In this document: positions 1 through 64,000 of the stretch, one piece after another
How positions within the stretch are numbered: the stretch's first letter is position 1
Layout of the letters: the number at the start of each line of letters is the position of its first letter
From: Polyangiales bacterium
Lineage (GTDB): Bacteria > Myxococcota_A > Polyangia > Polyangiales > Polyangiaceae
Reading direction: 5' to 3'
Length of the DNA: 64,000 bases
Assembly: GCA_038231275.1 (NCBI GenBank)
Contig: JBBRLQ010000001.1
Coordinates: 256,001-320,000, forward strand
The notes under the pieces: model-generated
What the model was told of the DNA's origin: nothing
Seen by the model: only the letters and a program-made list of their open reading frames with translations
Databases searched by the model: none
Made by a program: the position numbers and the translations under genes

Positions 1-669
1 CTCTGCCACGTCGGGCAGCGGCACGAAGCTCGAATCGACCAGCGCCCGCCCGACTCCGACGAGGCCGCGCGCGGCGTCGTAGGCGACGTCCAGATCGCTC
101 GTCACCTTGGCGCTCTCCACGTCGAGGCGTCGCCCCAGGCGCGTGAGGAGCGCCGCGAGCGCCGGAGCCATCGTCTTGGCCTCCGCCTCCGCGAGCAGGC
201 GATCGATCGCGATGTGCGCGATCTGGATCATCGCGTCCATCGTGATGACGAACGGCACGCGCGCGTCGCGGAGCGGACCGTAGACCTCGCCCAAGCGCGC
301 CTTGCCCGCGCCGGTCAGCACTGCAAATCCATTTCGACGTACGCGCTCGCGGACGAGCTCCGGCGTGCGCGCCCACCGGGCCTCCGCCCCGTCGGGGCGC
401 GCGAGCTGCTCGTCGGTCAGCGGGAGATCGGGCGGCGTGAGCACGACGGTCACGTTGGCCTCCACCGGCTGCCAGTACGTGCCGTCGACGGCGACCGCCT
501 TTGGCGCGGGGGGAGGAGCCGCGGCGCTGACTGGCGGCCGCGACTGTGGACGCGCGGGAGATGCCGGCGACGAGCACGCGGCCAGCGCGACGAGCAGCCC
601 GAGCAGCCCGAGCCGAAGAGGCCTCACGCGCGAGCCGGCGGGCGCGAGCTTTGTCGTTCTCGCCGTCAC
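1..669 (-). CDS. DUF3160-like lipoprotein, 5' part (runs off window start)
   Basis: Manual translation of the minus strand from GTG 669 is open to position 1. Lipobox-like LLVALAAC, then RRNGFAVL...Y...VPFVITMDAMIQIAHIAIDRLLAEAE, resembling the DUF3160 N-terminal motif. Not in the ORF track. Confidence 0.6.
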   Translation of the reverse strand, partial: MTARTTKLAPAGSRVRPLRLGLLGLLVALAACSSPASPARPQSRPPVSAAAPPPAPKAVAVDGTYWQPVEANVTVVLTPPDLPLTDEQLARPDGAEARWARTPELVRERVRRNGFAVLTGAGKARLGEVYGPLRDARVPFVITMDAMIQIAHIAIDRLLAEAEAKTMAPALAALLTRLGRRLDVESAKVTSDLDVAYDAARGLVGVGRALVDSSFVPLPDVAE

Positions 670-718
670 GTGGTAGCTGAAGCTACCCTCGGGCCCCATC
701 GATCGCCCACCTTTTCGC

Positions 719-916
719 ATGAAGCGCCCGCCGCCGCCCAAGCTGGTCCAGCTCCCGCGCCTGCCGCCGCTTCGCGTCCTGGTCCTCGCCGCCGCCGCGA
801 TCGTCGCGACCGTGTGGGCCATCGTCCACCATTACACGCGCCCGCACCCGCCGATGCTGGTCCCCGTCCCGGCCGCCTCGGAAATCCCCGCGCCGCCTGT
901 GATCGAAGCCGAGTAG
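719..916 (+). CDS. small single-pass membrane protein, hypothetical
   Basis: 65 aa with one hydrophobic segment (VLVLAAAAIVATVWAIV); fills the gap ahead of queE in the same orientation. Confidence 0.55.
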   Translation: MKRPPPPKLVQLPRLPPLRVLVLAAAAIVATVWAIVHHYTRPHPPMLVPVPAASEIPAPPVIEAE

Positions 917-987
917 CGGGTGGCCCTCTTCCGTCGTTTGCCCCCGACGGTCAAACGCCTTCCGCTCTAGACTACCGAAGAGGCACC

Positions 988-1644
988 GTGGCCAAGGAAG
1001 ACACCCTCGTCATCCACGAGATCTACGCGAGCATTCAGGGCGAATCCACGTTCGCCGGGCTGCCGTGCACCTTCGTGCGGACGACGGGATGCAACCTCCG
1101 CTGTACGTGGTGCGACACGCCGCAAGCCTTCTACGGAGGTACGCGCATGAGGCGCGCCGAGGTCCTCGCGAAGGCGCTTGCGACCGGCACCAAGCTGGTC
1201 GAGCTGACCGGCGGCGAGCCCCTCCTCCAACCTGCCGTGCCCATCTTGATGCGCGAGCTCTGCGACGCCGGTCGCACTGTGCTGGTCGAGACGAGCGGCG
1301 AAGCCGACGTCTCCGCGATCGATCCGCGGGTCCACAAGATCATGGACCTGAAGGCCCCCGGCTCCGGCGAGTCGTCGCGCAATCGCTGGAGCAACCTCGA
1401 GCACATCACGAAGAACGACGAGCTCAAGTTCGTCCTCGCCAGCCGCGAGGACTACGAGTGGATGCGCGACACCGTTCGCACGCGCGATCTCGCGCGCCGC
1501 ACGCCGAACCTCCTCGTGAGCACCGTCTTCGGCCGGCTCGCCGCGCGCGACGTGGTCGCCTGGGTCCTCGCCGACGCGCTGCCCGTGCGCGTCCAGCTCC
1601 AGCTCCACAAGTACATCTGGCCGCCCGACGCCGTGGGCGTATGA
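988..1644 (+). CDS. queE: 7-carboxy-7-deazaguanine synthase (radical SAM)
   Basis: EIYASIQGE, FVRTTGCNLRCTWCDT (CxxxCxxC), LTGGEPLLQ, C-terminal QLQLHKYIW. Start placed at GTG 988 after GAGG; the ORF-track N-extension is spurious. Confidence 0.93.
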   Translation: MAKEDTLVIHEIYASIQGESTFAGLPCTFVRTTGCNLRCTWCDTPQAFYGGTRMRRAEVLAKALATGTKLVELTGGEPLLQPAVPILMRELCDAGRTVLVETSGEADVSAIDPRVHKIMDLKAPGSGESSRNRWSNLEHITKNDELKFVLASREDYEWMRDTVRTRDLARRTPNLLVSTVFGRLAARDVVAWVLADALPVRVQLQLHKYIWPPDAVGV

Positions 1645-1647
1645 GCG

Positions 1648-2457
1648 TCAGTCCGGCAGCCCGGGGCGAAACGGCGAGCCCGGTATTTTGCCCTTGGCCT
1701 GAACATAGCCGAGCGGCGCATTGAGAGGGATGCGCGGCGGGCCCGCGGCGATTGCTTTCGCTTCGAGCCGGAAGGTCTCCCGTCCCTGCTCGTCGACCTC
1801 GAGTCCGCGGACGAGGAATCGCTTGCTCAGCGAAAGCGCGTGCACCCAACGCGGTGGCGTCACGCCCATCGCCGCCATCGACGGCTCCACGAACGCGATT
1901 CCCTCGTGGATGCACGCCGTGCTGCTCGCCTTGCCTCGCTTCAGCTCGTAGACGTCGCACTCGAGCCCGAGCACCGTCTCTTTTTTTCCCGTGCTGGGTA
2001 GCGGAAAGGTCGCCGCGTCCGCCGGGTCGGGCGGGAGCTCGAAGCGGCGGTACTCCTTCTCGCCCTCTTTCGGAAAGAGGACGAGCCGGCGCAGGGCGAC
2101 GTCGACCACCGTGACGGCTTCGATCCCCTTGTAGGCGATGGGCGCGTCGTACCGAACGCGGTCGCCCTTGATCGTGAAGAAGATGCGGACGTCCTCCCTT
2201 TGGGAGGGGCCGCGCAGGCCCATACGGATCGAACCCTCCCAGCCCGGACCGGGGTCCTCAGGGAGTGGAAGCTCGGGAGGCGCGGGGAACAGCGACGCGG
2301 TGCTGGAGCTCGCGCTGGCCGACGGGGTGGCCGCGAGACCGGCATCGGCGTTCGCGACCGTCTTGTCACGACACCCCGAGCACCCGAGCGGAGAGAGAAG
2401 AAGCGTCACGAGCGCCGGGGCCGCGAAGGCCCCCACCGAAAAGGCTTTTGGGCTCAC
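1648..2457 (-). CDS. lipoprotein, DUF4412-like
   Basis: Signal peptide with LGC lipobox; TGKKETVLGLECDVYEL motif; start overlaps the fbp stop (GTGA). Confidence 0.6.
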   Translation of the reverse strand: MSPKAFSVGAFAAPALVTLLLSPLGCSGCRDKTVANADAGLAATPSASASSSTASLFPAPPELPLPEDPGPGWEGSIRMGLRGPSQREDVRIFFTIKGDRVRYDAPIAYKGIEAVTVVDVALRRLVLFPKEGEKEYRRFELPPDPADAATFPLPSTGKKETVLGLECDVYELKRGKASSTACIHEGIAFVEPSMAAMGVTPPRWVHALSLSKRFLVRGLEVDEQGRETFRLEAKAIAAGPPRIPLNAPLGYVQAKGKIPGSPFRPGLPD

Positions 2458-3482
2458 CGCTCCCCCATCATGAACTGGCGGTAGGTCATCACGTCCTCGC
2501 TCGAACCGAGCACGAGCGGCGTGCGCTGGTGGAGCGCCGACGGCTTGAGGTCGAGGATGCGCTCCGTCCCGTCGGTCGCCGCGCCGCCCGCCTGCTCGAA
2601 GAGGAACGCCATCGGGTTCGCCTCATAGAGGAGGCGCAGTTTTCCTTGAGGGCTTTTCGTGTCGGCCGGATAGACGAAGATGCCACCCTTCAGCAGCGTC
2701 CGGTGCGCGTCGGCCACGAGCGAGCCGACGTAGCGATGGCCGTATGGCCGCCCGTTCTGCTTGTCCTCTTCCTTGATCCAGTGGTTCCACTTCTGGGCTT
2801 GAGGCGTCCATCGCGCGTAGTTGCCTTCGTTCACCGAGTAGCAGCCGCCGCGTAGCGGGCAGCGGATGTTCGGCGTCGACAGGAAGAACTCGCCGACGTT
2901 CGGATCGAGCGTGAACGCGTGCACGCCGTGTCCCGTCGAGAGCACGAACACCGTGCTGGGTCCGTAGAGGGTGTAGCCGGCGGCGACGATCTCGTGGCCG
3001 GGACGGAGCGCGTCGTCGACGATGACCGTGTCCTTCGAGGTACGCCGCAGCATCGCGAAGATGGTGCCGATGCCGACGTTCGTGTCGATGTTGCTGGAGC
3101 CGTCGAGCGGGTCGAAGAGGACGACGTATTTGCCGCGCGACTCGGGGATGCGCGCCTCTTCGAGCTCTTCGCTCGCGAGGATGCCGCAGTGGCCGCTGCG
3201 CTCGAGGACGTTGATGAGCACGTCGTTCGCGAAGGCGTCGAGCTTCTGGACCTCCTCGCCCTGGACGTTGACCTCGCCGGTGTAGCCCAGCATGCCGGCG
3301 AGGCCGGCCGAGCGGACGCGCGAGTTGATGATGCGCACCGCGAGCGAGATGTGGTTGAGGAGCGAGGTAAACTCGCCGGTCGCGCCGGGCGCGGCGTGCA
3401 TGCCGTGGAGGACGTGCTCGCGGAGGGTGGTGCCGACGACGGCGGGGGGGAGGGAGCGGAGGGACGGGATGCTCTCGGCCAT
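2454..3482 (-). CDS. fbp: class 1 fructose-1,6-bisphosphatase
   Basis: NVQGEEVQKLD, LASEE, FDPLDGSSNID, RYVGSLVADAHRTLLKGG, GKLRLLYEANP. Start ATG 3482. Confidence 0.96.
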   Translation of the reverse strand: MAESIPSLRSLPPAVVGTTLREHVLHGMHAAPGATGEFTSLLNHISLAVRIINSRVRSAGLAGMLGYTGEVNVQGEEVQKLDAFANDVLINVLERSGHCGILASEELEEARIPESRGKYVVLFDPLDGSSNIDTNVGIGTIFAMLRRTSKDTVIVDDALRPGHEIVAAGYTLYGPSTVFVLSTGHGVHAFTLDPNVGEFFLSTPNIRCPLRGGCYSVNEGNYARWTPQAQKWNHWIKEEDKQNGRPYGHRYVGSLVADAHRTLLKGGIFVYPADTKSPQGKLRLLYEANPMAFLFEQAGGAATDGTERILDLKPSALHQRTPLVLGSSEDVMTYRQFMMGER

Positions 3483-3530
3483 GGCCCCGCGGTTGTGCCG
3501 CGGAGGACGGTGACGGACAAGGAGCAATGC

Positions 3531-3550
3531 GTCACGCAACCTTGCGTTAC
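3531..3550. promoter_or_regulatory. 20-bp palindromic operator, copy 1 (GTCACGCA-ACCT-TGCGTTAC)
   Basis: Inverted repeat in the fbp/fbaB divergent intergenic region; the same consensus recurs at 45740 and 62289. Confidence 0.65.
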
Positions 3551-3557
3551 GCATAGA

Positions 3558-3592
3558 ACGAACGTTCGTATAAATATCAACGAACGTTCGTT
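3558..3592. promoter_or_regulatory. twin perfect palindromes ACGAACGTTCGT (operator pair)
   Basis: Exact 12-bp palindrome at 3558-3569 and at 3580-3591, 22 bp apart, in an AT-rich divergent promoter region. Confidence 0.65.
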
Positions 3593-3708
3593 TTACTACT
3601 TTTGGGCGGCGAGTGGCTGCGGGTCGAGGCAACGGCAGCCACCCTTGCCTCGCCCGTCAAAGCCGCTACCCTCGGCCTCCCTCGCAGCCATTCCGAAGGA
3701 GCTCCGCG

Positions 3709-4632
3709 ATGCCGCTGACCGATCGCACGAAGCAGATCCTCTCCTGGTACGGGTCCGACAACCCCGGCACCAAGGCGAACCTCGCCCGCCTCATGAACCA
3801 CGGCACCCTCGCCGGGACCGGGAAGTTCGTCATCCTCCCCGTCGACCAGGGCTTCGAGCACGGCCCCGCGCGCTCCTTCGCGCCGAACCCCGACGCCTAC
3901 GATCCCGAGTACCACCCGCAGCTCGCGCTCGACTCCGGGTGCAACGCCTACGCGGCACCGCTCGGCTTCCTCGAGGCGGTCGCCGACAAGTACGCGCCGC
4001 AGCTGCCGCTCATCCTCAAGCTGAACAACTCCGACACGCTCGCGAAGATCGACCAGCCGTGCAGCGCGGTCACCGGCAGCGTGAAGGACGCCGTGCGCCT
4101 CGGCTGCGCCGCGATCGGCTACACCATCTACCCGGGCTCCGGGCAGCGCAACCGCATGTACGAAGACCTCCGCGAGCTCATCGCCGAGGGGAAGTCGCAC
4201 GGCATCCCGACGGTCCTCTGGGCGTACCCGCGGGGCGCCGGCCTGTCGAAGGACGGCGAGACGGCCGTCGACGTGTGCGCGTACGCCGCGCAGATCAGCG
4301 CGCAGCTCGGCGCGCACGTCATCAAGATCAAACCGCCGAAGGACTTCATCGAGCAGGCCGAGGCGAAGAAGGTCTTCGAGAAGTACGCCATCCCGACCAA
4401 GACCATGGCCGAGCGCGTCCGCCATTGCGTGCAGAGTGCATTCAACGGAAAACGCATCGTCATCTTCTCGGGCGGCGAGGCGAAGGACACGCCGGCCGTG
4501 CTCGAGGAGGTCAAGGGGCTGGCCGCCGGCGGGGCCTTCGGTTCGATCATGGGGCGCAACGCCTTCCAGCGGCCGCGCGCCGAGGCGCTGAAGCTGCTCG
4601 CGGACGTGCAGGCGATCTTCAAGAGCGCCTGA
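3709..4632 (+). CDS. fbaB: class I fructose-bisphosphate aldolase (DhnA/FbaB type)
   Basis: ILPVDQGFEHGP, AIGYTIYPGS, WAYPRG, AHVIKIKPP (Schiff-base Lys), FSGG, IMGRNAFQR. RBS AAGGAG before ATG 3709. Confidence 0.95.
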   Translation: MPLTDRTKQILSWYGSDNPGTKANLARLMNHGTLAGTGKFVILPVDQGFEHGPARSFAPNPDAYDPEYHPQLALDSGCNAYAAPLGFLEAVADKYAPQLPLILKLNNSDTLAKIDQPCSAVTGSVKDAVRLGCAAIGYTIYPGSGQRNRMYEDLRELIAEGKSHGIPTVLWAYPRGAGLSKDGETAVDVCAYAAQISAQLGAHVIKIKPPKDFIEQAEAKKVFEKYAIPTKTMAERVRHCVQSAFNGKRIVIFSGGEAKDTPAVLEEVKGLAAGGAFGSIMGRNAFQRPRAEALKLLADVQAIFKSA

Positions 4633-4682
4633 GCCGACGCTCGAAGGCCTCGCGGGCTCGGCGGAGTGCTACCCTTCGGGGA

Positions 4683-5669
4683 GTGCGCGCCGGGCTCGTT
4701 CTTTTGTCGTTGACCCTCTCGGCGTGCGGCGCGGCGGCGCCGACGACGGGCGTGCCCCACACCCAGCTCGCCGCGTCGCCGACCGAGACGAACGCAGGGC
4801 CCCGCAAGCCGCTCACGCGCCGTGCGAAGCTCCACTACGAGCTGAACGGCCGGAGCTTCCCGCTCCCGGTGGTGCACGGCACCGTGCTGGGGCACCCGAC
4901 GTGGATGCTCATCGACACCGGCGCCAACTCGCACGTCATCGCCGGCTGGTTCGCGAAGAAGATCGGCCTGCCGATGTTCCGCCTCGGCGACGTCGGCACC
5001 GATCACGCGGGCCGATCGATCGCGACGTTCCGCGTGGAGCACCCCAAGCTAGCGCTCGACGACTGGGGTGAGCTCGACGACGGTCCGATGCTCGTCACCG
5101 AGGTGCCTGCGATCATCGAGAAGCTCGGCATCGGCGCGTTCGTGTCGCCGCAGAAGCTGAACGAAGAGGGCGACGCGGTGGTCCTCGATCTGGTGGCCCA
5201 CGAGGTGCGCGCCGCCTATTTCGACGAAGCCTCCAAGGGCGACGGAACACCGCTCCTCGACGCCGGCGCGCGCGTCTGCGAGGACACGCAGAGCCCGATC
5301 AAGGGTCTCGCCTACGTGGCCCCCGCGAACGTGGGCGGCAGCCCGGCGTGGCTGCTGGTCGACACCGGCGCGCAGCGCTCGGACGTGCTCGCCGGATCGA
5401 TCCCCGGCAAGACGCTCGCGCCGAAGAGCATCCCCAACAAGGAGCAGATGTACGGCGCGTCCGGCAAGCTCACGTCACGCACGATCCCGCGCGCGACAGT
5501 CGTGGTGGGCGACGTGGAGCGTCAGCTGGACGTCGATCTCATCGGCGGGGAGAGCGATCCGTACTGCCCGCGCGACGGCGTCCTCTCGATGGACGTACTG
5601 CGTGGATGCGTGCTCGTCCTCGGCCGCAAACAGATCGCCGCGCGCTGCCCGAAGCCGCCCGAGCGCTGA
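4683..5669 (+). CDS. retropepsin-like aspartyl protease lipoprotein (two domains)
   Basis: Lipobox LTLSAC; two DTG motifs (LIDTGANSH, LVDTGAQRS); C-terminal DGVLSMDVL. Confidence 0.8.
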   Translation: MRAGLVLLSLTLSACGAAAPTTGVPHTQLAASPTETNAGPRKPLTRRAKLHYELNGRSFPLPVVHGTVLGHPTWMLIDTGANSHVIAGWFAKKIGLPMFRLGDVGTDHAGRSIATFRVEHPKLALDDWGELDDGPMLVTEVPAIIEKLGIGAFVSPQKLNEEGDAVVLDLVAHEVRAAYFDEASKGDGTPLLDAGARVCEDTQSPIKGLAYVAPANVGGSPAWLLVDTGAQRSDVLAGSIPGKTLAPKSIPNKEQMYGASGKLTSRTIPRATVVVGDVERQLDVDLIGGESDPYCPRDGVLSMDVLRGCVLVLGRKQIAARCPKPPER

Positions 5670-5702
5670 GCGTCAGGCGCAACGCGCAACCCGCAGGACA
5701 GG

Positions 5703-6548
5703 CTACGGAACGGGACCGAGCGGGAACGACGCGTCGACCTCGACGACGTGCACCAGCGTCTTGTCGGTCGAGCCCTGATCGGCGCCGAAGAGGTACCGGT
5801 CGATGCGGCCGCTCGTGTCGAGCACCGCGTTGGAGACGCCGTTCTCGACGGTGCACGAAGGGCCGTAGTCGAGCGCGAGCGCGATGACCGACTTTCCGGA
5901 TTTGGGATCGGTGACGCGGAGGCGCGCGAGGCAGCCGAAGCGCGCGGCGTCGGCGGTGTACCAGGTGATCTTCTCTTCGCAGTCCTTGCCGGTGCCGTTG
6001 GCGTCGCAGAGTCCAGCGGCCTTCGCCTGCGCGAAGCAACTCGGGATGCAGTTGTCGGCCGGATCGGTGTGGGGCGTCCCGTTGGCATCGAGCCAGCAAC
6101 CGAACGCGGTGATGTAGTAGTCGCCGTTCGCGGCCTTCGTCCTTCCGTAGGAGCCGGTGCAGTCGAGTGTGGCCGTCGTGCCCATGCAGACCGCGTCTTG
6201 GCCTGGCGGCGCGCGGAGACAGCCGCGCGGACAGAGCTCGATCGACGCCGACGCGTCACCGACGCACTTTCCGCGCGCGGTGCCGTCCTTCGAGCACGTG
6301 TAAAGCGTGTCACCCGCGTACTCGCCGCAGCCGCCGGACGCTGCGCCGTCGGGCGTCGCACCGTCCGAGCGATCGGGCGCGTCGGAAGACTGGGACGCGT
6401 CGAGGTCGGGTGGAGTGGTCGCTGCGTCGCTCGAGGATCCGGCGTCCCCTTGGCCCGCGGAAGGATCCGGCCCTAGTGTTTGCGTTTGCTGACTCGAGCA
6501 CGCGCCCACGAGCGCGACGAGACCCCCGACCGTGCTCCAACGGATCAT
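5703..6548 (-). CDS. Cys-rich lipoprotein with probable RlpA/expansin-like double-psi beta-barrel C-terminal domain
   Basis: Lipobox LVGAC, DAG linker; C-terminal LRVTDPKSGKSVIALALDYGP...VLDTS resembles the DPBB pattern GKSVxVxVxDxGP...xDLS. Confidence 0.6.
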   Translation of the reverse strand: MIRWSTVGGLVALVGACSSQQTQTLGPDPSAGQGDAGSSSDAATTPPDLDASQSSDAPDRSDGATPDGAASGGCGEYAGDTLYTCSKDGTARGKCVGDASASIELCPRGCLRAPPGQDAVCMGTTATLDCTGSYGRTKAANGDYYITAFGCWLDANGTPHTDPADNCIPSCFAQAKAAGLCDANGTGKDCEEKITWYTADAARFGCLARLRVTDPKSGKSVIALALDYGPSCTVENGVSNAVLDTSGRIDRYLFGADQGSTDKTLVHVVEVDASFPLGPVP

Positions 6549-8241
6549 CGAACGCAGACTAACACCGCGCGCCGCCGCCGCCACCGCCGCGGCGCTGCTC
6601 CTGCCGTCCCTGGCCGGAGGAGTCGCGCTCGATGACCACGTCCATCGGCTGCACGCGCGCGGCTACGCGTTCATGGGGCCGCCGCGCCCGTTCGATATGT
6701 TCCGCTTCATGGACGGCGATCCCGCGCACGTCGCGGCGCTGCGCGAGCAGGGGCTCGTCCCCTGGTTTACGCCGGACCACCTGCGCATCGCGTTCTTTCG
6801 GCCTCTCTCGGCGCTCACGCATTACCTGGACTACGGCGTCCTGCGGCTGCCGGCGTGGGCGATGCATGCCGAGAGCGTCGCGTGGTACGCGCTCCTCGTC
6901 TTGTGCGCCGCGCGCCTGTACACGCGGCTGCTCTCGGCGCCGGGCGTCGCGGGGCTCGCGTCTCTCTTCTATGCGCTCGATCCCGGCCACGCGCTCCCCG
7001 CCGGGTGGCTCGCGAACCGCAACGCCGTGATCGCCGGCCTCTTCGCGGTCCTGACCGTGGACGCGCACGATCGATGGCGGCGCGACGGCGCTCGCGCGGC
7101 GGCCGCGGTCTCGGCGGGATGCTTCGCCCTCGCGCTCGCGGGGGGAGAGATGGGGCTCGGCGCGCTCGCGTACCTCGTCGCGTACGCCGTCACCATGGAG
7201 GAAGGAGCTTGGCGGAGGCGCGCCGCGTCGCTCGTGCCGTGCACGCTCGTCGCGATCGTGTGGCAGGTGGTCTACCGCGCCGGCAACTACGGCGTCTCGG
7301 GATCGGCCTTCTACCGAGACCCCGCGACCGCGCCGCTCGCGTTCGCGAAAGTGTTCCCCGTCCACGCCGCAGAGCTCGGCGCGGGCGAGCTTCTGATGGT
7401 GCCGACCGAGCTCGCCGCGCGCGCGACGATCACGGGCGTCGTCGCGGTGCTCGGCGCGATCGCGCTGGCTTTGTTCGCGTGGGCGACGCTCCCGATCCTC
7501 CGACGTGATCGTGGCGTCCGCTTTCTCGCGCTTGGCGCGGCGCTCGCCCTCGTGCCGGTCTGTGGTGTGACGCCGGCGATTCGCGTCCTGGTGCTCGTGG
7601 GCGTCGGCGCGATGGGCGTGCTCGCGGCGCTCGTGGGCGACGTCTGTGCGCGCGTCGAGAGGCGGCCCCTCGCGAGGACGTTCGCGCGACTCGTCGGGGG
7701 GATTCACGTCGCGCTGGCGCCGATCCTCCTCGTCGCCGCGTCCTTGTCGACGATCGCAATCACGCGCTTCCTCGACGCGAGCGGCCCGGGCCTTCCGCGC
7801 GCGAGCGAGATGGCCGACCAGACCGTGCTCCTGGTCCGCACGCCGTCGTCGCTCGGCGCCGCCTACCGCTTCGGCGTCCCTCGCGACGAGCCGCCGACGA
7901 TGCCGCGCGCGCTCCGCTACATGGCCGTCGGCATCGGCGACTGCGTGGTCACGAGGCTCGACGCGCGCACGCTCGACGTGCACGTCGACGACGGCCTCCT
8001 GAACGATCCGCTCGTCAGCCTCTACCGCGACACGCCCGTGCGAAAGGGCGAGCGCGTCGCGCTGTCCGACATGGACATCGACGTGACCGAGGAGCGGGAC
8101 GGCAACGCCACCACCGCGCGCTTTCGGCTCGCCGGTGCGACGCTCGAGGATCCGGCGCGGGTGTGGATCGCTTGGGACCGAGGCCGCTTCGTCCGCCTGA
8201 CGCTGCCCGACGTCGGTAACAGCATGACGCTGCGAAATTGA
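6532..8241 (+). CDS. polytopic membrane protein, GT-C glycosyltransferase-like
   Basis: Many hydrophobic helices; DD after TM1 (ALDDH), FFRPLS, GWLANRN. Start position uncertain. Confidence 0.6.
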   Translation: MLQRIIERRLTPRAAAATAAALLLPSLAGGVALDDHVHRLHARGYAFMGPPRPFDMFRFMDGDPAHVAALREQGLVPWFTPDHLRIAFFRPLSALTHYLDYGVLRLPAWAMHAESVAWYALLVLCAARLYTRLLSAPGVAGLASLFYALDPGHALPAGWLANRNAVIAGLFAVLTVDAHDRWRRDGARAAAAVSAGCFALALAGGEMGLGALAYLVAYAVTMEEGAWRRRAASLVPCTLVAIVWQVVYRAGNYGVSGSAFYRDPATAPLAFAKVFPVHAAELGAGELLMVPTELAARATITGVVAVLGAIALALFAWATLPILRRDRGVRFLALGAALALVPVCGVTPAIRVLVLVGVGAMGVLAALVGDVCARVERRPLARTFARLVGGIHVALAPILLVAASLSTIAITRFLDASGPGLPRASEMADQTVLLVRTPSSLGAAYRFGVPRDEPPTMPRALRYMAVGIGDCVVTRLDARTLDVHVDDGLLNDPLVSLYRDTPVRKGERVALSDMDIDVTEERDGNATTARFRLAGATLEDPARVWIAWDRGRFVRLTLPDVGNSMTLRN

Positions 8242-8367
8242 GCCATATTTCGCGGCGATGAGCGGCACCGAAAAAATCCGCGGCGCGGTGTAAGGGACGG
8301 CGCGGAGGCCCGTTCTTCAGGGGAGGTGACTTTTGCGTTGGCGTCGAAGAACGCGTAGGACTTGGCC

Positions 8368-8973
8368 GTGACCTCTCGCACTCCTTGGAGAACCCTCGGC
8401 GCGATCGCGGCGGGCGCGCTCGTCTTCGTTGGCGCATGCGCGCATCGGGACGCCGCGGCGCCGCCGAGCTCGTCGCCCGACAAGAACGCCGTGTCGGCGG
8501 ATCGCGCGGCAGACCACGGGCCGCCGCCACCGCCTGCCTCCCCGCCCGCGACCGCGGCGAGCGAGTACGAGCGTCCGCGGGACGCGCAGGAGGCGCAGAA
8601 GTCTTCGTCGACCCCCACGGGCGGGACCTCCCAGCCCGCTCCGTCCCCCCCAGCGCCCGCCGCCGAGCCACCGGCCGACGCGCCGCGAAAACGCGAGGCC
8701 GCCGTCCGGGCAGCGCGCGGAGAGTTGGAGCGTGCGCAACGCGAGCTGGACCTGGCGATGAGCGACTGCATGAGCGCCTGCCGCGCGCTCGGCTCGATGG
8801 AGCGCGCGACCGGCCACCTCTGCGATCTGGCGAGCGAGCAAGACGATCGCCACCGCTGCGAGGACGCCAAGACCGCGGTGCAGCGCGCGCGCGACAAGAT
8901 CCGCGGACGCTGCGGCACCTGCCCCGGCGGCCCGAGCCTAGAGAAGAGCGCTCCGATCCCGTCGCGCCCCTAG
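8368..8973 (+). CDS. hypothetical lipoprotein with Cys-containing helical C-terminus
   Basis: Lipobox FVGAC, Pro-rich linker, CxxAC...LC...RC...CGTC. Confidence 0.7.
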   Translation: MTSRTPWRTLGAIAAGALVFVGACAHRDAAAPPSSSPDKNAVSADRAADHGPPPPPASPPATAASEYERPRDAQEAQKSSSTPTGGTSQPAPSPPAPAAEPPADAPRKREAAVRAARGELERAQRELDLAMSDCMSACRALGSMERATGHLCDLASEQDDRHRCEDAKTAVQRARDKIRGRCGTCPGGPSLEKSAPIPSRP

Positions 8974-8996
8974 AAGCTCGGAGCCTCGCCTCGCGC

Positions 8997-10844
8997 CTAC
9001 GTCGGGTTGCCGACGACCGGCAAGCGCACCGTGCCGCGCGACGTCGGGAGCGGGAGATCCTGATTCTTCGCGTAGACCGGGTGACGCCCCTTCGTGCGGT
9101 ACCACTCGGCGACGCTGGCGTTCGCCTTCATCTTCTCGATCACGTTCCGCCAGCCGACGCCGGTGTTGTACGCGCAGAAGCTGATCTCCCCCATCTGCGT
9201 GCCGTAGGGGATGATGCACATCTCGGTGCGGCGGAAATCGTAGTTGAAGAGATCCTGGAACCACATGCCGGCGACGAAGAGCAGCCGCCACTCGAATTCG
9301 GCGGCGTCGCTCTCGTACTCGCCGACCTTCGCGCCGCGGTTGCCGGTCTGGCTGAGGAACTGCTTCACGAGCTTCGCGAAGGAGTAGCCGCGCGGCGCGT
9401 GGCGGGCGTCGTAGCTCTTCATGAGGGCCAACGCGACCTGGGCGAGCGTGACCGCGCGGGGCTGCGCGCCGTCGGTGATCGTCCCGATGTCGGCGAGGAG
9501 CTGCTCGAGATCGAGGAACTTGGTGAGCGGCACCATCTCGCCCGTCTTCTTGTTCACGAACAGCACGGTGCCGATGCCGCAGTTCGGGTGGCAGCCGCAC
9601 TTCAGCGCGCCCCAGTCGGCGCGCTCGCCCATGAGCGTGTCGGTCAGATCGCTGAACGGGCCCATCGCCGAGAGCGGGAACCAGTCGCGGAGAGGCTCGG
9701 TCGCGCCGGTCTGCGCCTTCACGTCGTGCGCCAGGTGGCTCAAGGTGTAACGCTGGCGCGTGCGCTGCTCGTCGGAGATGTCCTCGTCGCGGCCGGTGAA
9801 GCTGACCGGCTGGAAGCTGACGACGGTGATCTTGTCGGCGTTGGCGATCGCGAACTCTACGATCTTGCCGACCTGGTCGTTGTTCACGCCGTTCACGACG
9901 GTGACGACGAGGACCACGTCGATCCCCGCGGCGTGGAGGTTCTCGATCGCGCGGAGCTTCACGTCGAAGAGGTTGCCGACCTTGCGGTGGCTGTTTGCCT
10001 CGTTGGTGACGCCGTCGAACTGCAGGTACGCGAGGCGGAGCCCCGCGGCCTTGGCCTTCTGCGCGAGCTCCGGGTCCTGCGCAAAGAGCACGCCGTTGGT
10101 TGCACACTGCACACAAAAATAGCCATTTTCGCGAGAGTATTGGATGGCGCGGAGGAAGTGCGGGGAGAGCGTCGGCTCGCCGCCCGAGAACTGGACGCTC
10201 ATCTGGCGGCGCGGCTTGATGGTGAGCGAGTCGTCGAGGATCTTCTGGATCTCGTCCCACTCGAGCTCGTGGACGAAGCCGACCTGGTTGGCGTCCATGA
10301 AGCAGGGATCGCACATCATGTTGCAGCGGTTCGTGAGATCCACCGTGAGGACCGAGCCGCGGCCGTACTTCACGCTCGACGAGCCGTGCTCGCGGAGGCG
10401 CGTGAGCGGCGCGAGAAAATCGCGGCCGGGGTAGAGCTGCTCGATGCGGCGAAAGAACGCGGCGTCGATGCTCATGACGTCCTCGGTCGCGCCGTGCCGG
10501 GGGCAGCTCTTCTTCATCTTCACGATGCCGTCTTCTTCGACGACCTGCGCGCGGATCTCACCGGGGCGACCTTCGGTGAGCGTCGAGAGTGCCTTCTCGC
10601 CGCTCAAGATCTGCGCGCGCACCTCCTTCACGCAGCCCGGGCAGAGCGAGTCGGTCTCGCGCGGCCAGCCGAGCTGGGGGAACGTGCGCTCGCGGCGCTT
10701 GGGGAGGGGGCCGGGAGCCCACGACGGGCTCGGCGACGGGCGCTCGAAGCGCGCGTTGTAGCGTTCGACGAGGGGCCACGCCGCGCGTGCCGCGTGGGAG
10801 AGCCCGCGCTCGGCGGCGCGGAGAACACGATCCTGGATGCGCAT
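8997..10844 (-). CDS. radical SAM enzyme, tetraether lipid synthase (Tes/GDGT-MAS)-like
   Basis: N-terminal SLCPGC...KSCPRHG rubredoxin-like motif, [62 protein letters not shown]...ISFCAYN. Confidence 0.85.
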
Positions 10845-10888
10845 CTGGTCGCGAGCATACCAGACTGCGCGCGCTATTCTCGCCGCCC

Positions 10889-11299
10889 ATGCGCGCCCAT
10901 ACCGAGTACCTCACCTTCCACACCAAGGCCCGGCGAGAGCTCGTCCATATGACCCCCAAGCTCGGGGAGATCCTGAAGACGAGCGGCATCGCCGAGGGCT
11001 TCATGCTCGTCAGCGCGATGCACATCACCGCCGGCGTCTTCGTGAACGACGACGAGTCGGGCCTCCACGAGGACATCTGGAAGTGGCTCGAGCACCTGGC
11101 CCCAAAGGCCGACTACGCCCACCACCGCACGGGAGAGGACAACGGGGACGCCCACCTAAAGTCGATGCTCGTGCATCACGAGGTGATCGTCCCGGTGACC
11201 AAAGGGCGGCTCGACCTGGGGACCTGGCAGCGGGTCTTCTACGCCGAGTTCGACGGGCAGCGCGACAAGCGGCTGATCGTCAAGATCCTCGGCATTTGA
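10889..11299 (+). CDS. yjbQ: UPF0047/YjbQ family protein
   Basis: [14 protein letters not shown]...[25 protein letters not shown]. Confidence 0.92.
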
Positions 11300-11314
11300 A
11301 GCTCAATCCGAAGG

Positions 11315-11617
11315 CTACTTCGAGAGCTTCGCCGCGAGGACGTCGACCGGCTCGATCTTCGGCGGCTCCGCGAGGAGCTCGCCTGCCTTTGCCATGAGGG
11401 CCGCCGCGATCGGGCCGTTCAGGTGCGCCTTCCGGCCGGTGTCGTCGGGGAACGCGTCGAAGATGCCGAACTCGTTCTTCGAGAAGCGCGTCGCGAACCA
11501 CACCACGGTGGACGCCTCGGCTTGAGCGAGCGGCAACGCGCTCGCCAGGAACGCGGCGACCTCTTCTTCTTTTCCGGGCTTGGCGACGAGACGTACGGAG
11601 AGTCCGACCTTGACCAT
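11315..11617 (-). CDS. antibiotic biosynthesis monooxygenase (ABM) family protein
   Basis: VRLVAKPGKEEEVAAFL...FGIFDAFPDDTGRKAHLNG; 100 aa; GAGG RBS; divergent from an AraC regulator. Confidence 0.85.
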   Translation of the reverse strand: MVKVGLSVRLVAKPGKEEEVAAFLASALPLAQAEASTVVWFATRFSKNEFGIFDAFPDDTGRKAHLNGPIAAALMAKAGELLAEPPKIEPVDVLAAKLSK

Positions 11618-11766
11618 GGAGCACCTCGCTTTCGAGAGGAAGCCTAGGGAGGCGGCGGTGAATGGGGTAGCGCCGGAAGCGACAACGAAGGTAGCGATTG
11701 CGACAGTGGCGGGATTACCTTCATCGCTGTCGTTTTTGCTACCGTGGGCGGTGATACCCTCGAGAA

Positions 11767-12732
11767 ATGCGGGTGTCCGTGCTGGTCCTCGACGGCGTCT
11801 TCGATAGCGGTCTGTCGGTCGTGCTCGACACACTGGCGACGGCGAACGACCTGGCAGAGGGCGGTCGTAGGTCGGCGCGGCACGAGGTGACGGTGTGCGG
11901 GCTCTCGCGCTTCGCGACGACGTACCACGGCCTCCGCGTGCCGCTCGCGCCCGCCAAGGGAGGCGCGCGTCCCGACGTGGTCGTGGTGCCGGCGCTGGGG
12001 TGCAAGACGCGCGAGACGATCTTGGCGGCGCTCGATCGCCGCGACGTGGGCGACGCGTGCGATCTCTTGCGCGGGTGGTCGAAGGGAGGGGCCCGCGTCG
12101 CCGGCGCGTGCACGGCTACGTTCGTCCTCGCGCTCTCCGGCATCCTCGACGGCGGGCGGGCGACGACGACGTGGTGGCTCTCGCCGGTCTTCCGCGAGCG
12201 GTTCCCGCGCGTGACGCTCGACGAGTCGCGAATGATCGTCCAATCGTCGCGCGTCGTGACCGCCGGCGCGGCCCTGGCGCACGTGGATCTCGCGCTGTGG
12301 CTGGTGCGTCAGAGGAGCCCCGCGCTGGCGGAGGCGACGGCGCGGTACCTCGTCTTCGACGCGCGCCCGTCGCAGGCGGGCTATTCGATTCCCGATCACC
12401 TCGCGCACGCCGATCCGCTCGTCGAGCGCTTCGAGCACTGGGCAAGGCGCCACTTGACGGACTTCACCCTCGCCGACGCTGCGCGCCACGTGGGCGCGAG
12501 CGAGCGCACGCTGGAGCGCCGCATGCGGGCCGTGCTCGGGAGGTCGCCTCTCGCGTACGTCCAAGATTTGCGCGTAGAAATGGCCGTTTTTCGACTACGC
12601 ACGACGAGCGAGTCGATCGAGCAGATCGCGACGGCGGTGGGCTATGGCGATGGGGTGACGTTGCGGACGCTCCTCCGAAAGAAGACGGGCCGAGGGATCC
12701 GAGAGCTGCGCGCGCCGGTCGGCGCCGCGTGA
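11767..12732 (+). CDS. GlxA-family AraC transcriptional regulator (DJ-1/PfpI + HTH)
   Basis: GACTATFVLA...GILDGGRATTTWW; C-terminal SERTLERR...SPLAY...IEQIATAVGY. Confidence 0.92.
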   Translation: MRVSVLVLDGVFDSGLSVVLDTLATANDLAEGGRRSARHEVTVCGLSRFATTYHGLRVPLAPAKGGARPDVVVVPALGCKTRETILAALDRRDVGDACDLLRGWSKGGARVAGACTATFVLALSGILDGGRATTTWWLSPVFRERFPRVTLDESRMIVQSSRVVTAGAALAHVDLALWLVRQRSPALAEATARYLVFDARPSQAGYSIPDHLAHADPLVERFEHWARRHLTDFTLADAARHVGASERTLERRMRAVLGRSPLAYVQDLRVEMAVFRLRTTSESIEQIATAVGYGDGVTLRTLLRKKTGRGIRELRAPVGAA

Positions 12733-12909
12733 CGGGCCGATGAGCATCCACCTCGCCTTGCGCATGACGATCGGGGCGTGCGCCATCGCGGCGGCCACCG
12801 GGTGTCGTGCGTCCGAGGCGCGTCGTGCGACTCCCCCCGCGAGGTGATCCTGGGATCCGATCGCCGTTGGGCGTTGACGATCCCTCCGGCTCGTCTTTAC
12901 CCTCCGCAG

Positions 12910-14163
<1,254 letters not shown>

Positions 14164-14166
14164 GAT

Positions 14167-15501
14167 TTGCGGGTGCATTTCACGGTCCTCGGCGCAAGTC
14201 TCGCGTTGCTCGGCGCCTGTGGATCGCCGACCACGCGCGCCACGCTGCCGCCACACGCGGACGAGGCAGCCGCGGGGTTTCGCGATGTCGCCGAGCGATG
14301 GAGCCAGCGCGAGGACGAGGTGCTGGCCGCGCTGGGCGGAGGAGATCCGACGCTGGCGCAGCGCTTTGGCGACGTTCCCGCGCTGGACGGGCCGGACTCC
14401 GAAGTCGAAACGGACTGGTTAGCCCTGCGGCTGCGCACCGAAGGCGTATCGAAGGCAGAGCACGCCCTCGCGCAGTGGGCCGACTCCGCGCGTCTCCCCC
14501 GGACAGCGAATGGGGCCGCGTGGGAGCTACGGCTCGAGCGCGAGCTCGTGATCCGCGCCGTGCGCGAGGAGCGGTTTCGGCTCGAGCACGAGTCGGCCCT
14601 CCCGCGCGGCGCGAGCGCCCTCGTGCGCGCGATGGTGATGACGGTGGGCATCACGCGGCCCTTGCCAGGGCAACCGCCGCGCGAGGGTTGGGTCGACCGG
14701 CGCCTCGACGAGATCCGGATCGCTGCACGCGACGCGACGCTCGATACGACCGAGCTGGCCGAGCTCGAGGACGCGCTGGATGCGCTGGAACGCGGCGCGT
14801 CTCCGAGCACGACGGCGGGCCTCGTGCGCCTGCGTGTGGAGCTCGAGTCGCTCCGCCGCGCGCCGGCGCGGTCGGCCGAACTGGGTCGCCTGGAGCAAGC
14901 GCTGGGCGCGCACGCGGGCACGAGCTTGCCGCTGCCGGTCGTGCGCTCGCGTCTGGAGCGCGCGGAGGTCGGCGCGCGCGACGCGGTCGCCTCCTTCGTC
15001 GCGCGCGTCTCTGCGGAAGACGCCCGCGCCGCCGAGAAGGAGGCCGTGCCCCTCCTCTTCCGCACCGCGTCGTGCGGTGAACCCGAGAACAGCTCCCGCA
15101 TGCGCCGCGCCGCGCCTCCGCCCGAGCGCGCGGCCGCGTGCGCGGAGGTCCGCCTCGCGCGCGACGCCAACGGCGACAAGGAGACGCTGGCCATGTGGAT
15201 CGTGCTGCACGATCACCTCGCGGTGGCGCTCTGGTCGCTCGCGCGCGCCGACGGGGCGCAGTCACCCGACGCCGCGGTGATGGGTCACCGCCTCTTGTCC
15301 GCGATGTCCCCGGAAGCTCGGGCCCGCCTCGCCCGCCTCGCGTCGGTCCAGCCGACCGTCGCGGTCACCGCGGGCCTCGCCGCCGACATGCTGGCGCGCC
15401 GCGGGCCCTTCGGCACCGCGGGCGTCGCCAAGGCATGGGCGGCGTTCGGCGACGCCCCACTCGACGTCGTCGAACGCGAGGTCCTCGCCAAAATGCCCTG
15501 A
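14167..15501 (+). CDS. hypothetical helical lipoprotein
   Basis: Lipobox LLGAC; begins 3 bp after the collagen gene stop; start codon could be TTG 14167 or GTG 14173. Confidence 0.65.
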   Translation: MRVHFTVLGASLALLGACGSPTTRATLPPHADEAAAGFRDVAERWSQREDEVLAALGGGDPTLAQRFGDVPALDGPDSEVETDWLALRLRTEGVSKAEHALAQWADSARLPRTANGAAWELRLERELVIRAVREERFRLEHESALPRGASALVRAMVMTVGITRPLPGQPPREGWVDRRLDEIRIAARDATLDTTELAELEDALDALERGASPSTTAGLVRLRVELESLRRAPARSAELGRLEQALGAHAGTSLPLPVVRSRLERAEVGARDAVASFVARVSAEDARAAEKEAVPLLFRTASCGEPENSSRMRRAAPPPERAAACAEVRLARDANGDKETLAMWIVLHDHLAVALWSLARADGAQSPDAAVMGHRLLSAMSPEARARLARLASVQPTVAVTAGLAADMLARRGPFGTAGVAKAWAAFGDAPLDVVEREVLAKMP

Positions 15502-15526
15502 TTTTTGCGGAATTTTGGCGAAAACG

Positions 15527-16573
15527 TCAGCGCGCGGCGGCGGCGAGCTTCTCTTCGACGAGGATGTCCGCGATGCGGTACGTCGGCGAACGCAGCTTGG
15601 TGCTCCGTTCGGCGATCTCCAGGATCGTGTCGTAGATCTTGAGCGTGCGGTCGCGCGACACCTTCGCGTCGTACCCGCTCACTTCTTGCGCGACGTTGAC
15701 GAGCCCGCCCGCGTTGATGGCGTAGTCGGGCGCGTACAAGATGCCGCGTTGATGCAGGTCGTCGCCGTGGCGCGGCTCCGCGAGCTGGTTGTTGGCGGCG
15801 CCCGCGACGATCTTCGCCTTGAGGCGCGGGATCGTGTGGTCGTTGAGCGCGCTCCCGAGGGCGCACGGCGAGATGACGTCGCACGCGACTTCGAAGATTT
15901 GATCGAGCGGGACGACGGTTGCCTTGAACTCCCGATGCGCGCGCTCTGCCTTCAAGGGATCGACGTCGGCGACGCTGATCTTCGCGCCCGCCTCCGCCAG
16001 CTCCTTGCACAGGTGGTAGCCCACGTGACCGACGCCCTGAATGGCGACGTGCACTCCGTCGAGCGACGTCTTGCCGAGCTTGTGCTTCACGCACGCCTCG
16101 ATGCCGCGGCGCACGCCGAGCGCCGTGAACGGCGACGGATCTCCGGAGCCGCCATTCTTCACGTCCACGCCGGTGACGTGCTTGGTGGCCGTGCGAATGA
16201 CCTCCATATCCTCGAGGCCGGTGCCGCTGTCCTCGGCGGTGATGTAGTGGCCGCCGAGCCCGTCGATGAAGCGCCCGAACGCGCGAAAGAGCGCGACGCG
16301 ATCGAAGTGCTGCTTCGGCCGGACGATCACGCTCTTGCCGCCGCCGTGCGCGAGACCGGCGAGCGCAGCTTTGTACGTCATGCCGCGGGCGAGGCGGAGC
16401 GCGTCAATGAGCGCCGCTTCGTCGGTGTCGTACGGAAGGAAACGGCACCCGCCGAGCGAAGGGCCGAGACGCGAGTCGTGGATCGCCACGATGGCCTTCA
16501 GGCCCGTCGCCTTGTCGAGGCCGAAATGGACCTCTCCGTAGTCGTATGTCTTGAGGTGACCGAAGAGATCCAC
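15527..16573 (-). CDS. leucine dehydrogenase (Glu/Leu/Phe/Val dehydrogenase family)
   Basis: AIHDSRLGPSLGGCR, GMTYK, GGGKSV, YITAED, GDPSPFTALGV, QGVGHVG, GAANNQL, PDYAINAGG. Start GTG 16573. Confidence 0.93.
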   Translation of the reverse strand: MDLFGHLKTYDYGEVHFGLDKATGLKAIVAIHDSRLGPSLGGCRFLPYDTDEAALIDALRLARGMTYKAALAGLAHGGGKSVIVRPKQHFDRVALFRAFGRFIDGLGGHYITAEDSGTGLEDMEVIRTATKHVTGVDVKNGGSGDPSPFTALGVRRGIEACVKHKLGKTSLDGVHVAIQGVGHVGYHLCKELAEAGAKISVADVDPLKAERAHREFKATVVPLDQIFEVACDVISPCALGSALNDHTIPRLKAKIVAGAANNQLAEPRHGDDLHQRGILYAPDYAINAGGLVNVAQEVSGYDAKVSRDRTLKIYDTILEIAERSTKLRSPTYRIADILVEEKLAAAAR

Positions 16574-16593
16574 GTGGGGTCCGTTCTTTTCGC

Positions 16594-17646
16594 TCAGGGA
16601 TGGCCGGCCGGCATCTGCATGCCCGGTGGCATCTGCATGCCCGGCGGCATCTGCATGCCCTTCATCGCCGCCGACGGATCCTTCGCGGCGCCCGCGTCGC
16701 CGGACGGCTTCTGGAACTTCTTGTCGTCCGCCGTGGCCCAGTCGCCCGGCGACACTCCGACGATGTAGATGATCGGATCGGCGTCTTTCATGGCGTAGCG
16801 CGCGCTTCCCTGCGACGTCTTGCCGACCTTGAGGACGTAGTGGCCCGCGTTGTCCTTCAGGTTGATCTCGAGCGTCGCCTCCGGCGCGTCGAGGCCGGTG
16901 TCCGCGGCCGTCTTCTTCTCGTCGGCGAAGTCGTCGGCGTTCAGCATCTTGAAGACGCGGAGGAGATCTTTCACCTTCTCCTCGTCGAAGCGCTCGATCG
17001 GCTTGTTGTTGAGCGTGCCTGCCCAGTGCTCGCCCTTCGTGAACGAGAACTTTCCGGTCTTGTTGGTGAGGAGCACGTTCGTCGCGTTCGCGTCGTCGAA
17101 CTTGAGCATCTCCTTCTCGCGCCACTCGTTGGCGGTGCGGTTGTAGAGGTAGCTCGAGTAGCCGGTCGCGCCGTACACGGCGGGCTTGCCCTCGACCATC
17201 ATCATCTCGCCCCGGCTGCCGGTCTTTCCGAACCAGTTGTCCGACTTCTTGTCGGCGCCCTTGAACGCCTGCACGTGCAAGGCGAGCGCGGGGGTGAGGT
17301 TGTATTCCTTCTTCAGCCCGTCATCGACGGTCGACGAGATGACCTCCTTGGCCTTGATCTCCTTCATGTTGTCGATGAGGGATTTCACGCTCGTCTGATT
17401 GGCGAGGGCCTTCACGGGCTTCGTCACCATCCACTTGTCGCCCTGCTTCTCGAGGACGACGTCGCCCTTGTCGCCGTTTGTGATCGACACCTTGTCGACG
17501 TCGTCGGGCGTCTTGATGTCCGGCAGGTCGGTCTGCGCGGAGGTCGGGGCGCCCTTCTTGGCGTCCTGGTTCATCTGCCGATAGACGAGGCCCGAGAGGG
17601 CCGCCAGAACGACGACCCCGATGACGAGGCTTTTTTCACGAGACAT
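16594..17646 (-). CDS. DUF4340-domain membrane-anchored protein (GldAFG-like operon partner)
   Basis: N-terminal TM helix; duplicated L.K....W...P...A.....V..L pattern; C-terminal MQMPPG repeats. Confidence 0.75.
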   Translation of the reverse strand: MSREKSLVIGVVVLAALSGLVYRQMNQDAKKGAPTSAQTDLPDIKTPDDVDKVSITNGDKGDVVLEKQGDKWMVTKPVKALANQTSVKSLIDNMKEIKAKEVISSTVDDGLKKEYNLTPALALHVQAFKGADKKSDNWFGKTGSRGEMMMVEGKPAVYGATGYSSYLYNRTANEWREKEMLKFDDANATNVLLTNKTGKFSFTKGEHWAGTLNNKPIERFDEEKVKDLLRVFKMLNADDFADEKKTAADTGLDAPEATLEINLKDNAGHYVLKVGKTSQGSARYAMKDADPIIYIVGVSPGDWATADDKKFQKPSGDAGAAKDPSAAMKGMQMPPGMQMPPGMQMPAGHP

Positions 17647-17696
17647 CTGGATGCTCCGTCTTGTGCTGCGTCTTGCTGTGAAGGACGGCCCGAGGA

Positions 17697-19520
17697 TCAG
17701 GCCAGAGACACGTTGGCGCGCGCGCTCATGCGCATGCGCCAGCGAAGGACGCCGTAGAGGGCGAAGAGGAGCGGGACGCCGAGGATGAGGATGCCCTCGA
17801 CCCAGCGCTGCTGGATCTTCTTGGCGGTCTTCATCTCGTCGTCGCGCTTCTTCAGCGCCTCGTCGCTGTCTTCGGCGAACGTGGGCTTGCTCACGTCGCC
17901 GTAGACGAGGCTCGGCTCGCTCAGGATCTTCGCGCTGACGGCGAGGAGATCGGTGTCGCCCGTGAGGTAGTCGAGCGTGTTCTTGAACGCGAGGATGGTG
18001 CTGGTGAGCGCCTGCTGCGCGTACGGACCGGCGAGCTGCTGGAGCTGCTCGTCGCCGCCGCCGCCCGGCATCATCATCTGCATCTGCCCCATGTCGGGCC
18101 CGTTGCCGGCGCGCGCGAACGGGTTCGCGAGGAACTGCGACGACGCGATGACGAGCACGCGCGCCGACTTCACGCTCTTCGCGGGCGCCTCGATGCCCAT
18201 CTTGTCGCCGGCCGGGAACGCCGTCGCCAGCGTGCCCTCCGCCGACGCCGCGATGGGGAACTGCTGCCACTGCCCCTTGGGCTTCCACGACTTGAAGGGC
18301 TTCAGGTCGACCGCGTCGCTCGTCTCGGCGATCGATCGCGGCGTGGTGCGCGCGAGGATCTTGAGCGTCGCCTCCGACTGCTTCTCCTTCTTGAGCCCGA
18401 CGCTCGACGGGAAGGGGAACGACAGCTGCGGAATGCGGAAGAACGCCGGGAAGCCGGTGTCGAGCAGCTGCTCGTCGCCGGTGAAGCGCAGATCGTCCTG
18501 CACGTCGGCCATCTGCGGGAAGCGCGCGCTGGCGATGCCGCCCTGGGTCATCATCTGCACGCGGAACGAGCGACCGAAGTCGAGGATCACGTCCTTGTGG
18601 AGCTCGATGCCGTACCCGTCGAGGAGCTTGTCGAGCCCGTGTGCGTTCAGGATCGCGTTCATCGTCGCGTCGGACGCCTTCACGTTGGCGGCGCCGGCGA
18701 TGACGACGAGCGCCTTGCCCTTCATCACGAACTGGTCGATGCGGCGCAGCTCCTTCTCGGTGATGTCCTTGTTCGGCTGCGTGATGATGAGGCCGTCGAT
18801 GGACTCGTCCACGTCCGCGTCGCCGCCCTTCAGGTCCACGTCCTGGAGCTGATAGAAGGGGAAGTTTTGCGTGATGATCTGCTGGATGTTGGGCTTGCCC
18901 TGCGCCGCCGGGATGAGGTTCGCTTCCGTGAGCTTCATCTCGTCGTGACCGGTGAGGACACCGATCTTGTGCTTCAGGCTGTCGCCACGATCGCGGACCT
19001 CACGGACCTTGTTCGTGATCCAGAACTCCAGGCCGTCGGTGCGGTCCGGCGGGAGGAACTTGATCGCGTCCTTCTCCGAGCCGTACTTGAGGACGAGGCC
19101 CATGAAGCCCTGCGTGACGGCGGCGGCGTTCTCGGTCTCGCTCGCTTCGCCGAACGGCTGCTCGACGAGCCCGGCGTCCTTGGCCGCCTTCTTCTGCTCC
19201 TCGTCCTTCGCCTCGATGATGGCGTAGTCGAAGTGCCCGCCGCTGTTGTCCTTGTAGTCCTGGAGCAGATCGCGAAGGTCGCGCACGAACGCGTCGAGCT
19301 TGGGCAAGCCCTTCGTGACGTACGCGTCGACCTGCATGTTCTGCTTCATCGACTTGAGGAGCGAGCCGCTGCCCTTGGAGAGCGTGAAGCGCTCGTTCTT
19401 CGTGACGTCGATGCGCTTGTACCCGCCCAAGGCGGACAGGGCGTTCACGGCGACGAGGATCGCCGCCATGACGAGGAGGAGGGCGCCGCTCTCGGTCGCG
19501 GCTTTTGCACGTCGTTCCAT
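17697..19520 (-). CDS. GldG-family ABC transporter auxiliary component
   Basis: RIDVTKNERFTLS, GVLTGHDE, RRIDQFVMKGK, NTLDYL; N- and C-terminal TM helices. Confidence 0.88.
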   Translation of the reverse strand: MERRAKAATESGALLLVMAAILVAVNALSALGGYKRIDVTKNERFTLSKGSGSLLKSMKQNMQVDAYVTKGLPKLDAFVRDLRDLLQDYKDNSGGHFDYAIIEAKDEEQKKAAKDAGLVEQPFGEASETENAAAVTQGFMGLVLKYGSEKDAIKFLPPDRTDGLEFWITNKVREVRDRGDSLKHKIGVLTGHDEMKLTEANLIPAAQGKPNIQQIITQNFPFYQLQDVDLKGGDADVDESIDGLIITQPNKDITEKELRRIDQFVMKGKALVVIAGAANVKASDATMNAILNAHGLDKLLDGYGIELHKDVILDFGRSFRVQMMTQGGIASARFPQMADVQDDLRFTGDEQLLDTGFPAFFRIPQLSFPFPSSVGLKKEKQSEATLKILARTTPRSIAETSDAVDLKPFKSWKPKGQWQQFPIAASAEGTLATAFPAGDKMGIEAPAKSVKSARVLVIASSQFLANPFARAGNGPDMGQMQMMMPGGGGDEQLQQLAGPYAQQALTSTILAFKNTLDYLTGDTDLLAVSAKILSEPSLVYGDVSKPTFAEDSDEALKKRDDEMKTAKKIQQRWVEGILILGVPLLFALYGVLRWRMRMSARANVSLA

Positions 19521-19528
19521 GGCTTATC

Positions 19529-20422
19529 TCAGCTCCACTTCCGGCTCTCGAGGGAGCGGAAGGCGGCTAGCAGACAGATGATCGTGATCGACAGGAAGTA
19601 GATGACGGCGCGGGTGTCGATGAGGCCGCGCGAGAACGGAACGAACCGCGTCTGGAAGGACACGAACGAGATCGCGTCGCCCACCGGGCCGTGCACGAAC
19701 TCGACGATCGAGCCGATGAACCACAGGAGCGCGAGGACGGCCGCCGTGATGAAGAACGCGACGATTTGGTTCTCGGTGAAGCTCGAGAACATCATCCCGA
19801 CCGCGATGCCGGCGCCGCCCATGAGGAGGAGGCCCAGGTAGCTGGTGGTCACCGGACCCCAATCGAGCGGGCCCATGTGCCAGGGCCACATGAACATCGC
19901 GATCGGGTAGATGAGCGTGCAGAGGAGGAGCACCGCCGTGAGCCCCAGCGCGGCGAAGAACTTTCCGAGGATGACCTCGCTGTCCTTCACCGGCATCGTG
20001 ATGAGAAGCTCGATGGTGCCGCTGCGCTTCTCTTCGGCGAGCGCGCGCATCGTGAGGAGCGGCAGCACGAGGAAGCTGAGGAGAATGGGGAGGCTGCCGA
20101 CGCCGTCGAAGAGGCGCGACACGCTCGCGCGATCGACCTGCCAGAAGCCGAAGAAGAAGAACCAGACGCCCACGATGAGGAGCGTGAGGCACACGACGAC
20201 GTACGCGACGATCGAGTCGAAGTACGCCTTGAACTCACGTCGCGTGATCGTGAGGATGTTCCGGAGGCCGGCGCCGGGTTTGCGCTCGAAGACCTTCGGC
20301 TGGGCAGTGGCCGGCAGCTCCTTCTTGGACTTGCCGTTCGACTCGTCGCTCTCTTCTTCCTCGTGCTCCGCCGCCTCATCGGCCTCGTGCACGTCGTCCC
20401 TGAGCTCTTCCGTCGTTGCCAT
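19529..20422 (-). CDS. ABC-2 type permease, GldF-like
   Basis: RREFKAYFDS, LTMRALAEEKRSGTIELLITMP, VILGKF, SSFTENQIVA. Confidence 0.9.
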   Translation of the reverse strand: MATTEELRDDVHEADEAAEHEEEESDESNGKSKKELPATAQPKVFERKPGAGLRNILTITRREFKAYFDSIVAYVVVCLTLLIVGVWFFFFGFWQVDRASVSRLFDGVGSLPILLSFLVLPLLTMRALAEEKRSGTIELLITMPVKDSEVILGKFFAALGLTAVLLLCTLIYPIAMFMWPWHMGPLDWGPVTTSYLGLLLMGGAGIAVGMMFSSFTENQIVAFFITAAVLALLWFIGSIVEFVHGPVGDAISFVSFQTRFVPFSRGLIDTRAVIYFLSITIICLLAAFRSLESRKWS

Positions 20423-20425
20423 GGC

Positions 20426-21532
20426 TCAATCCTTGTCCTTCGCGTCGCTGTCGTCGTCTGATTCCTCGGTCTCTTCCTCGGTCTCCTCGTCCTCGTCCTC
20501 GTCCTCGTCTTCGTCGGCGCCTGCGTCCAACGTGCGGTTGCGGCGCGCGTCGCCGATGGTGAGGTGACGGAAGACGTCCTCGAGCGTCTGCGCATCGCGG
20601 TGCAGCTCGAGGAGGACCCAGCCCTTCTGAACGATCAACTGGAAGAGCTCGGCGCGGAGATCCACGCCCTCGTCGGTCGAGAGCTCATAGGTGTGGGCGC
20701 GCTCGTCGGTGGGGAGCTCGGTGATCTTCTTCACGCCGTTGATCTTGCCGAGAGCCGCCTCGACCTCGGCTTGCTTCGGCGGCTGGCCCTGCCCGCGGTA
20801 CGGGGTCGAGCCGGCCGACTCCTGCACGCTCACGACGTAGCGGACGCGGCCGCTCTTCGCGCGGATCTCGTCGAGCGGGCCGTCGGCGACGACGCGGCCC
20901 TTCGACACGATGATGGCGCGCGCGCAGGCGATCTCGACCTCGGAGAGGTTGTGGGTCGAGAGGAGGACGGTGCGCTCCTGGCCGATCTGCTTGATGTAGT
21001 CGAGGAACTCGGCCTTCTCGTTCGGATCGAGATCGCTCGTCGGCTCGTCGAGGATGAGGATCGGCGGATCGTGGATGAGCGCCTGGCCGAGGCCGACGCG
21101 CTGGCGGTAGCCGTGCGACAGGTGCCGGATCTCTTTGCCGAGCACCTGCGCGAGGCCGCACACCTCGACGACGCTGCGCGCGCGCTTGCGGAAGGTCGCG
21201 TCGTCGAGCTGGCGAAGATCGGCGGCGAACTTCAGGTACTCGTACACGCTCATCTCGAGGTAGAGCGGCGCGCGCTGCGGGAGGTAGCCGAGGCTCTCTC
21301 GCACCGCGAGCGGGTCGTCGAACACGTCGAACCCGTTGATCTTCGCCGTGCCTCCCGTGGGGGAGATGAAGCACGTGAGGATGCGCATCGTGGTCGACTT
21401 GCCGGCGCCGTTCGGCCCCAGAAATCCGACGACCTCGCCCCTGCGAACCTCGAAATTGATCTTGTCGACGGCGCGGAACGAGCCGAAATTCTTCGTAAGA
21501 TCGTTCGCGTAGATCATCACGTCCGTGGACAT
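20426..21532 (-). CDS. ABC transporter ATP-binding protein, GldA-like
   Basis: Walker A GPNGAGKST, LSHGYRQRVGL, Walker B ILILDEPT, STH; acidic C-terminal tail. Confidence 0.93.
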   Translation of the reverse strand: MSTDVMIYANDLTKNFGSFRAVDKINFEVRRGEVVGFLGPNGAGKSTTMRILTCFISPTGGTAKINGFDVFDDPLAVRESLGYLPQRAPLYLEMSVYEYLKFAADLRQLDDATFRKRARSVVEVCGLAQVLGKEIRHLSHGYRQRVGLGQALIHDPPILILDEPTSDLDPNEKAEFLDYIKQIGQERTVLLSTHNLSEVEIACARAIIVSKGRVVADGPLDEIRAKSGRVRYVVSVQESAGSTPYRGQGQPPKQAEVEAALGKINGVKKITELPTDERAHTYELSTDEGVDLRAELFQLIVQKGWVLLELHRDAQTLEDVFRHLTIGDARRNRTLDAGADEDEDEDEDEETEEETEESDDDSDAKDKD

Positions 21533-21778
21533 CCGACCTCCAAGTACCTAATTTTGCTCACAATTTTGAGACACTGCGGAGCGTGAGACACCCCGCGGGG
21601 CGCATCCTAATGGCGGGACCGGTGAAGTCAACGTTCCCGACAGGGTCTCTGCGCCCGGAGAGATCGGACCATGCGAAGGCGCATGCGCCGCTCGCGCGGG
21701 CAAACCGTCGTGAGGCGCGTCTATTCCCATCGTCGCTCGTCTTGCAAGCGCAGCCGCTGGCCGACTAGCCTTCCGCGC

Positions 21779-22297
21779 ATGCCGAACCCCACCGCCACCC
21801 TCGATACTTCTCTGGGCAAGGTCAAGATCGAGGTCTTCCTCGACAAGATGCCCGCCACCGCCGCCAACTTCATCAAGCTGGCGAAGGACGGCTTCTACGA
21901 CGGCCTCCACTTTCACCGCGTCATCAACGGATTCATGATCCAGTTCGGCTGCCCGTTCTCGAAGGATCCCATGAGCGCGCGCGCAGGGACCGGCGACGCG
22001 CCGCATGGGACGATCAAGGACGAGCACCCGGCAGACTCGAAGATCTCGAACGAGCCGGGGACGCTCGCGATGGCGAACACCGGCAGCCCGAACAGCGGGT
22101 CGTGCCAGTTTTTCATCAACACGGTGCACAACAGCTACCTCGATTTTTTCACGCCGGGCGCGTCGAAGCACCCGGTGTTCGCGCGCATCATCGACGGGCT
22201 CGACGTCGTGAAGAAGATCGAGTCGACGCCGACCGACGGGGACGATCGCCCGCGGACGCCCGTGCGCATGAACAAGATCACGGTCGAAGGGGCCTGA
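21779..22297 (+). CDS. cyclophilin-type peptidyl-prolyl isomerase
   Basis: [36 protein letters not shown]. Confidence 0.95.
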
Positions 22298-22358
22298 CAA
22301 AAAGGGCGGGGGTCGGGGAACGTTGAAATTCCTGGCCAGTGTGCGACGACGCGGGGGC

Positions 22359-24389
22359 ATGAAAGCCCCTGCCGCCGCAGCCGCCGCCCTCGCCGTCCTC
22401 GTCCTCGCTGCGTGCGGCGCTGGCGCCCCGGAGCCGGCGACGCCGAGCCCGACTCCGAGTCCGAGTCCGACTCCGGCGCCGGTTTCGATTCCGAACGTCA
22501 CGCCGACCGCCGAGCCCAACGTCCTCACGCCGGATCAAAAGCGACGGGACGACGCGCGCGCGCCGCTCGCCAAGGCGGTCGTCGGCGCGTACCCGAACTG
22601 GAACGGATTTTTCTCGAGCCTCGTCGCGAATTTTTCGCCGGACGGAAAGCGCATCCTCTTTGGCTCGCTGCGTGACGGGCTGCCTGAGATTTACGAGGGC
22701 GACGTCGCCAAGCGTGGGGACGCGCCCCGCGCGGTGACGACCGGGCCCGAGCGCGCGATCTGGGCGACGTACACGCCCGACGGGAAATCCATCCTCTTTC
22801 TCCGCGACGACAAGGGAGACGAGAACCACCACATCTTCAAGGTGTCCGTCGATGGGACCGGCCTCGTCGATCTCACGCCGGGCGAGCCGATGCGCTGCGG
22901 CGAGCCGATTTTTCCGAGGAAGCGTCCCGACCGCATCGTGTTCGACGCGCGGCCGCGATCAAGCGTGGCGCAAAAGGTCTACGTGCAGACACTCGCCGGC
23001 GGCGACGCGCCCAAGCTCGTCTACACCGGCGCGGGCCCCGGCGGGCTCGGCGACGTGACCGCCGACGGCGCGCGCGCGCTCTACGTCGAGGGCACATCGC
23101 CCGACAATCAGGTCGTCTTCGAGATCGATCTCGCGAGCGGCAAGGGACGCCGGCTCTTCCCCGCCGAAGGAAAGCGGGCCGGCGTCAACGGCGCGTCGTA
23201 CTCGCTCGACGGATCGCGCGTCTTCGTCGCGACGGACGAAGGGGCCGAGTCGTCGGTGCTCCTCGCGCTCGACGCGAAGACCGGCAAAGAGCTCGCCCGC
23301 TACGTCAACACGACGCCGTCGACCGCGCCGCTGACCGTGAACGTGTCGCCGAAGGGAGATCGCCTGGTCGTCGGCGTCGCGATGGGAAACCGCGGCGAGG
23401 TGCGCGTCCTCGACGCGACGACGCTCAAGCTCGTGCGCGACGTAAAGGTGCCGCTCGGCGACGTGCAGGTCGGATCGTTTCAACTGGACGGGAAAGGGAT
23501 CTCGCTCCTGGTCTCGCTCCCCGACAAGCCCGCCGACGTGTACGTGGCGGACATCGCCACCGGAGAAGTGCGTCCGCTGCGCGACGACAAGCGGCCGGGC
23601 CTCGAGTCCTTGCCGCCGCTCGACGCGACGATCGAGAACGTGAAGGCGTTCGATGGGCTCACGATCCCCGTGAACCAGTACCTTCCGAAGGATCGCGCGG
23701 GGAAAAAGCTCCCCACGATCGCAATTTTCCACGGCGGTCCCGCGTCGAGCTACCGCGTGCGGTGGAACGCATACGCCCGCTTCTTCCTCTCGCTCGGCTA
23801 CGCCGTCGTCGAGCCGAACGTGCGCGGCTCCACCGGCTTCGGGCGCGCGTACGAGATGGCCGACAACCGCGAGAAGCGCGCCGATTGGCTGAAAGACGTC
23901 GAGACGATCAACACGTGGTTGAAGAGCCAGCCGTGGTGCGATCCGCAGCGCGTCGTCGTTTGGGGGCAGAGCTACGGCGGGTACACGACGCTCATGGCGC
24001 TCACGCGTCAGCCGGGCCTGTGGCGCGCCGGAGTCGACCTCTACGGACCCGCCGACATGAAGGCGTTCTTGCGGACGACCGATCCCGGGATCCGCATGTT
24101 CTTCGTCACCGAGTTCGGCGATCTCGACAAGGACGGCGCGCTGCTCGACGAGTTCAGCCCGATGCGCGACGTCGACAAGATCAAGGTGCCGCTGTTCGTC
24201 TACGCGGGGAAGAACGATCCGCGCGTGCCGCTCTCGGAGTCGGACACGATCGTCCGCGCGCTCCGTGGCCGCGAAGTGCCCGTCGAATACATGGTCGCCG
24301 CGAACGAGGGGCACACCGTCGATCGCAACGGGACCAAAATCGAGCTCCTCACGCGCACGGCGCGCTTCCTCGAAGACGCGCTGAAGTAG
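22359..24389 (+). CDS. S9 family peptidase lipoprotein
   Basis: Lipobox LAAC, PT linker, beta-propeller region, HGGP, NVRGSTGFG, GQSYGG, NDPRVP, EGH. Confidence 0.92.
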   Translation: MKAPAAAAAALAVLVLAACGAGAPEPATPSPTPSPSPTPAPVSIPNVTPTAEPNVLTPDQKRRDDARAPLAKAVVGAYPNWNGFFSSLVANFSPDGKRILFGSLRDGLPEIYEGDVAKRGDAPRAVTTGPERAIWATYTPDGKSILFLRDDKGDENHHIFKVSVDGTGLVDLTPGEPMRCGEPIFPRKRPDRIVFDARPRSSVAQKVYVQTLAGGDAPKLVYTGAGPGGLGDVTADGARALYVEGTSPDNQVVFEIDLASGKGRRLFPAEGKRAGVNGASYSLDGSRVFVATDEGAESSVLLALDAKTGKELARYVNTTPSTAPLTVNVSPKGDRLVVGVAMGNRGEVRVLDATTLKLVRDVKVPLGDVQVGSFQLDGKGISLLVSLPDKPADVYVADIATGEVRPLRDDKRPGLESLPPLDATIENVKAFDGLTIPVNQYLPKDRAGKKLPTIAIFHGGPASSYRVRWNAYARFFLSLGYAVVEPNVRGSTGFGRAYEMADNREKRADWLKDVETINTWLKSQPWCDPQRVVVWGQSYGGYTTLMALTRQPGLWRAGVDLYGPADMKAFLRTTDPGIRMFFVTEFGDLDKDGALLDEFSPMRDVDKIKVPLFVYAGKNDPRVPLSESDTIVRALRGREVPVEYMVAANEGHTVDRNGTKIELLTRTARFLEDALK

Positions 24390-24408
24390 CTCGCTCGACG
24401 ACGGGAGC

Positions 24409-26442
24409 TTACTTGGCCGGAACCTGGAGCTTCCAAAGCGTGGCCAAGAACCGGTACGTGCGCGCGAGGTAGGCGATCATGTTTTCGCGACGCGTGACGC
24501 CGTGTCCCTCATCGGCGAGGAGCATGTATTCTACAGGCACATTCCGCGTGCGCAGCGCGCCGACGATCTGATCGGCCTCCGACTGCGGCGTGATCGGATC
24601 GTTTTTGCCCTGGTACACGAAAACAGGGGCGACGATCTTGTCGACGTCCTTGAGGGGGCTCCACTCGGCGAGGAGCGCGTCGTCCTTTCCGAGCGCGCCG
24701 AACTCGGTGTCGTCGTACGCGCGAAGCGTCTGGGTCTCGTTTTTCTCCATCGTGCGCAGATCGCTCATGCCCGAGCCGTCGATCCCTGCGGCCCACAGCG
24801 CCTTTTGCCGCGTGAGCGCGAGGAGCGTCATGTAGCCGCCGTAGCTGATACCGCCGATGAGCATCTTGGCGGAGTCGCACCACGGCTGCGCGCGGGCCCA
24901 CGCGTTGACGCTCTCGACGTCCTTCAGGGCGTCGCCGCGCTTCTCGCGATCGTCGGCCTTCTCGAAGTCGATCCCGAAGCCGGCGGAGCCGCGGATGTTC
25001 GGCTCGACGACCGCGAACCCCATCGCGCCGTAGAAGGCGATCGTCGCCGACCACCGCAAGTACGCGCTGCCCGACGGGCCGCCATGGATGAGGACGAACG
25101 TGGGGAGCTTCTTGGTCCCGCGATCTTTGGGGAGGTAGACGTTCGTGGGGATCGTGAGGCCATCGAACGCCTTGATGGGGGTGATTCGAGCCTCGAGCTT
25201 CGGCGCGTTCGCGAGACCGGGGCGGACGTCGGCGCGAAGGGGCGTGACGTCGCCGGTCTTCGCGTCGACCGCGACGATGTCGGCAGGGGCCTCGGCGCGC
25301 AGAAGCATGAACGCGAAGCGCTTGCCGTCCGCAGAGAACCGCGGGACGCGCGGGGCGCCGGGGCCGAGCTTGGCGGCGGCGGCGGGCGCGAACGTCTTCG
25401 CGTCGAGGATGCGTAGCTCCGCGCGGTTGCCCGCGTCGACAGTGACGGCGATGCGATCGCCGGTCGGCGAGACCCCGACAGCCTCGATGGTGCCGTTCGG
25501 GATACCCTTTTCGACGTAGCGGCCGCGCTCCGCGAACGTCGCCGCGTCGATGAGCAGAAGCTCGGGCGGCGCGCCAGCGCGCTGGGTCGCGACGTAGATC
25601 CCGGAGCCGTCGGGCGTGAAGGCGACCGCGCCGAGCTTCGCCGTGCCCTCGGTTGGATAGACGCGCTTCGGACGCCCACTGGCGACGTCGACCGCGAAGA
25701 GGACCTGCTCGTTCTCGTTCACGAAGCGCTCGAAGAGGACGCGGGTTCCGTCGGGCGACATGGCGGCGACGTTCCCGCCGGTCGGATCCTGCGCGATTTC
25801 GCGCGGTGGGGTGCCATCGACGTTCGCCACCAGCACGCGCGCGATGCGATCGGTCTTGGTGTGCGCCGAGAACGCGAAGACGCCGTTCTTCTTCGCGGCC
25901 GTCGCGGGCAGGTCGCGGCGAAGCGCGACGTCGGGGGTCAGGTTCTTGAGGCCGCTGCCGTCCACGTCGACGCGGAAGATGGAAAAATTCTCGTCGGACT
26001 TCACGTCGCTGGTGAAGAGCACCGTCTTCTCGTCGGGCAGGAGCACGAAACCGCGCACGCGCTCGTCGGGACCGGGCAGCCGGCGCGGCGCGGCGGCGGG
26101 GCTCTTGGTGTCGCCGACGTAGAGTGCGGGAATCCCATCCCGCGTCGACACGAAGACGACGCGACCGTCGGCCAGGAGGGCGGGGCTCGCGTTGGTGTAG
26201 GCGTCGACGAAGGCCGCGACCCTCGGCGTGAGCGCGGCGTCGGCGGCGCGCTGGGCATCGGTGAGATCGGTCGGCGGGATCGGAGCCGGGGCCGGAGTCG
26301 GAGTCGGAGGCGGAGTCGGGGCCGGAGGCGGAGTCGGAGTCGGAGTCGGGGCCGGAGGCGGAGGCGGCGTCGGCGTCGGCGTCGGCGTCGCGGCGCAGGC
26401 GGAGAGGGCAAGGCAGAGGATGGCCGGGAGGATGGCGCGCAT
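24409..26442 (-). CDS. S9 family peptidase lipoprotein (paralogue)
   Basis: Lipobox LSAC, PT linker, HGGP, NIRGSAGFG, GISYGG, NDPIT, EGHG. Start ATG 26442. Confidence 0.92.
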   Translation of the reverse strand: MRAILPAILCLALSACAATPTPTPTPPPPPAPTPTPTPPPAPTPPPTPTPAPAPIPPTDLTDAQRAADAALTPRVAAFVDAYTNASPALLADGRVVFVSTRDGIPALYVGDTKSPAAAPRRLPGPDERVRGFVLLPDEKTVLFTSDVKSDENFSIFRVDVDGSGLKNLTPDVALRRDLPATAAKKNGVFAFSAHTKTDRIARVLVANVDGTPPREIAQDPTGGNVAAMSPDGTRVLFERFVNENEQVLFAVDVASGRPKRVYPTEGTAKLGAVAFTPDGSGIYVATQRAGAPPELLLIDAATFAERGRYVEKGIPNGTIEAVGVSPTGDRIAVTVDAGNRAELRILDAKTFAPAAAAKLGPGAPRVPRFSADGKRFAFMLLRAEAPADIVAVDAKTGDVTPLRADVRPGLANAPKLEARITPIKAFDGLTIPTNVYLPKDRGTKKLPTFVLIHGGPSGSAYLRWSATIAFYGAMGFAVVEPNIRGSAGFGIDFEKADDREKRGDALKDVESVNAWARAQPWCDSAKMLIGGISYGGYMTLLALTRQKALWAAGIDGSGMSDLRTMEKNETQTLRAYDDTEFGALGKDDALLAEWSPLKDVDKIVAPVFVYQGKNDPITPQSEADQIVGALRTRNVPVEYMLLADEGHGVTRRENMIAYLARTYRFLATLWKLQVPAK

Positions 26443-26513
26443 GGCGCCGAAGCTTAGCGCGAGTCGGGCCGCCGGCCTGGCTCGCGTGTGCGAACTGTGG
26501 TCGACTCGCGCCG

Positions 26514-28223
26514 ATGAGAGGCTTGACGCGTGCAATCCGTTCCATCTCGCTCCTCGGCGCCGCGGCCATACTCGTTGGCGCATGCGGCGGCGCAAGCGAG
26601 GGCAGAGGCGCTTCACCGCCGAGCCCCGCGCCGGCGAAGGCGGCTTCGCTCGTCGTCGTCAACGCGCACGTGTGGACGGGCGACGCGGCGAATCCGTGGG
26701 CCGAGGCCGTCGCCGTCGCGGGCGAGCGCATCGTCGCGGTCGGCGCGAACGCCGCGGTTCGAGGCCTCGTGGGCCCCGGCGCGAAGGTCATCGACGCGCA
26801 CGGATGCATGGTCACGCCTGGCTTCATCGACACGCACCTGCACCTCGGCGGGGGCTCGTTCTCGCTTGCGTCCGTGCAGCTCCGCGACGTCACGTCGAAG
26901 GCGCAGCTCGCCGAGCGCCTCGCCGCGTACGTGAAGCTCGTCCCGAAGGGGACCTGGGTCCGCGGCGGTGAGTGGGATCACACGTTGTGGGGCGGCGACC
27001 TCCCGACCAAAGCGTGGATCGACGCGGTGACGCCCGACCACCCCGTGTGGATCGACCGACTCGACGGCCACATGGCGCTCGCCAATTCCGCCGCGCTCGC
27101 CGCCGCGAAGGTGGACCGAAGCACCAAGGACGTCGAGGGCGGCGCCGTGGTGCGCGACGCGAGCGGGGAGCCCACCGGCATCTTCAAAGACAACGCGATG
27201 GCGCTCGTGAAGGCCGCGATTCCATCGCACACATCGAGCGAATGGAGCGCGGCGCTCGACGCGGGGATGACCTACCTGAACGCGCAGGGCGTTACCAGCG
27301 CGCACGCCATGGGGACCTTCGAGGAGCTCGACGCGCTGCGGCGCCTGCGCGAGTCGGGGACGCGGCGCGTGCGGGTGGTCCTCCAGCTGCCGCTGGTCGA
27401 CTGGGCGAAGCTCCGCGACGAGGTCCGCGCGAAAGGCCGCGGCGACGACTGGCTGCGCATCGGCGGTCTGAAGGGCTTCGTCGACGGATCGCTCGGCTCG
27501 CACACCGCCGCGATGCTGGAGCCGTTCTCCGATGGGCCTTCGGACAAGGGCCTCTTCGTCACGCCCCCCGAGCTCCTCTACGAGTGGACGAAGGCCGCGG
27601 ACACCGCGGGCCTGCAAGTGGCCGTGCACGCGATCGGCGATCGGGCGGTCCGCACGCAGCTCGACGTCTTCGAGCGCGTCGCGAAGGAGAACGGGCCGCG
27701 CGACCGCCGGTTTCGTGTCGAGCACGTCCAGCACGTGGCGCCGGTGGACATTCCGCGCTTCGCCGCGCTCGGCGTCATCGCGAGCATGCAGCCGTACCAC
27801 GCCATCGACGACGGTCGCTGGGCGGAGAAGGTCATCGGGCCGGATCGCGCGAAGGGCTCGTACGCGTGGCGGTCACTCCTCGACGCGCACGCGACGGTGG
27901 TGTTCGGCAGCGATTGGCCGGTCGCCCCTGCCACGCCGCTCGAGGGCATCTACGCCGCGCTCACGCGGGCGACGCTCGACGGCAAGCGGCCCGGCGGGTG
28001 GGTGCCGGAGCAGAAGATCACGCTCGAAGAAGCGCTGCGCGCGTACACCGCGTCCGCCGCGTTCGCGGGCTTCCAGGGCGAGGTCGGCGTGCTGCGCGCC
28101 GGAATGCTCGCCGATCTGGTCGTGCTCGACAAAGACCTCGCGGCCCTCGCGCCCGCCGCGATCCGCAGCGCGCACGTGACGACCACGATCGTCGGCGGCC
28201 GCGTCGTTCACGAAGCGCGGTGA
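26514..28223 (+). CDS. amidohydrolase (YtcJ-like, Amidohydro_3) lipoprotein
   Basis: PGFIDTHLH, DGHMALANS, KGFVDGSLGSHTA, HAIGDRA, RVEHVQ, FGSDWP. Confidence 0.92.
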   Translation: MRGLTRAIRSISLLGAAAILVGACGGASEGRGASPPSPAPAKAASLVVVNAHVWTGDAANPWAEAVAVAGERIVAVGANAAVRGLVGPGAKVIDAHGCMVTPGFIDTHLHLGGGSFSLASVQLRDVTSKAQLAERLAAYVKLVPKGTWVRGGEWDHTLWGGDLPTKAWIDAVTPDHPVWIDRLDGHMALANSAALAAAKVDRSTKDVEGGAVVRDASGEPTGIFKDNAMALVKAAIPSHTSSEWSAALDAGMTYLNAQGVTSAHAMGTFEELDALRRLRESGTRRVRVVLQLPLVDWAKLRDEVRAKGRGDDWLRIGGLKGFVDGSLGSHTAAMLEPFSDGPSDKGLFVTPPELLYEWTKAADTAGLQVAVHAIGDRAVRTQLDVFERVAKENGPRDRRFRVEHVQHVAPVDIPRFAALGVIASMQPYHAIDDGRWAEKVIGPDRAKGSYAWRSLLDAHATVVFGSDWPVAPATPLEGIYAALTRATLDGKRPGGWVPEQKITLEEALRAYTASAAFAGFQGEVGVLRAGMLADLVVLDKDLAALAPAAIRSAHVTTTIVGGRVVHEAR

Positions 28224-28271
28224 GCCCGAGGGTTTGACTCCGGTATGAATTTGTTGTACCGACATTGAGCC

Positions 28272-29459
28272 ATGCGCGCCTCGTGGGCAATTCCGGTCGC
28301 CGTCCTGGTTTCGTGCGCGACCAAGGGGAACGGCGCGGCCTCGCTTCATGGACCGGACACGACCGCGCCGTCCGCGTGCTCCGGCGCGACGCTTCGTCCG
28401 TTCGCGGCTCCGAGCGATCCCGGCCCGCTCGGGCTGACCGTGACCCTGAGCGGTGAAGCGCTCGCGACCGGGGGGTATCCGTTCACGCCAGGCTCCTCGA
28501 AGGCCCAAGATCCGGCATTCGTCGACGGATGGGCGCTCACGTTCGAGCACGTCCTCGTGTCGGTGGATCGCATCACGTTGTCGAACGCGCCCGATGGCGA
28601 TCCGAACGACGAGCGCGTGACCGGGGATGTGGTCCGCACGGCGAGCGGCCCGTGGGCCTGCGATCTCGCGCGACCGTCTTCGCGCGCCGTGACGGGAAAA
28701 GGCGGCGCGCCAGAGAAGGCCGACCCGATCGCGTCGTTCGCGGGCCTCGACGCGGAGACGAAGTACGCGCTCTCCTTCGAGACGGTGCCCGCGCAGGCCT
28801 GCGCGATGGACGTGAACCTCGACGACCCGACGCGCGCGCTCTGGGCGGGAATGGTCGCCGCCGGGCAATCGGTCTTGTTCGTCGGCACCGCGACGTACCA
28901 AGGCGACAGCGCCTGCACGAAGTACGGCGACCACGATTTCTCGTCCTTGCCGAAGACGGTGCGCTTCTCGCTCGGCTTCGCGAGCCCTACCGCGTTCGTG
29001 AACTGCCAGAACCCGGACCTCGAAGGGCCGCCCGATAGTGCATTCGAAGAGGCGCCGCGCGGGGTGCAGGCGAAGGAGGGAGCGGCCGCGATCGCGCAGC
29101 TCACGTTCCACACCGATCACCTCTTCTGGGATCGCCTCACGCATGATCGGCCACTGCACTTCGATCCCTTCGCGGCCGCAGCCGTGGCCGATGGGACGAA
29201 CCCGCCGATCGTCACATCCGACGCGCTCGCCTCGCAGGACACCAACGGCTTCCATCGGCCCGGTGGTGCGCCGTTGGCCCCGCGATCGTGCGTGCCCGAC
29301 TTCACGCCGACGCCCGGCGCGCAGCTGCGCTTCGATCCCGCGGGCGTCGCGCCGCTGCCGACGTTCCTCGAGTACGCGCGCTACTCCGAGAGCACGATGG
29401 GGCACTTGAACGCCGACGGTTTGTGCGCCGTCGTTCGTCGCTATCCATCGCCGCGGTGA
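28272..29459 (+). CDS. hypothetical lipoprotein
   Basis: Lipobox LVSC; FVDGWALTFEHVLV, TFHTDHLFW, C-terminal GHLNADGLC; coding-like codon pattern. Confidence 0.7.
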   Translation: MRASWAIPVAVLVSCATKGNGAASLHGPDTTAPSACSGATLRPFAAPSDPGPLGLTVTLSGEALATGGYPFTPGSSKAQDPAFVDGWALTFEHVLVSVDRITLSNAPDGDPNDERVTGDVVRTASGPWACDLARPSSRAVTGKGGAPEKADPIASFAGLDAETKYALSFETVPAQACAMDVNLDDPTRALWAGMVAAGQSVLFVGTATYQGDSACTKYGDHDFSSLPKTVRFSLGFASPTAFVNCQNPDLEGPPDSAFEEAPRGVQAKEGAAAIAQLTFHTDHLFWDRLTHDRPLHFDPFAAAAVADGTNPPIVTSDALASQDTNGFHRPGGAPLAPRSCVPDFTPTPGAQLRFDPAGVAPLPTFLEYARYSESTMGHLNADGLCAVVRRYPSPR

Positions 29460-29497
29460 GTGGAGCGAAGCGCAGCGGAGCGAAACGCTCCTGACGG

Positions 29498-29530
29498 GAA
29501 GGCGTGACCGCTTTTTCCGGTCAGGCCTTC
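29498..29530. terminator. hairpin between convergent genes, possible bidirectional terminator
   Basis: GAAGGCGTGACCG-ctttttc-CGGTCAGGCCTTC, 12 of 13 pairs, lying between stops at 29459 and 29536; no long U tail. Confidence 0.45.
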
Positions 29531-29535
29531 GAGCG

Positions 29536-32076
29536 TCACGGCAAGACGACGACGTCCCAACGCATGCGACGCGCGGGGCCCCCTTCGTGGTGGAGCGTGA
29601 GGCCACCAACCACGGCGTCGGCCTGTGCGGCGCTCGCGACGTTGACGCGGACGCGCGCACCGACGGGCAGCGCGTCGATTCGGCCGCAGTTGGAGCACGC
29701 GGCGAGAGCGGTCTCGTCGACCTGCGCGAAGCCCGTGGGCAGCGTGGACGCGACGCCGCCGGCACGAACGGTGAAGGTGGTTCCGTCGACGAGCGTAATG
29801 GTCGCCGTGGCGGTTCGCGGATCGATCGCCGCGCGGACGTCGAGCACGTCGTTGACCTTCGCCATCGTCACGACGGTCGGCTCGGTCGCCGGCGCGAGCG
29901 TCTCGACCGTGGGATCCAGCATCGGCACGATTCCTCCGCTCCTCAAGTAGAGAGGCAACACGGAGAGGGGGGCGTCGCGCGTCACGTCGGCGCTGCCATT
30001 CACCTGCGCGAGCGTCCACCAATCGACCCAGGTGCCCGGCGGCATCCAGAACGTGCGCGTCGTCTGCCCGCGACGCACGACCGGCGCGACGTAGAGCGAC
30101 GGCCCGAAGTAGTACTCGAGGTCGACGCCATAGGCGCGCGCCTCGGTCGGGTGCGCGAGGAACGGATGGCGCATCACGGGGATACCCGTTTCGACCGCGG
30201 CCTTCGCAGCCGAATACAGGTACGGGAAGAGGCGCGTGTGCAGACGCGCGTAGTCGCCGTAAACCTGGATCGTCTCGTCGTCGTCCCACAGCTCCCATTT
30301 TTTCTGCGACGTCGTCCCCGAGCACGCGTTCTCGTGGTGCATGTCCGACGAGAGCGCGCCGAACTCGACCCAGCGGAGGTACACCTCCTTGTTGCCGGGC
30401 GGATCGTTGAGGCACGTGTACCCGCCGATGTCGCTTCCCCAGAACGGGATCCCGCTCATGCCCGCGTTGACGCCGGCGCGCACCTGCGCGGGGAGGCCCT
30501 TCGCGTCGTCGAAGCTCGCCGCAGGATCTCCCGACCAGTGAACCGGAATGTACGCCTGCGTGCCGGTGTACCCGGAACGTGCAAAATACATGAAGTCGTC
30601 ACCGCGGACCTTCTTCATGTAGTCCCACGTGGCCTTCTGGTACTGCACCGGGAAGAGGTTGTGCTCCTCCCAGCCGAGGCGACCGTCGAAGCTCTTCGCG
30701 TTCGGCGGCACGTACTCGCCGAAGTCGAGCATCCAGCCGTCGTAGCCGAGATCGAGCGCGCGCTGGAGGAGCGTGCCGAACCACGTGACCGCGCCGGGGT
30801 TGGTCATGTCGATCGTCGCGACCGTCTGAGGGCCCGCGCTGATCATGAAGACGTCGGCTTCGCTGCCGTCTTGCCGCTTCAGGAAATAGTTGGAGCTGCG
30901 TCCTTGCGCCGCGTCGGCGGCGGCGCGCGCGTCCGTGACCGAGACGTACGCGTTGTAATAGCCAATCGCCTTGAAGCCCCACGCGTGGAGGCGGCCCACC
31001 CAGTCTTTCAGCTCCGCTTCGCGCCCGACCTGCGAGCCGATGGGGAGAAAATGCGTCGCGTCGTCGGCGGCGGTGGTCGGGACGTGGCGCGTGCGGAGGA
31101 GCTCCATCTCGGAGACGCCGTTGATGAGCGCGTTGGTGTCCATGCGGCGGCGCGGCCCGAAGACCCACGGCGCGGGGAGCGACGCGCGGCCGGTTTTCTT
31201 CGTAAAATCGGCGATGGCGTCGACGGGCGCGTCGTGGACGAAGAGCGAGAGGTGGACGGCGGGCTCGGCGGCGTAGAGGCGCCACGCGTCCGGTCGCTCG
31301 GCGCCGAACGACGTGCCGGTGCGAAAGCCCGTATCGAGCCACACCGAATACCCGCGCGACGACAAGAAGAACGGAATCGGCGCGTGCGACATCTGCGGGC
31401 CGTTCGGCGAGGGGTTGTTCGGCCCCGGCGAGGTGGCTTCTCCTTGCGGGATGCCTCCCTCTTCGACCCACGACTCGTACGTGCGCCCGCGGTGATCTAC
31501 GGTCACGAGGCGCTCGCCGAGGCCGAAGAAGTGCTCGTCCGCCGGGAGATCGAAGCCCATCGTCGCGAGGTTGATTCCAGGAAGTGCCTCGTCGCCGTCG
31601 ATCGGCGCGGACGTGCCGTCCAGCTTCGCGTCGAGGCGCAGCTCCGCGCCGTCGAGCTTCACCTCGAGGTGCGCGTGCACGCCACCGCCATCGAGCTCGA
31701 CGCTGGCCGTCGTCGCGCTCGAGATCATCGTCGAGACGTGATCGAGGTGCGCGAAGACGCCGTCGGTCTGGTCCTGGTAGTCGAACCCCTCCAGGATGTG
31801 CGGTCGGTACGCGACGCTGCGGTGGGTCGCGCCGAGGCCCGAGTAGCTCCCGTCGCGCGATTTCACCGACGACACGAGCACCGTTCCCGCCGGGTTCGTC
31901 ACGGTCACGCCGAACGGCTGCGTGTCGATGCGCACGGTCATGCGATCGTTCGTGAGCGTGACGGGCGGAGGTGACGCGGCCTCGTGGGTGCTCTTGCAGT
32001 CCACCGCGAGCGAGAAGGCGAAGAGCGCGACGATGGCCACAGGTGGCCGACGCCGAGGAAAAGCAGTGTCGTTCAT
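29536..32076 (-). CDS. glycoside hydrolase family 31 (alpha-glucosidase-like), exported
   Basis: FFGLGER, GWMLDFGE nucleophile motif, HWSGD, FWGSDIGGY, RLFPYLY, YYFGPSLYVAPV; ATGA overlap with the upstream GH31 stop. Confidence 0.92.
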   Translation of the reverse strand: MNDTAFPRRRPPVAIVALFAFSLAVDCKSTHEAASPPPVTLTNDRMTVRIDTQPFGVTVTNPAGTVLVSSVKSRDGSYSGLGATHRSVAYRPHILEGFDYQDQTDGVFAHLDHVSTMISSATTASVELDGGGVHAHLEVKLDGAELRLDAKLDGTSAPIDGDEALPGINLATMGFDLPADEHFFGLGERLVTVDHRGRTYESWVEEGGIPQGEATSPGPNNPSPNGPQMSHAPIPFFLSSRGYSVWLDTGFRTGTSFGAERPDAWRLYAAEPAVHLSLFVHDAPVDAIADFTKKTGRASLPAPWVFGPRRRMDTNALINGVSEMELLRTRHVPTTAADDATHFLPIGSQVGREAELKDWVGRLHAWGFKAIGYYNAYVSVTDARAAADAAQGRSSNYFLKRQDGSEADVFMISAGPQTVATIDMTNPGAVTWFGTLLQRALDLGYDGWMLDFGEYVPPNAKSFDGRLGWEEHNLFPVQYQKATWDYMKKVRGDDFMYFARSGYTGTQAYIPVHWSGDPAASFDDAKGLPAQVRAGVNAGMSGIPFWGSDIGGYTCLNDPPGNKEVYLRWVEFGALSSDMHHENACSGTTSQKKWELWDDDETIQVYGDYARLHTRLFPYLYSAAKAAVETGIPVMRHPFLAHPTEARAYGVDLEYYFGPSLYVAPVVRRGQTTRTFWMPPGTWVDWWTLAQVNGSADVTRDAPLSVLPLYLRSGGIVPMLDPTVETLAPATEPTVVTMAKVNDVLDVRAAIDPRTATATITLVDGTTFTVRAGGVASTLPTGFAQVDETALAACSNCGRIDALPVGARVRVNVASAAQADAVVGGLTLHHEGGPARRMRWDVVVLP

Positions 32077-33875
32077 TCGATTACCAGTGTGACAGGACCG
32101 GAGCCCGGCGCGAGCTTGACGAGCGTCGTGCGATCCTCGGGAGACGCGAGCCACCCACTCGCGGCAAGGTCGAGCTCGGCGCGCGTCGTCGCCTGCGTGA
32201 GCGCCGCCGCGGCCACCGTCACCTTCGTCGCGGCGACGTCGGCGCGAACGCGGAAGATCGTCGGTGCGAGAAGGCGCGACGCCGTCACCGTGGTCTGCGT
32301 GCCGACGCGCTGCGTCCCCAGCGTCGTCTTCGCGTCGTCGGTGTCGTGAAGGACGAACGAGGACGCGGCAGCCCCTGGCCACACGCGGATCTCCGACGCC
32401 ATCGGCACGATCGCCCCTTGCCGAACGAAGAGCGGCATCACGTGCCGATCGGTGGCGTCGTACGCCGTGAGCATCGTGCCCCCGGCCGTCGCGTCGGCGA
32501 GCGGCTTCCACCAATCGTACCAGGCGCTACCGTCCGGCAGCGCGACGTCGCGCGTGCCCTTGTCGTCGAGGATCGGCGCGACGAGGAACGCGCCGCCGAG
32601 CACGAAGCGCGCGTCGCCGAGCCAGCTCTTGCCCTTCGCCGTGGGGTCGCGCGGATCGTCGCCGAGGGGTGCAACGGGAGGCGGCGCGCCGGCGTAGCTC
32701 TCTTCGGTGACGCTGTAGAAGAACGGCACGAGCTCGTGGTGGAGCTTGGCCCAGTAGCGATAGATCTCCACCGTCTCGTCGGGTCGCTCGGGCACCGTCC
32801 ACGGCGCGTAGTTGCCGCGGCCGTGCAGCTGCATGAGCGGACACAGCGCGCCGACCGCGATCCACCGCGCGAAAACCGTCTGCGAAAACGGGATGCTCGG
32901 CCCGAGCACGTTCTTGTCGTCGCGATCGAGGTAACCGCCGACGTCGGAGCCGACGACCGCATAGCCCGCGCGCGCCGAGCGCAAAATGGTGTCGAGGGCG
33001 TCCATGAGGCCAACCCAGTCGCGGCGGTTGTCGCCCGCCCAAGCGATCGGCGAGTCCTCTTTCTTCGCGAAGAAGCGACCGGCGAACTCGTACGACTCGT
33101 CCCACGCGCGCGTCATCGTCGCAAAGTCCGGCCCACGCACCGCGCGCCCGTACGCGAGAAAATCTGCGTAATACGCCTGCGAATAGTCTTGAAGCGCCTT
33201 CGGCCCCGCCGACGTCGCCAGCGTCGCGAGCGGGAGGTAGCTCTCGCCGAAGTCGAGCTTCCATCCGTCGATGCCTGCGTTCAGCACCGTGTCTTGCTGC
33301 GCGTGCCACCACGCGCGCGCCGGTCCCGAGAAGAAGTCGACCGCCGCGCCGCGCCCCTTCCACCACGGAAAGGTGTCCCCGTGCTCGACGAAGTAACCGC
33401 ACCGTTGCCCCTCGTCGAGGTTCGGCGCGGGGCCGGTGTACGTGTCGCCGCCGGGCTCGAGATCGAACGAGCTCTCGTTGACCATCTGCGTGGTCCACAA
33501 GACGACGCGGACGCCGCGCGCGTGCATGTCGGACACCATCGACGCGAAGCGCGGGTAGCGTGCCTCGTTGGGGATGAGCGTCGAGTACGACGTCTCCCAC
33601 GGGCTATCGAGGACGACGACGCCGACCGGAATGTCGCGCGATTGGAAGCCGCCGACGAAGTCGTAGGTGTCGGGCCCCGTCGAGATGTCTTTGCTGATCC
33701 ACGGCTCGAACGCCCACCGCGGCGTGTGGCGCGACGGCGTCGGCGGATCGGCCATTCCGGTAGTCGGGCACGAAGGCGATGGCGACGCAGGCGAGCTCGA
33801 CTTCGTGGAGCAGGCAGCACCGGCCGCGACCGCGGCGAAGGCGAACGTCGCCGCGAGCGCTGAATTGAACCGCAC
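32073..33875 (-). CDS. glycoside hydrolase family 31 lipoprotein
   Basis: Lipobox AGAAC, VLDSPW, GWKLDFGE, WAGDN, GSDVGGY, FLVAPI, WYDWW. Start GTG 33875. Confidence 0.9.
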   Translation of the reverse strand: MRFNSALAATFAFAAVAAGAACSTKSSSPASPSPSCPTTGMADPPTPSRHTPRWAFEPWISKDISTGPDTYDFVGGFQSRDIPVGVVVLDSPWETSYSTLIPNEARYPRFASMVSDMHARGVRVVLWTTQMVNESSFDLEPGGDTYTGPAPNLDEGQRCGYFVEHGDTFPWWKGRGAAVDFFSGPARAWWHAQQDTVLNAGIDGWKLDFGESYLPLATLATSAGPKALQDYSQAYYADFLAYGRAVRGPDFATMTRAWDESYEFAGRFFAKKEDSPIAWAGDNRRDWVGLMDALDTILRSARAGYAVVGSDVGGYLDRDDKNVLGPSIPFSQTVFARWIAVGALCPLMQLHGRGNYAPWTVPERPDETVEIYRYWAKLHHELVPFFYSVTEESYAGAPPPVAPLGDDPRDPTAKGKSWLGDARFVLGGAFLVAPILDDKGTRDVALPDGSAWYDWWKPLADATAGGTMLTAYDATDRHVMPLFVRQGAIVPMASEIRVWPGAAASSFVLHDTDDAKTTLGTQRVGTQTTVTASRLLAPTIFRVRADVAATKVTVAAAALTQATTRAELDLAASGWLASPEDRTTLVKLAPGSGPVTLVIE

Positions 33876-34052
33876 GGGCGGAAAGGTAGTCGGCGAAGCG
33901 CGCGCCCGCAACGAGTCGCATCGACGCGCGCTGGATCTCCCGCGCGCGCCTTCGACGACCGGCGATCCATGTAGGACACACGCGTTTGGTCGCAAATCAG
34001 GCTTGATTTCGTGTGCCGGAGGAATCCGCCGAGGACACGGCAACGCGCGCGG

Positions 34053-34068
34053 CGGCACCCTCCTTGCT
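34053..34068 (+). promoter_or_regulatory. sigma54 (-24/-12) promoter
   Basis: CGGCAC-CCTCC-TTGCT matches YGGCAC-N5-TTGCW; followed by GAGGAG RBS and ATG 34093. Confidence 0.65.
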
Positions 34069-34092
34069 GAAGGGAAGCTCGAGGAGAGTGCC

Positions 34093-34728
34093 ATGAACGA
34101 TCGTCAGAACAGCGGTGGCTTCGGTGCGGCGCGCAGGTTCGAGGAGCTCGACATGGGTGATCTCGACGAGGTCCACGGAGGCTTCCTGCCCATCATCTAC
34201 GGCATCGGGGCAGCGATCGAGGTCGCGGCGCCGGGCGCGATCGCGGCGCTCGGCGCGGCAGGATGGGCCGTCGCGAGCAACCCCGCGGCGGTCGTGCGAG
34301 GGATCACCAACGGCATCCAGAGCATCGGCAACGCGTACGACGCGGCGAACAACTACCTGAACCCGACCCCCGGCCACGGCGCGCCCGGCGACACGTACGT
34401 CCCGGCGACGGCGAACCCCGATGGCTCGATCAACCCCGGCCACTTCGAGGCCCCCGGCGCGTCGAGCCAAGACCAAGGCCAGACCGACGCGCAGGGCGAC
34501 GCCAGCGGCGACACGAGTGGCGACACCGGCGGTGACACCGGGGGCGACACCGGCGGCGATACCGGCGGTGACACCGGGGGCGACACCGGCGGTGACACCG
34601 GAGGCGATACCGGCGGTGACACTGGAGGCGATACCGGCGGCGATACCGGTGGTGACACGGGCGGCGAGACCGGCGGTGACACGGGCGGCGATACCGGCGG
34701 CGGTGGCGACTCCGGCGGCGGGGACTGA
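34093..34728 (+). CDS. double-glycine-leader precursor protein with acidic (GDTG)n tail
   Basis: 211 aa. FEELDMGDLDEVHGG has hydrophobic residues at -15, -12, -7 and -4 before GG, followed by an Ala/Gly-rich hydrophobic core. Confidence 0.75.
   Translation: MNDRQNSGGFGAARRFEELDMGDLDEVHGGFLPIIYGIGAAIEVAAPGAIAALGAAGWAVASNPAAVVRGITNGIQSIGNAYDAANNYLNPTPGHGAPGDTYVPATANPDGSINPGHFEAPGASSQDQGQTDAQGDASGDTSGDTGGDTGGDTGGDTGGDTGGDTGGDTGGDTGGDTGGDTGGDTGGDTGGETGGDTGGDTGGGGDSGGGD
34495..34698 (+). repeat. 12-bp coding tandem repeat, 17 units (GDAS, GDTS, then 15x GDTG/GETG)
   Basis: ggN-gaY-acN-ggN units with frequent synonymous third-position variation. Confidence 0.92.
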
Positions 34729-34729
34729 G

Positions 34730-36799
34730 TTACTTCGTCGCCGGCGACGCGCAATGGCCGGCGATGCACTGGACGCCGAGCGCGGCGTCGCAGCAGTCGG
34801 CGGCGGTGGTGCACTTCTCGAAGATGTTGGCGCAGCCCGAGGGCGGCGACACGCACGCGAGGGTCGTCCCGCCGCCGTCGCCGGGGACCTGGCGGCAGAA
34901 GCCGTTGCAGCACTCGTCGCCCGACTCGCAGCTGGTGCCGTTCTGCTTGCACGGGTCGAGCGCCCAGAAGCCGCGCATGTTGCCGGCCTCGAACTCCTGG
35001 CCCTCGAGGTAAAACGGCGCGTGGCTCGGATCTTTGCCGGGCGTCGGGTTCATGTCGACGGCGACGACCCACAGCTTCTTCCGATTCGCGTCGCCCCACG
35101 GATCGGCGCCGACGATGAGGTTGCCGAGGCGGCGGCGGCTCGTGAAGACGACCCAGTAATAGCCGCCCACGCCCAGCGGGAGCACCGTCGGCTCGTAGTT
35201 GAGGTGCAGATCCGCCGAGCCGTACGGGATGTACGGCTGGCCGGCGCGCACGCCGTTCGCCGCGTCCATCGCCACCTTCGTCTTCGTCGCGAGGTCGACG
35301 AAGTAGAGATCGCCGTGGCTGTTGCTCCACGTCGCGAAGTCTTGGCTGTCGACGGAGTGGTAGACGAACGACTTGGTGTCCGGCAAAAACGCCGGCCAGC
35401 CGAGGAACGCCGCCGGATCGCTCACGACCGACGTGAGGGCCGAGAACGTCTTGGTCCCGACGTCGAAGGCCATCGCGGAGAGCGAGTGACCTTGCCCCTG
35501 ATCGTAGTGGTTGAACGCGATCATCTTTCCGTCGGCGGAGAACGACGGCATGATCGCGTGGATGCCGGTCATTCCCGGTGCGGTGACCGGGCTGCCTGTC
35601 TTCAGGTCGAGCAGCTGCGATGTGCGATCGCCGGACATTCCAGGCACGTTCGGGGGCCACGAGCCGGCGAGCGTTCCGCACGTGAGCATGAGCGAGCCGT
35701 CCGGGTAGACGCCGCCGAAGCCGTAGAGCGGATCGCCGCGCGGCGTCTTCGTCCCGGTCCCCAGGTCGATCATCGTACCGGTCTGGTAGGCGTTGCTGTC
35801 GTCCGCGGACGGGCCGCCTTGGCTGACGAGCACGTTGCCCTGCGCGCTGACGGCGTGGCACACGGTGCAGCCGCCGCTCAGGATGTCGGCGGTCGCGCCC
35901 GGCTTGATGCGCATGACCGCGCCGCGCCCGTTGTTCAGCGGCGAGCTGTACGTGTTGTAGTAGACGGTGCCCTTGAGGCTGCCGGACGCGATCGTCCACG
36001 TCTCGGTGATCGGTCCCGCGACGGCGGCGCCCGTCATCTTCGTGACCTCGACCTTCAGCGGATCGCTCACGCCGACGGACTTGGTGATCGTGGCCCACGT
36101 CGCCGGGGGGATCGCGGCGCGACCCGGGCTGCTCGCGCCGAAGAAGCCCTTGTACTCGATGTTCTTGCCCGTCACGTGCACGTAGGTCGCCGTCGGCGCC
36201 TGGCCCGCGAATTGGAGCGTCGGCGGGAGGAGGCCGCGCGGGAACACGGTCTGGTCGTACGGGTAGAGCCACGCGAACGTCGCGTCGCCGGTGCCGCCGC
36301 CGGCGAGCGTGCCTTGCGTGCCGGGCGGGACCGCGCCGGGGTTCTCGACGATGTGATAGTGGACGCTGATCGTCGTCTGCCCCTTCAGGTTGCCCGACTG
36401 CGCGCTCACGACGGCTTGGCCGCCGAGCGTGCCGGTCGAGAAGAGGCCGTTCTGATCGATCGTGCCGACCTGGACGTTGTCGACCGACCAGTTCGCCTGG
36501 ACGGGTCCGCCGCCGCCGGGCGCGGTTGCCGTGAACTGCTGCGTGGTCGCGGGCGCGCCGAACGTCGCGTCGAGCACGATGCCGGCTGGCGTCACGATGA
36601 GCGCGCCTGCCGCGGCGTCGCCGAAAGTCGGTGGCGTTCCAAAGTTGTCGCCGTCTGTCGTGCCGCCGCCGTCGCCGCCCGTGCCTGGGCCGTCGCCGAA
36701 GCCTTCGCCGTTCTTCGCGCCGCCGCAACCGCCACCGATCGCCGTCGCCGCTCCGAGCGCAACGAGCAAGACCATCCACCGCGAAGAGAAGTTTTTCAT
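34730..36799 (-). CDS. TolB-like beta-propeller lipoprotein with Ig-like N-domain and Cys-rich C-terminus
   Basis: Lipobox GGGC; YPYDQTVFPRGLLPP, CTVCHAVS, MPSFSADGK, WVVFTSRR; C-terminal C..G..C....CC repeats. Confidence 0.8.
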   Translation of the reverse strand: MKNFSSRWMVLLVALGAATAIGGGCGGAKNGEGFGDGPGTGGDGGGTTDGDNFGTPPTFGDAAAGALIVTPAGIVLDATFGAPATTQQFTATAPGGGGPVQANWSVDNVQVGTIDQNGLFSTGTLGGQAVVSAQSGNLKGQTTISVHYHIVENPGAVPPGTQGTLAGGGTGDATFAWLYPYDQTVFPRGLLPPTLQFAGQAPTATYVHVTGKNIEYKGFFGASSPGRAAIPPATWATITKSVGVSDPLKVEVTKMTGAAVAGPITETWTIASGSLKGTVYYNTYSSPLNNGRGAVMRIKPGATADILSGGCTVCHAVSAQGNVLVSQGGPSADDSNAYQTGTMIDLGTGTKTPRGDPLYGFGGVYPDGSLMLTCGTLAGSWPPNVPGMSGDRTSQLLDLKTGSPVTAPGMTGIHAIMPSFSADGKMIAFNHYDQGQGHSLSAMAFDVGTKTFSALTSVVSDPAAFLGWPAFLPDTKSFVYHSVDSQDFATWSNSHGDLYFVDLATKTKVAMDAANGVRAGQPYIPYGSADLHLNYEPTVLPLGVGGYYWVVFTSRRRLGNLIVGADPWGDANRKKLWVVAVDMNPTPGKDPSHAPFYLEGQEFEAGNMRGFWALDPCKQNGTSCESGDECCNGFCRQVPGDGGGTTLACVSPPSGCANIFEKCTTAADCCDAALGVQCIAGHCASPATK

Positions 36800-36872
36800 G
36801 ACCCCGGAAGCCTATTGAACAGCTACCGCGGCGCCCGTCGCAGTCACGTCTCGATTCGGGTTTGCGTGGATC

Positions 36873-38597
36873 TCAACGGATCCACGTCGCGAGCTCACAC
36901 CAGAGGAGCACGCGGTCGCGCGCGCCGGCGAGCGCGAAGAGACTCGTGTCGAGGCCGAACGCGGCCAGCGTCTCGAGCGCGGCGCGCGCGGCCTGCGCGG
37001 GCGGGTCGAGAGGAGGGATCGCGCCACGCGGGGCACGTAGGACCATCGGAACGAGCGCGCCGTCTTCGTCGCCCGCGCGGCGGCGGGCGCTCGCGAGCGC
37101 TTCCTCGAAGCCTCCGAGCGTGTCGACGAGGCGCTTGCCCGACGCGGCGGCGCCCGACCAGACGCGACCTTCGGCGACCTTCTCGATCGCCTCGATCGAC
37201 TGATCGCGGCCGCGCGCGACGATCGACACGAACGCGCGGTACATCCCGTCGAGCTCGCGTCCGAGGGCTCCTCGCTCGTCGTCGGTGAGCGCGCGGGCGG
37301 GATCGAGCATGTCGGAGCGGACGCCGCGCTTCACGGTCTCGGTGACGACGCCGATGCGCTTCAGGAGCGGCTCGAGGACGATGCGCGCAGCGACGACGCC
37401 GATGGAGCCCGTGATGGTGGTCGGCTGCGCGACGATCTCGTGCGCAGGCGCCGCGACGTAGTAGCCGCCGCTCGCCGCGACGTTGGCGAAGCACGCGACG
37501 ACCGGCTTCTCCTTCGCGAGCTGCTCGATCTCGTGGTGGATGCGATCGCTCGCGAGTGCGCTGCCGCCAGGTGAATCGACGTGGAGGACGACGCTCTTGA
37601 CGCGGCGGTTGGCGCGCGCGGCCCGCACGATCGCGATGAGCGATTCGTCCGTCGCGCCGCCGCCCAACCCGCTTCCTCCCATGAAGCCCTGGCTCGAAAT
37701 CGCGCCGTGGACCGGAATGACGCCAACCACCGATGGGAGGCGAATCGCAGGAAGGCGGGCGCGGCGTACGCGGGCGAGGTAGCGCTGCGCAGAGACGAGC
37801 GTGGCGCGGCCGCCGCCTTCGCCGGCGATCTTCGCGGGGAGCTCGTCCTCGTACGCGGCGCCGTCGACGAGGCCAACCTCGATCGCCCTCTCCGCGCGGT
37901 ACGGCGCGCCGTCGACGATCGCGCGCGCCGCCTCGCGGTCGACCTTGCGCCCCTCGCCGATCGCCAGGAGGAGCTGCGCGTAGAAGACCTCCTGGATCGC
38001 CTCGAGCTGCTCGCGCTGCGCGTCGCTCATCGTGTCGCGGACGAGCTGCTCGCCGGCGCTCTTGTACTCGCCGCGCGCGACGATTTGCGGGACGAGCCCG
38101 GCCTTCGCGAGCGCGCCCTTGATGTAGCGGACGCTCGTGGCGAAGCCGAGCGGGGCGAGCGTGGCCTGCGGACCCACGAAGATCTTGGACGCCGCGCTCG
38201 CGACGTAGAGCTCCTTCGTGTCGCCGCCGAGCGGCAGGTGGACGACGATCTCCTTGTTCGCGGCGCGCAGGCGCATGAGGAGCGCGCGCAGCGACGTCGC
38301 GGTGGCCATGCCGGCGCCGAGCGACTTGATGGTGAGCACGATCCCGCGAACGCGCGCGTCGGTGCGCATCGCGTCGATGAGATCCGAGAGATCGTGAAGC
38401 ACGAGCGGCCGCGGTCGTCCGCTCCGCAAGACGCGCTGCCAGAAAGGACGCGACGCCGCCACGTCGACCACCGCGCCGTCGATGTCGATCGTGAGGTACG
38501 CCCCCTTCGGCGCCGCGCGCGCGCGCAAGAGGCGCCGAAGCGGGAGCATGAGGAGCGCGTAGGCGAACCGAATCAGACGAGCGAACAGGGCCAGCAT
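36873..38597 (-). CDS. sppA: signal peptide peptidase SppA (S49, long form)
   Basis: GEYKSAGE, VDSPGGSALASD, AASGGYY, TITGSIGV, AEGRVWSG, LVDTLGG. Confidence 0.93.
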   Translation of the reverse strand: MLALFARLIRFAYALLMLPLRRLLRARAAPKGAYLTIDIDGAVVDVAASRPFWQRVLRSGRPRPLVLHDLSDLIDAMRTDARVRGIVLTIKSLGAGMATATSLRALLMRLRAANKEIVVHLPLGGDTKELYVASAASKIFVGPQATLAPLGFATSVRYIKGALAKAGLVPQIVARGEYKSAGEQLVRDTMSDAQREQLEAIQEVFYAQLLLAIGEGRKVDREAARAIVDGAPYRAERAIEVGLVDGAAYEDELPAKIAGEGGGRATLVSAQRYLARVRRARLPAIRLPSVVGVIPVHGAISSQGFMGGSGLGGGATDESLIAIVRAARANRRVKSVVLHVDSPGGSALASDRIHHEIEQLAKEKPVVACFANVAASGGYYVAAPAHEIVAQPTTITGSIGVVAARIVLEPLLKRIGVVTETVKRGVRSDMLDPARALTDDERGALGRELDGMYRAFVSIVARGRDQSIEAIEKVAEGRVWSGAAASGKRLVDTLGGFEEALASARRRAGDEDGALVPMVLRAPRGAIPPLDPPAQAARAALETLAAFGLDTSLFALAGARDRVLLWCELATWIR

Positions 38598-38789
38598 CGC
38601 CCGGGAATCTAACGCTGCCAGGCGTGCGTCGCCGTCCTTTGTCCTCCACGCGCGACGAATTGGACGCCAAAGTGCGAGGAACGTCCGCCGAATCGAAACC
38701 AGAGGGGATTTTCCCCGCGGAACCGATCCGTTCGGACCCAAAGTCGTCCGAGAGCGCACGAGAGGGGCTACGTTCGAGGCAGCGCGACC

Positions 38790-39500
38790 ATGGCCCGACC
38801 GACGCCCCTCCTCGCGCTCGCGCTCACGTGCATGACGGCGAGCACGCGCACGCGCGCCGACGAGCCGGTCGCCGGGACCTCCGCCGATGTGCCGGCTTCG
38901 CCAGTCGAGCCGCCCGCGGCAACGCCCGTCGATCCACCTGTCGAGGGGCCCGTCGCGGCACCGATTGAGATCGTGGAGCCGCCGCCGCGCAAGAACGCGT
39001 TCCTCGTGTACCCGATCGCGCTCTGGCTCGGCCGCATCAGCCTCGCGTACCAGCGCAGCCTCGTCGGCCGTCACGTCCTCGCGATCGGCGCCTTCGCGCA
39101 AGCGAGCGGCTTTCTGATCCCGACGGACGCGCAAGCGATGGCCGGCGCCGGCGGCGAGATCGGCTACCTCTTCTACTCACGCGCAGGGATGAGCGGCTTC
39201 TTCTTCGGCCCCAGCGTCGGCCTCGGCCGCTACTACTACGCGTCGAGCCTCAAGCTGAAGGACGTCCTCGCGGGGGATTTCTCGATCACCAAGAACTCGG
39301 GCTTCTTCAGCTCGTTCGCGTTCTCGTTCGACGCCGGCTACCAGCACATCTTCAAGAACGGCGGCCTCCTCGGCTTCGGATTGGGTGCACAATACAATTT
39401 CGCCACGAAGACCGAGCAGGAGATGTCGCCCATCGCGTTCCTCTTCGCCGGCACCGGCGTGCGGCCTCGCTTCCTCTTCGTCGTCGGCGCCGCGCTCTGA
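38790..39500 (+). CDS. outer-membrane beta-barrel protein, DUF3575-like
   Basis: Signal peptide, alternating beta-strands, GFFFGP and FDAGYQ motifs. Confidence 0.6.
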   Translation: MARPTPLLALALTCMTASTRTRADEPVAGTSADVPASPVEPPAATPVDPPVEGPVAAPIEIVEPPPRKNAFLVYPIALWLGRISLAYQRSLVGRHVLAIGAFAQASGFLIPTDAQAMAGAGGEIGYLFYSRAGMSGFFFGPSVGLGRYYYASSLKLKDVLAGDFSITKNSGFFSSFAFSFDAGYQHIFKNGGLLGFGLGAQYNFATKTEQEMSPIAFLFAGTGVRPRFLFVVGAAL

Positions 39501-39534
39501 ACGCGGTCAGACGTTCGGGCTCTGAGCCCGCCGT

Positions 39535-39993
39535 TCAACGCGGCGCCTGCACGAACGTCGCCTGGAACGCGACCCGCTTCCAGCCGTCGTCGGCGAGGCG
39601 CCACACCTGCGTGAACCGGATGGTGGAGGTCCCGAGGCTGCCGCCGGTGATGTCGTTCGCCCCGAGCACGATGCCAAAGGTCCCGTGCTCGGAGATTTCG
39701 ACGTCGCGGAAGGTCACGTTGCTGCCTTGCTGCTGCGACTGCGCGTAGGCGAGCCACTCGGCGCGGCGAAGCACGCGTCCGCCGACGTCGGTGTGGACGT
39801 ACTCGGGAGCGAGCAGCGCATCGAGCGTCTTCATGTCGTGCGCGGCCCACGCTTCGCCGAACGCGCGAACGCTGTCACGGAGCGAAGCGGTCGCAGTGGT
39901 GCTCCTCGCGGGCGGCGCGGCCGGCGGGGACGGCGGGGTTTGGCAGGCGGCGAGGAGCGAGGTAGCAAGCAAGAGTGCGAGCGCGCGAGTCAT
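39535..39993 (-). CDS. NTF2-like (DUF4440) lipoprotein
   Basis: Lipobox LAAC; D...LDALLAPEYV...G...RAEWL; RFTQVW...GWK. Confidence 0.8.
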   Translation of the reverse strand: MTRALALLLATSLLAACQTPPSPPAAPPARSTTATASLRDSVRAFGEAWAAHDMKTLDALLAPEYVHTDVGGRVLRRAEWLAYAQSQQQGSNVTFRDVEISEHGTFGIVLGANDITGGSLGTSTIRFTQVWRLADDGWKRVAFQATFVQAPR

Positions 39994-40025
39994 TGCGAGG
40001 CGAGGCTACGCTACTCCGCGCAAGG

Positions 40026-41819
40026 TCAGATGTTCGTGATGACCTGATCGGCCGGCACCAGGATCATCGCCTTCTGCGCCGGCACGGTCACGTTGAGGAC
40101 GCCGTTCGCATCGGTCGAATACTTCGGCGTCGTCGGATCGAGGATATCGACCAGCTGCGCGCCCTTGCGAGAGGAGGTCAGCGACTTGGTGCCGTCGGTT
40201 GTCGCGCTCGGCTTCTTGCCATTGGTGTTTAAGACGACGAGCGCGTACGCAGCACCTGCGTCGCCGCCGGTGCGCTCGTACGCGAACATCCCCGCGTCGC
40301 CTTCTTGCCCGACGTGCGGCGTCGAGTACACGACGTTCAAGTCCCCGCGCGTGAGCGCCTTGTACGCGCGACGGATGCGCGACAGCTTTCGGAAATGCTG
40401 GAACGTGTCCGGCGTGCGAGAAAATCCGGTGTGCCAGAGCACCTCGCGGTTCGCCGGATCGTTGCCACCCGCGAACTCCTGCTCGGTCCCGTAGTAGAGG
40501 CACGGAATCCCGTCCTCGGTCATGAGCAGCGTGAGCGCGTTCTTGAGCGCGTCCTTGTCGCCCGCCGCGTCGAAGAGGAAGCGGCTCACGTCGTGGTTGT
40601 CGAGGAAGTTCACGAGCGCCTTGGCGGGCGCGACGCCGATGCCGCCGGGCTGCGGCGCGGTGGCGTAGTTCGTCGTCCGCTGCGCCCAGAGGGCCGCGAT
40701 CTGATCGGTTCCCTTCTGCTGCGCCGGGTCGTGCGCCATCTGGAACACGTCGTGGAACACCTGAAAATGCTGCGAGAAGTAGAACACGCTGTCGAGCATG
40801 CCGGGCTGCGTGTAGCGACCGAGCAGATCGTCGTGGCCATCGAAGGCCTCGCCGAACATGAGGAAGTTGCTCTTGCCCTGCGGCGCCAGGCGCTGCCGCA
40901 CCTTGCCCGCAAACTCCTTCCAGAAGTCCTCCTCGACGTGCTTCACCGTGTCGATGCGGAAGCCGTCGAAGTCGGCGAGCTCCACCCACTTCGTGTACCC
41001 GTCGATGAGCGCGGCGCGGACCTCGGGCAACTCGGTCGCGACGTCCTTCAATCCGCCCGGGAAGTCGCCGAGCATGCGCTGCTCGGGGATGTCATAGTTC
41101 AAGATACGTCCGAAGCCGTGGTACGCGCTCGCGGTGCCGAGGATGCCGGGCGGCGGCTCGCGGTTGATCGCCGCGTCGTGGATGAAGATGATCGGCGCGC
41201 GCCCGTCGTTGCCGAGCGACGTCGACGCTTGCACACCGCGCGGATCGTAGTCGGGATCGAACTCGCTGATGCGCGTGACGGGCGACGTGCCGCCGGTGCC
41301 GGCGATGTAGATGTCGGCGTGCCCGTTCAGGTTCATGTCGTAATAGAAGACTTGCCCCATGTGGTTGGTCACGATGTCGAGCACCACCTTGAGGCCCTTG
41401 TCGTGGGCGCTCGCGATCATCGAGCGGAGCGCGGCGAGGTCGCCGAAGTGCGGGTTGGTCTGCCCGAGATCTTGCGCCCAGTAGCCGTGGTAGCCGTCGA
41501 CGTCGGCGTCGGTCTCGACGTTCTTCACGACGGGGGAGATCCAGAGGGTCGTGACGCCGAGGTCGGTGAAGTAGTCGAGGTGGTCCTCGATGCCCTTCCA
41601 GTCGCCGCCTTGGTAGCGCGCGAGGGCGCCGGCTTCGACGCGGGCGTTGTTGTTGACGTCGCCGTCGGCGAAGCGGTCGATGAGGACCTGGTAGATGACC
41701 TCGTCGCGCCAGTCCTGGACGTGGGTGGCGAGGATCGGCTGCTTGGCGTTGTCAGGAACACTGACGCAGGCGGCCCCGGGCAGGAGGCAGGCCGCGGCGA
41801 CCAAAGTGGTCCTACCCAT
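40026..41819 (-). CDS. alpha-amylase family (GH13) lipoprotein
   Basis: DWRDEVIYQVLIDRFADGD, GGDWKGI, YHGYW, DIVTNH, DGFRIDTVKH, GEAF, FLDNHD, GIPCLYYGTEQ. Start ATG 41819 (alternative 41870). Confidence 0.93.
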   Translation of the reverse strand: MGRTTLVAAACLLPGAACVSVPDNAKQPILATHVQDWRDEVIYQVLIDRFADGDVNNNARVEAGALARYQGGDWKGIEDHLDYFTDLGVTTLWISPVVKNVETDADVDGYHGYWAQDLGQTNPHFGDLAALRSMIASAHDKGLKVVLDIVTNHMGQVFYYDMNLNGHADIYIAGTGGTSPVTRISEFDPDYDPRGVQASTSLGNDGRAPIIFIHDAAINREPPPGILGTASAYHGFGRILNYDIPEQRMLGDFPGGLKDVATELPEVRAALIDGYTKWVELADFDGFRIDTVKHVEEDFWKEFAGKVRQRLAPQGKSNFLMFGEAFDGHDDLLGRYTQPGMLDSVFYFSQHFQVFHDVFQMAHDPAQQKGTDQIAALWAQRTTNYATAPQPGGIGVAPAKALVNFLDNHDVSRFLFDAAGDKDALKNALTLLMTEDGIPCLYYGTEQEFAGGNDPANREVLWHTGFSRTPDTFQHFRKLSRIRRAYKALTRGDLNVVYSTPHVGQEGDAGMFAYERTGGDAGAAYALVVLNTNGKKPSATTDGTKSLTSSRKGAQLVDILDPTTPKYSTDANGVLNVTVPAQKAMILVPADQVITNI

Positions 41820-41859
41820 TTGTAATACCAATTTGTCGGACCAATTTGTCAGACCAATT
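41804..41859. promoter_or_regulatory. array of four overlapping 13-bp-period boxes resembling FadR-subfamily GntR operators
   Basis: Units ggtcctacccatt, tgtaataccaatt, tgtcggaccaatt, tgtcagaccaatt; on the minus strand AATTGGT-N3-ACAAATT, close to the PdhR/LldR consensus AATTGGT-N3-ACCAATT. Confidence 0.65.
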
Positions 41860-41884
41860 CGCTGGGCCATTCGCTTCGCGCCTC

Positions 41885-43333
41885 TCACGGGTACGAGCTC
41901 GAGTTGAACCACCACTCGACTCCGATCCCAGCAAAATGCTCCACGCTCCGCTGCGCGAACACGTCCTCGCTCGCGTAGAGCGCTTTGGTCCCCGAGTTCC
42001 GCGCGCTCATCGCGTAGATGAGACGAAACTGCGGGCGCTTGTACGAACCGCGCCCCGCCGGCGAAAAATACGGGAGCACGCCGAGCTTCCACACCGATGC
42101 GTTCAGCGGCGAGTTCGTGTTCGGATCCACGATCGCCAAACGCCGCGCCTGGAAGCTCCCATCGACGGCGAGCCCCCAGTGATCGCCGAAGTACACCTGC
42201 GGCCGCACGTCGATCGTCCCCTCGTCGAACTTCTGCGTCGACGTGGGCGACGGATCGCCGTCGCGGAAGAAACGTAGGTAGCCGCCAACGAGGAGCCCAA
42301 ACGGCCCCGTCTCCCAGTTGCCACCCAGCGCGAGCAGCGTCTCGCTCGAGCCGCTCGTCGTCTTGTCGTTCGCGAACGTCGACGGCGACGCGAGGGGATC
42401 GTACGCCGCGATCCCGCGCGCGTGCCGGAGAAACATCTGCACGAACGTGTCGCGCTCTCCCGTCCAGTACGCCAGCTCGGTGCCGACCATGAAGCCTTGA
42501 TCGCTGGGCAGCGGCTTGTCGTCGTTCGTCACCGTGTCGCGCGCGACGCCGGCGGCGAGCTCGTGCGCCTCGCCGTACGCGATCACCTTGAAGCCGGCCT
42601 TGCTGTCCGGCTGCTTGACGAGGTGCGTGACCTTCAGCGTCTCGACGACGCGCGGCCGATCGAGCTTGGTGACGTTCACCGTCCCGATGCCGAACGGCGC
42701 GACGGCCTGGATTTGCTGGAATTGGTACGGGTTGTCGAGGCGCTGCATCCCCACGTGCGCTTGGATCGTGGTCGCGTCGTTGGGGAGCTTGTACCCGACG
42801 CCGCCGCCGACCGTGTTCTGGTTGTCGAGCGGCCACCAGTCGAGAAGATAGATGTCGTCGCCGCGGTACATGCGCGCACCGACCCACATCGTCAGCGCGC
42901 CGTACTGGGCCTGCGCGTAGAGGTTGCGGATCGCGAGCTGCTGGTTCGCCGTGCCGCTGAAGTGGAAGAACGGCGGGAAGAGCGCGGCGGTCGCGACGAT
43001 CTTGGTCTTGATCGCGTCGGCGAACGTGTCCTCGCGGCGGAGCTCGAGCTCGGCGTAGCTCTCCTCGTCGACGCGCGAGCCGTGGGAGACGACGTTGGAC
43101 TGACGGCCTGTTCCACCGCGAAAATCACTGGCGATCCGCACGCGCCCGTACGAGCCGAACTCGAAGTGGCCGGACTCCGGAGTCGGAGTCGCAGTCGGAG
43201 TCGGAGTCGGAGTCGGAGTCGGGGTCGGAGTCGGAGTCGGGGGGGGTCCCTCGGCTCCGCCTCGGGATGACGGATCTTGCGCGTACGCGACGGTCGGCGC
43301 GAGGAGGAGCGCGAGGCAGAGGAGGCGTTTCAT
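41885..43333 (-). CDS. carbohydrate porin, LamB/maltoporin-like
   Basis: Signal peptide, FEFGSYGR, YAELEL, WVGARMYRGDDIYLLDWW, C-terminal RPQFRLIYA...GIGVEWWF; lies between two GH13 genes. Confidence 0.8.
   Translation of the reverse strand: MKRLLCLALLLAPTVAYAQDPSSRGGAEGPPPTPTPTPTPTPTPTPTATPTPESGHFEFGSYGRVRIASDFRGGTGRQSNVVSHGSRVDEESYAELELRREDTFADAIKTKIVATAALFPPFFHFSGTANQQLAIRNLYAQAQYGALTMWVGARMYRGDDIYLLDWWPLDNQNTVGGGVGYKLPNDATTIQAHVGMQRLDNPYQFQQIQAVAPFGIGTVNVTKLDRPRVVETLKVTHLVKQPDSKAGFKVIAYGEAHELAAGVARDTVTNDDKPLPSDQGFMVGTELAYWTGERDTFVQMFLRHARGIAAYDPLASPSTFANDKTTSGSSETLLALGGNWETGPFGLLVGGYLRFFRDGDPSPTSTQKFDEGTIDVRPQVYFGDHWGLAVDGSFQARRLAIVDPNTNSPLNASVWKLGVLPYFSPAGRGSYKRPQFRLIYAMSARNSGTKALYASEDVFAQRSVEHFAGIGVEWWFNSSSYP
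43177..43246 (-). repeat. hexamer SSR encoding a (PT)n linker plus a G8 run
   Basis: (ggagtc)n tract and G8 at 43239-43246 near the 5' end of the porin gene. Confidence 0.8.
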
Positions 43334-43343
43334 GAAGGTGCGA

Positions 43344-45674
43344 TCAGGGCGCCAGGATGGCGGCGGCGCGGGCTCCGAGCGTGAGGTTCACTGCGCCGGC
43401 CGTCACGGGGACGTCGAGCCCGCCGAGGCGATCGTGGAGGGTGCCGTCGTTGAGGAGCCCGGCGGGGAGCGTGGCCGACACGGTGCGCGACGTCGTCGAC
43501 TTGTTGATCGCGACGAGCGCCGCGCCCGTCGCGTCTTTCCGCGCGAAGACGAGGACGTCCTGATCGGTGTTCACGACCGATACGTACGTGCCGCGGCGCA
43601 GCGGCGAGAGCTCTTTGCGCGCGACGCCGAGCTTTCGCGTGAAGGCGAGCGTCGCTTGCTCGTCGGCGTTCAGGGTCTGATCGCCGCGCCACATGACGCG
43701 GTTGTTCGGATCGGCGCCGCCCCACTCGCCGTACTCGTCGCCGTAGTAGACCATCGGCGCGCCAGGGCCACCGAGGAGCCACGCCAACGCGACGCGCTCA
43801 CGCTGGTACGCGTCGCTGTTCGTCGGCGCCGGCGCGGGGTTCGTCCACTGATTGCCCGCGCTGCCCGGTTGGCTCGAGAGGGTGACGAAGCGCGGCGTGT
43901 CGTGGCTGCCGATGTACGGCGTCATCATCGCGCCCGCGGGATACTGGCTCAGCGCGTACTTCGTCCAGAAGTCGACGTGCGGCATGTTGTGCCCCGCGGA
44001 GTCGCTGACGAACGCGGTGACGGGAACCGCGTAGTAGGTGACGAAGTCGGCCTGGCCGTCGAGGCCGTTCGGGCCGATGTACCGGCTAATCGTGCCGTAG
44101 TCGCTCGCGCTGTTCGCGGGGTTGTCGCCCTCCCAGCCCATCGCCGTCTCGCCGGTCAAGAAGAGGCGCGTGCCGGCCTGCTCGAACTCGCCCCTCAAGC
44201 GCGCGCTCATGTTGATCGTGCAGATGTCCTCGACGTGCTTCACCGCGTCGATGCGCAGGCCGTCGAGATCGAACGTGTCGACCCACCAGACCGCGTCCTC
44301 GCTCCACGTGTCGACGACCTCGGCGTTCGTCCAGTTCACGTCGGGCATGTAGCCGGCGAACATGCAGTCGAGGCGGTGCGTCGTCCAATCGCAGTTGTTC
44401 GTGCCGCAGATGCAGCCGGTGCGGAACCACTGGGGGTGTTGTGTGAAGTAGTCGTGGTCCTGGTGGACGTGGTTCACGACGAAGTCTTGAAGCACGCGGA
44501 TGCCATGCGCGTGCGCCGCGCCGACGAGGGCCTTCAGCGCGTCGTTGCCGCCGAGGCGCGGCTCGACCTCGCGCGCCTTCACCGGCCAGTAGCCGTGGTA
44601 GCCCATCGTGAGGTGCACGCCGTCGGCGGCCATCCACGCGCCCTTGGGGTTCGTGTGGTACGGCGAGAGCCACAGCGCCCGGACGCCGAGCTGATCGAAC
44701 GTGCCGTTGTCGATCGCCTGCTTCACGCCCGCGAGATCGCCGCCCTTGAAGTCGGCGCGCGGGTCGACGTTCGCCGTAGGGGCCGCGTCGTTCGAGGGGT
44801 CCCCGTTCTTGAAGCGGTCGACCATCGCCATGTAGATGAGCGCGTCGCTCCACGAGTACGTCTCGCCTTCGACCCAGAAGACCAGGCGCAGCGTCCTTGC
44901 TTTGCGACCGGCCTTGTCGGTGGCGTCGACGAAGACCGTATATTTTCCGTCGCCGAGGCTCGGCGCGGTGATCGCGATCGTGTTTCCGTCGACCGCGAGG
45001 GTTGCGGTCGCGGCGGTGACGCTGCCGTCTTTGCGGAGCGTTGCCTTGAGGGACGCGGGATCGATGCCGGGAGGCGGCGCGCCGACGCCGTCCGCGTACG
45101 CGACGGTGGCCGTGAAGCGACCTTGTCCGGCGGAAGGGCGCTCGGTTTTGTGATCTTTGGTGGTGAGCGTCGGGAGGTGGCAATCGGCAACGCGCACCGC
45201 GCTGTTCTCGACGCCGCCGACGTACTTGCGCAGGCGGCCGCCGGGATCGAGCCCGAACGCTCCGTCCAAGACGACCTTGTAGCCGACGAGACCGGGCGAG
45301 AGCGGCACCGTCACGGCGTAGCCGCCGCTCCCGTCGGGCGTCATCGCGGCGCCGGCAGGGTCCCAGTTGTTCCACTCGCCCGAGACGGCGACCTTGCCGT
45401 ACGTCTTGCCGGCAACCGGGACGAACTTGAAGGTCGTGGGGCACGCGCCGCCCACGTCTCCGTCGAAACCGGCCGCGTCGAACCGCGGTCCGCTGTCGTC
45501 GCCCGGCGCGCCGCCGTCGGGGCCTGGGAGAACGCCGGTGCCGGTCGCGTCGCCGCCGCCATCCAGGGACGCTGCGCCGCCGCCTTCCGACGAGCCGCAT
45601 GCTGCGATTGTGACGGCGGCTGCGATGGCCAGCGCGAGCCCCACTCCTCGAAGAACGACGCGCGGTTGGAGCAT
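43344..45674 (-). CDS. alpha-amylase family (GH13) lipoprotein with CBM48-like N-terminal domain
   Basis: Lipobox IAAC; VAVSGEWNNW...YKVVLDG (CBM48-like); VDRFKNGD, GYHGYW, DFVVNH, DGLRIDAVKH, GET, GSHD, PMVYYGDE. Confidence 0.93.
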   Translation of the reverse strand: MLQPRVVLRGVGLALAIAAAVTIAACGSSEGGGAASLDGGGDATGTGVLPGPDGGAPGDDSGPRFDAAGFDGDVGGACPTTFKFVPVAGKTYGKVAVSGEWNNWDPAGAAMTPDGSGGYAVTVPLSPGLVGYKVVLDGAFGLDPGGRLRKYVGGVENSAVRVADCHLPTLTTKDHKTERPSAGQGRFTATVAYADGVGAPPPGIDPASLKATLRKDGSVTAATATLAVDGNTIAITAPSLGDGKYTVFVDATDKAGRKARTLRLVFWVEGETYSWSDALIYMAMVDRFKNGDPSNDAAPTANVDPRADFKGGDLAGVKQAIDNGTFDQLGVRALWLSPYHTNPKGAWMAADGVHLTMGYHGYWPVKAREVEPRLGGNDALKALVGAAHAHGIRVLQDFVVNHVHQDHDYFTQHPQWFRTGCICGTNNCDWTTHRLDCMFAGYMPDVNWTNAEVVDTWSEDAVWWVDTFDLDGLRIDAVKHVEDICTINMSARLRGEFEQAGTRLFLTGETAMGWEGDNPANSASDYGTISRYIGPNGLDGQADFVTYYAVPVTAFVSDSAGHNMPHVDFWTKYALSQYPAGAMMTPYIGSHDTPRFVTLSSQPGSAGNQWTNPAPAPTNSDAYQRERVALAWLLGGPGAPMVYYGDEYGEWGGADPNNRVMWRGDQTLNADEQATLAFTRKLGVARKELSPLRRGTYVSVVNTDQDVLVFARKDATGAALVAINKSTTSRTVSATLPAGLLNDGTLHDRLGGLDVPVTAGAVNLTLGARAAAILAP

Positions 45675-45739
45675 TGCGGGGGGCCTCGCCTACTAGAGGA
45701 GAAGGCTCTAGCACGGGCCCCGCGGGGCGCCACGAGAAA

Positions 45740-45759
45740 GTAACTCAGCGATGCGTTAC
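45740..45759. promoter_or_regulatory. 20-bp palindromic operator, copy 2 (GTAACTCA-GCGA-TGCGTTAC)
   Basis: 65 bp upstream of the GH13-porin-GH13 cluster; same consensus as 3531 and 62289. Confidence 0.65.
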
Positions 45760-45814
45760 GCTCTCACGGACCGCGACCGTGGACGCTCCCGGTGAGAGCG
45801 GATACCACGGCGCG

Positions 45815-47368
45815 ATGATCCGAAAAGGCGCGTGGGGTCTGTGGCTTGGGCTCGTGGCGGCGGGGCTCGCCGCGGCGTGCGGAGGGGACGCGGCGCCGGG
45901 GACGAAGAGCGCGGTCGACGTGCAGTCGTCCAAGATGGGCGAGACGTTCGCCGGGCAGAACCGCTGCAACCCGAAGAACCACGAGCGCCCCTTCATCATC
46001 GAGTGGGACGCGACGGACATGTCGAGCTTCGAGTCGCGCGCCGCGAACGACGTCGTCTTCGTGCGCTACCAAGGCTGCGACCTCATCGTGATCGACTCGT
46101 GCGCGGACGAGTCGGTACGCGGGACCTACGGCTCCTACAAGCCGGTCGAGTGGACGAGCGGCTCGGTCGAGTCGCTCGACATCGGCAACGAGGCCGAGCT
46201 CTACACGAAGCTGCCGCTCGGCGCGGGCTCGCTCGGTGGACGCGTGCACGGCGGCGAGAAGTTCCACATGGAGTACTTCGTCAGCGGCACGCGCACGGCA
46301 ACGCGCGACGCCGTCCACCGCGCGGATCTCGCGAAGCGTCCCGGCTGCAAGAACGCGACGCACTACGTGTACGCGTACAACCTCGGCGCCTTCGCGCTTG
46401 GTGCGCAGTCGAACCTCAACGCGCAGGCCGGCGCCACCGTGTGGGGCGTGGGAGCCGGTGGCGCGCGCTCCTCGTCGTCGAAGGCCGACAAGCGCGGCGG
46501 CGACATCGGGACGTGCCGCGGCGAGTCCGCGAAAGAGATGCAGACGTGCAAAGTCCCGATTCGCCTCACGCTGCGCGAAATCGCCGGCGACGAGAGCGCC
46601 GACGCCAAGGACGCGCGCGCGCCGGAGACCGCGGAGGCCAAGAACCTCGCCGGGCGCCTCCAAGCCACCACCGATCGCGAGAAGCAGGCCGAAGAGCACG
46701 CCCGCGCGGCGGAGACCAGGATCGGCGCGCGCGACGGCAAGAGCTGCGTCGCCGAGCTGGACGAGCACGACAAGCTCGATCCGCGGCCGAGCGGTCTGTC
46801 GACGAGCACCGGTTCGTACCTCGCTGCGAACCGCGCGCGCTGCTTGATGCTCGCGGGGCAGTGCCCGGCCGGCAAGGATCTGTTCCGCAAGGCCCTCGAG
46901 AAGAGCGCCGCCGCCGGCACGACCGGGCCCGCCGAGCTCGATCGCAAGACCGACGAGGCCGCGACGCTCTATTGCCAGGGCGGCACGATGAGCCCGCGCG
47001 ATCAGTACTTGAAGGCCGGAGCCGATCTCGAGGTCGCCGCATACAAGGAGAGGAAGGACGTCGCCTACTGCAAGGCCGCCTACGAGACCGCCAAGCGCCT
47101 CGTCTCGACCGTGAAGCCAAAGGACGATGACGATCCGGTGAAATTCGTCTTCGCGAACGTGCGCACCAACGCGCCGAAGTGCTTCGCGCGCGCCGGCGAC
47201 TGCGCCCAGGCGCTCGCCGTCTACAAAGAGGCGTGGGTGCTGGATCCGCTGATGTCGGAGGCCTCGAAGAAGCTGAACGAGCAGGGCCTGAAGGTCGGCT
47301 TCGACGGCGTCGTCGGCGGCAACGGCGTGTGCCCCAAGACCGCGAAGAAAGAAGCCTGGGAGAAGTAA
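45815..47368 (+). CDS. hypothetical lipoprotein: beta-rich N-domain and helical Cys-containing TPR-like C-domain
   Basis: Lipobox LAAAC; PFIIEW...VRYQGC...ATHYVYAYNLGAF; helical repeats with paired Cys. Confidence 0.75.
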   Translation: MIRKGAWGLWLGLVAAGLAAACGGDAAPGTKSAVDVQSSKMGETFAGQNRCNPKNHERPFIIEWDATDMSSFESRAANDVVFVRYQGCDLIVIDSCADESVRGTYGSYKPVEWTSGSVESLDIGNEAELYTKLPLGAGSLGGRVHGGEKFHMEYFVSGTRTATRDAVHRADLAKRPGCKNATHYVYAYNLGAFALGAQSNLNAQAGATVWGVGAGGARSSSSKADKRGGDIGTCRGESAKEMQTCKVPIRLTLREIAGDESADAKDARAPETAEAKNLAGRLQATTDREKQAEEHARAAETRIGARDGKSCVAELDEHDKLDPRPSGLSTSTGSYLAANRARCLMLAGQCPAGKDLFRKALEKSAAAGTTGPAELDRKTDEAATLYCQGGTMSPRDQYLKAGADLEVAAYKERKDVAYCKAAYETAKRLVSTVKPKDDDDPVKFVFANVRTNAPKCFARAGDCAQALAVYKEAWVLDPLMSEASKKLNEQGLKVGFDGVVGGNGVCPKTAKKEAWEK

Positions 47369-47462
47369 TCGAGAAGTAGCGGCCTGAGGGCGCCCTCGCC
47401 GCGAACGAGAAAGCGCGCAACTTCCGCGCGCCGGTGTCGACAGGGGATCGAGGAGACCCCCC

Positions 47463-48860
47463 ATGATCGGCACCGACGGTCCCAGAGCCCTTTCTACGCG
47501 CGAAAAGCTCGAGTCACGCGACGACGATCCGGCCGCGGTTCGCAGGCCCCCCGCGCGCTGCGCCGCGCCGGAGCCCGATTGGTCGTCGGTGCCCACGGAC
47601 TGGCACGCGCCCATGCCGCTCCCGAGCCCGACGCCGCCTCCGCCCGCGCAGCCCGCCGCGGCGCCCCCGCGTGATGGCACGTCGGGCCTGCCGTCGCTCC
47701 CGGCGTCGCCCGACGCCGTTCGCCGCACGCAGCTCGCGTGGCTCGCCAAGGATCTCCCCCACGTCGATCGCTCCGATCCGGCGCACGTCGTCGCCGCAGG
47801 TGACTACCGACTCCACGCGCAGCTCCAGAAGCAAGCGGGCGGCGGCGATGCGGTGGCGTATTGGACCGCGCACAACGTCCTCACGAAACGGACCGAGTTC
47901 GTGGTGGCGCCGGCGGCGCTGGAGGACTTCACGAAGAACGCGCATGTGTACGTCGATGCCGCGGCGCGCAGCGCGAGCAACGGTGTCCCCACGCATGGCT
48001 ACGAGATCGAGAGCCAACGCGTCGTCGAGGCGCTCATGAACGAAGGCGTCGGCGCGGCGCTCGGTCACCTCGGGCAGGCGTGGGGCGCGGCCGTCCGCGA
48101 TCCGCAGTGGTGGGGAAAGACGGCGCTCGACGTCGTCGCGGGAGCGGGCCCCGCGGTGTCGGCGCGCGGTGCCGGCGCAGCGGCGCTCGCCACGGAGGCG
48201 ACACCGCTGATCGACGAGGCGACCCAGCTCGCCGCTGCGCGCGCCGCGAAAGGAGTCCTGTCGACGGCGCGCGCCGCCGAGCCAGAGATCACCGCCACTG
48301 TGCGCGCCGCGGCCGAGGCGAAGGGCGGCACGATGGTCGGCCTCGAGGCTCGCCTCAAAACGGAGGGCTCGCTGACGCGCAAGATCGCGACGGACGCCCG
48401 AGAGGCCACGAAGGTCGATGCGGCAGCAGAGGGCGTGAAAGACGCCGTTCGCTACACGGCGAGCTACGACAGCGCCCGCTACGGCCAGGGCTTTCGCTCC
48501 GTCGTGAAGGAGCTCGAGGCCCAAGGTTACGAGGTCAAGATGCTGAAGAACACGTGGGCCACCGACGGGTACCGCGGCGTCAACACGAGCTTGCGCTCCC
48601 CGTCCGGCCAGGTCTTCGAGCTCCAGTTCCACACTCCCGAGAGCTTCGCCGCCAAGACGGAGGGACACCTCCTCTACGAAGAGTGGCGCGCGCCCGGGAC
48701 GTCGCTCGAGCGCCGCACCGCGCTCGAGGCGGAGATGAGCGAGCGCTTCCGGATGGTGCCCATCCCTCCCGGCGCCATCGACGTCGGTCTCCTCGAGACG
48801 CTCGCCCGTAAGGGCATCGGCATCATCGTTCCCGCCACCCACCGAGAGGCCACGCCATGA
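47463..48860 (+). CDS. polymorphic-toxin-like protein with C-terminal RelA/SpoT-type small alarmone synthetase (Apk/Tas1-like)
   Basis: RLK..SL.RK (R297), KDAVRY (D327, R330), KNTW, GYRGVN, FELQFHTPES (E386), HLLYEEWR; GAGGAG RBS. Confidence 0.85.
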   Translation: MIGTDGPRALSTREKLESRDDDPAAVRRPPARCAAPEPDWSSVPTDWHAPMPLPSPTPPPPAQPAAAPPRDGTSGLPSLPASPDAVRRTQLAWLAKDLPHVDRSDPAHVVAAGDYRLHAQLQKQAGGGDAVAYWTAHNVLTKRTEFVVAPAALEDFTKNAHVYVDAAARSASNGVPTHGYEIESQRVVEALMNEGVGAALGHLGQAWGAAVRDPQWWGKTALDVVAGAGPAVSARGAGAAALATEATPLIDEATQLAAARAAKGVLSTARAAEPEITATVRAAAEAKGGTMVGLEARLKTEGSLTRKIATDAREATKVDAAAEGVKDAVRYTASYDSARYGQGFRSVVKELEAQGYEVKMLKNTWATDGYRGVNTSLRSPSGQVFELQFHTPESFAAKTEGHLLYEEWRAPGTSLERRTALEAEMSERFRMVPIPPGAIDVGLLETLARKGIGIIVPATHREATP

Positions 48861-49090
48861 GCCAGATGAGATTTTTCGTGCGCAGCGACGACGGCAAGCC
48901 CTTCGCCGTCATACGGTTTCGCGAGCGGGACGACGGTCTCCGGACTTCGGACATCTGGCGCGAAGATCATTGGGAGGAAAATACGTAATACATTGGCAAG
49001 TACCACTTCGTCGGGTTCGATTCGGACACGGACGAAGTGAGCGAACGGCAGGCCAAGCGGGCCATCCTTGCCATGGGGGAATCGCGATGA
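48857..49090 (+). pseudogene. small immunity-like protein (77 codons) interrupted by an in-frame TAA at 48986-48988
   Basis: MSQMRFFVRSDDGKPFAVIRFRERDDGLRTSDIWREDHWEENT*YIGKYHFVGFDSDTDEVSERQAKRAILAMGESR*; ATGA overlaps with both neighbouring genes. Confidence 0.75.
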
Positions 49091-49608
49091 CCGAAGAGTT
49101 TTCACCGAAGGACACCCCGGAAACCGAGGCCCGCCGCTTCGCCGTCGAGGCGCACGCCGATCAGCGCTACGGCGACGCTCCGTACGTGACGCACCTCGGC
49201 GCGGTGCGCAGCGTCCTCGCCGACTTCGGGCACGGCGGCCCGCTCGCGATCGCGGCGTGGCTGCACGACACCGTCGAGGACACCAAGGTGACGCGCGAGG
49301 ACGTCGAGTCGCGCTTCGGCGCCGAAGTGGCGGCGCTCGTCTGGGCGGTGACGGGCACCGGCGCGACGCGCGAGGAGCGGAACCACAGCGCGTACGCGAA
49401 GATTCAGGCGCACCCCGCGGCGGCGACCCTGAAGCTCGCGGATCGCGTCGCCAACGTCGAAGCGTCGCGCACAGTGCCGGCGAAGCTCGCGAAGTACCGC
49501 GCCGAGTGGGAGTCGTTCCACGGCCACCTCAAGGGCCTCGGCGACGCGCGCATGTGGGCACGCCTCGCGCGCGGGCTCGGCGTGGAGGGCGACGTTCAGG
49601 GAGCGTGA
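49087..49608 (+). CDS. HD-domain small alarmone hydrolase (Mesh1/Aph1-like)
   Basis: AHADQRY...PYVTHL, AAWLHDTVEDT, FGAEVAALVWAVT, LKLADRVAN; 173 aa. Confidence 0.9.
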   Translation: MTEEFSPKDTPETEARRFAVEAHADQRYGDAPYVTHLGAVRSVLADFGHGGPLAIAAWLHDTVEDTKVTREDVESRFGAEVAALVWAVTGTGATREERNHSAYAKIQAHPAAATLKLADRVANVEASRTVPAKLAKYRAEWESFHGHLKGLGDARMWARLARGLGVEGDVQGA

Positions 49609-51608
49609 ACCGCCGGCGCGCCCGCGCCATACCCGCGGGCGAAGTCGATCGCCATCGCGTGAACCTTCTCGATCGGCTCGTCGAACCGCACCGGCACGTC
49701 GAGCCTCTGCGCCGGCGGGAAGCCTTGCGCGTACGCCGCGTCGCCTTCGAACGTCGTGAACATCGTGTGGGTCGCGCGTTCGATTTGCACGACGGCGCGG
49801 ACCGGCGCGCCGGGGAGCGGCGTGAACGGCGCGCCGGCGGCCGGCAGCGACGCGAAGCGCAGCGGCCGCGTGAAGCCAGAGATGGTCACCTCCGTGGCGC
49901 CCGCGATCGCCGCGAGGAGCTCGCCTCCCTGATTCGGGATCAGCTCATCGGAGTACGCCTGCAAAAAGAGGACGGACTTCGCATTGCCGCTCGACGTCTG
50001 CGCGAGGTGCGGCGCAAACGCTGCCGGCTCGCCCGGCTCGAGGATCGCTTGCATCAGCGACACCGATCGCTGCGCCTCCGCGGGCAACGCCGTCGGATTC
50101 GAGAAATCGAGCGCCGCGTCGAACGTCGGGCGTACGAAGAGACCGGCCACCGGCTGGAAGAACGGCGAGTCCGAGAAGATCGGCAAGAAAACTCCCGCGC
50201 CGCCGACGCTGAGCACCGCCGCGCCGAGATCCGGCGAAACCGCGAGCGTCGATGCGCCGAGGACGGATCCGAACGACTCGCTCGTGTACACGAGACGTGA
50301 CGCGTCGAGGGACGGGTACGCCGCCGTGGTGTCGCCGCGCACGAGCAGTCGCACGAGCTCCGTCAGCTCGAAGACGGCTTGGCGCAGGCTGTCGCGGACG
50401 TAGCGACCGTCGAGCGGGCCGATGCCGTGCGCCGCGTCGCCGGCGAAGTTGAAGAAGAGGAAGGAGGCGCCGAGCTCGTCGAGATCGGCGAGCCCGTCCG
50501 GCGTGGGAGCGCCAGAAAAGTTGTGGACGCGATCTTTTGCGCTCGGGTTCCGGTTGCCGTGCCAGAGCGCGTCGATCCCGATCGTCGCGTAGCCCGCGCG
50601 CGCGTAGTCGTTCGCTACCGCCGCCACTTGCCCGCGACCGGCGTTGAGCCCGTGTTGGTAGATGAGCACGGGGACCTTCCCGGTCGCGCCGCGCGGCAGG
50701 GTGAGGAGAAACGGGATCGTCGTCGTCCCCTGCGCGATGGGCGCACCGGCGTCGTCGAGCCGAACGCGGCCGAGGACGTCGTGCGGCGCGTCGAGAAAGT
50801 AGGGCGCGTCGAAGGTGCCGAGGACGACCGAGGCGATGGCATCGTGCACGATCCCCTTGGGATCGCCCAGCCCTGGACGCGTCGTCCTTGGCTGGCCGAG
50901 GAGATCGTCCAGCTCCGCTTGCGTCGTCAGGCTCTTCGTCACCGCGGCGCGCGGCGGGGGAAGGCGGTCGGCCGCGGCGCGCATCGCGAAGAGGACGCGC
51001 GACGGCTGGCCGACGGTGAAGACGCTCGCGGCGCCGACCGCCATCGGATGCGCACGCAGGTAGTCGGCGAGTGGAGCGTATGCGGATGCGTACGGCCCGG
51101 CGCCATGGAGCGCGTCCGCCATCGCGCGGTCGGGCCGGACGGCTCGGTCGCCGACGATGCATGCGTACGTGTGTTGCTCGCGAAACACGGACGCGGGCGG
51201 CGCCAGGGCTACGAGCTCCTGCGTGGCGCCGCGGTAGAAGAGCCCCGTCGTCGCCGGGGTCGACACGGGATCGCTCAGGTCCACCAGCGTCGCCCGCTCC
51301 GCGAGAAGTCCCTCGGGCAACGAAGCCCCCTCGAGTGGGAAGAAGATCGACGTCCGCACCGGCGCGCCGTCGAGCTCGCTGAGGGACGCCGCCATCGTCG
51401 CGAGCGCGTCCTCCTTGCCGTCGAGCGGCACGCGATCGACGCGAAGGTGCCCTCCTTCGCGCAGGGCGTCGCTCGGCCACGGCGAGTCCGCGAACGAGCC
51501 TCCCAGGCGCGCGACGGGCCGGGCGTCGGCGGGCGCGTGGGTCGCGCACGCGGCGAGGAGCGCGAAGACGGGAAAGACGAGGACGGGGAAGGCGGCGCGG
51601 GCGGTCAT
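49596..51608 (-). CDS. alpha/beta-hydrolase (lipase-like) lipoprotein
   Basis: Lipobox LLAAC; PWPSD N-domain; PVLIYQHGL, GYATIGID..WHG.R, RDSLRQ, YTSESFG elbow, DELIPN, TH. Confidence 0.8.
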   Translation of the reverse strand: MTARAAFPVLVFPVFALLAACATHAPADARPVARLGGSFADSPWPSDALREGGHLRVDRVPLDGKEDALATMAASLSELDGAPVRTSIFFPLEGASLPEGLLAERATLVDLSDPVSTPATTGLFYRGATQELVALAPPASVFREQHTYACIVGDRAVRPDRAMADALHGAGPYASAYAPLADYLRAHPMAVGAASVFTVGQPSRVLFAMRAAADRLPPPRAAVTKSLTTQAELDDLLGQPRTTRPGLGDPKGIVHDAIASVVLGTFDAPYFLDAPHDVLGRVRLDDAGAPIAQGTTTIPFLLTLPRGATGKVPVLIYQHGLNAGRGQVAAVANDYARAGYATIGIDALWHGNRNPSAKDRVHNFSGAPTPDGLADLDELGASFLFFNFAGDAAHGIGPLDGRYVRDSLRQAVFELTELVRLLVRGDTTAAYPSLDASRLVYTSESFGSVLGASTLAVSPDLGAAVLSVGGAGVFLPIFSDSPFFQPVAGLFVRPTFDAALDFSNPTALPAEAQRSVSLMQAILEPGEPAAFAPHLAQTSSGNAKSVLFLQAYSDELIPNQGGELLAAIAGATEVTISGFTRPLRFASLPAAGAPFTPLPGAPVRAVVQIERATHTMFTTFEGDAAYAQGFPPAQRLDVPVRFDEPIEKVHAMAIDFARGYGAGAPAVHAP

Positions 51609-51643
51609 GGCGTTTCTCCAGCCGACAGCGCGGCTTCGTGGTA

Positions 51644-51667
51644 CATCAAAACATAACCGTTTTGATG
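51644..51667. promoter_or_regulatory. TetR-type operator overlapping the tetR start codon
   Basis: Perfect inverted repeat CATCAAAAC-ataacc-GTTTTGATG in the 56-bp divergent gap. Confidence 0.75.
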
Positions 51668-52306
51668 AAGCGCGCAAGCCGACCGCGGACGACGCCGGGT
51701 CCGGGCACCTACGATCGCGGGCTTACGCCGCGGGCGAGGCGCGCCGAGCAACACGCACGCCTCCTGCGCGCCGCGATCGAAGTCTTCGCGGAGCGCGGCT
51801 TCGCGGGGGCGTCCGTCGAAGCGATCGTGGACCACACCGGGATGAGCCGGCGCACCTTCTACGAACACTTCGACGGGCTCGAGGGCATCCTCCGCGAAGT
51901 CCACGCGCGCTCGGCCGCCTTCGCGCTGCGCATGGTGGAGGGCGCGATGGGCGCGGCGCGGGGACCGCTCGCAGCGATCGAGGCGGGGATCGACGCGTTC
52001 CTGACGCTCGCCGGGACGAACGGAGGCCTCGCGCGTGTGCTCTTCCGCGAGGTCCGCGCCGCGGGGCCCCACTACGAGCGAAGGCGCACCGAGCTGCTCG
52101 AGCGCTTCGGCGCGATGCTTGCGCGGGCGGTCGAGCGCGCGCACGAAGACGGCGATCTCGCGCGCGGACCCGACGAGGTGACGATCTATGCGCTCACGGC
52201 CGCGATCGAGGAGGTCGCGCTTCGCTACGTCGAGCGGCGCCAGGAAGCGCGGCTCGACGAGGCGCGGCCGGCCCTTACGCGTCTCGTCGTGAGCGCCTTC
52301 CGGTGA
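51665..52306 (+). CDS. TetR/AcrR family transcriptional regulator
   Basis: LLRAAIEVFAERGFAGASVEAIVDHTGMSRRTFYEHF helix-turn-helix. Confidence 0.93.
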   Translation: MKRASRPRTTPGPGTYDRGLTPRARRAEQHARLLRAAIEVFAERGFAGASVEAIVDHTGMSRRTFYEHFDGLEGILREVHARSAAFALRMVEGAMGAARGPLAAIEAGIDAFLTLAGTNGGLARVLFREVRAAGPHYERRRTELLERFGAMLARAVERAHEDGDLARGPDEVTIYALTAAIEEVALRYVERRQEARLDEARPALTRLVVSAFR

Positions 52307-52367
52307 CGTGGGGCTTCGGGCTCGCCGACGCCGCGCGTTTGTGTCCGGAAGCCGAGTGCGCGCCTGG

Positions 52368-52817
52368 TCAGCCCTGGAGCTTGCGCAGATCGACGAAGTC
52401 CACGGGAGTGGCGGGCTCCCCGTGCCCCTGGGCGAGCGCACGGACGATATCCATCGGCACGACGATACCGGCGAGCGCGGCTTTCTCGTCGACGACGATG
52501 ACGCGGTGGATGCCTTCCTTCTGCATCAGCAGGATCGCCACGAGGATGGGGTCTTCGGCCCGCACCGCATACACCACGCGCGTCATCGCGTCGCCCACGG
52601 TGTTGCCTGGCATGCGCTGGCGCGGATCGGCCAAGTCCGAGAGCGACAGGACGCCGACCATGCGGCCGTGCTCGTCGAGGACCGGCGCGCCGCTTATCCC
52701 CCCCTCGTGAAACGCGTCCCATGCTTCGCCCAGGGTGTGCGTCGTCTTGAGGAGCACGACGGCTTCGGTCATCACGTCTCGAACGCGGAGCGTGCTCAAC
52801 ATCGCGATTTTCACCAT
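52368..52817 (-). CDS. CBS-domain pair protein
   Basis: VRDVMT...ISGAPVLDEHGRMVGVLSLSDL; VGDAMT...IHRVIVVD...LAGIVVPMDI. Start 52817 or 52802. Confidence 0.88.
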   Translation of the reverse strand: MVKIAMLSTLRVRDVMTEAVVLLKTTHTLGEAWDAFHEGGISGAPVLDEHGRMVGVLSLSDLADPRQRMPGNTVGDAMTRVVYAVRAEDPILVAILLMQKEGIHRVIVVDEKAALAGIVVPMDIVRALAQGHGEPATPVDFVDLRKLQG

Positions 52818-52912
52818 GCGCTCATAGCACGCGTAGGTCACGCTGCGCGAACGCCAAGCTCTGACGAGCGCGCGGACCTGGCGCGGAGGCGCCGCGCGCC
52901 GACTTACGCGTT

Positions 52913-52955
52913 GCGGCCGGCGCTCACGCGGGTCGTCGTGAGCGCCTTCGCCTGA
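52913..52955 (+). repeat. degenerate direct-repeat copy of the tetR 3' end
   Basis: 52913-52949 matches 52264-52300 at 33 of 37 nt (RPALTRVVVSAFA* versus RPALTRLVVSAFR*). Confidence 0.8.
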
Positions 52956-52961
52956 GCGTCC

Positions 52962-53279
52962 CTAGATGCAGGTCCAGCCGCTGTCGGTGCACGTTCGGCC
53001 GCCGCAGCGCGACTTGCAGCTGCTTTGCGCTTGCAGGTGAGTGAGCGAGCCGCAGTTCGGCGGCGCGTACTCGACCTCGATCAACGCGTTCGTCGGGCAT
53101 GTGAGGACGCCCGAGCAGTTGCAGTTCACTCCGCCGAACTTCGGCGTGACCGTCCCCTCGGCCTCGCTCGGCGTCACCACCTTGTCGGGCTCTGGTTGCG
53201 GCGCCTCCGAAGAGCACGCCGTCATCGCCGGCACCGCGAACGCAAACGCCACCATCGTGTTCTTGAAACCGATCTTCAT
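52962..53279 (-). CDS. small Cys-rich lipoprotein (105 aa)
   Basis: Lipobox AMTAC; 8 further Cys in the C-terminal half; GGAGG RBS. Confidence 0.75.
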   Translation of the reverse strand: MKIGFKNTMVAFAFAVPAMTACSSEAPQPEPDKVVTPSEAEGTVTPKFGGVNCNCSGVLTCPTNALIEVEYAPPNCGSLTHLQAQSSCKSRCGGRTCTDSGWTCI

Positions 53280-53307
53280 GAGTGACCTCCTCGGTCGACG
53301 GCCGGAT

Positions 53308-53323
53308 TGCAACCGAGGTGCCA
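53308..53323 (-). promoter_or_regulatory. sigma54 (-24/-12) promoter
   Basis: Minus strand TGGCAC-CTCGG-TTGCA, exact consensus, about 30 bp upstream of ATG 53279. Confidence 0.75.
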
Positions 53324-53479
53324 CGCGAGAACCGCGAGAAATGCGCGCGGGTGCGCAGGCGGTGCCTCGCATCGCGAGCAGCGCCTGCGCCGGAAGGTCA
53401 GACCTTGCCCGATGCCTTGCTTCAGGGTCCCCGGGCATGCAGAGACCGTCGCACCGGCTCCGACTCAGCAGGGTGAAGG

Positions 53480-54901
53480 TCAGAACCCATTGAGCCGGCA
53501 GGTGCACGTCTGCATCAAGCAGTGCGTGCCGTCACAGCCGCTGACCTGACCGTGCCAGTTCGCGGCGGCGCCATTCGGTCCGTCGTAGAGACACGTTCCG
53601 TGGCCACCTGTGTTGGTGACCTGGCAGCTCGTGACGTGGTAGCCGCCCGGGCAGACGTTGGTCGTCCACGGGCACGTGGTGCCGTTGAAGCAGGCGGGCC
53701 CACAAGGCTCGTCGTTGTTCACGTTGACGGTGAAGTCGTTGCAGGACGTCGTGGCGCACGACCCGTACGAGCCGGGCCACGCGCGGCCGTCGCAGGTCTG
53801 CTGCGCCGAGCAGCCGGTTGGCGCGCTGCACCCTCGTTGGCCGCCGTTGATGCACAAGCAGCCTTCGTTCGCCGAGCCGTTGCAAGAGTCGTCGTTCCCC
53901 GCGATGCACGTGTCATGTACGGCGGGGCCAATCGAGCAGGCGCCCCAGTTGCCGCCTGCGCATGTCGCGGTGCCGTTCGCACAGTTCCCACGCGCCCCGA
54001 TGGGAGGAGCTCCGCACGACGTGGACCTGCCGTTGATGCATGTGCACGGGTAATTCGCGCGACCGTCGCACGAGTTGTCGTTCCCGAGGTCGCAGGTATC
54101 GGGCGAGGGCAGCACCTGACCGACGCAGGGACCCCAAGCCGTGCTCGTGCCGCTCGCATCGACGCTGCACGTCTGCGTGCCTGCGCGGCAAGCCCCGACT
54201 CCCTGTGTCCCCGCCGGGCCGGTGTAACAAGCCTGCTTGCTGTTGACGACGCAGCTGCACTCGGTGTTGTCGACCTTGCCGTCGCAGTCGTTGTCGGACG
54301 CGCTCGTGCAGTTCACCTTGCCGGGCGGCTTCACGCCCGCGCAGCTTCCAAACTTGCCATCGGTACCGCACAGCTTCGCGCCGTACGCGCACTGCCCGAC
54401 GGGCTTTCCGCCCGGAAAGGCGACGACGCCGCCGTCGGGCAGGTCTGCGCACGCGGCGCTCTGGCCAGGGTAGACGTTCTTGTCGGTATCGTCGCAGTCG
54501 TCGCCCTTCGAGATCACGAGGCCCGGCGCGGCGCACGCGGCACCGCGGTGCCCGTCGCCGTCGAAGTCGACCGCGCGGAACGCGCACGCGCCGGTCTTTG
54601 GGTCGCAGTACGCCTCGCCGCACTTCGCGGGCGTCACCGCCGCGGCCGTGAGCTGCGCCTGGCACTGCGTGGGGTCGCACGCTTGTGCCGCGTCGCCGGT
54701 CGGAGCGACTCCGCCATCGGGGTCGTTCGCGGGTCCGCTGTCCGAGGTGCCTTGCAAGGCATCCGTAGCGCCGTCGTCGGCGCCCGCTTCGGTGAGCGAG
54801 GTGTCGGGGTCCGGCAGGTCGCCGATGCCAAGGACGGCGCTGCACCCGCCGACGGCGAGCGCCGAGGCGCTCAGGATTCCGATCATGATTGCGCGCTTCA
54901 T
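53480..54901 (-). CDS. Cys-rich repeat lipoprotein (myxobacterial DxDGDG / DNDCDG repeats)
   Basis: Lipobox VGGC; DFDGDGH, DCDDTD..VYPG, DNDCDGKVD, CYTGPAGT.GVGACRAG; TGATG overlap with the upstream fragment. Confidence 0.85.
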   Translation of the reverse strand: MKRAIMIGILSASALAVGGCSAVLGIGDLPDPDTSLTEAGADDGATDALQGTSDSGPANDPDGGVAPTGDAAQACDPTQCQAQLTAAAVTPAKCGEAYCDPKTGACAFRAVDFDGDGHRGAACAAPGLVISKGDDCDDTDKNVYPGQSAACADLPDGGVVAFPGGKPVGQCAYGAKLCGTDGKFGSCAGVKPPGKVNCTSASDNDCDGKVDNTECSCVVNSKQACYTGPAGTQGVGACRAGTQTCSVDASGTSTAWGPCVGQVLPSPDTCDLGNDNSCDGRANYPCTCINGRSTSCGAPPIGARGNCANGTATCAGGNWGACSIGPAVHDTCIAGNDDSCNGSANEGCLCINGGQRGCSAPTGCSAQQTCDGRAWPGSYGSCATTSCNDFTVNVNNDEPCGPACFNGTTCPWTTNVCPGGYHVTSCQVTNTGGHGTCLYDGPNGAAANWHGQVSGCDGTHCLMQTCTCRLNGF

Positions 54902-55480
54902 CACAGCACCCCTTGGATCGAGAGCCCGCCGCCCGACGGCATGCCGAACGGTGTGACGCCGAGGCCCGTTCGTTTTGGTCCCTTCGGCGCGGTCAGGTAG
55001 AGCACCGCGCCGGCAGCCATCGCCGCGCCGCCTGCGATGAATGCGATCGTCGACAGCGTCGCGGCGGTCTTTGCGCCATCGCGGTCGCGGACGGAGGCGT
55101 CGTGGTCGGGGCACGCCGACGCGCTGCTGCAGCCATCTTGCGCCGATGACCACTTCGCGCTGGCGCTCAGGCCGAACGCGGTTCCCATTCCGATCGCCGC
55201 GACGCCGCCGAGGCCGAGGCCGAGCGCGACCAGTCGCTGGCTCGCGCCGCGATCGGCGGCCGCGATCGCCGGTGCGCCGGGCCCAGTCGCCAGCGCCGTT
55301 TCGGGCGGCGGCGCGCCGATCACGACGCGCTCCCGACGCGCGCGATCGCCTTCGCGAAGGACGACCTTGAGCTTCACCGGGGCTTCTCCCGGAGCCGTGA
55401 GGGTGAACTCGTGCTCGCCGGGGTCGACTTCGATGGGCGTGCCGTCGACCTTCTCGGCGATCGGTTTGCCGTCGAGCTCG
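54901..55480 (-). pseudogene. 5'-truncated PEGA-domain membrane protein
   Basis: LDGKPI...IEVDPGEH (PEGA-like), TM hairpin, C-terminal GGGLSIQGVL; no signal peptide, TPR region or credible start upstream. Confidence 0.6.
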
Positions 55481-55681
55481 GAGGCTGCGCGTCGCCGAAG
55501 CCGGAGCCGCTGACGGCGGCGCACCCCATTGTCGACTTCGTCGTGCGCGAGTCGCCGCGCGGCGAGCTGGCAAGGCGCGACCTTCCCGAGCGCATCGTGC
55601 GCGCGGACGCCCCCGCCAACATCAGCACGCGCAGGCACTGACGTGACGACCGGCCGCGCCGCCACGAAAGAGGACACCACG

Positions 55682-55924
55682 ATGACGCCGCTCATTGCGT
55701 ACTGCGAGTCGAACCCGGTCGACACGCCGAACGACTCGTTCATCCGCGAGCTCGCTCCCGCACCCCTGGTGGCGCCGCAGGAGCAACCTGCGGTCCAAGC
55801 CGCGGAGCCGCCGAGTGACTGGAAGCGTCTTTGCGATACCTGGGACGAACTCGGTTACGACTGCGAGCCGCCGAAGTGCATGGGCCACTACGTAGACGCA
55901 CTCATCGAGGCGATGCGGCGGTAG
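55682..55924 (+). CDS. small hypothetical protein (80 aa) or gene remnant
   Basis: AAAGAGG upstream of ATG 55682; coding-like codon pattern; no recognised motif. Confidence 0.35.
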   Translation: MTPLIAYCESNPVDTPNDSFIRELAPAPLVAPQEQPAVQAAEPPSDWKRLCDTWDELGYDCEPPKCMGHYVDALIEAMRR

Positions 55925-55972
55925 TTGCCCGCGCCCTACGTCGCTCCGTCTCTCAAGTGATGCAATGGGGAT

Positions 55973-56224
55973 GTGTCGCGGAACGGGGACCCGACGGGAG
56001 CGGACGACGAGGCTTCCGACGACCTGCTCGACGCACTAGCCAAGGCGCCCGACGTCGGCCTGCCCGGCGATCCGCAGCGCATCGGCGGCGTCCGCATCAA
56101 AGGCCGGCTCGGCCAGGGCGGGATGGGCATCCTCTACCGCGCGGAGGACGAGTCGCTCAAACGGGCGAGCCGCCATGGTGCCAGCGGCGACGCACTGCAG
56201 GTGATGCCGCAGACGATGCGTTGA
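55973..56224 (+). pseudogene. Ser/Thr protein kinase N-terminal fragment
   Basis: RIGGVRIKGRLGQGGMGILYRAEDESLKR (subdomain I); similarity stops before the VAxK lysine. Confidence 0.75.
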
Positions 56225-56409
56225 CGCATGCTGAGGGGGGGCCGGGCGGGCGTGCCGGCGGAGTCGTTGGTGGCCTCGAAGCTGCAACCTCGGCGCGGCA
56301 GACGGCCGGACGAAGCGGAGTTCACCGCCGTCCGCACCTCGGGCGACAAGAAGGGAGCACCCCTGCCGGTGAGCCCCGCGCCGAGCTGCGCGCGGCCTGG
56401 CGGCCGCTG

Positions 56410-56859
56410 CTACTTCCGTGGCGACGACGACGATGTGTCGACCCCGGTCCCCGGCAGCGCAGCCAGCCTCGCGCGCGTCGTTCGGCTGTGGGGAGGCCTG
56501 GCCCCGCGCGCGCGGTGCACGCCGCGATCCAGGTCCGACGAGCCAATACCTACGACTCGCCGCTCCCTCCGCGCGTCGTCGCGGCGCGCTCGGCGCGACA
56601 CGTTGCGGGCGACGGCGTATGCCCACGCGCGGAGTGAGGCGTTCCACTGAAACGGGGGCAATCCGCTCCAAAGTCCCTCGGCGAACGCGGCGAATGCGTC
56701 GCTGGCGGTCGTCTCGTTGCGGTGCGTCGCGAGCAGAAAGCCGAAAATCTCGCCCCCAAGCGCACGCAGCGCGAGGGTCGCTGCGCCGTCGAAGTCGCCG
56801 CGCTCGCAGCGTGCGTGCACGTCGTCTTCCAGCGCCGCCCGTTGGGTCTCGTCCATCAT
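56410..56859 (-). pseudogene. ECF sigma-70 factor, 3'-truncated
   Basis: GDFDGAATLALRALGGEIFGFL...GLPPFQWNASLRAWAYAVARN (region 2); no region 4 recognisable before the stop. Confidence 0.65.
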
Positions 56860-56914
56860 CTCGAAGGGAGTTGCCGCTGCCGCCCGATGTGATGCTTTTC
56901 GGTCAAAAAAAACG

Positions 56915-58123
56915 TCAGCGGGCCAGCCACGCCTGAATCGCCGCGAGGTCCGAAGGCGCCAGCGGATGCCCGTAGGGCGGCATGTCGCGCTTCTCGACGA
57001 CGCGCGCCTTAACGTCACCCTTGTGTTTCTGCCACGCGGCGGGCGTCGACAGATCGATCCCCGCAGGGCCTCCCGGCAAGTGGCACGCGGAGCACGAGCG
57101 CGCGAAGACCGGTTGGACCTGCGCGGACCACGCGTCGTCGTGCCCGACGGTCGATGGCGTCGTCGGAGCGCCGGGCGCGCTCGGCGTGGTCGGCTGCGCT
57201 TGTCCCGCGTCACGTGCAATCCGCACGAGCGCGCCGCCGGCGACGATCCACACGTCGCCGCTCGTCGACGGAAAGAGGCGGCCGGCCGGCGGCAGCTTCG
57301 CCCCGGTCGTCGCGACGACGTGCCCGTCTTCGATGGCGCCCAGCTCCGGCCCCTCGGCGAACCAAACGCGCCCCTTCGACGCGACGAGCCCATGAATGGC
57401 CCCGAGCGTCGCGCGAAAGCGAAGCGTCAGCTCGCCCTTGTCGTTCTCCGCGTACACGGCGTCGGGGGTCGCGGCGTAGAGGCGCCCGCCGTCGTCGACC
57501 GCGGTGGCGATCGCGTCGCCGAGCGCGAAGCTCTTGGTCGCGAACGACGACGGGTCGACCCGTACGATCGCCCCGTTCGAGACACCGGCCCCCACGCCGC
57601 CACCCGCCGCGAGCGTCGTGATGGGCACGCCGCCGAGCCGCACGACCTTGCCGTCGCCGCCGGCCATGGCGATGCCGCCGTCGTACAGAAACGCAGCGCC
57701 GTGCGCGCCGAGGCTGGCGGCGCCGAGGACCCTCGATTTCTCCAGTCCCCAGCGCGCCGACACGTCCTCGAAGCCGGTGCGCGCGCGGAGGCGCCTCACG
57801 CGGCCCTTGTCGTCGAGCCCCACGATCCACGGCACGCCGCCGTCCGCAGCGGGGATCGTCGCGGCTCCGATCCACTTCGCCACCGATCGATCGACCAGGG
57901 ACACCGCGCCGGATTCCATCACCGTGGCCGCGCCATCCGAGAAGACGACGACGTCGCCCCCACGATCGGCGACCGCAGCGACGTGACCGACATCCGCATG
58001 CGTCGGGTTCCAGTCGACGGCGCGCGTGGCGAGACGCTGCACGCCGCCGTCACGCGAGTAGGGACCGGCGCCGCCGCACGCCGCGAGGAGGAGGGGCAGC
58101 GCGAACGAGAGCGTGGTTTTCAT
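56915..58123 (-). CDS. beta-propeller lipoprotein with C-terminal monoheme cytochrome c
   Basis: Lipobox LAAC; VQPVFARSCSACH (CxxCH), MPP distal Met, IQAWL; ATGA overlap with the upstream gene. Confidence 0.82.
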   Translation of the reverse strand: MKTTLSFALPLLLAACGGAGPYSRDGGVQRLATRAVDWNPTHADVGHVAAVADRGGDVVVFSDGAATVMESGAVSLVDRSVAKWIGAATIPAADGGVPWIVGLDDKGRVRRLRARTGFEDVSARWGLEKSRVLGAASLGAHGAAFLYDGGIAMAGGDGKVVRLGGVPITTLAAGGGVGAGVSNGAIVRVDPSSFATKSFALGDAIATAVDDGGRLYAATPDAVYAENDKGELTLRFRATLGAIHGLVASKGRVWFAEGPELGAIEDGHVVATTGAKLPPAGRLFPSTSGDVWIVAGGALVRIARDAGQAQPTTPSAPGAPTTPSTVGHDDAWSAQVQPVFARSCSACHLPGGPAGIDLSTPAAWQKHKGDVKARVVEKRDMPPYGHPLAPSDLAAIQAWLAR

Positions 58124-59460
58124 GCTTTGAGGAGCTCCGGGACGATCTCGCCGTCGCGCATGTACTTGCGAGGGTTGACGTGGAACGACGACAGGAACGT
58201 CGCGAGCAAATCCGGCGGCGCGATCGCGCGCTCGCCGTCGACGAATTTTTTCGACCTCGCCGGCAGGAGCTGCTCCGGATCGCTCTTGCCGAAGACGAGC
58301 CCGCCCTTGAAGCGCGGCGAGATGACGAGCGCCGAGTTGTTGGGATAGTGATCGCGCCCGCCCTGCATGTTGATCTGCGGCGTGCGGCAGAAGTCGCTGA
58401 CCATGATGAGGTGCGTGTGGTCGGCGAGCTTCTTCCCGGCGAGCGTCGGGTGCGGCACGCCGTCGAGCGACTTGAGGAGGATCGCGACGAGATCCATCGT
58501 CTCTTGGAGGAGCTGCGCGTGCGTGCGGTAGTTGGTGCCGTGCGTGTCGAAGCCGCCGAGCGAGAAGCTCACGCAGCGCACCACGTTGCGCGTCATCGCC
58601 TCGACGGCGAAGGCTGCGTTTACACTGTTTCCCCCGTGAAATCGGCCTTTGTAGTTGAACTGCGGGTGCGCCTTTCGGAGCGCGTCGGCGCTGAACGCGT
58701 CGGAGAGCTTGCTGCCCAGCATGCGGCGGAGCGACTCCATCTGGAGGCCGACGCCGCGGAGAACGTCGGGATACGCCGAGCGCGCCGCGAGATCGTTCGC
58801 CTCTTGCGAGAGCATCGCGGTCACCTCGTCGCGATCGGTGTCGGCGTCGTAAATCTGGGTACGCGCCAGGCTACGGCTCACGCTGCCGATTTGACCGACC
58901 GTGAGCGGCACCACACGCCGGTCGAGGCCGTCGCCGACGTACGCCGACGGAAACGCGACGCTCACGATCGGGAAGAGCTGTTCGCGCCCGAGCTCGTTGG
59001 CGACCATCGTGTCGATCGACGGCGCCGGCGAGCGACCGCCCACGAGGTGACGTCCGGTCGCCGAGAACGCGCTGCCGTCGGGGTGACTGACCGTATTCAT
59101 CGCGAGGCCGTTCACGACGGTGATGCGATCGGACACGTCGAGCAGGTCGCCGATGCCAGGCCCGAAGTGCGCGCCCGATTTCGCCTTCACCATCTCGAAC
59201 GTGCGCGTCCCGTCCTCCATCGGCGCATCCACCCAGTGGCGCACCTGCGACGGATCCGTGTTCTCGCTCGACGCGGGGTGGATGATCCCCTTCTTCTCGT
59301 TCCGCGGGTCGGCCCACAACGTCACGTCCCACCCGCCCGACGCGTGGATGAAGACGAAGAACTCGCCGGGCGGCGCGCCAGCCTTCGTCGATTCGTCGGC
59401 GAGGACACGCATCGGCATGCCCGCGAGGAGGAGCGCTTTCAAGAAGGTTCGGCGTTGCAT
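58120..59460 (-). CDS. DUF1501-family Tat-exported protein
   Basis: MQRRTFLK twin-arginine signal; GGWDVTLWADP, GGFDTH, SDFCRTP, GRDH. Confidence 0.85.
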   Translation of the reverse strand: MQRRTFLKALLLAGMPMRVLADESTKAGAPPGEFFVFIHASGGWDVTLWADPRNEKKGIIHPASSENTDPSQVRHWVDAPMEDGTRTFEMVKAKSGAHFGPGIGDLLDVSDRITVVNGLAMNTVSHPDGSAFSATGRHLVGGRSPAPSIDTMVANELGREQLFPIVSVAFPSAYVGDGLDRRVVPLTVGQIGSVSRSLARTQIYDADTDRDEVTAMLSQEANDLAARSAYPDVLRGVGLQMESLRRMLGSKLSDAFSADALRKAHPQFNYKGRFHGGNSVNAAFAVEAMTRNVVRCVSFSLGGFDTHGTNYRTHAQLLQETMDLVAILLKSLDGVPHPTLAGKKLADHTHLIMVSDFCRTPQINMQGGRDHYPNNSALVISPRFKGGLVFGKSDPEQLLPARSKKFVDGERAIAPPDLLATFLSSFHVNPRKYMRDGEIVPELLKA

Positions 59461-59471
59461 CGTAAGCTCCT

Positions 59472-60188
59472 CTAGTAGAGGTGAAACTCGGGGTGACGGA
59501 CGAGGCCGTAGCAAACGTTCGCCCACGCGACCTCGTCTGCAGAGAGGCGCGGCTTGCCCGGCGCGGCGGCGTGGCGTTTGTGGACGTCCTCGTAGAGCTT
59601 GAAGAAGCGCGCGGTGCGATCGGTGGGCGCGAGCTTGGCGGGGTACGCGAGAAAGGTGCGATGCAGCACGTCGAAGCGCGTCTCGAACGCGGCTTTGTCG
59701 AGCGTGGCACCCGAAGGCGGGATCTCGAAGGCAAAGACGACGCGCTCGTTCACCGGCGGTTTTGCCTTCAAATCGTGCTCGACCGCGCGATCGCACAAGG
59801 CGACGCCGAGGCGCTCGAAGGTGGCGACCATGAGGGCGTTGGTCTGTTGGCTTCGCGGCATGTCGATGCGGTAGTCGGGGAAGCCGAGCGATGCGAAGTA
59901 GTCGTCCCACGTGTCGAAGAGCTGCGCGCCGTCGGCCCCGCGCGCGCGCTTTTGCACCTCGAGCGGCGCGAGGCCGCCGAAGAGCGTGAGGTACGTACGC
60001 ATGTACGCCTCGGCGGGGACCATGCGCAGCTCCTCCTTCGGCGCGGAGTCTTGCGTCGTCGTCGAGGTCACCGTCAGCTTCGGGCCGACCTCGGGCGGCA
60101 CGATCTCTTTCGGCCCGCACGCGACCGCCACCGTCGCGACGGCCGCGAGCGACGCGAGAGCGAGCGCGGCGCGATGGGCGCGATTCAC
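59472..60188 (-). CDS. hypothetical lipoprotein of the DUF1501 operon
   Basis: Lipobox VAVAC; C-terminal AWANVCYGLVRHPEFHLY; GTGA overlap with the upstream stop. Confidence 0.75.
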   Translation of the reverse strand: MNRAHRAALALASLAAVATVAVACGPKEIVPPEVGPKLTVTSTTTQDSAPKEELRMVPAEAYMRTYLTLFGGLAPLEVQKRARGADGAQLFDTWDDYFASLGFPDYRIDMPRSQQTNALMVATFERLGVALCDRAVEHDLKAKPPVNERVVFAFEIPPSGATLDKAAFETRFDVLHRTFLAYPAKLAPTDRTARFFKLYEDVHKRHAAAPGKPRLSADEVAWANVCYGLVRHPEFHLY

Positions 60189-62122
60189 TTCGCACCTCCG
60201 CGCCACACCGACGAGTCGAGGTTGTTCGCGTGGCGGTACGCGTTGCTCTTCAAGATGGCGCGCACCAGCGGGCGCATGCGGTAGCCGTCTTTCTTGAACC
60301 CCGCGACGAGATCGCCGACGAGCGGTCCGTCGTCGGTGGTGAGCGTGCGTCCCAGGAACGAGCCGGCGACGCGCTGCACTGCGCACTCCGCGAACTCGGG
60401 CATCTGCACGATGTCGTGCCCCGCACCGGCCGGCGTCGCGTCGGCGTGGGCGGGCGAACCGTACGCGCTCCTCAAAGTGGCGCCCGCAGCGTCGGCGAAG
60501 GACACGTCGTAGAACGCGTCGCAGAAGCCTGGCAGCTTTCCGTTCGGGCCCTTCTTGCACTTCTCGTTCTTCACGGGGAAGAGCTGCTGCGGCAAGAAGA
60601 CGAGGTTCCCGGGCTCGATGCGCGAGAAGTACGCGGCGAGCGGCTCGAGTGTCGCGTGGCAGTTGGAGCATCCCGGCCGCACCATCAGGTTCGGCTCGGT
60701 CGACGGCATCAGCTCCGCGTTCTCGCTCGAGAACGACTTGCAGAGGAACGCGGTGTACAGCGTGGCCCCGCGCGCGCGCGCCGACGCGTACTTCTCCAGG
60801 AACATCGGCGTCGTCAGGAGCCCCGCGGCGTGCGGCCCTCGATCGGGCACCACTTTCCACGCGCGCACGTCGTGCGGGAAGAGCTCGGTCGGCACGTTCG
60901 CCGGCAAAAACAGCGGCTCCGTCTCCTGCACCATCCCGAAGTTGGCCTCGCCGCCGCAGCAGTTTCCCGGCTGAATCGCGCGGTAAAACTGCGCGAGCGG
61001 CCCGTTGATGACGCTGTAGCGCGCGGTCAGAACTTCTCGAAAATCACGGTCGGCGCCGAAGAGGTACGCGAGAAAATGCTCCGCCTCTTGTGACCACCAG
61101 AACGGGTACCACCGCTGCGCTTGCTGCCGCGCGCTGTCGATCGGCTGATCGAGCCCGAGCGGGATGTGGTTCGGAAAATAGAACGCGGCGCCGCCGGCCT
61201 GATCGCTCTCGTTCGGCAAGCAGTGCTCGAGGGCGACGCCGCACCCGCACTCGGTCGACGACTCGACGGCGAGCTTGCTCTGGCACGAGATGACCTCGTC
61301 CTTGTGTTGCTTGGCGTAGGCCGAATCGAGCGGGAGCGGACGCGTGCGCCCGTTCGGCATCGGCGCCCCCTTCGGCGGGGGCGTGCGGCCGGTGACGTAG
61401 ACATGCCCGGTCGTCATCGTCTGCGCCTCCTCGCGGCAGACGCGGATCTCCATCGTGGGCTTGCCGTCCGGGTCGTTCAGCAGCGACTCGACGGGCTGGT
61501 AGGTCGGATCGGGATCGTCCCACCCCATCTTGTAGCGACGCGTCGGTTGCGTGCTGAGGTAGTCGCGATAGAGCCACCACGGCTTCACCAGCACGGTGTG
61601 CTGCTCGAGCACCGCCTTCGACACCGGCTTCATCTCGGCCGGGTTCTTCGGCTGCATGCGCGCGGCGATCTCTACGCCGGTCTCTTCCTTCGTCAGGCAG
61701 AACTCGCCGTCGGTCTCTTCGCGCGTCCGTCGTTGGCGCGCGCGGAAGTAGACCCACACCGGCTTCTTGTCGTGGCCAAGGATCTGGTGGCGGTAGAGCG
61801 TCGTCGCGTCCGGCGCGAACTGCGTCGACGGGCTCGGCGCGAGGCGCAGCACGTCCATGTACACGCGCGACAGGCGATCGGTGTACGTGCCGCCCTCGAG
61901 GTGCCCCTCGATCCACGCGTCGAGCGAGAAACCGGGCTTCTCGAACGCGGCGACCTCGTCACGCGTGGGCATGCGGCCGAGCAGATCGATCGCGACGGCG
62001 CGAAAGTGCCGGTAGTCGTCGAGCGATGGGGCCGGCGCCGCGGCGTCCGCGCGCGAGGCGGGAACGAACGCGAGCGCAATGGGGAGCGCGAAGACGAATA
62101 AGAAGAGGCGGAGCGTTCGCAT
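60185..62122 (-). CDS. DUF1585/DUF1588-like (PSCyt-type) exported cytochrome c protein
   Basis: Signal peptide; RAVAIDLLGRMPT, HAAGLLTTP, R.RG...Y..FLC, CSNCH (CxxCH) LEP, C-terminal GYRMRPLVRAILKSNAY. Confidence 0.8.
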   Translation of the reverse strand: MRTLRLFLFVFALPIALAFVPASRADAAAPAPSLDDYRHFRAVAIDLLGRMPTRDEVAAFEKPGFSLDAWIEGHLEGGTYTDRLSRVYMDVLRLAPSPSTQFAPDATTLYRHQILGHDKKPVWVYFRARQRRTREETDGEFCLTKEETGVEIAARMQPKNPAEMKPVSKAVLEQHTVLVKPWWLYRDYLSTQPTRRYKMGWDDPDPTYQPVESLLNDPDGKPTMEIRVCREEAQTMTTGHVYVTGRTPPPKGAPMPNGRTRPLPLDSAYAKQHKDEVISCQSKLAVESSTECGCGVALEHCLPNESDQAGGAAFYFPNHIPLGLDQPIDSARQQAQRWYPFWWSQEAEHFLAYLFGADRDFREVLTARYSVINGPLAQFYRAIQPGNCCGGEANFGMVQETEPLFLPANVPTELFPHDVRAWKVVPDRGPHAAGLLTTPMFLEKYASARARGATLYTAFLCKSFSSENAELMPSTEPNLMVRPGCSNCHATLEPLAAYFSRIEPGNLVFLPQQLFPVKNEKCKKGPNGKLPGFCDAFYDVSFADAAGATLRSAYGSPAHADATPAGAGHDIVQMPEFAECAVQRVAGSFLGRTLTTDDGPLVGDLVAGFKKDGYRMRPLVRAILKSNAYRHANNLDSSVWRGGAK

Positions 62123-62288
62123 CGTGGTGGGATTCTCGTGGATGGACGGGGACCGGCTCAAACTCATTCGCTCGGACGAGCTTGAAATCGTACCGGTTTC
62201 GGTGATCGGAAGGATCACTCGACCGTGCACGCTTCGATCACACCGGGACAACCTTTCTCGTTGCGACGGCGCGCCCCCGTGCTAGCAA

Positions 62289-62308
62289 GTCACTCACGTC
62301 TGAGTGAC
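62289..62308. promoter_or_regulatory. 20-bp palindromic operator, copy 3 (GTCACTCA-CGTC-TGAGTGAC)
   Basis: Perfect 8-bp inverted repeat with a 4-bp spacer, 29 bp upstream of the GH15-like ATG. Confidence 0.7.
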
Positions 62309-62337
62309 GCTTCGCCGCCGAGGAGCCGAGAGCCGAG

Positions 62338-64000
62338 ATGTTCAGCCGCCGCTTGCTCGGCCCCGGGGTGATCGCCGCCGCCGTCTCCTTCTGCGCCGCG
62401 TTCTGCGCCGCGCGCGACGCAGGCGCCGCGACGCGTTCTTACAACCAGCTCACGACGGGCAACGGCCACGGCTTTTCGGTCTGGGACGCGCAGGCGAAGA
62501 AGCTGACGACGTTCCTCGAGCACCCGTACCGCTACGTCGGACCTGGCGCGAGCCCGCAAGGCGAAGGCATCAGCCGGCGCAACCTCGCCTACGATTTCTA
62601 TTTCGGCATCAAGGCGCCGGGCGGTCAGGGATGGCTCACCGCCGGCACCGCAGGCGAGCCGGAGTACGTCGATCAATCGAACATCGTCCACGCACCGATC
62701 ACGTATGCAGGTGTGACTGCGGACACGTACGTGCTCGCGCCGTTCGGGTACGAGGGCAACGCGACGATCGCGCTCCTCCACGCGCCGGGCGCGACCGACG
62801 GCTTCGCGCTCTTCAATTTCCACATGGGCGGCGCGCCGGGCGACCTGAACCCCGGCGCCAACAGCGAGTCGCTCCGCGCGTCCGGCGCGGACGCAATCGT
62901 GGAGACCGGCCCCGGCGGCGGCGCGATGGTGTACGTGGCGCTCGGCGGCGCCGATCACCGCGACTGCGCGACGCCCTACGCGAAGGTGAGCGGCGGGCAG
63001 GATCTCGGCGATCAGCCGGCGTGCACGGGCGACGACTCGGTCACCGCCTTCCAGAAGAAGCTCGGCGCCGACGGATGGCTCGGCGTCGCGATGCAGTTCG
63101 TGAGCGACGCGTCGCAAGCCGACGCCACCGCGCAAGCGCTGCGATCCTGGGCGAACGGCCGCGCGCCCGACGCGATCCTGAAGGACGCGCGCGCAGAGTT
63201 CGAAGGTTGGCGCAAGCCGCCGCCCGACGGTGCCGCGTGCAGCAGCGACGAGACGAAGGTGTGGCGCCAGAGCGAGGCCGTCCTCCGAATGGGACAAGTG
63301 CGCGAGCCGAACACGGGCACGCGCAAGAGCCACGGCATGATCGTCGCCGCGCTTCCGGTCGGGGAGTGGCACACCGGCTGGGTCCGCGACGGGCAGTACG
63401 CCACCGTCGCCCTCGCGCGAATGGGCCACGTCGCCGAAGCGAAGATGTCGCTCGACTTCTTCCTCAACGCCACGCCGGTCGCAAAGTACAAGTCGTACGT
63501 CTCGAACGTCGACTACCGCATCTCGGTGTGCCGCTACTTCGGCAGCGGCGAAGAAGAAGCGGACTACTCGGGTCAAGCGTCGCCCAACGTCGAGATGGAC
63601 GGTTGGGGCATGTTCATGTGGACGGCGCGCCAGTACGTCGAGGCGAGCGGCGACACGGCGTGGCTCGCCGCCGCGACCGGCCTCGGCCCCACGGCGTACC
63701 AGGCGATCCGCACCGGCGTCGCCGACGCGCTCGAAGCGAACCTCGAGGCCAGCGGCATCGTGAAGGCCGAGAGCGGCCCGTGGGAGGTCCACGATCAGAA
63801 CAAGAAACACTTCGCGTACACGACGCTCGCCGCCGCGCGCGGTTTTTGCGACATGGCAACGCTCGCGCAGAAATCCGGCGACGCCGCGAACGTCGCCAAA
63901 TACCAGGCGCTCGCCGCCAAAGTGAAGACCGGCCTCCTCGGGGCGATCACCGATCAAGACGGCGCGATCGGCGGCTCGGTCGAAGGGATCCGCGCGAACA
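62338..64000 (+). CDS. glycoside hydrolase family 15-like (glucoamylase/glucodextranase-type), runs off window end
   Basis: Manual translation from ATG 62338: signal peptide, GMIVAALP.GEW..GWVRDG, PNVEMDGWG, SGPWEVH, AYTTLAAARG. Not in the ORF track because it has no stop in the window. Confidence 0.8.
   Translation, partial: MFSRRLLGPGVIAAAVSFCAAFCAARDAGAATRSYNQLTTGNGHGFSVWDAQAKKLTTFLEHPYRYVGPGASPQGEGISRRNLAYDFYFGIKAPGGQGWLTAGTAGEPEYVDQSNIVHAPITYAGVTADTYVLAPFGYEGNATIALLHAPGATDGFALFNFHMGGAPGDLNPGANSESLRASGADAIVETGPGGGAMVYVALGGADHRDCATPYAKVSGGQDLGDQPACTGDDSVTAFQKKLGADGWLGVAMQFVSDASQADATAQALRSWANGRAPDAILKDARAEFEGWRKPPPDGAACSSDETKVWRQSEAVLRMGQVREPNTGTRKSHGMIVAALPVGEWHTGWVRDGQYATVALARMGHVAEAKMSLDFFLNATPVAKYKSYVSNVDYRISVCRYFGSGEEEADYSGQASPNVEMDGWGMFMWTARQYVEASGDTAWLAAATGLGPTAYQAIRTGVADALEANLEASGIVKAESGPWEVHDQNKKHFAYTTLAAARGFCDMATLAQKSGDAANVAKYQALAAKVKTGLLGAITDQDGAIGGSVEGIRAN

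Follow-up and report, generated by a model that had tools for sequence, protein, structure and literature searches.

Ahmad et al. (2023, PMC10083569), in the sections available to us, described the Apk2-BcTis1-Aph1 system of the Bacteroides caccae prophage MuF toxins, in which a carrier-fused synthetase toxin is followed by a small immunity gene and then by a small HD hydrolase; the locus studied here has the same gene order. It was reported that BcTis1 and Aph1 each give partial protection and together give full protection, an arrangement called 'bicistronic immunity'. In that account the hydrolase is present in some Apk2 loci only, and our locus and that of its closest relative (L001) differ in the same way. 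In a later study, again as far as its available part goes, the EAS family was presented as modular warheads borne on Sec, LXG, XopAD, MuF, DUF4157 and Rhs/PAAR export domains (Ahmad et al. 2025, PMC12691689). There, R124, N169, E182 and Q184 are named as the active-site residues of SaEAS, enzymes of the SaEAS type are toxic inside the cytoplasm, and (p)ppGpp is the only product of two other exported synthetases that have been characterised. The term 'myxo' is absent from the main text of that paper, which covers 1,369 candidates, its supplementary sequence lists aside.

The window, which is the whole 64,000-nucleotide stretch of Polyangiales DNA that was analysed, contains a cassette of three genes with the following features.

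47463-48860, + strand: gene 1, 465 aa
47463-47702, + strand: gene 1 residues 1-80, proline-rich, predicted disordered (AF2 pLDDT 48-74)
47703-48158, + strand: gene 1 residues 81-232, carrier (pre-toxin) domain (pLDDT at least 90 over about residues 81-220)
48159-48257, + strand: gene 1 residues 233-265, Ala/Gly-rich linker (pLDDT below 50 at residues 232-247)
48258-48860, + strand: gene 1 residues 266-465, predicted SaEAS-type RelA/SpoT-homologue synthetase domain (8VX3 match, catalytic residues present)
48857-49090, + strand: gene 2, small immunity-type gene, ATGA overlap with gene 1, TAA inside
49087-49608, + strand: gene 3, 173 aa, ATGA overlap with gene 2

The three linked genes and both ATGA overlaps, noted in the preliminary description, are real and were read directly in the sequence: GCCATGAGCCA at 48857-48860 joins genes 1 and 2, and GCGATGACCGA at 49087-49090 joins genes 2 and 3. 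There is also no phage or T6SS context around the cassette, as had been proposed: the flanks, for about 10 kb on either side, hold ordinary chromosomal genes only (an S49 peptidase, SnoaL, a LamB porin, an alpha-amylase, two unknown lipoproteins, TetR and CBS). No secretion genes were found within about 10 kb of the cassette, and the T6SS of this genome is on another contig. The promoter scan at the cassette gave no site, and the sole hairpin of the terminator scan, at 47412-47432, has its T-run on the minus strand. The GC content of gene 2 is 0.577, against 0.69-0.74 in the adjoining genes.

The C-terminal domain of gene 1 is, by its alignments, a member of the SaEAS-like (EAS) clade of RelA/SpoT-homologue synthetases. 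Residues 266-439 matched chain residues 23-200 of SaEAS from Streptomyces (PDB 8VX3), the closest solved relative, with an E-value of 2.4e-32, whereas the match to Tas1 (PDB 6OX6) was far weaker (E 9e-4); the domain had been described as an Apk-type synthetase, and this comparison moves it to the SaEAS type. The motif numbering given earlier is exact (RLK 297-299, DAVRY 327-331 with D327 and R330, GYRGVN 369-374, ELQFHT 386-391). D327 falls opposite the Ala of the SaEAS D121A crystal mutant, and R330, N373, E386 and Q388 align with conserved residues of the SaEAS chain in the printed alignment. None of the catalytic residues (Asp, Arg, Asn, Glu and Gln) is therefore missing, the counterpart of SaEAS K154 being outside the comparison. 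The XopAD C-terminus model of NCBIfam (NF041399) also matched residues 250-441 (E 1.6e-39), and MuF-type head proteins of PHROG matched the synthetase domain (E 5.7e-23). The enzyme may make (p)ppGpp, (p)ppApp or the two together; the label '(p)ppApp-making' is unproven, because the domain is of the SaEAS type and the two other exported synthetases mentioned above make (p)ppGpp only.

Among the 22 proteins matching gene 1 at E-values of 1e-3 or less, a single one (P0003) is a full-length homologue, and 20 others share the C-domain alone (36-48% of the query). The N-termini ahead of the shared synthetase domain include DUF6507, Phage_Mu_F, PF14550, ADPrib_exo_Tox and others, and lipoprotein forms also occur. 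Judged from these architectures, the synthetase is a modular warhead, the same warhead being placed on unrelated carriers. In a sample of 400 other genomes of the phylum, the synthetase domain was found in 8. Gene 1 itself is full length, with dN/dS values of 0.19-0.28.

The N-terminal part of gene 1 begins with the disordered region, in which dN/dS was 0.28 against the L001 homologue and no Sec signal peptide or lipobox was visible in the sequence. The carrier domain that follows is modelled by AF2 as about 150 residues forming four beta-strands and then a helical bundle. It matched no Pfam family, its fold had no Foldseek match in the PDB at E-values of 1e-3 or less, and the Atlas comparison gave leads to MafB, EndoU and PT-TG clusters, all below 0.9. 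Pfam domains of the PAAR, LXG, MuF and DUF4157 types were not found in gene 1. The carrier domain is common to at least 114 cluster representatives, where it stands ahead of varied toxin domains, and the synthetase is found in only three of these 114. When 100 of the carrier proteins were scanned with Pfam, the eCIS marker DUF4157 (eCIS_core) was found further upstream in 31, and the C-termini included Gln_amidase (5), RNAse_A_bac (3) and, once each, Ntox17, AHH, Tox-REase-3, TNT, Ntox16 and PT-HINT. The fusion to various toxin domains, together with DUF4157 in almost a third of the proteins, identifies this as a polymorphic-toxin carrier. It is rare in the phylum, being present in 2 of 400 other sampled genomes. 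In the short forms of the carrier proteins, the disordered N-terminus contains a short motif with a W.

Neither the flanking genes nor the domains of gene 1 linked its carrier to a named secretion system. Phage_sheath_1 was not found in this genome, which is 94% complete, and the controls for this search worked; Phage_T4_gp19 (tube) and Pvc16_N (terminator) were blank in this genome and in all control genomes. The sole DUF4157 match of the genome is a marginal zincin-like ORF (C2:644084, 22.9 bits), and Baseplate_J matched a 2.3-kb locus on contig C113.

The preliminary description treated gene 2 as an open 77-codon ORF and hinted at a stop only in speaking of its repair. An in-frame TAA at 48986-48988 interrupts it at codon 44, with 43 codons ahead and 33 beyond. 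The acidic character ascribed to the product is real but no more than mild (16 D+E against 13 K+R). The TAA is also present in a second assembly, from the probable source sample, in which a contig spans 48294-49700 without differences at a depth of about 9; this assembly is not fully independent, because it was built from the same reads. An artefact of assembly alone was considered as the origin of the TAA and was rejected, because the stop recurs in the second assembly of that sample. Both before and after the stop, gene 2 shares 58% identity with P0024, an intact 85-aa protein of one close relative (L001) whose gene has the same ATGA overlap with the toxin gene. The dN/dS of gene 2 was 0.206 ahead of the stop and 0.207 beyond it; selection has not relaxed beyond the stop, and the lesion is therefore recent. 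By this conservation, gene 2 is a real conserved small gene.

For P0024 and the toxin domain of L001, the predicted complex had an ipSAE of 0.50, against 0.27 for the best control, which was graded as 'weak support'. Of 80 solved complexes, 58 come up to the mark used in this grading, as do 2 of 110 mismatched pairs, but those that passed at an ipSAE of 0.60 or less were only 7 of the solved complexes and both of the mismatches. At least 75% of the contacts agreed between runs, and the pLDDT of the partner was at least 79. A word-indexed homologue search with P0024 returned only P0024 itself, with no relatives beyond L001, and gene 2 matched no Pfam family, Tis1_ImmP included, at E-values up to 10. 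The AF2 model built from its single sequence was of low quality (pLDDT 61), and Foldseek matched it to no PDB entry at E-values of 1e-3 or less. The sole lead to Tis1 came from the Atlas, where the cluster ranked 30th (score 0.81) has Tis1_ImmP in 11% of its members.

Gene 3 was previously read as a stand-alone HD hydrolase, and our searches agree with this reading: the 173-aa, single-domain product matched Pfam HD_4 with an E-value of 1.2e-13 and 51.5 bits, above the cut-off of 27.2. It also matched Rel/SpoT hydrolase domains, and its matches to the Rel HD and MESH1 structures ranged from 8e-13 to 3e-11. The metal and catalytic residues H36, H60-D61, E64-D65 and D119 are kept. On these comparisons gene 3 is a stand-alone HD small alarmone hydrolase of the Rel/Mesh1 type. 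Its assignment to the Aph1 type was not supported, as Aph1 (PDB 7SMG) was a marginal match (E 0.018), the last of the 22 structures matched, against about 1e-12 for Rel/Mesh1. The signature residues of Aph1 are D24, R96, D116, R119, K133 and Y134; Arg27 of gene 3 would occupy the place of D24 in a transitive alignment via Rel, which argues against Aph1 membership. A longer gene 3 starting from the TTG at 48970 (212 aa) was considered and set aside, as both close homologues begin at the position of the ATG at 49087. One paralogue, 66% identical, lies in an ordinary context of the same genome (G000:C17:129784-130260), and there is no counterpart of gene 3 at the L001 locus. The subfamily is widespread in the phylum and most of its members stand alone, a synthetase toxin being upstream in only 2 of the 31 loci examined.

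Two further Myxococcota genomes show the same layout of toxin, small ORF and hydrolase, and so do 15 of 80 metagenome loci. In G290, a Tas1-like toxin (P0140, E 2e-9 to Tas1), a 76-aa ORF and a hydrolase are joined by two ATGA overlaps, and this hydrolase is 61% identical to gene 3, of the same subfamily and in the same position. In G075, a SaEAS-like toxin is followed by a 92-aa ORF and an HD hydrolase. A same-strand hydrolase starts less than 700 nt downstream in the 15 metagenome loci, 64 of the 80 extending 800 nt or more downstream, and an intervening ORF of 69-151 aa is present in 13 of the 15. The small ORFs of 10 metagenome loci matched no Pfam family, and neither gene 2 nor P0024 matched the small ORFs of G075 and G290 by BLASTP or hhalign. 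When gene 2 was compared with small ORFs from other loci, hhalign gave a P of 0.005 and a probability of 7%, a likeness that is only suggestive. Fragments 94-96% identical to our sequence across the junction of genes 2 and 3 were found in runs of another study.

Taken together, these data suggest that the cassette is probably a chromosomal polymorphic-toxin module for antagonism between bacteria. The two parts of this proposal that were already in the preliminary description are strengthened: an alarmone-synthetase warhead on a different carrier agrees with the SaEAS match and with a carrier that precedes many toxins, and the small cognate ORF that follows the toxin, together with the HD hydrolase, agrees with the conservation of gene 2 and the HD_4 match of gene 3. 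Gene 1 would then be a modular effector, with the disordered N-terminus and the carrier serving as a trafficking or pre-toxin module. In a target cell, the synthetase would use ATP to pyrophosphorylate the 3' position of guanine nucleotides, adenine nucleotides or both, at toxic rates. The small product of gene 2 may bind the synthetase to protect the producer, and the gene 3 hydrolase may degrade the alarmone product that leaks through, which would give a two-layer protection such as that of Apk2-Tis1-Aph1. A recent nonsense codon has cut this putative binding immunity gene in the present strain, which would leave the producer dependent on the hydrolase or on keeping its toxin silent.

The cassette has no secretion genes nearby, and it could instead be an intracellular toxSAS toxin-antitoxin or abortive-infection module, similar to FaRel, in which gene 1 stays in the cytoplasm, its N-domain has a sensing or regulatory role and the antitoxins are encoded by genes 2 and 3. 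Hydrolase antitoxins are known (FaRel-ATfaRel, cited in the available sections of PMC10083569), and several of the hydrolase-bearing metagenome loci (15 in all) have short, carrier-less toxins (217-260 aa in stop-to-stop frames). We consider this improbable, as the N-domain stands ahead of many unrelated warheads and is accompanied by DUF4157 in 31 of 100 proteins, which is the signature of an exported polymorphic toxin and not that of a toxin-antitoxin system. PADLOC also returned no matches for genes 1-3 and the G290 proteins, and the idea of a phage-defence role, raised earlier, thus gained no support. Ordinary alarmone metabolism, in which a synthetase and hydrolase pair tunes the own stringent response of the cell, would fit the fact that both enzyme families have housekeeping members and that the gene 3 subfamily is so widespread. 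It is nevertheless extremely improbable for a synthetase of a toxic exported clade that is fused to a polymorphic-toxin carrier, and the rarity of both domains in the phylum and the small overlapping ORF between the two enzymes speak against it as well.

As gene 2 is broken, the cassette may also be decaying. It would then be a relic out of use, its toxin silent or near loss and gene 3 a duplicated housekeeping hydrolase, to which the 66% identical paralogue and the absence of gene 3 from the L001 locus would correspond. Against this, gene 1 is full length, under dN/dS of 0.19-0.28 and with all catalytic residues, and the unrelaxed part of gene 2 beyond the stop indicates a recent lesion. Gene 3 keeps its ATGA overlap and has a member of its subfamily in the same place in G290, and the nearly identical fragments across the gene 2 and gene 3 junction come from the runs of another study. 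A relic is therefore quite improbable in our view.

Myxococcota are predatory, kin-discriminating bacteria. An antagonistic function of this cassette would mean that toxic exported synthetases with two-layer immunity, known from phage, T6SS and T7SS settings, also occur in an orphan chromosomal cassette of Myxococcota, although the advance is incremental, because the cassette type has already been published. The carrier domain, confidently folded and annotated in no database, is a target for work on toxin loading and entry, and the locus, with toxin and hydrolase intact but the binding-immunity gene broken, raises the question of whether the hydrolase alone can protect the producer. A bolder reading, unlikely but worth stating, is that the carrier and the W-containing motif form the recognition module of an undescribed export or entry route and that hydrolase immunity is replacing the binding immunity just lost. 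If so, the route would be distinct from Sec, PAAR/VgrG, LXG and MuF and independent of DUF4157, and the strain would capture a housekeeping-derived hydrolase as it takes over from the lost immunity protein.

Among the known systems, SaEAS (8VX3) is the closest solved relative of the gene 1 warhead and has the same catalytic residues; SaEAS itself has a Sec signal and, in the available part of PMC12691689, no immunity gene, and our carrier is none of the six export domains given there for the EAS family. Tas1/Apk1, which is paired with Tis1 in the Pseudomonas aeruginosa T6SS (PDB 6OX6), shares the fold family of gene 1, but the similarity is limited to an E-value of 9e-4 and gene 1 has neither a PAAR domain nor a T6SS linkage. 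XopAD/SKWP type III effectors (NF041399) bear a warhead of the same family, as gene 1 matches the last ~200 positions of the 2133-position model; this match of 135 bits is far below the cut-off of 2000, and SKWP repeats and a T3SS context are absent. The eCIS toxins are approached through the carrier-domain proteins with DUF4157, and a disordered N-terminus with a variable C-terminal toxin is how eCIS cargo is described in the available parts of Geller et al. (2021, PMC8213781) and of a preprint (bioRxiv 10.64898/2026.05.27.728243), whereas gene 1 is without DUF4157 and the sheath gene was not found in its genome. Compared with the Apk2 system, whose gene order it follows, our cassette has a non-MuF carrier, a chromosomal place without a prophage, a SaEAS-type synthetase, a Rel/Mesh1-like hydrolase, a small protein without detectable Tis1 likeness and a broken immunity gene. 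The cassette type is known, and what is unusual here is the uncharacterised carrier domain and the stop codon that breaks the immunity gene.

The three genes of the cassette lie on the forward strand and are joined by ATGA stop/start overlaps at 48857-48860 and 49087-49090, where the preliminary description had placed them.

47463-48860, + strand, gene 1, 465 aa
48857-49090, + strand, gene 2, cut by an in-frame TAA at 48986-48988
49087-49608, + strand, gene 3, 173 aa

The source genome was assembled from a sediment metagenome (9.28 Mb, 164 contigs, 94% complete). Only ordinary genes were found within ~10 kb of the cassette, which agreed with the earlier placement outside any prophage or T6SS context. 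In our view these genes probably form a genuine toxin, immunity and hydrolase cassette, with activities that are predicted. Directly upstream lies a gene for a 564-aa lipoprotein (45674-47368, + strand), which has no counterpart in L001, the locus of the sole close relative. The DNA identity to L001 is 85% for the genes preceding the lipoprotein gene and 76% for the cassette following it, and since the flanks are conserved, the lipoprotein gene marks a second variable slot at this locus. A GC-rich hairpin (GCGCGC...GCGCGC) is present at 47412-47432, within the 94-nt spacer 5' of gene 1, with a T-run on the minus strand only.

The C-terminal domain of gene 1 had no Pfam match, while its motifs are exactly where they had been numbered (RLK 297-299, D327AVR330Y, GYRGVN 369-374, E386LQFHT). 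It matched the last ~200 positions of the XopAD/SKWP effector model of NCBIfam (1.6e-39, far under the whole-protein cut-off), and its PHROGs match was to the C-termini of MuF-type head proteins. In a sequence search of solved structures, the closest to residues 266-439 was SaEAS of Streptomyces albidoflavus (8VX3, E 2.4e-32). In the alignment to 8VX3, D327 stands opposite the Ala of the crystallised D121A mutant, and R330, N373, E386 and Q388 are conserved. It was reported that substitution of D121 inactivates SaEAS and that its active-site residues include R124, N169, E182 and Q184 (PMC12691689). The same paper describes cytoplasmic SaEAS, VpEAS and AaEAS as all toxic. From its sequence, the C-terminal domain is a predicted alarmone-synthetase warhead.

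It had been proposed that this warhead is of the (p)ppApp-making Apk type, with an Aph1-type hydrolase beside it, and neither assignment was established by our results. The (p)ppApp toxin Tas1 (6OX6) matched the gene 1 domain at only E 9e-4 against 2.4e-32 for SaEAS, and the exported relatives VpEAS and T7SS-linked AaEAS are reported to make (p)ppGpp only (PMC12691689). Gene 3 is an HD-domain hydrolase as claimed, with HD_4 above the Pfam cut-off and the His/Asp residues present. Among solved structures it came closest to Rel hydrolase domains and MESH1 (8e-13 to 3e-11), with Aph1 (7SMG) last of 22 (E 0.018). Arg27 of gene 3 appears to occupy the position of the Aph1 specificity residue D24, as placed by a transitive alignment through Rel, and this favours a hydrolase that would accept (p)ppGpp over a (p)ppApp-specific one.

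A stand-alone paralogue of gene 3 (66% identical) lies beside unrelated genes at G000:C17:129784-130260 of the same genome (L046:5729-6229, reverse strand), following a gene that resembles the pdxA type by its C-terminal sequence. It is likely a housekeeping small alarmone hydrolase and possibly the source of gene 3. A tree of 32 hydrolase sequences grouped gene 3 with this paralogue and the hydrolase of a cassette in genome G290 (support 90/95), and this clade is nested in an 11-row clade (97/98). The frame of gene 3 extends without a stop back to a TTG at 48970 (212-aa ORF; extension 48970-49086, + strand) and runs across the 3' half of gene 2 in a different frame; the gene 3 homologues start at the ATG at 49087.

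Gene 2 had been described as an acidic ORF of 77 codons. We found instead 43 codons, the TAA and 33 more in-frame codons, and the acidity held only mildly (D+E 16 vs K+R 13). The region 48294-49700 was matched without difference by a second assembly of the probable source sample (depth ~9); the TAA is thus not an artefact of one assembler, although both assemblies were made from the same reads. The only full-length gene 1 homologue found, P0003 in L001 (73% identity), is followed with the same ATGA overlap by P0024, an intact 85-aa ORF. When the stop is read as X, gene 2 shares 58% identity with P0024, with likeness on either side of the stop, and a GAT codon for Asp in P0024 stands opposite the TAA. 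The dN/dS against L001 was 0.206 before the stop and 0.207 after it (0.19-0.28 for gene 1), rough values as dS is near saturation; they nevertheless point to a lesion that is recent compared with the divergence from L001. Beyond 49043, within gene 2, L001 and the window are no longer similar, and no hydrolase was found in the 17.4 kb of L001. Gene 2 has a GC content of 0.577, and the sequence around it 0.69-0.74.

When the L001 toxin domain was modelled in complex with P0024, the score was 0.50 (best control 0.27), which the tool rates as 'weak support'; in its calibration, the mark was reached for 58 of the 80 solved complexes and for 2 of the 110 pairs that were mismatched, and at scores of 0.60 or less only 7 of the 80 passed, plus both mismatches. 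Contact agreement between runs was at least 75%, and partner pLDDT at least 79. No likeness to Tis1 was found for gene 2 in Pfam or in a fold search with a low-confidence predicted model. An Atlas cluster with Tis1_ImmP in 11% of its members, at rank 30 (score 0.81), serves as a lead only.

The layout recurs. In G290, of the same class, a second complete cassette with ATGA overlaps throughout (L047:4116-6717, - strand, on G290:C3) encodes a 627-aa Tas1-like toxin (6OX6 E 2e-9) with hydrophobic stretches rich in Gly and Ala. Its 76-aa ORF is followed by a hydrolase sharing 61% identity with gene 3. Of 31 hydrolase loci examined, just two had a synthetase toxin upstream, those of the window and of G290. 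In genome G075 the contig end truncates an SaEAS-like toxin; a 92-aa ORF comes next, then an HD hydrolase that has 25% identity to gene 3 and falls in a separate clade. A metagenome survey covered the best 80 of 563 confirmed loci with an SaEAS-like domain, 64 of which had at least 800 nt downstream. In 15 of the 80, a same-strand hydrolase starts less than 700 nt after the toxin, with an intervening ORF of 69-151 aa in 13; several of these toxins are MuF-like or short, and the carrier domain of gene 1 was in none of the 80. The intervening ORFs resemble gene 2 in length and, like it, have a central Trp and an acidic '...[ST]xEEA...' helix at the C-terminus; the profile comparison with gene 2 was only suggestive (P 0.005, probability 7%).

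Two metagenome loci of GC 0.27 (L101, L106) encode short SaEAS-like toxins starting with the Cys-rich motif 'HIS.SGKPA.CRAKGNCPRGS', with the hydrolase 77-80 nt downstream and no ORF between. SaEAS-like proteins of 255-266 aa (stop-to-stop frames) were also seen in four Myxococcota genomes (L009, L011, L012 and L013, in G305, G249, G356 and G281). Their N-termini are lipoprotein-signal-like, a hydrophobic stretch and then Cys, and a small downstream ORF was not evident; they may be lipoprotein-type exported alarmone synthetases.

The N-terminal half of gene 1 matched no Pfam family, and no signal peptide or lipobox was visible in the sequence. An exhaustive HMMER search with residues 85-262 gave 114 cluster representatives at E<=1e-3 (29 at <=1e-10, 3 at <=1e-30). 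We scanned 100 proteins with Pfam, namely the window's own N-terminal part and 99 representatives; P0111 and P0120 were excluded as repetitive or very long, along with the 13 weakest (P0125-P0137). eCIS_core (DUF4157) was found in 31, and the C-terminal domains included Gln_amidase (5) and RNAse_A_bac (3), with single occurrences of Ntox17, PT-HINT, AHH, Tox-REase-3, TNT, Ntox16, DUF6310, Hint_2, NTP_transf_2 and DprA_WH. The synthetase-domain HMM placed this warhead in only 3 of the 114. The carrier domain stands immediately N-terminal to the toxin domain and is followed by a median of 177 residues, and 68 of 113 proteins are short forms, in which it starts before residue 130 as in gene 1. 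AlphaFold2, run with the homologue alignment, folded residues ~81-228 confidently (pLDDT at least 90 for 137 residues) as four strands and then a helical bundle, with low confidence at 1-80 and 232-247; Foldseek gave no PDB match at E<=1e-3. This domain is a carrier or pre-toxin module of polymorphic toxins that lacks both annotation and structural characterisation. The disordered N-termini of many short forms (P0030, P0031, P0035, P0037, P0038) share the motif 'NAPWL...Y.P..F.NPA', which may act as a signal for loading or export; gene 1 resembles it more weakly, with 'EPDWSSVPTDWHAP' (window 47560-47620).

The carrier domain is single-copy in this genome and rare in the phylum sample, where 2 of 400 other genomes have it. 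G310, one of the two, has an orphan short-form carrier toxin in an ordinary context (L050:8454-10246, - strand, on G310:C3; 421 aa if read from GTG; P0027, with 419 aa, is this same protein), with a weak sub-threshold TNT match at its C-terminus and a downstream 176-aa ORF overlapping its end. As for delivery, a T6SS sheath gene of the window's genome sits on contig C25, DUF4157 gave a single marginal match, and Phage_sheath_1 was not found in this genome by a search with control matches in 3 of 14 genomes. A Baseplate_J-type gene (460 aa, G000:C113:1152-1706) in the 2.3-kb locus L052 is a hint of a phage-tail-like structure, poorly assembled in this genome.

The cassette arrangement and the warhead family were previously known; new here are the carrier domain, the orphan chromosomal setting in a myxobacterium, the Rel/Mesh1-type hydrolase related to a housekeeping paralogue and the nonsense codon in a putative binding-immunity gene. 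The EAS family with modular export domains was described in 2025, and the main text of that paper makes no mention of myxobacteria (PMC12691689). DUF4157 has been published as a marker of toxins linked to extracellular contractile injection systems (PMC8213781). In a preprint, eCIS cargo is outlined as having a disordered loading sequence at the N-terminus, optionally DUF4157, and a C-terminal domain that varies (bioRxiv 10.64898/2026.05.27.728243), an outline to which gene 1 conforms without DUF4157. The gene arrangement is the same as in the Apk2-BcTis1-Aph1 'bicistronic immunity', where BcTis1 or Aph1 alone is reported to protect partly and both together fully, and where the hydrolase gene is sometimes missing (PMC10083569).
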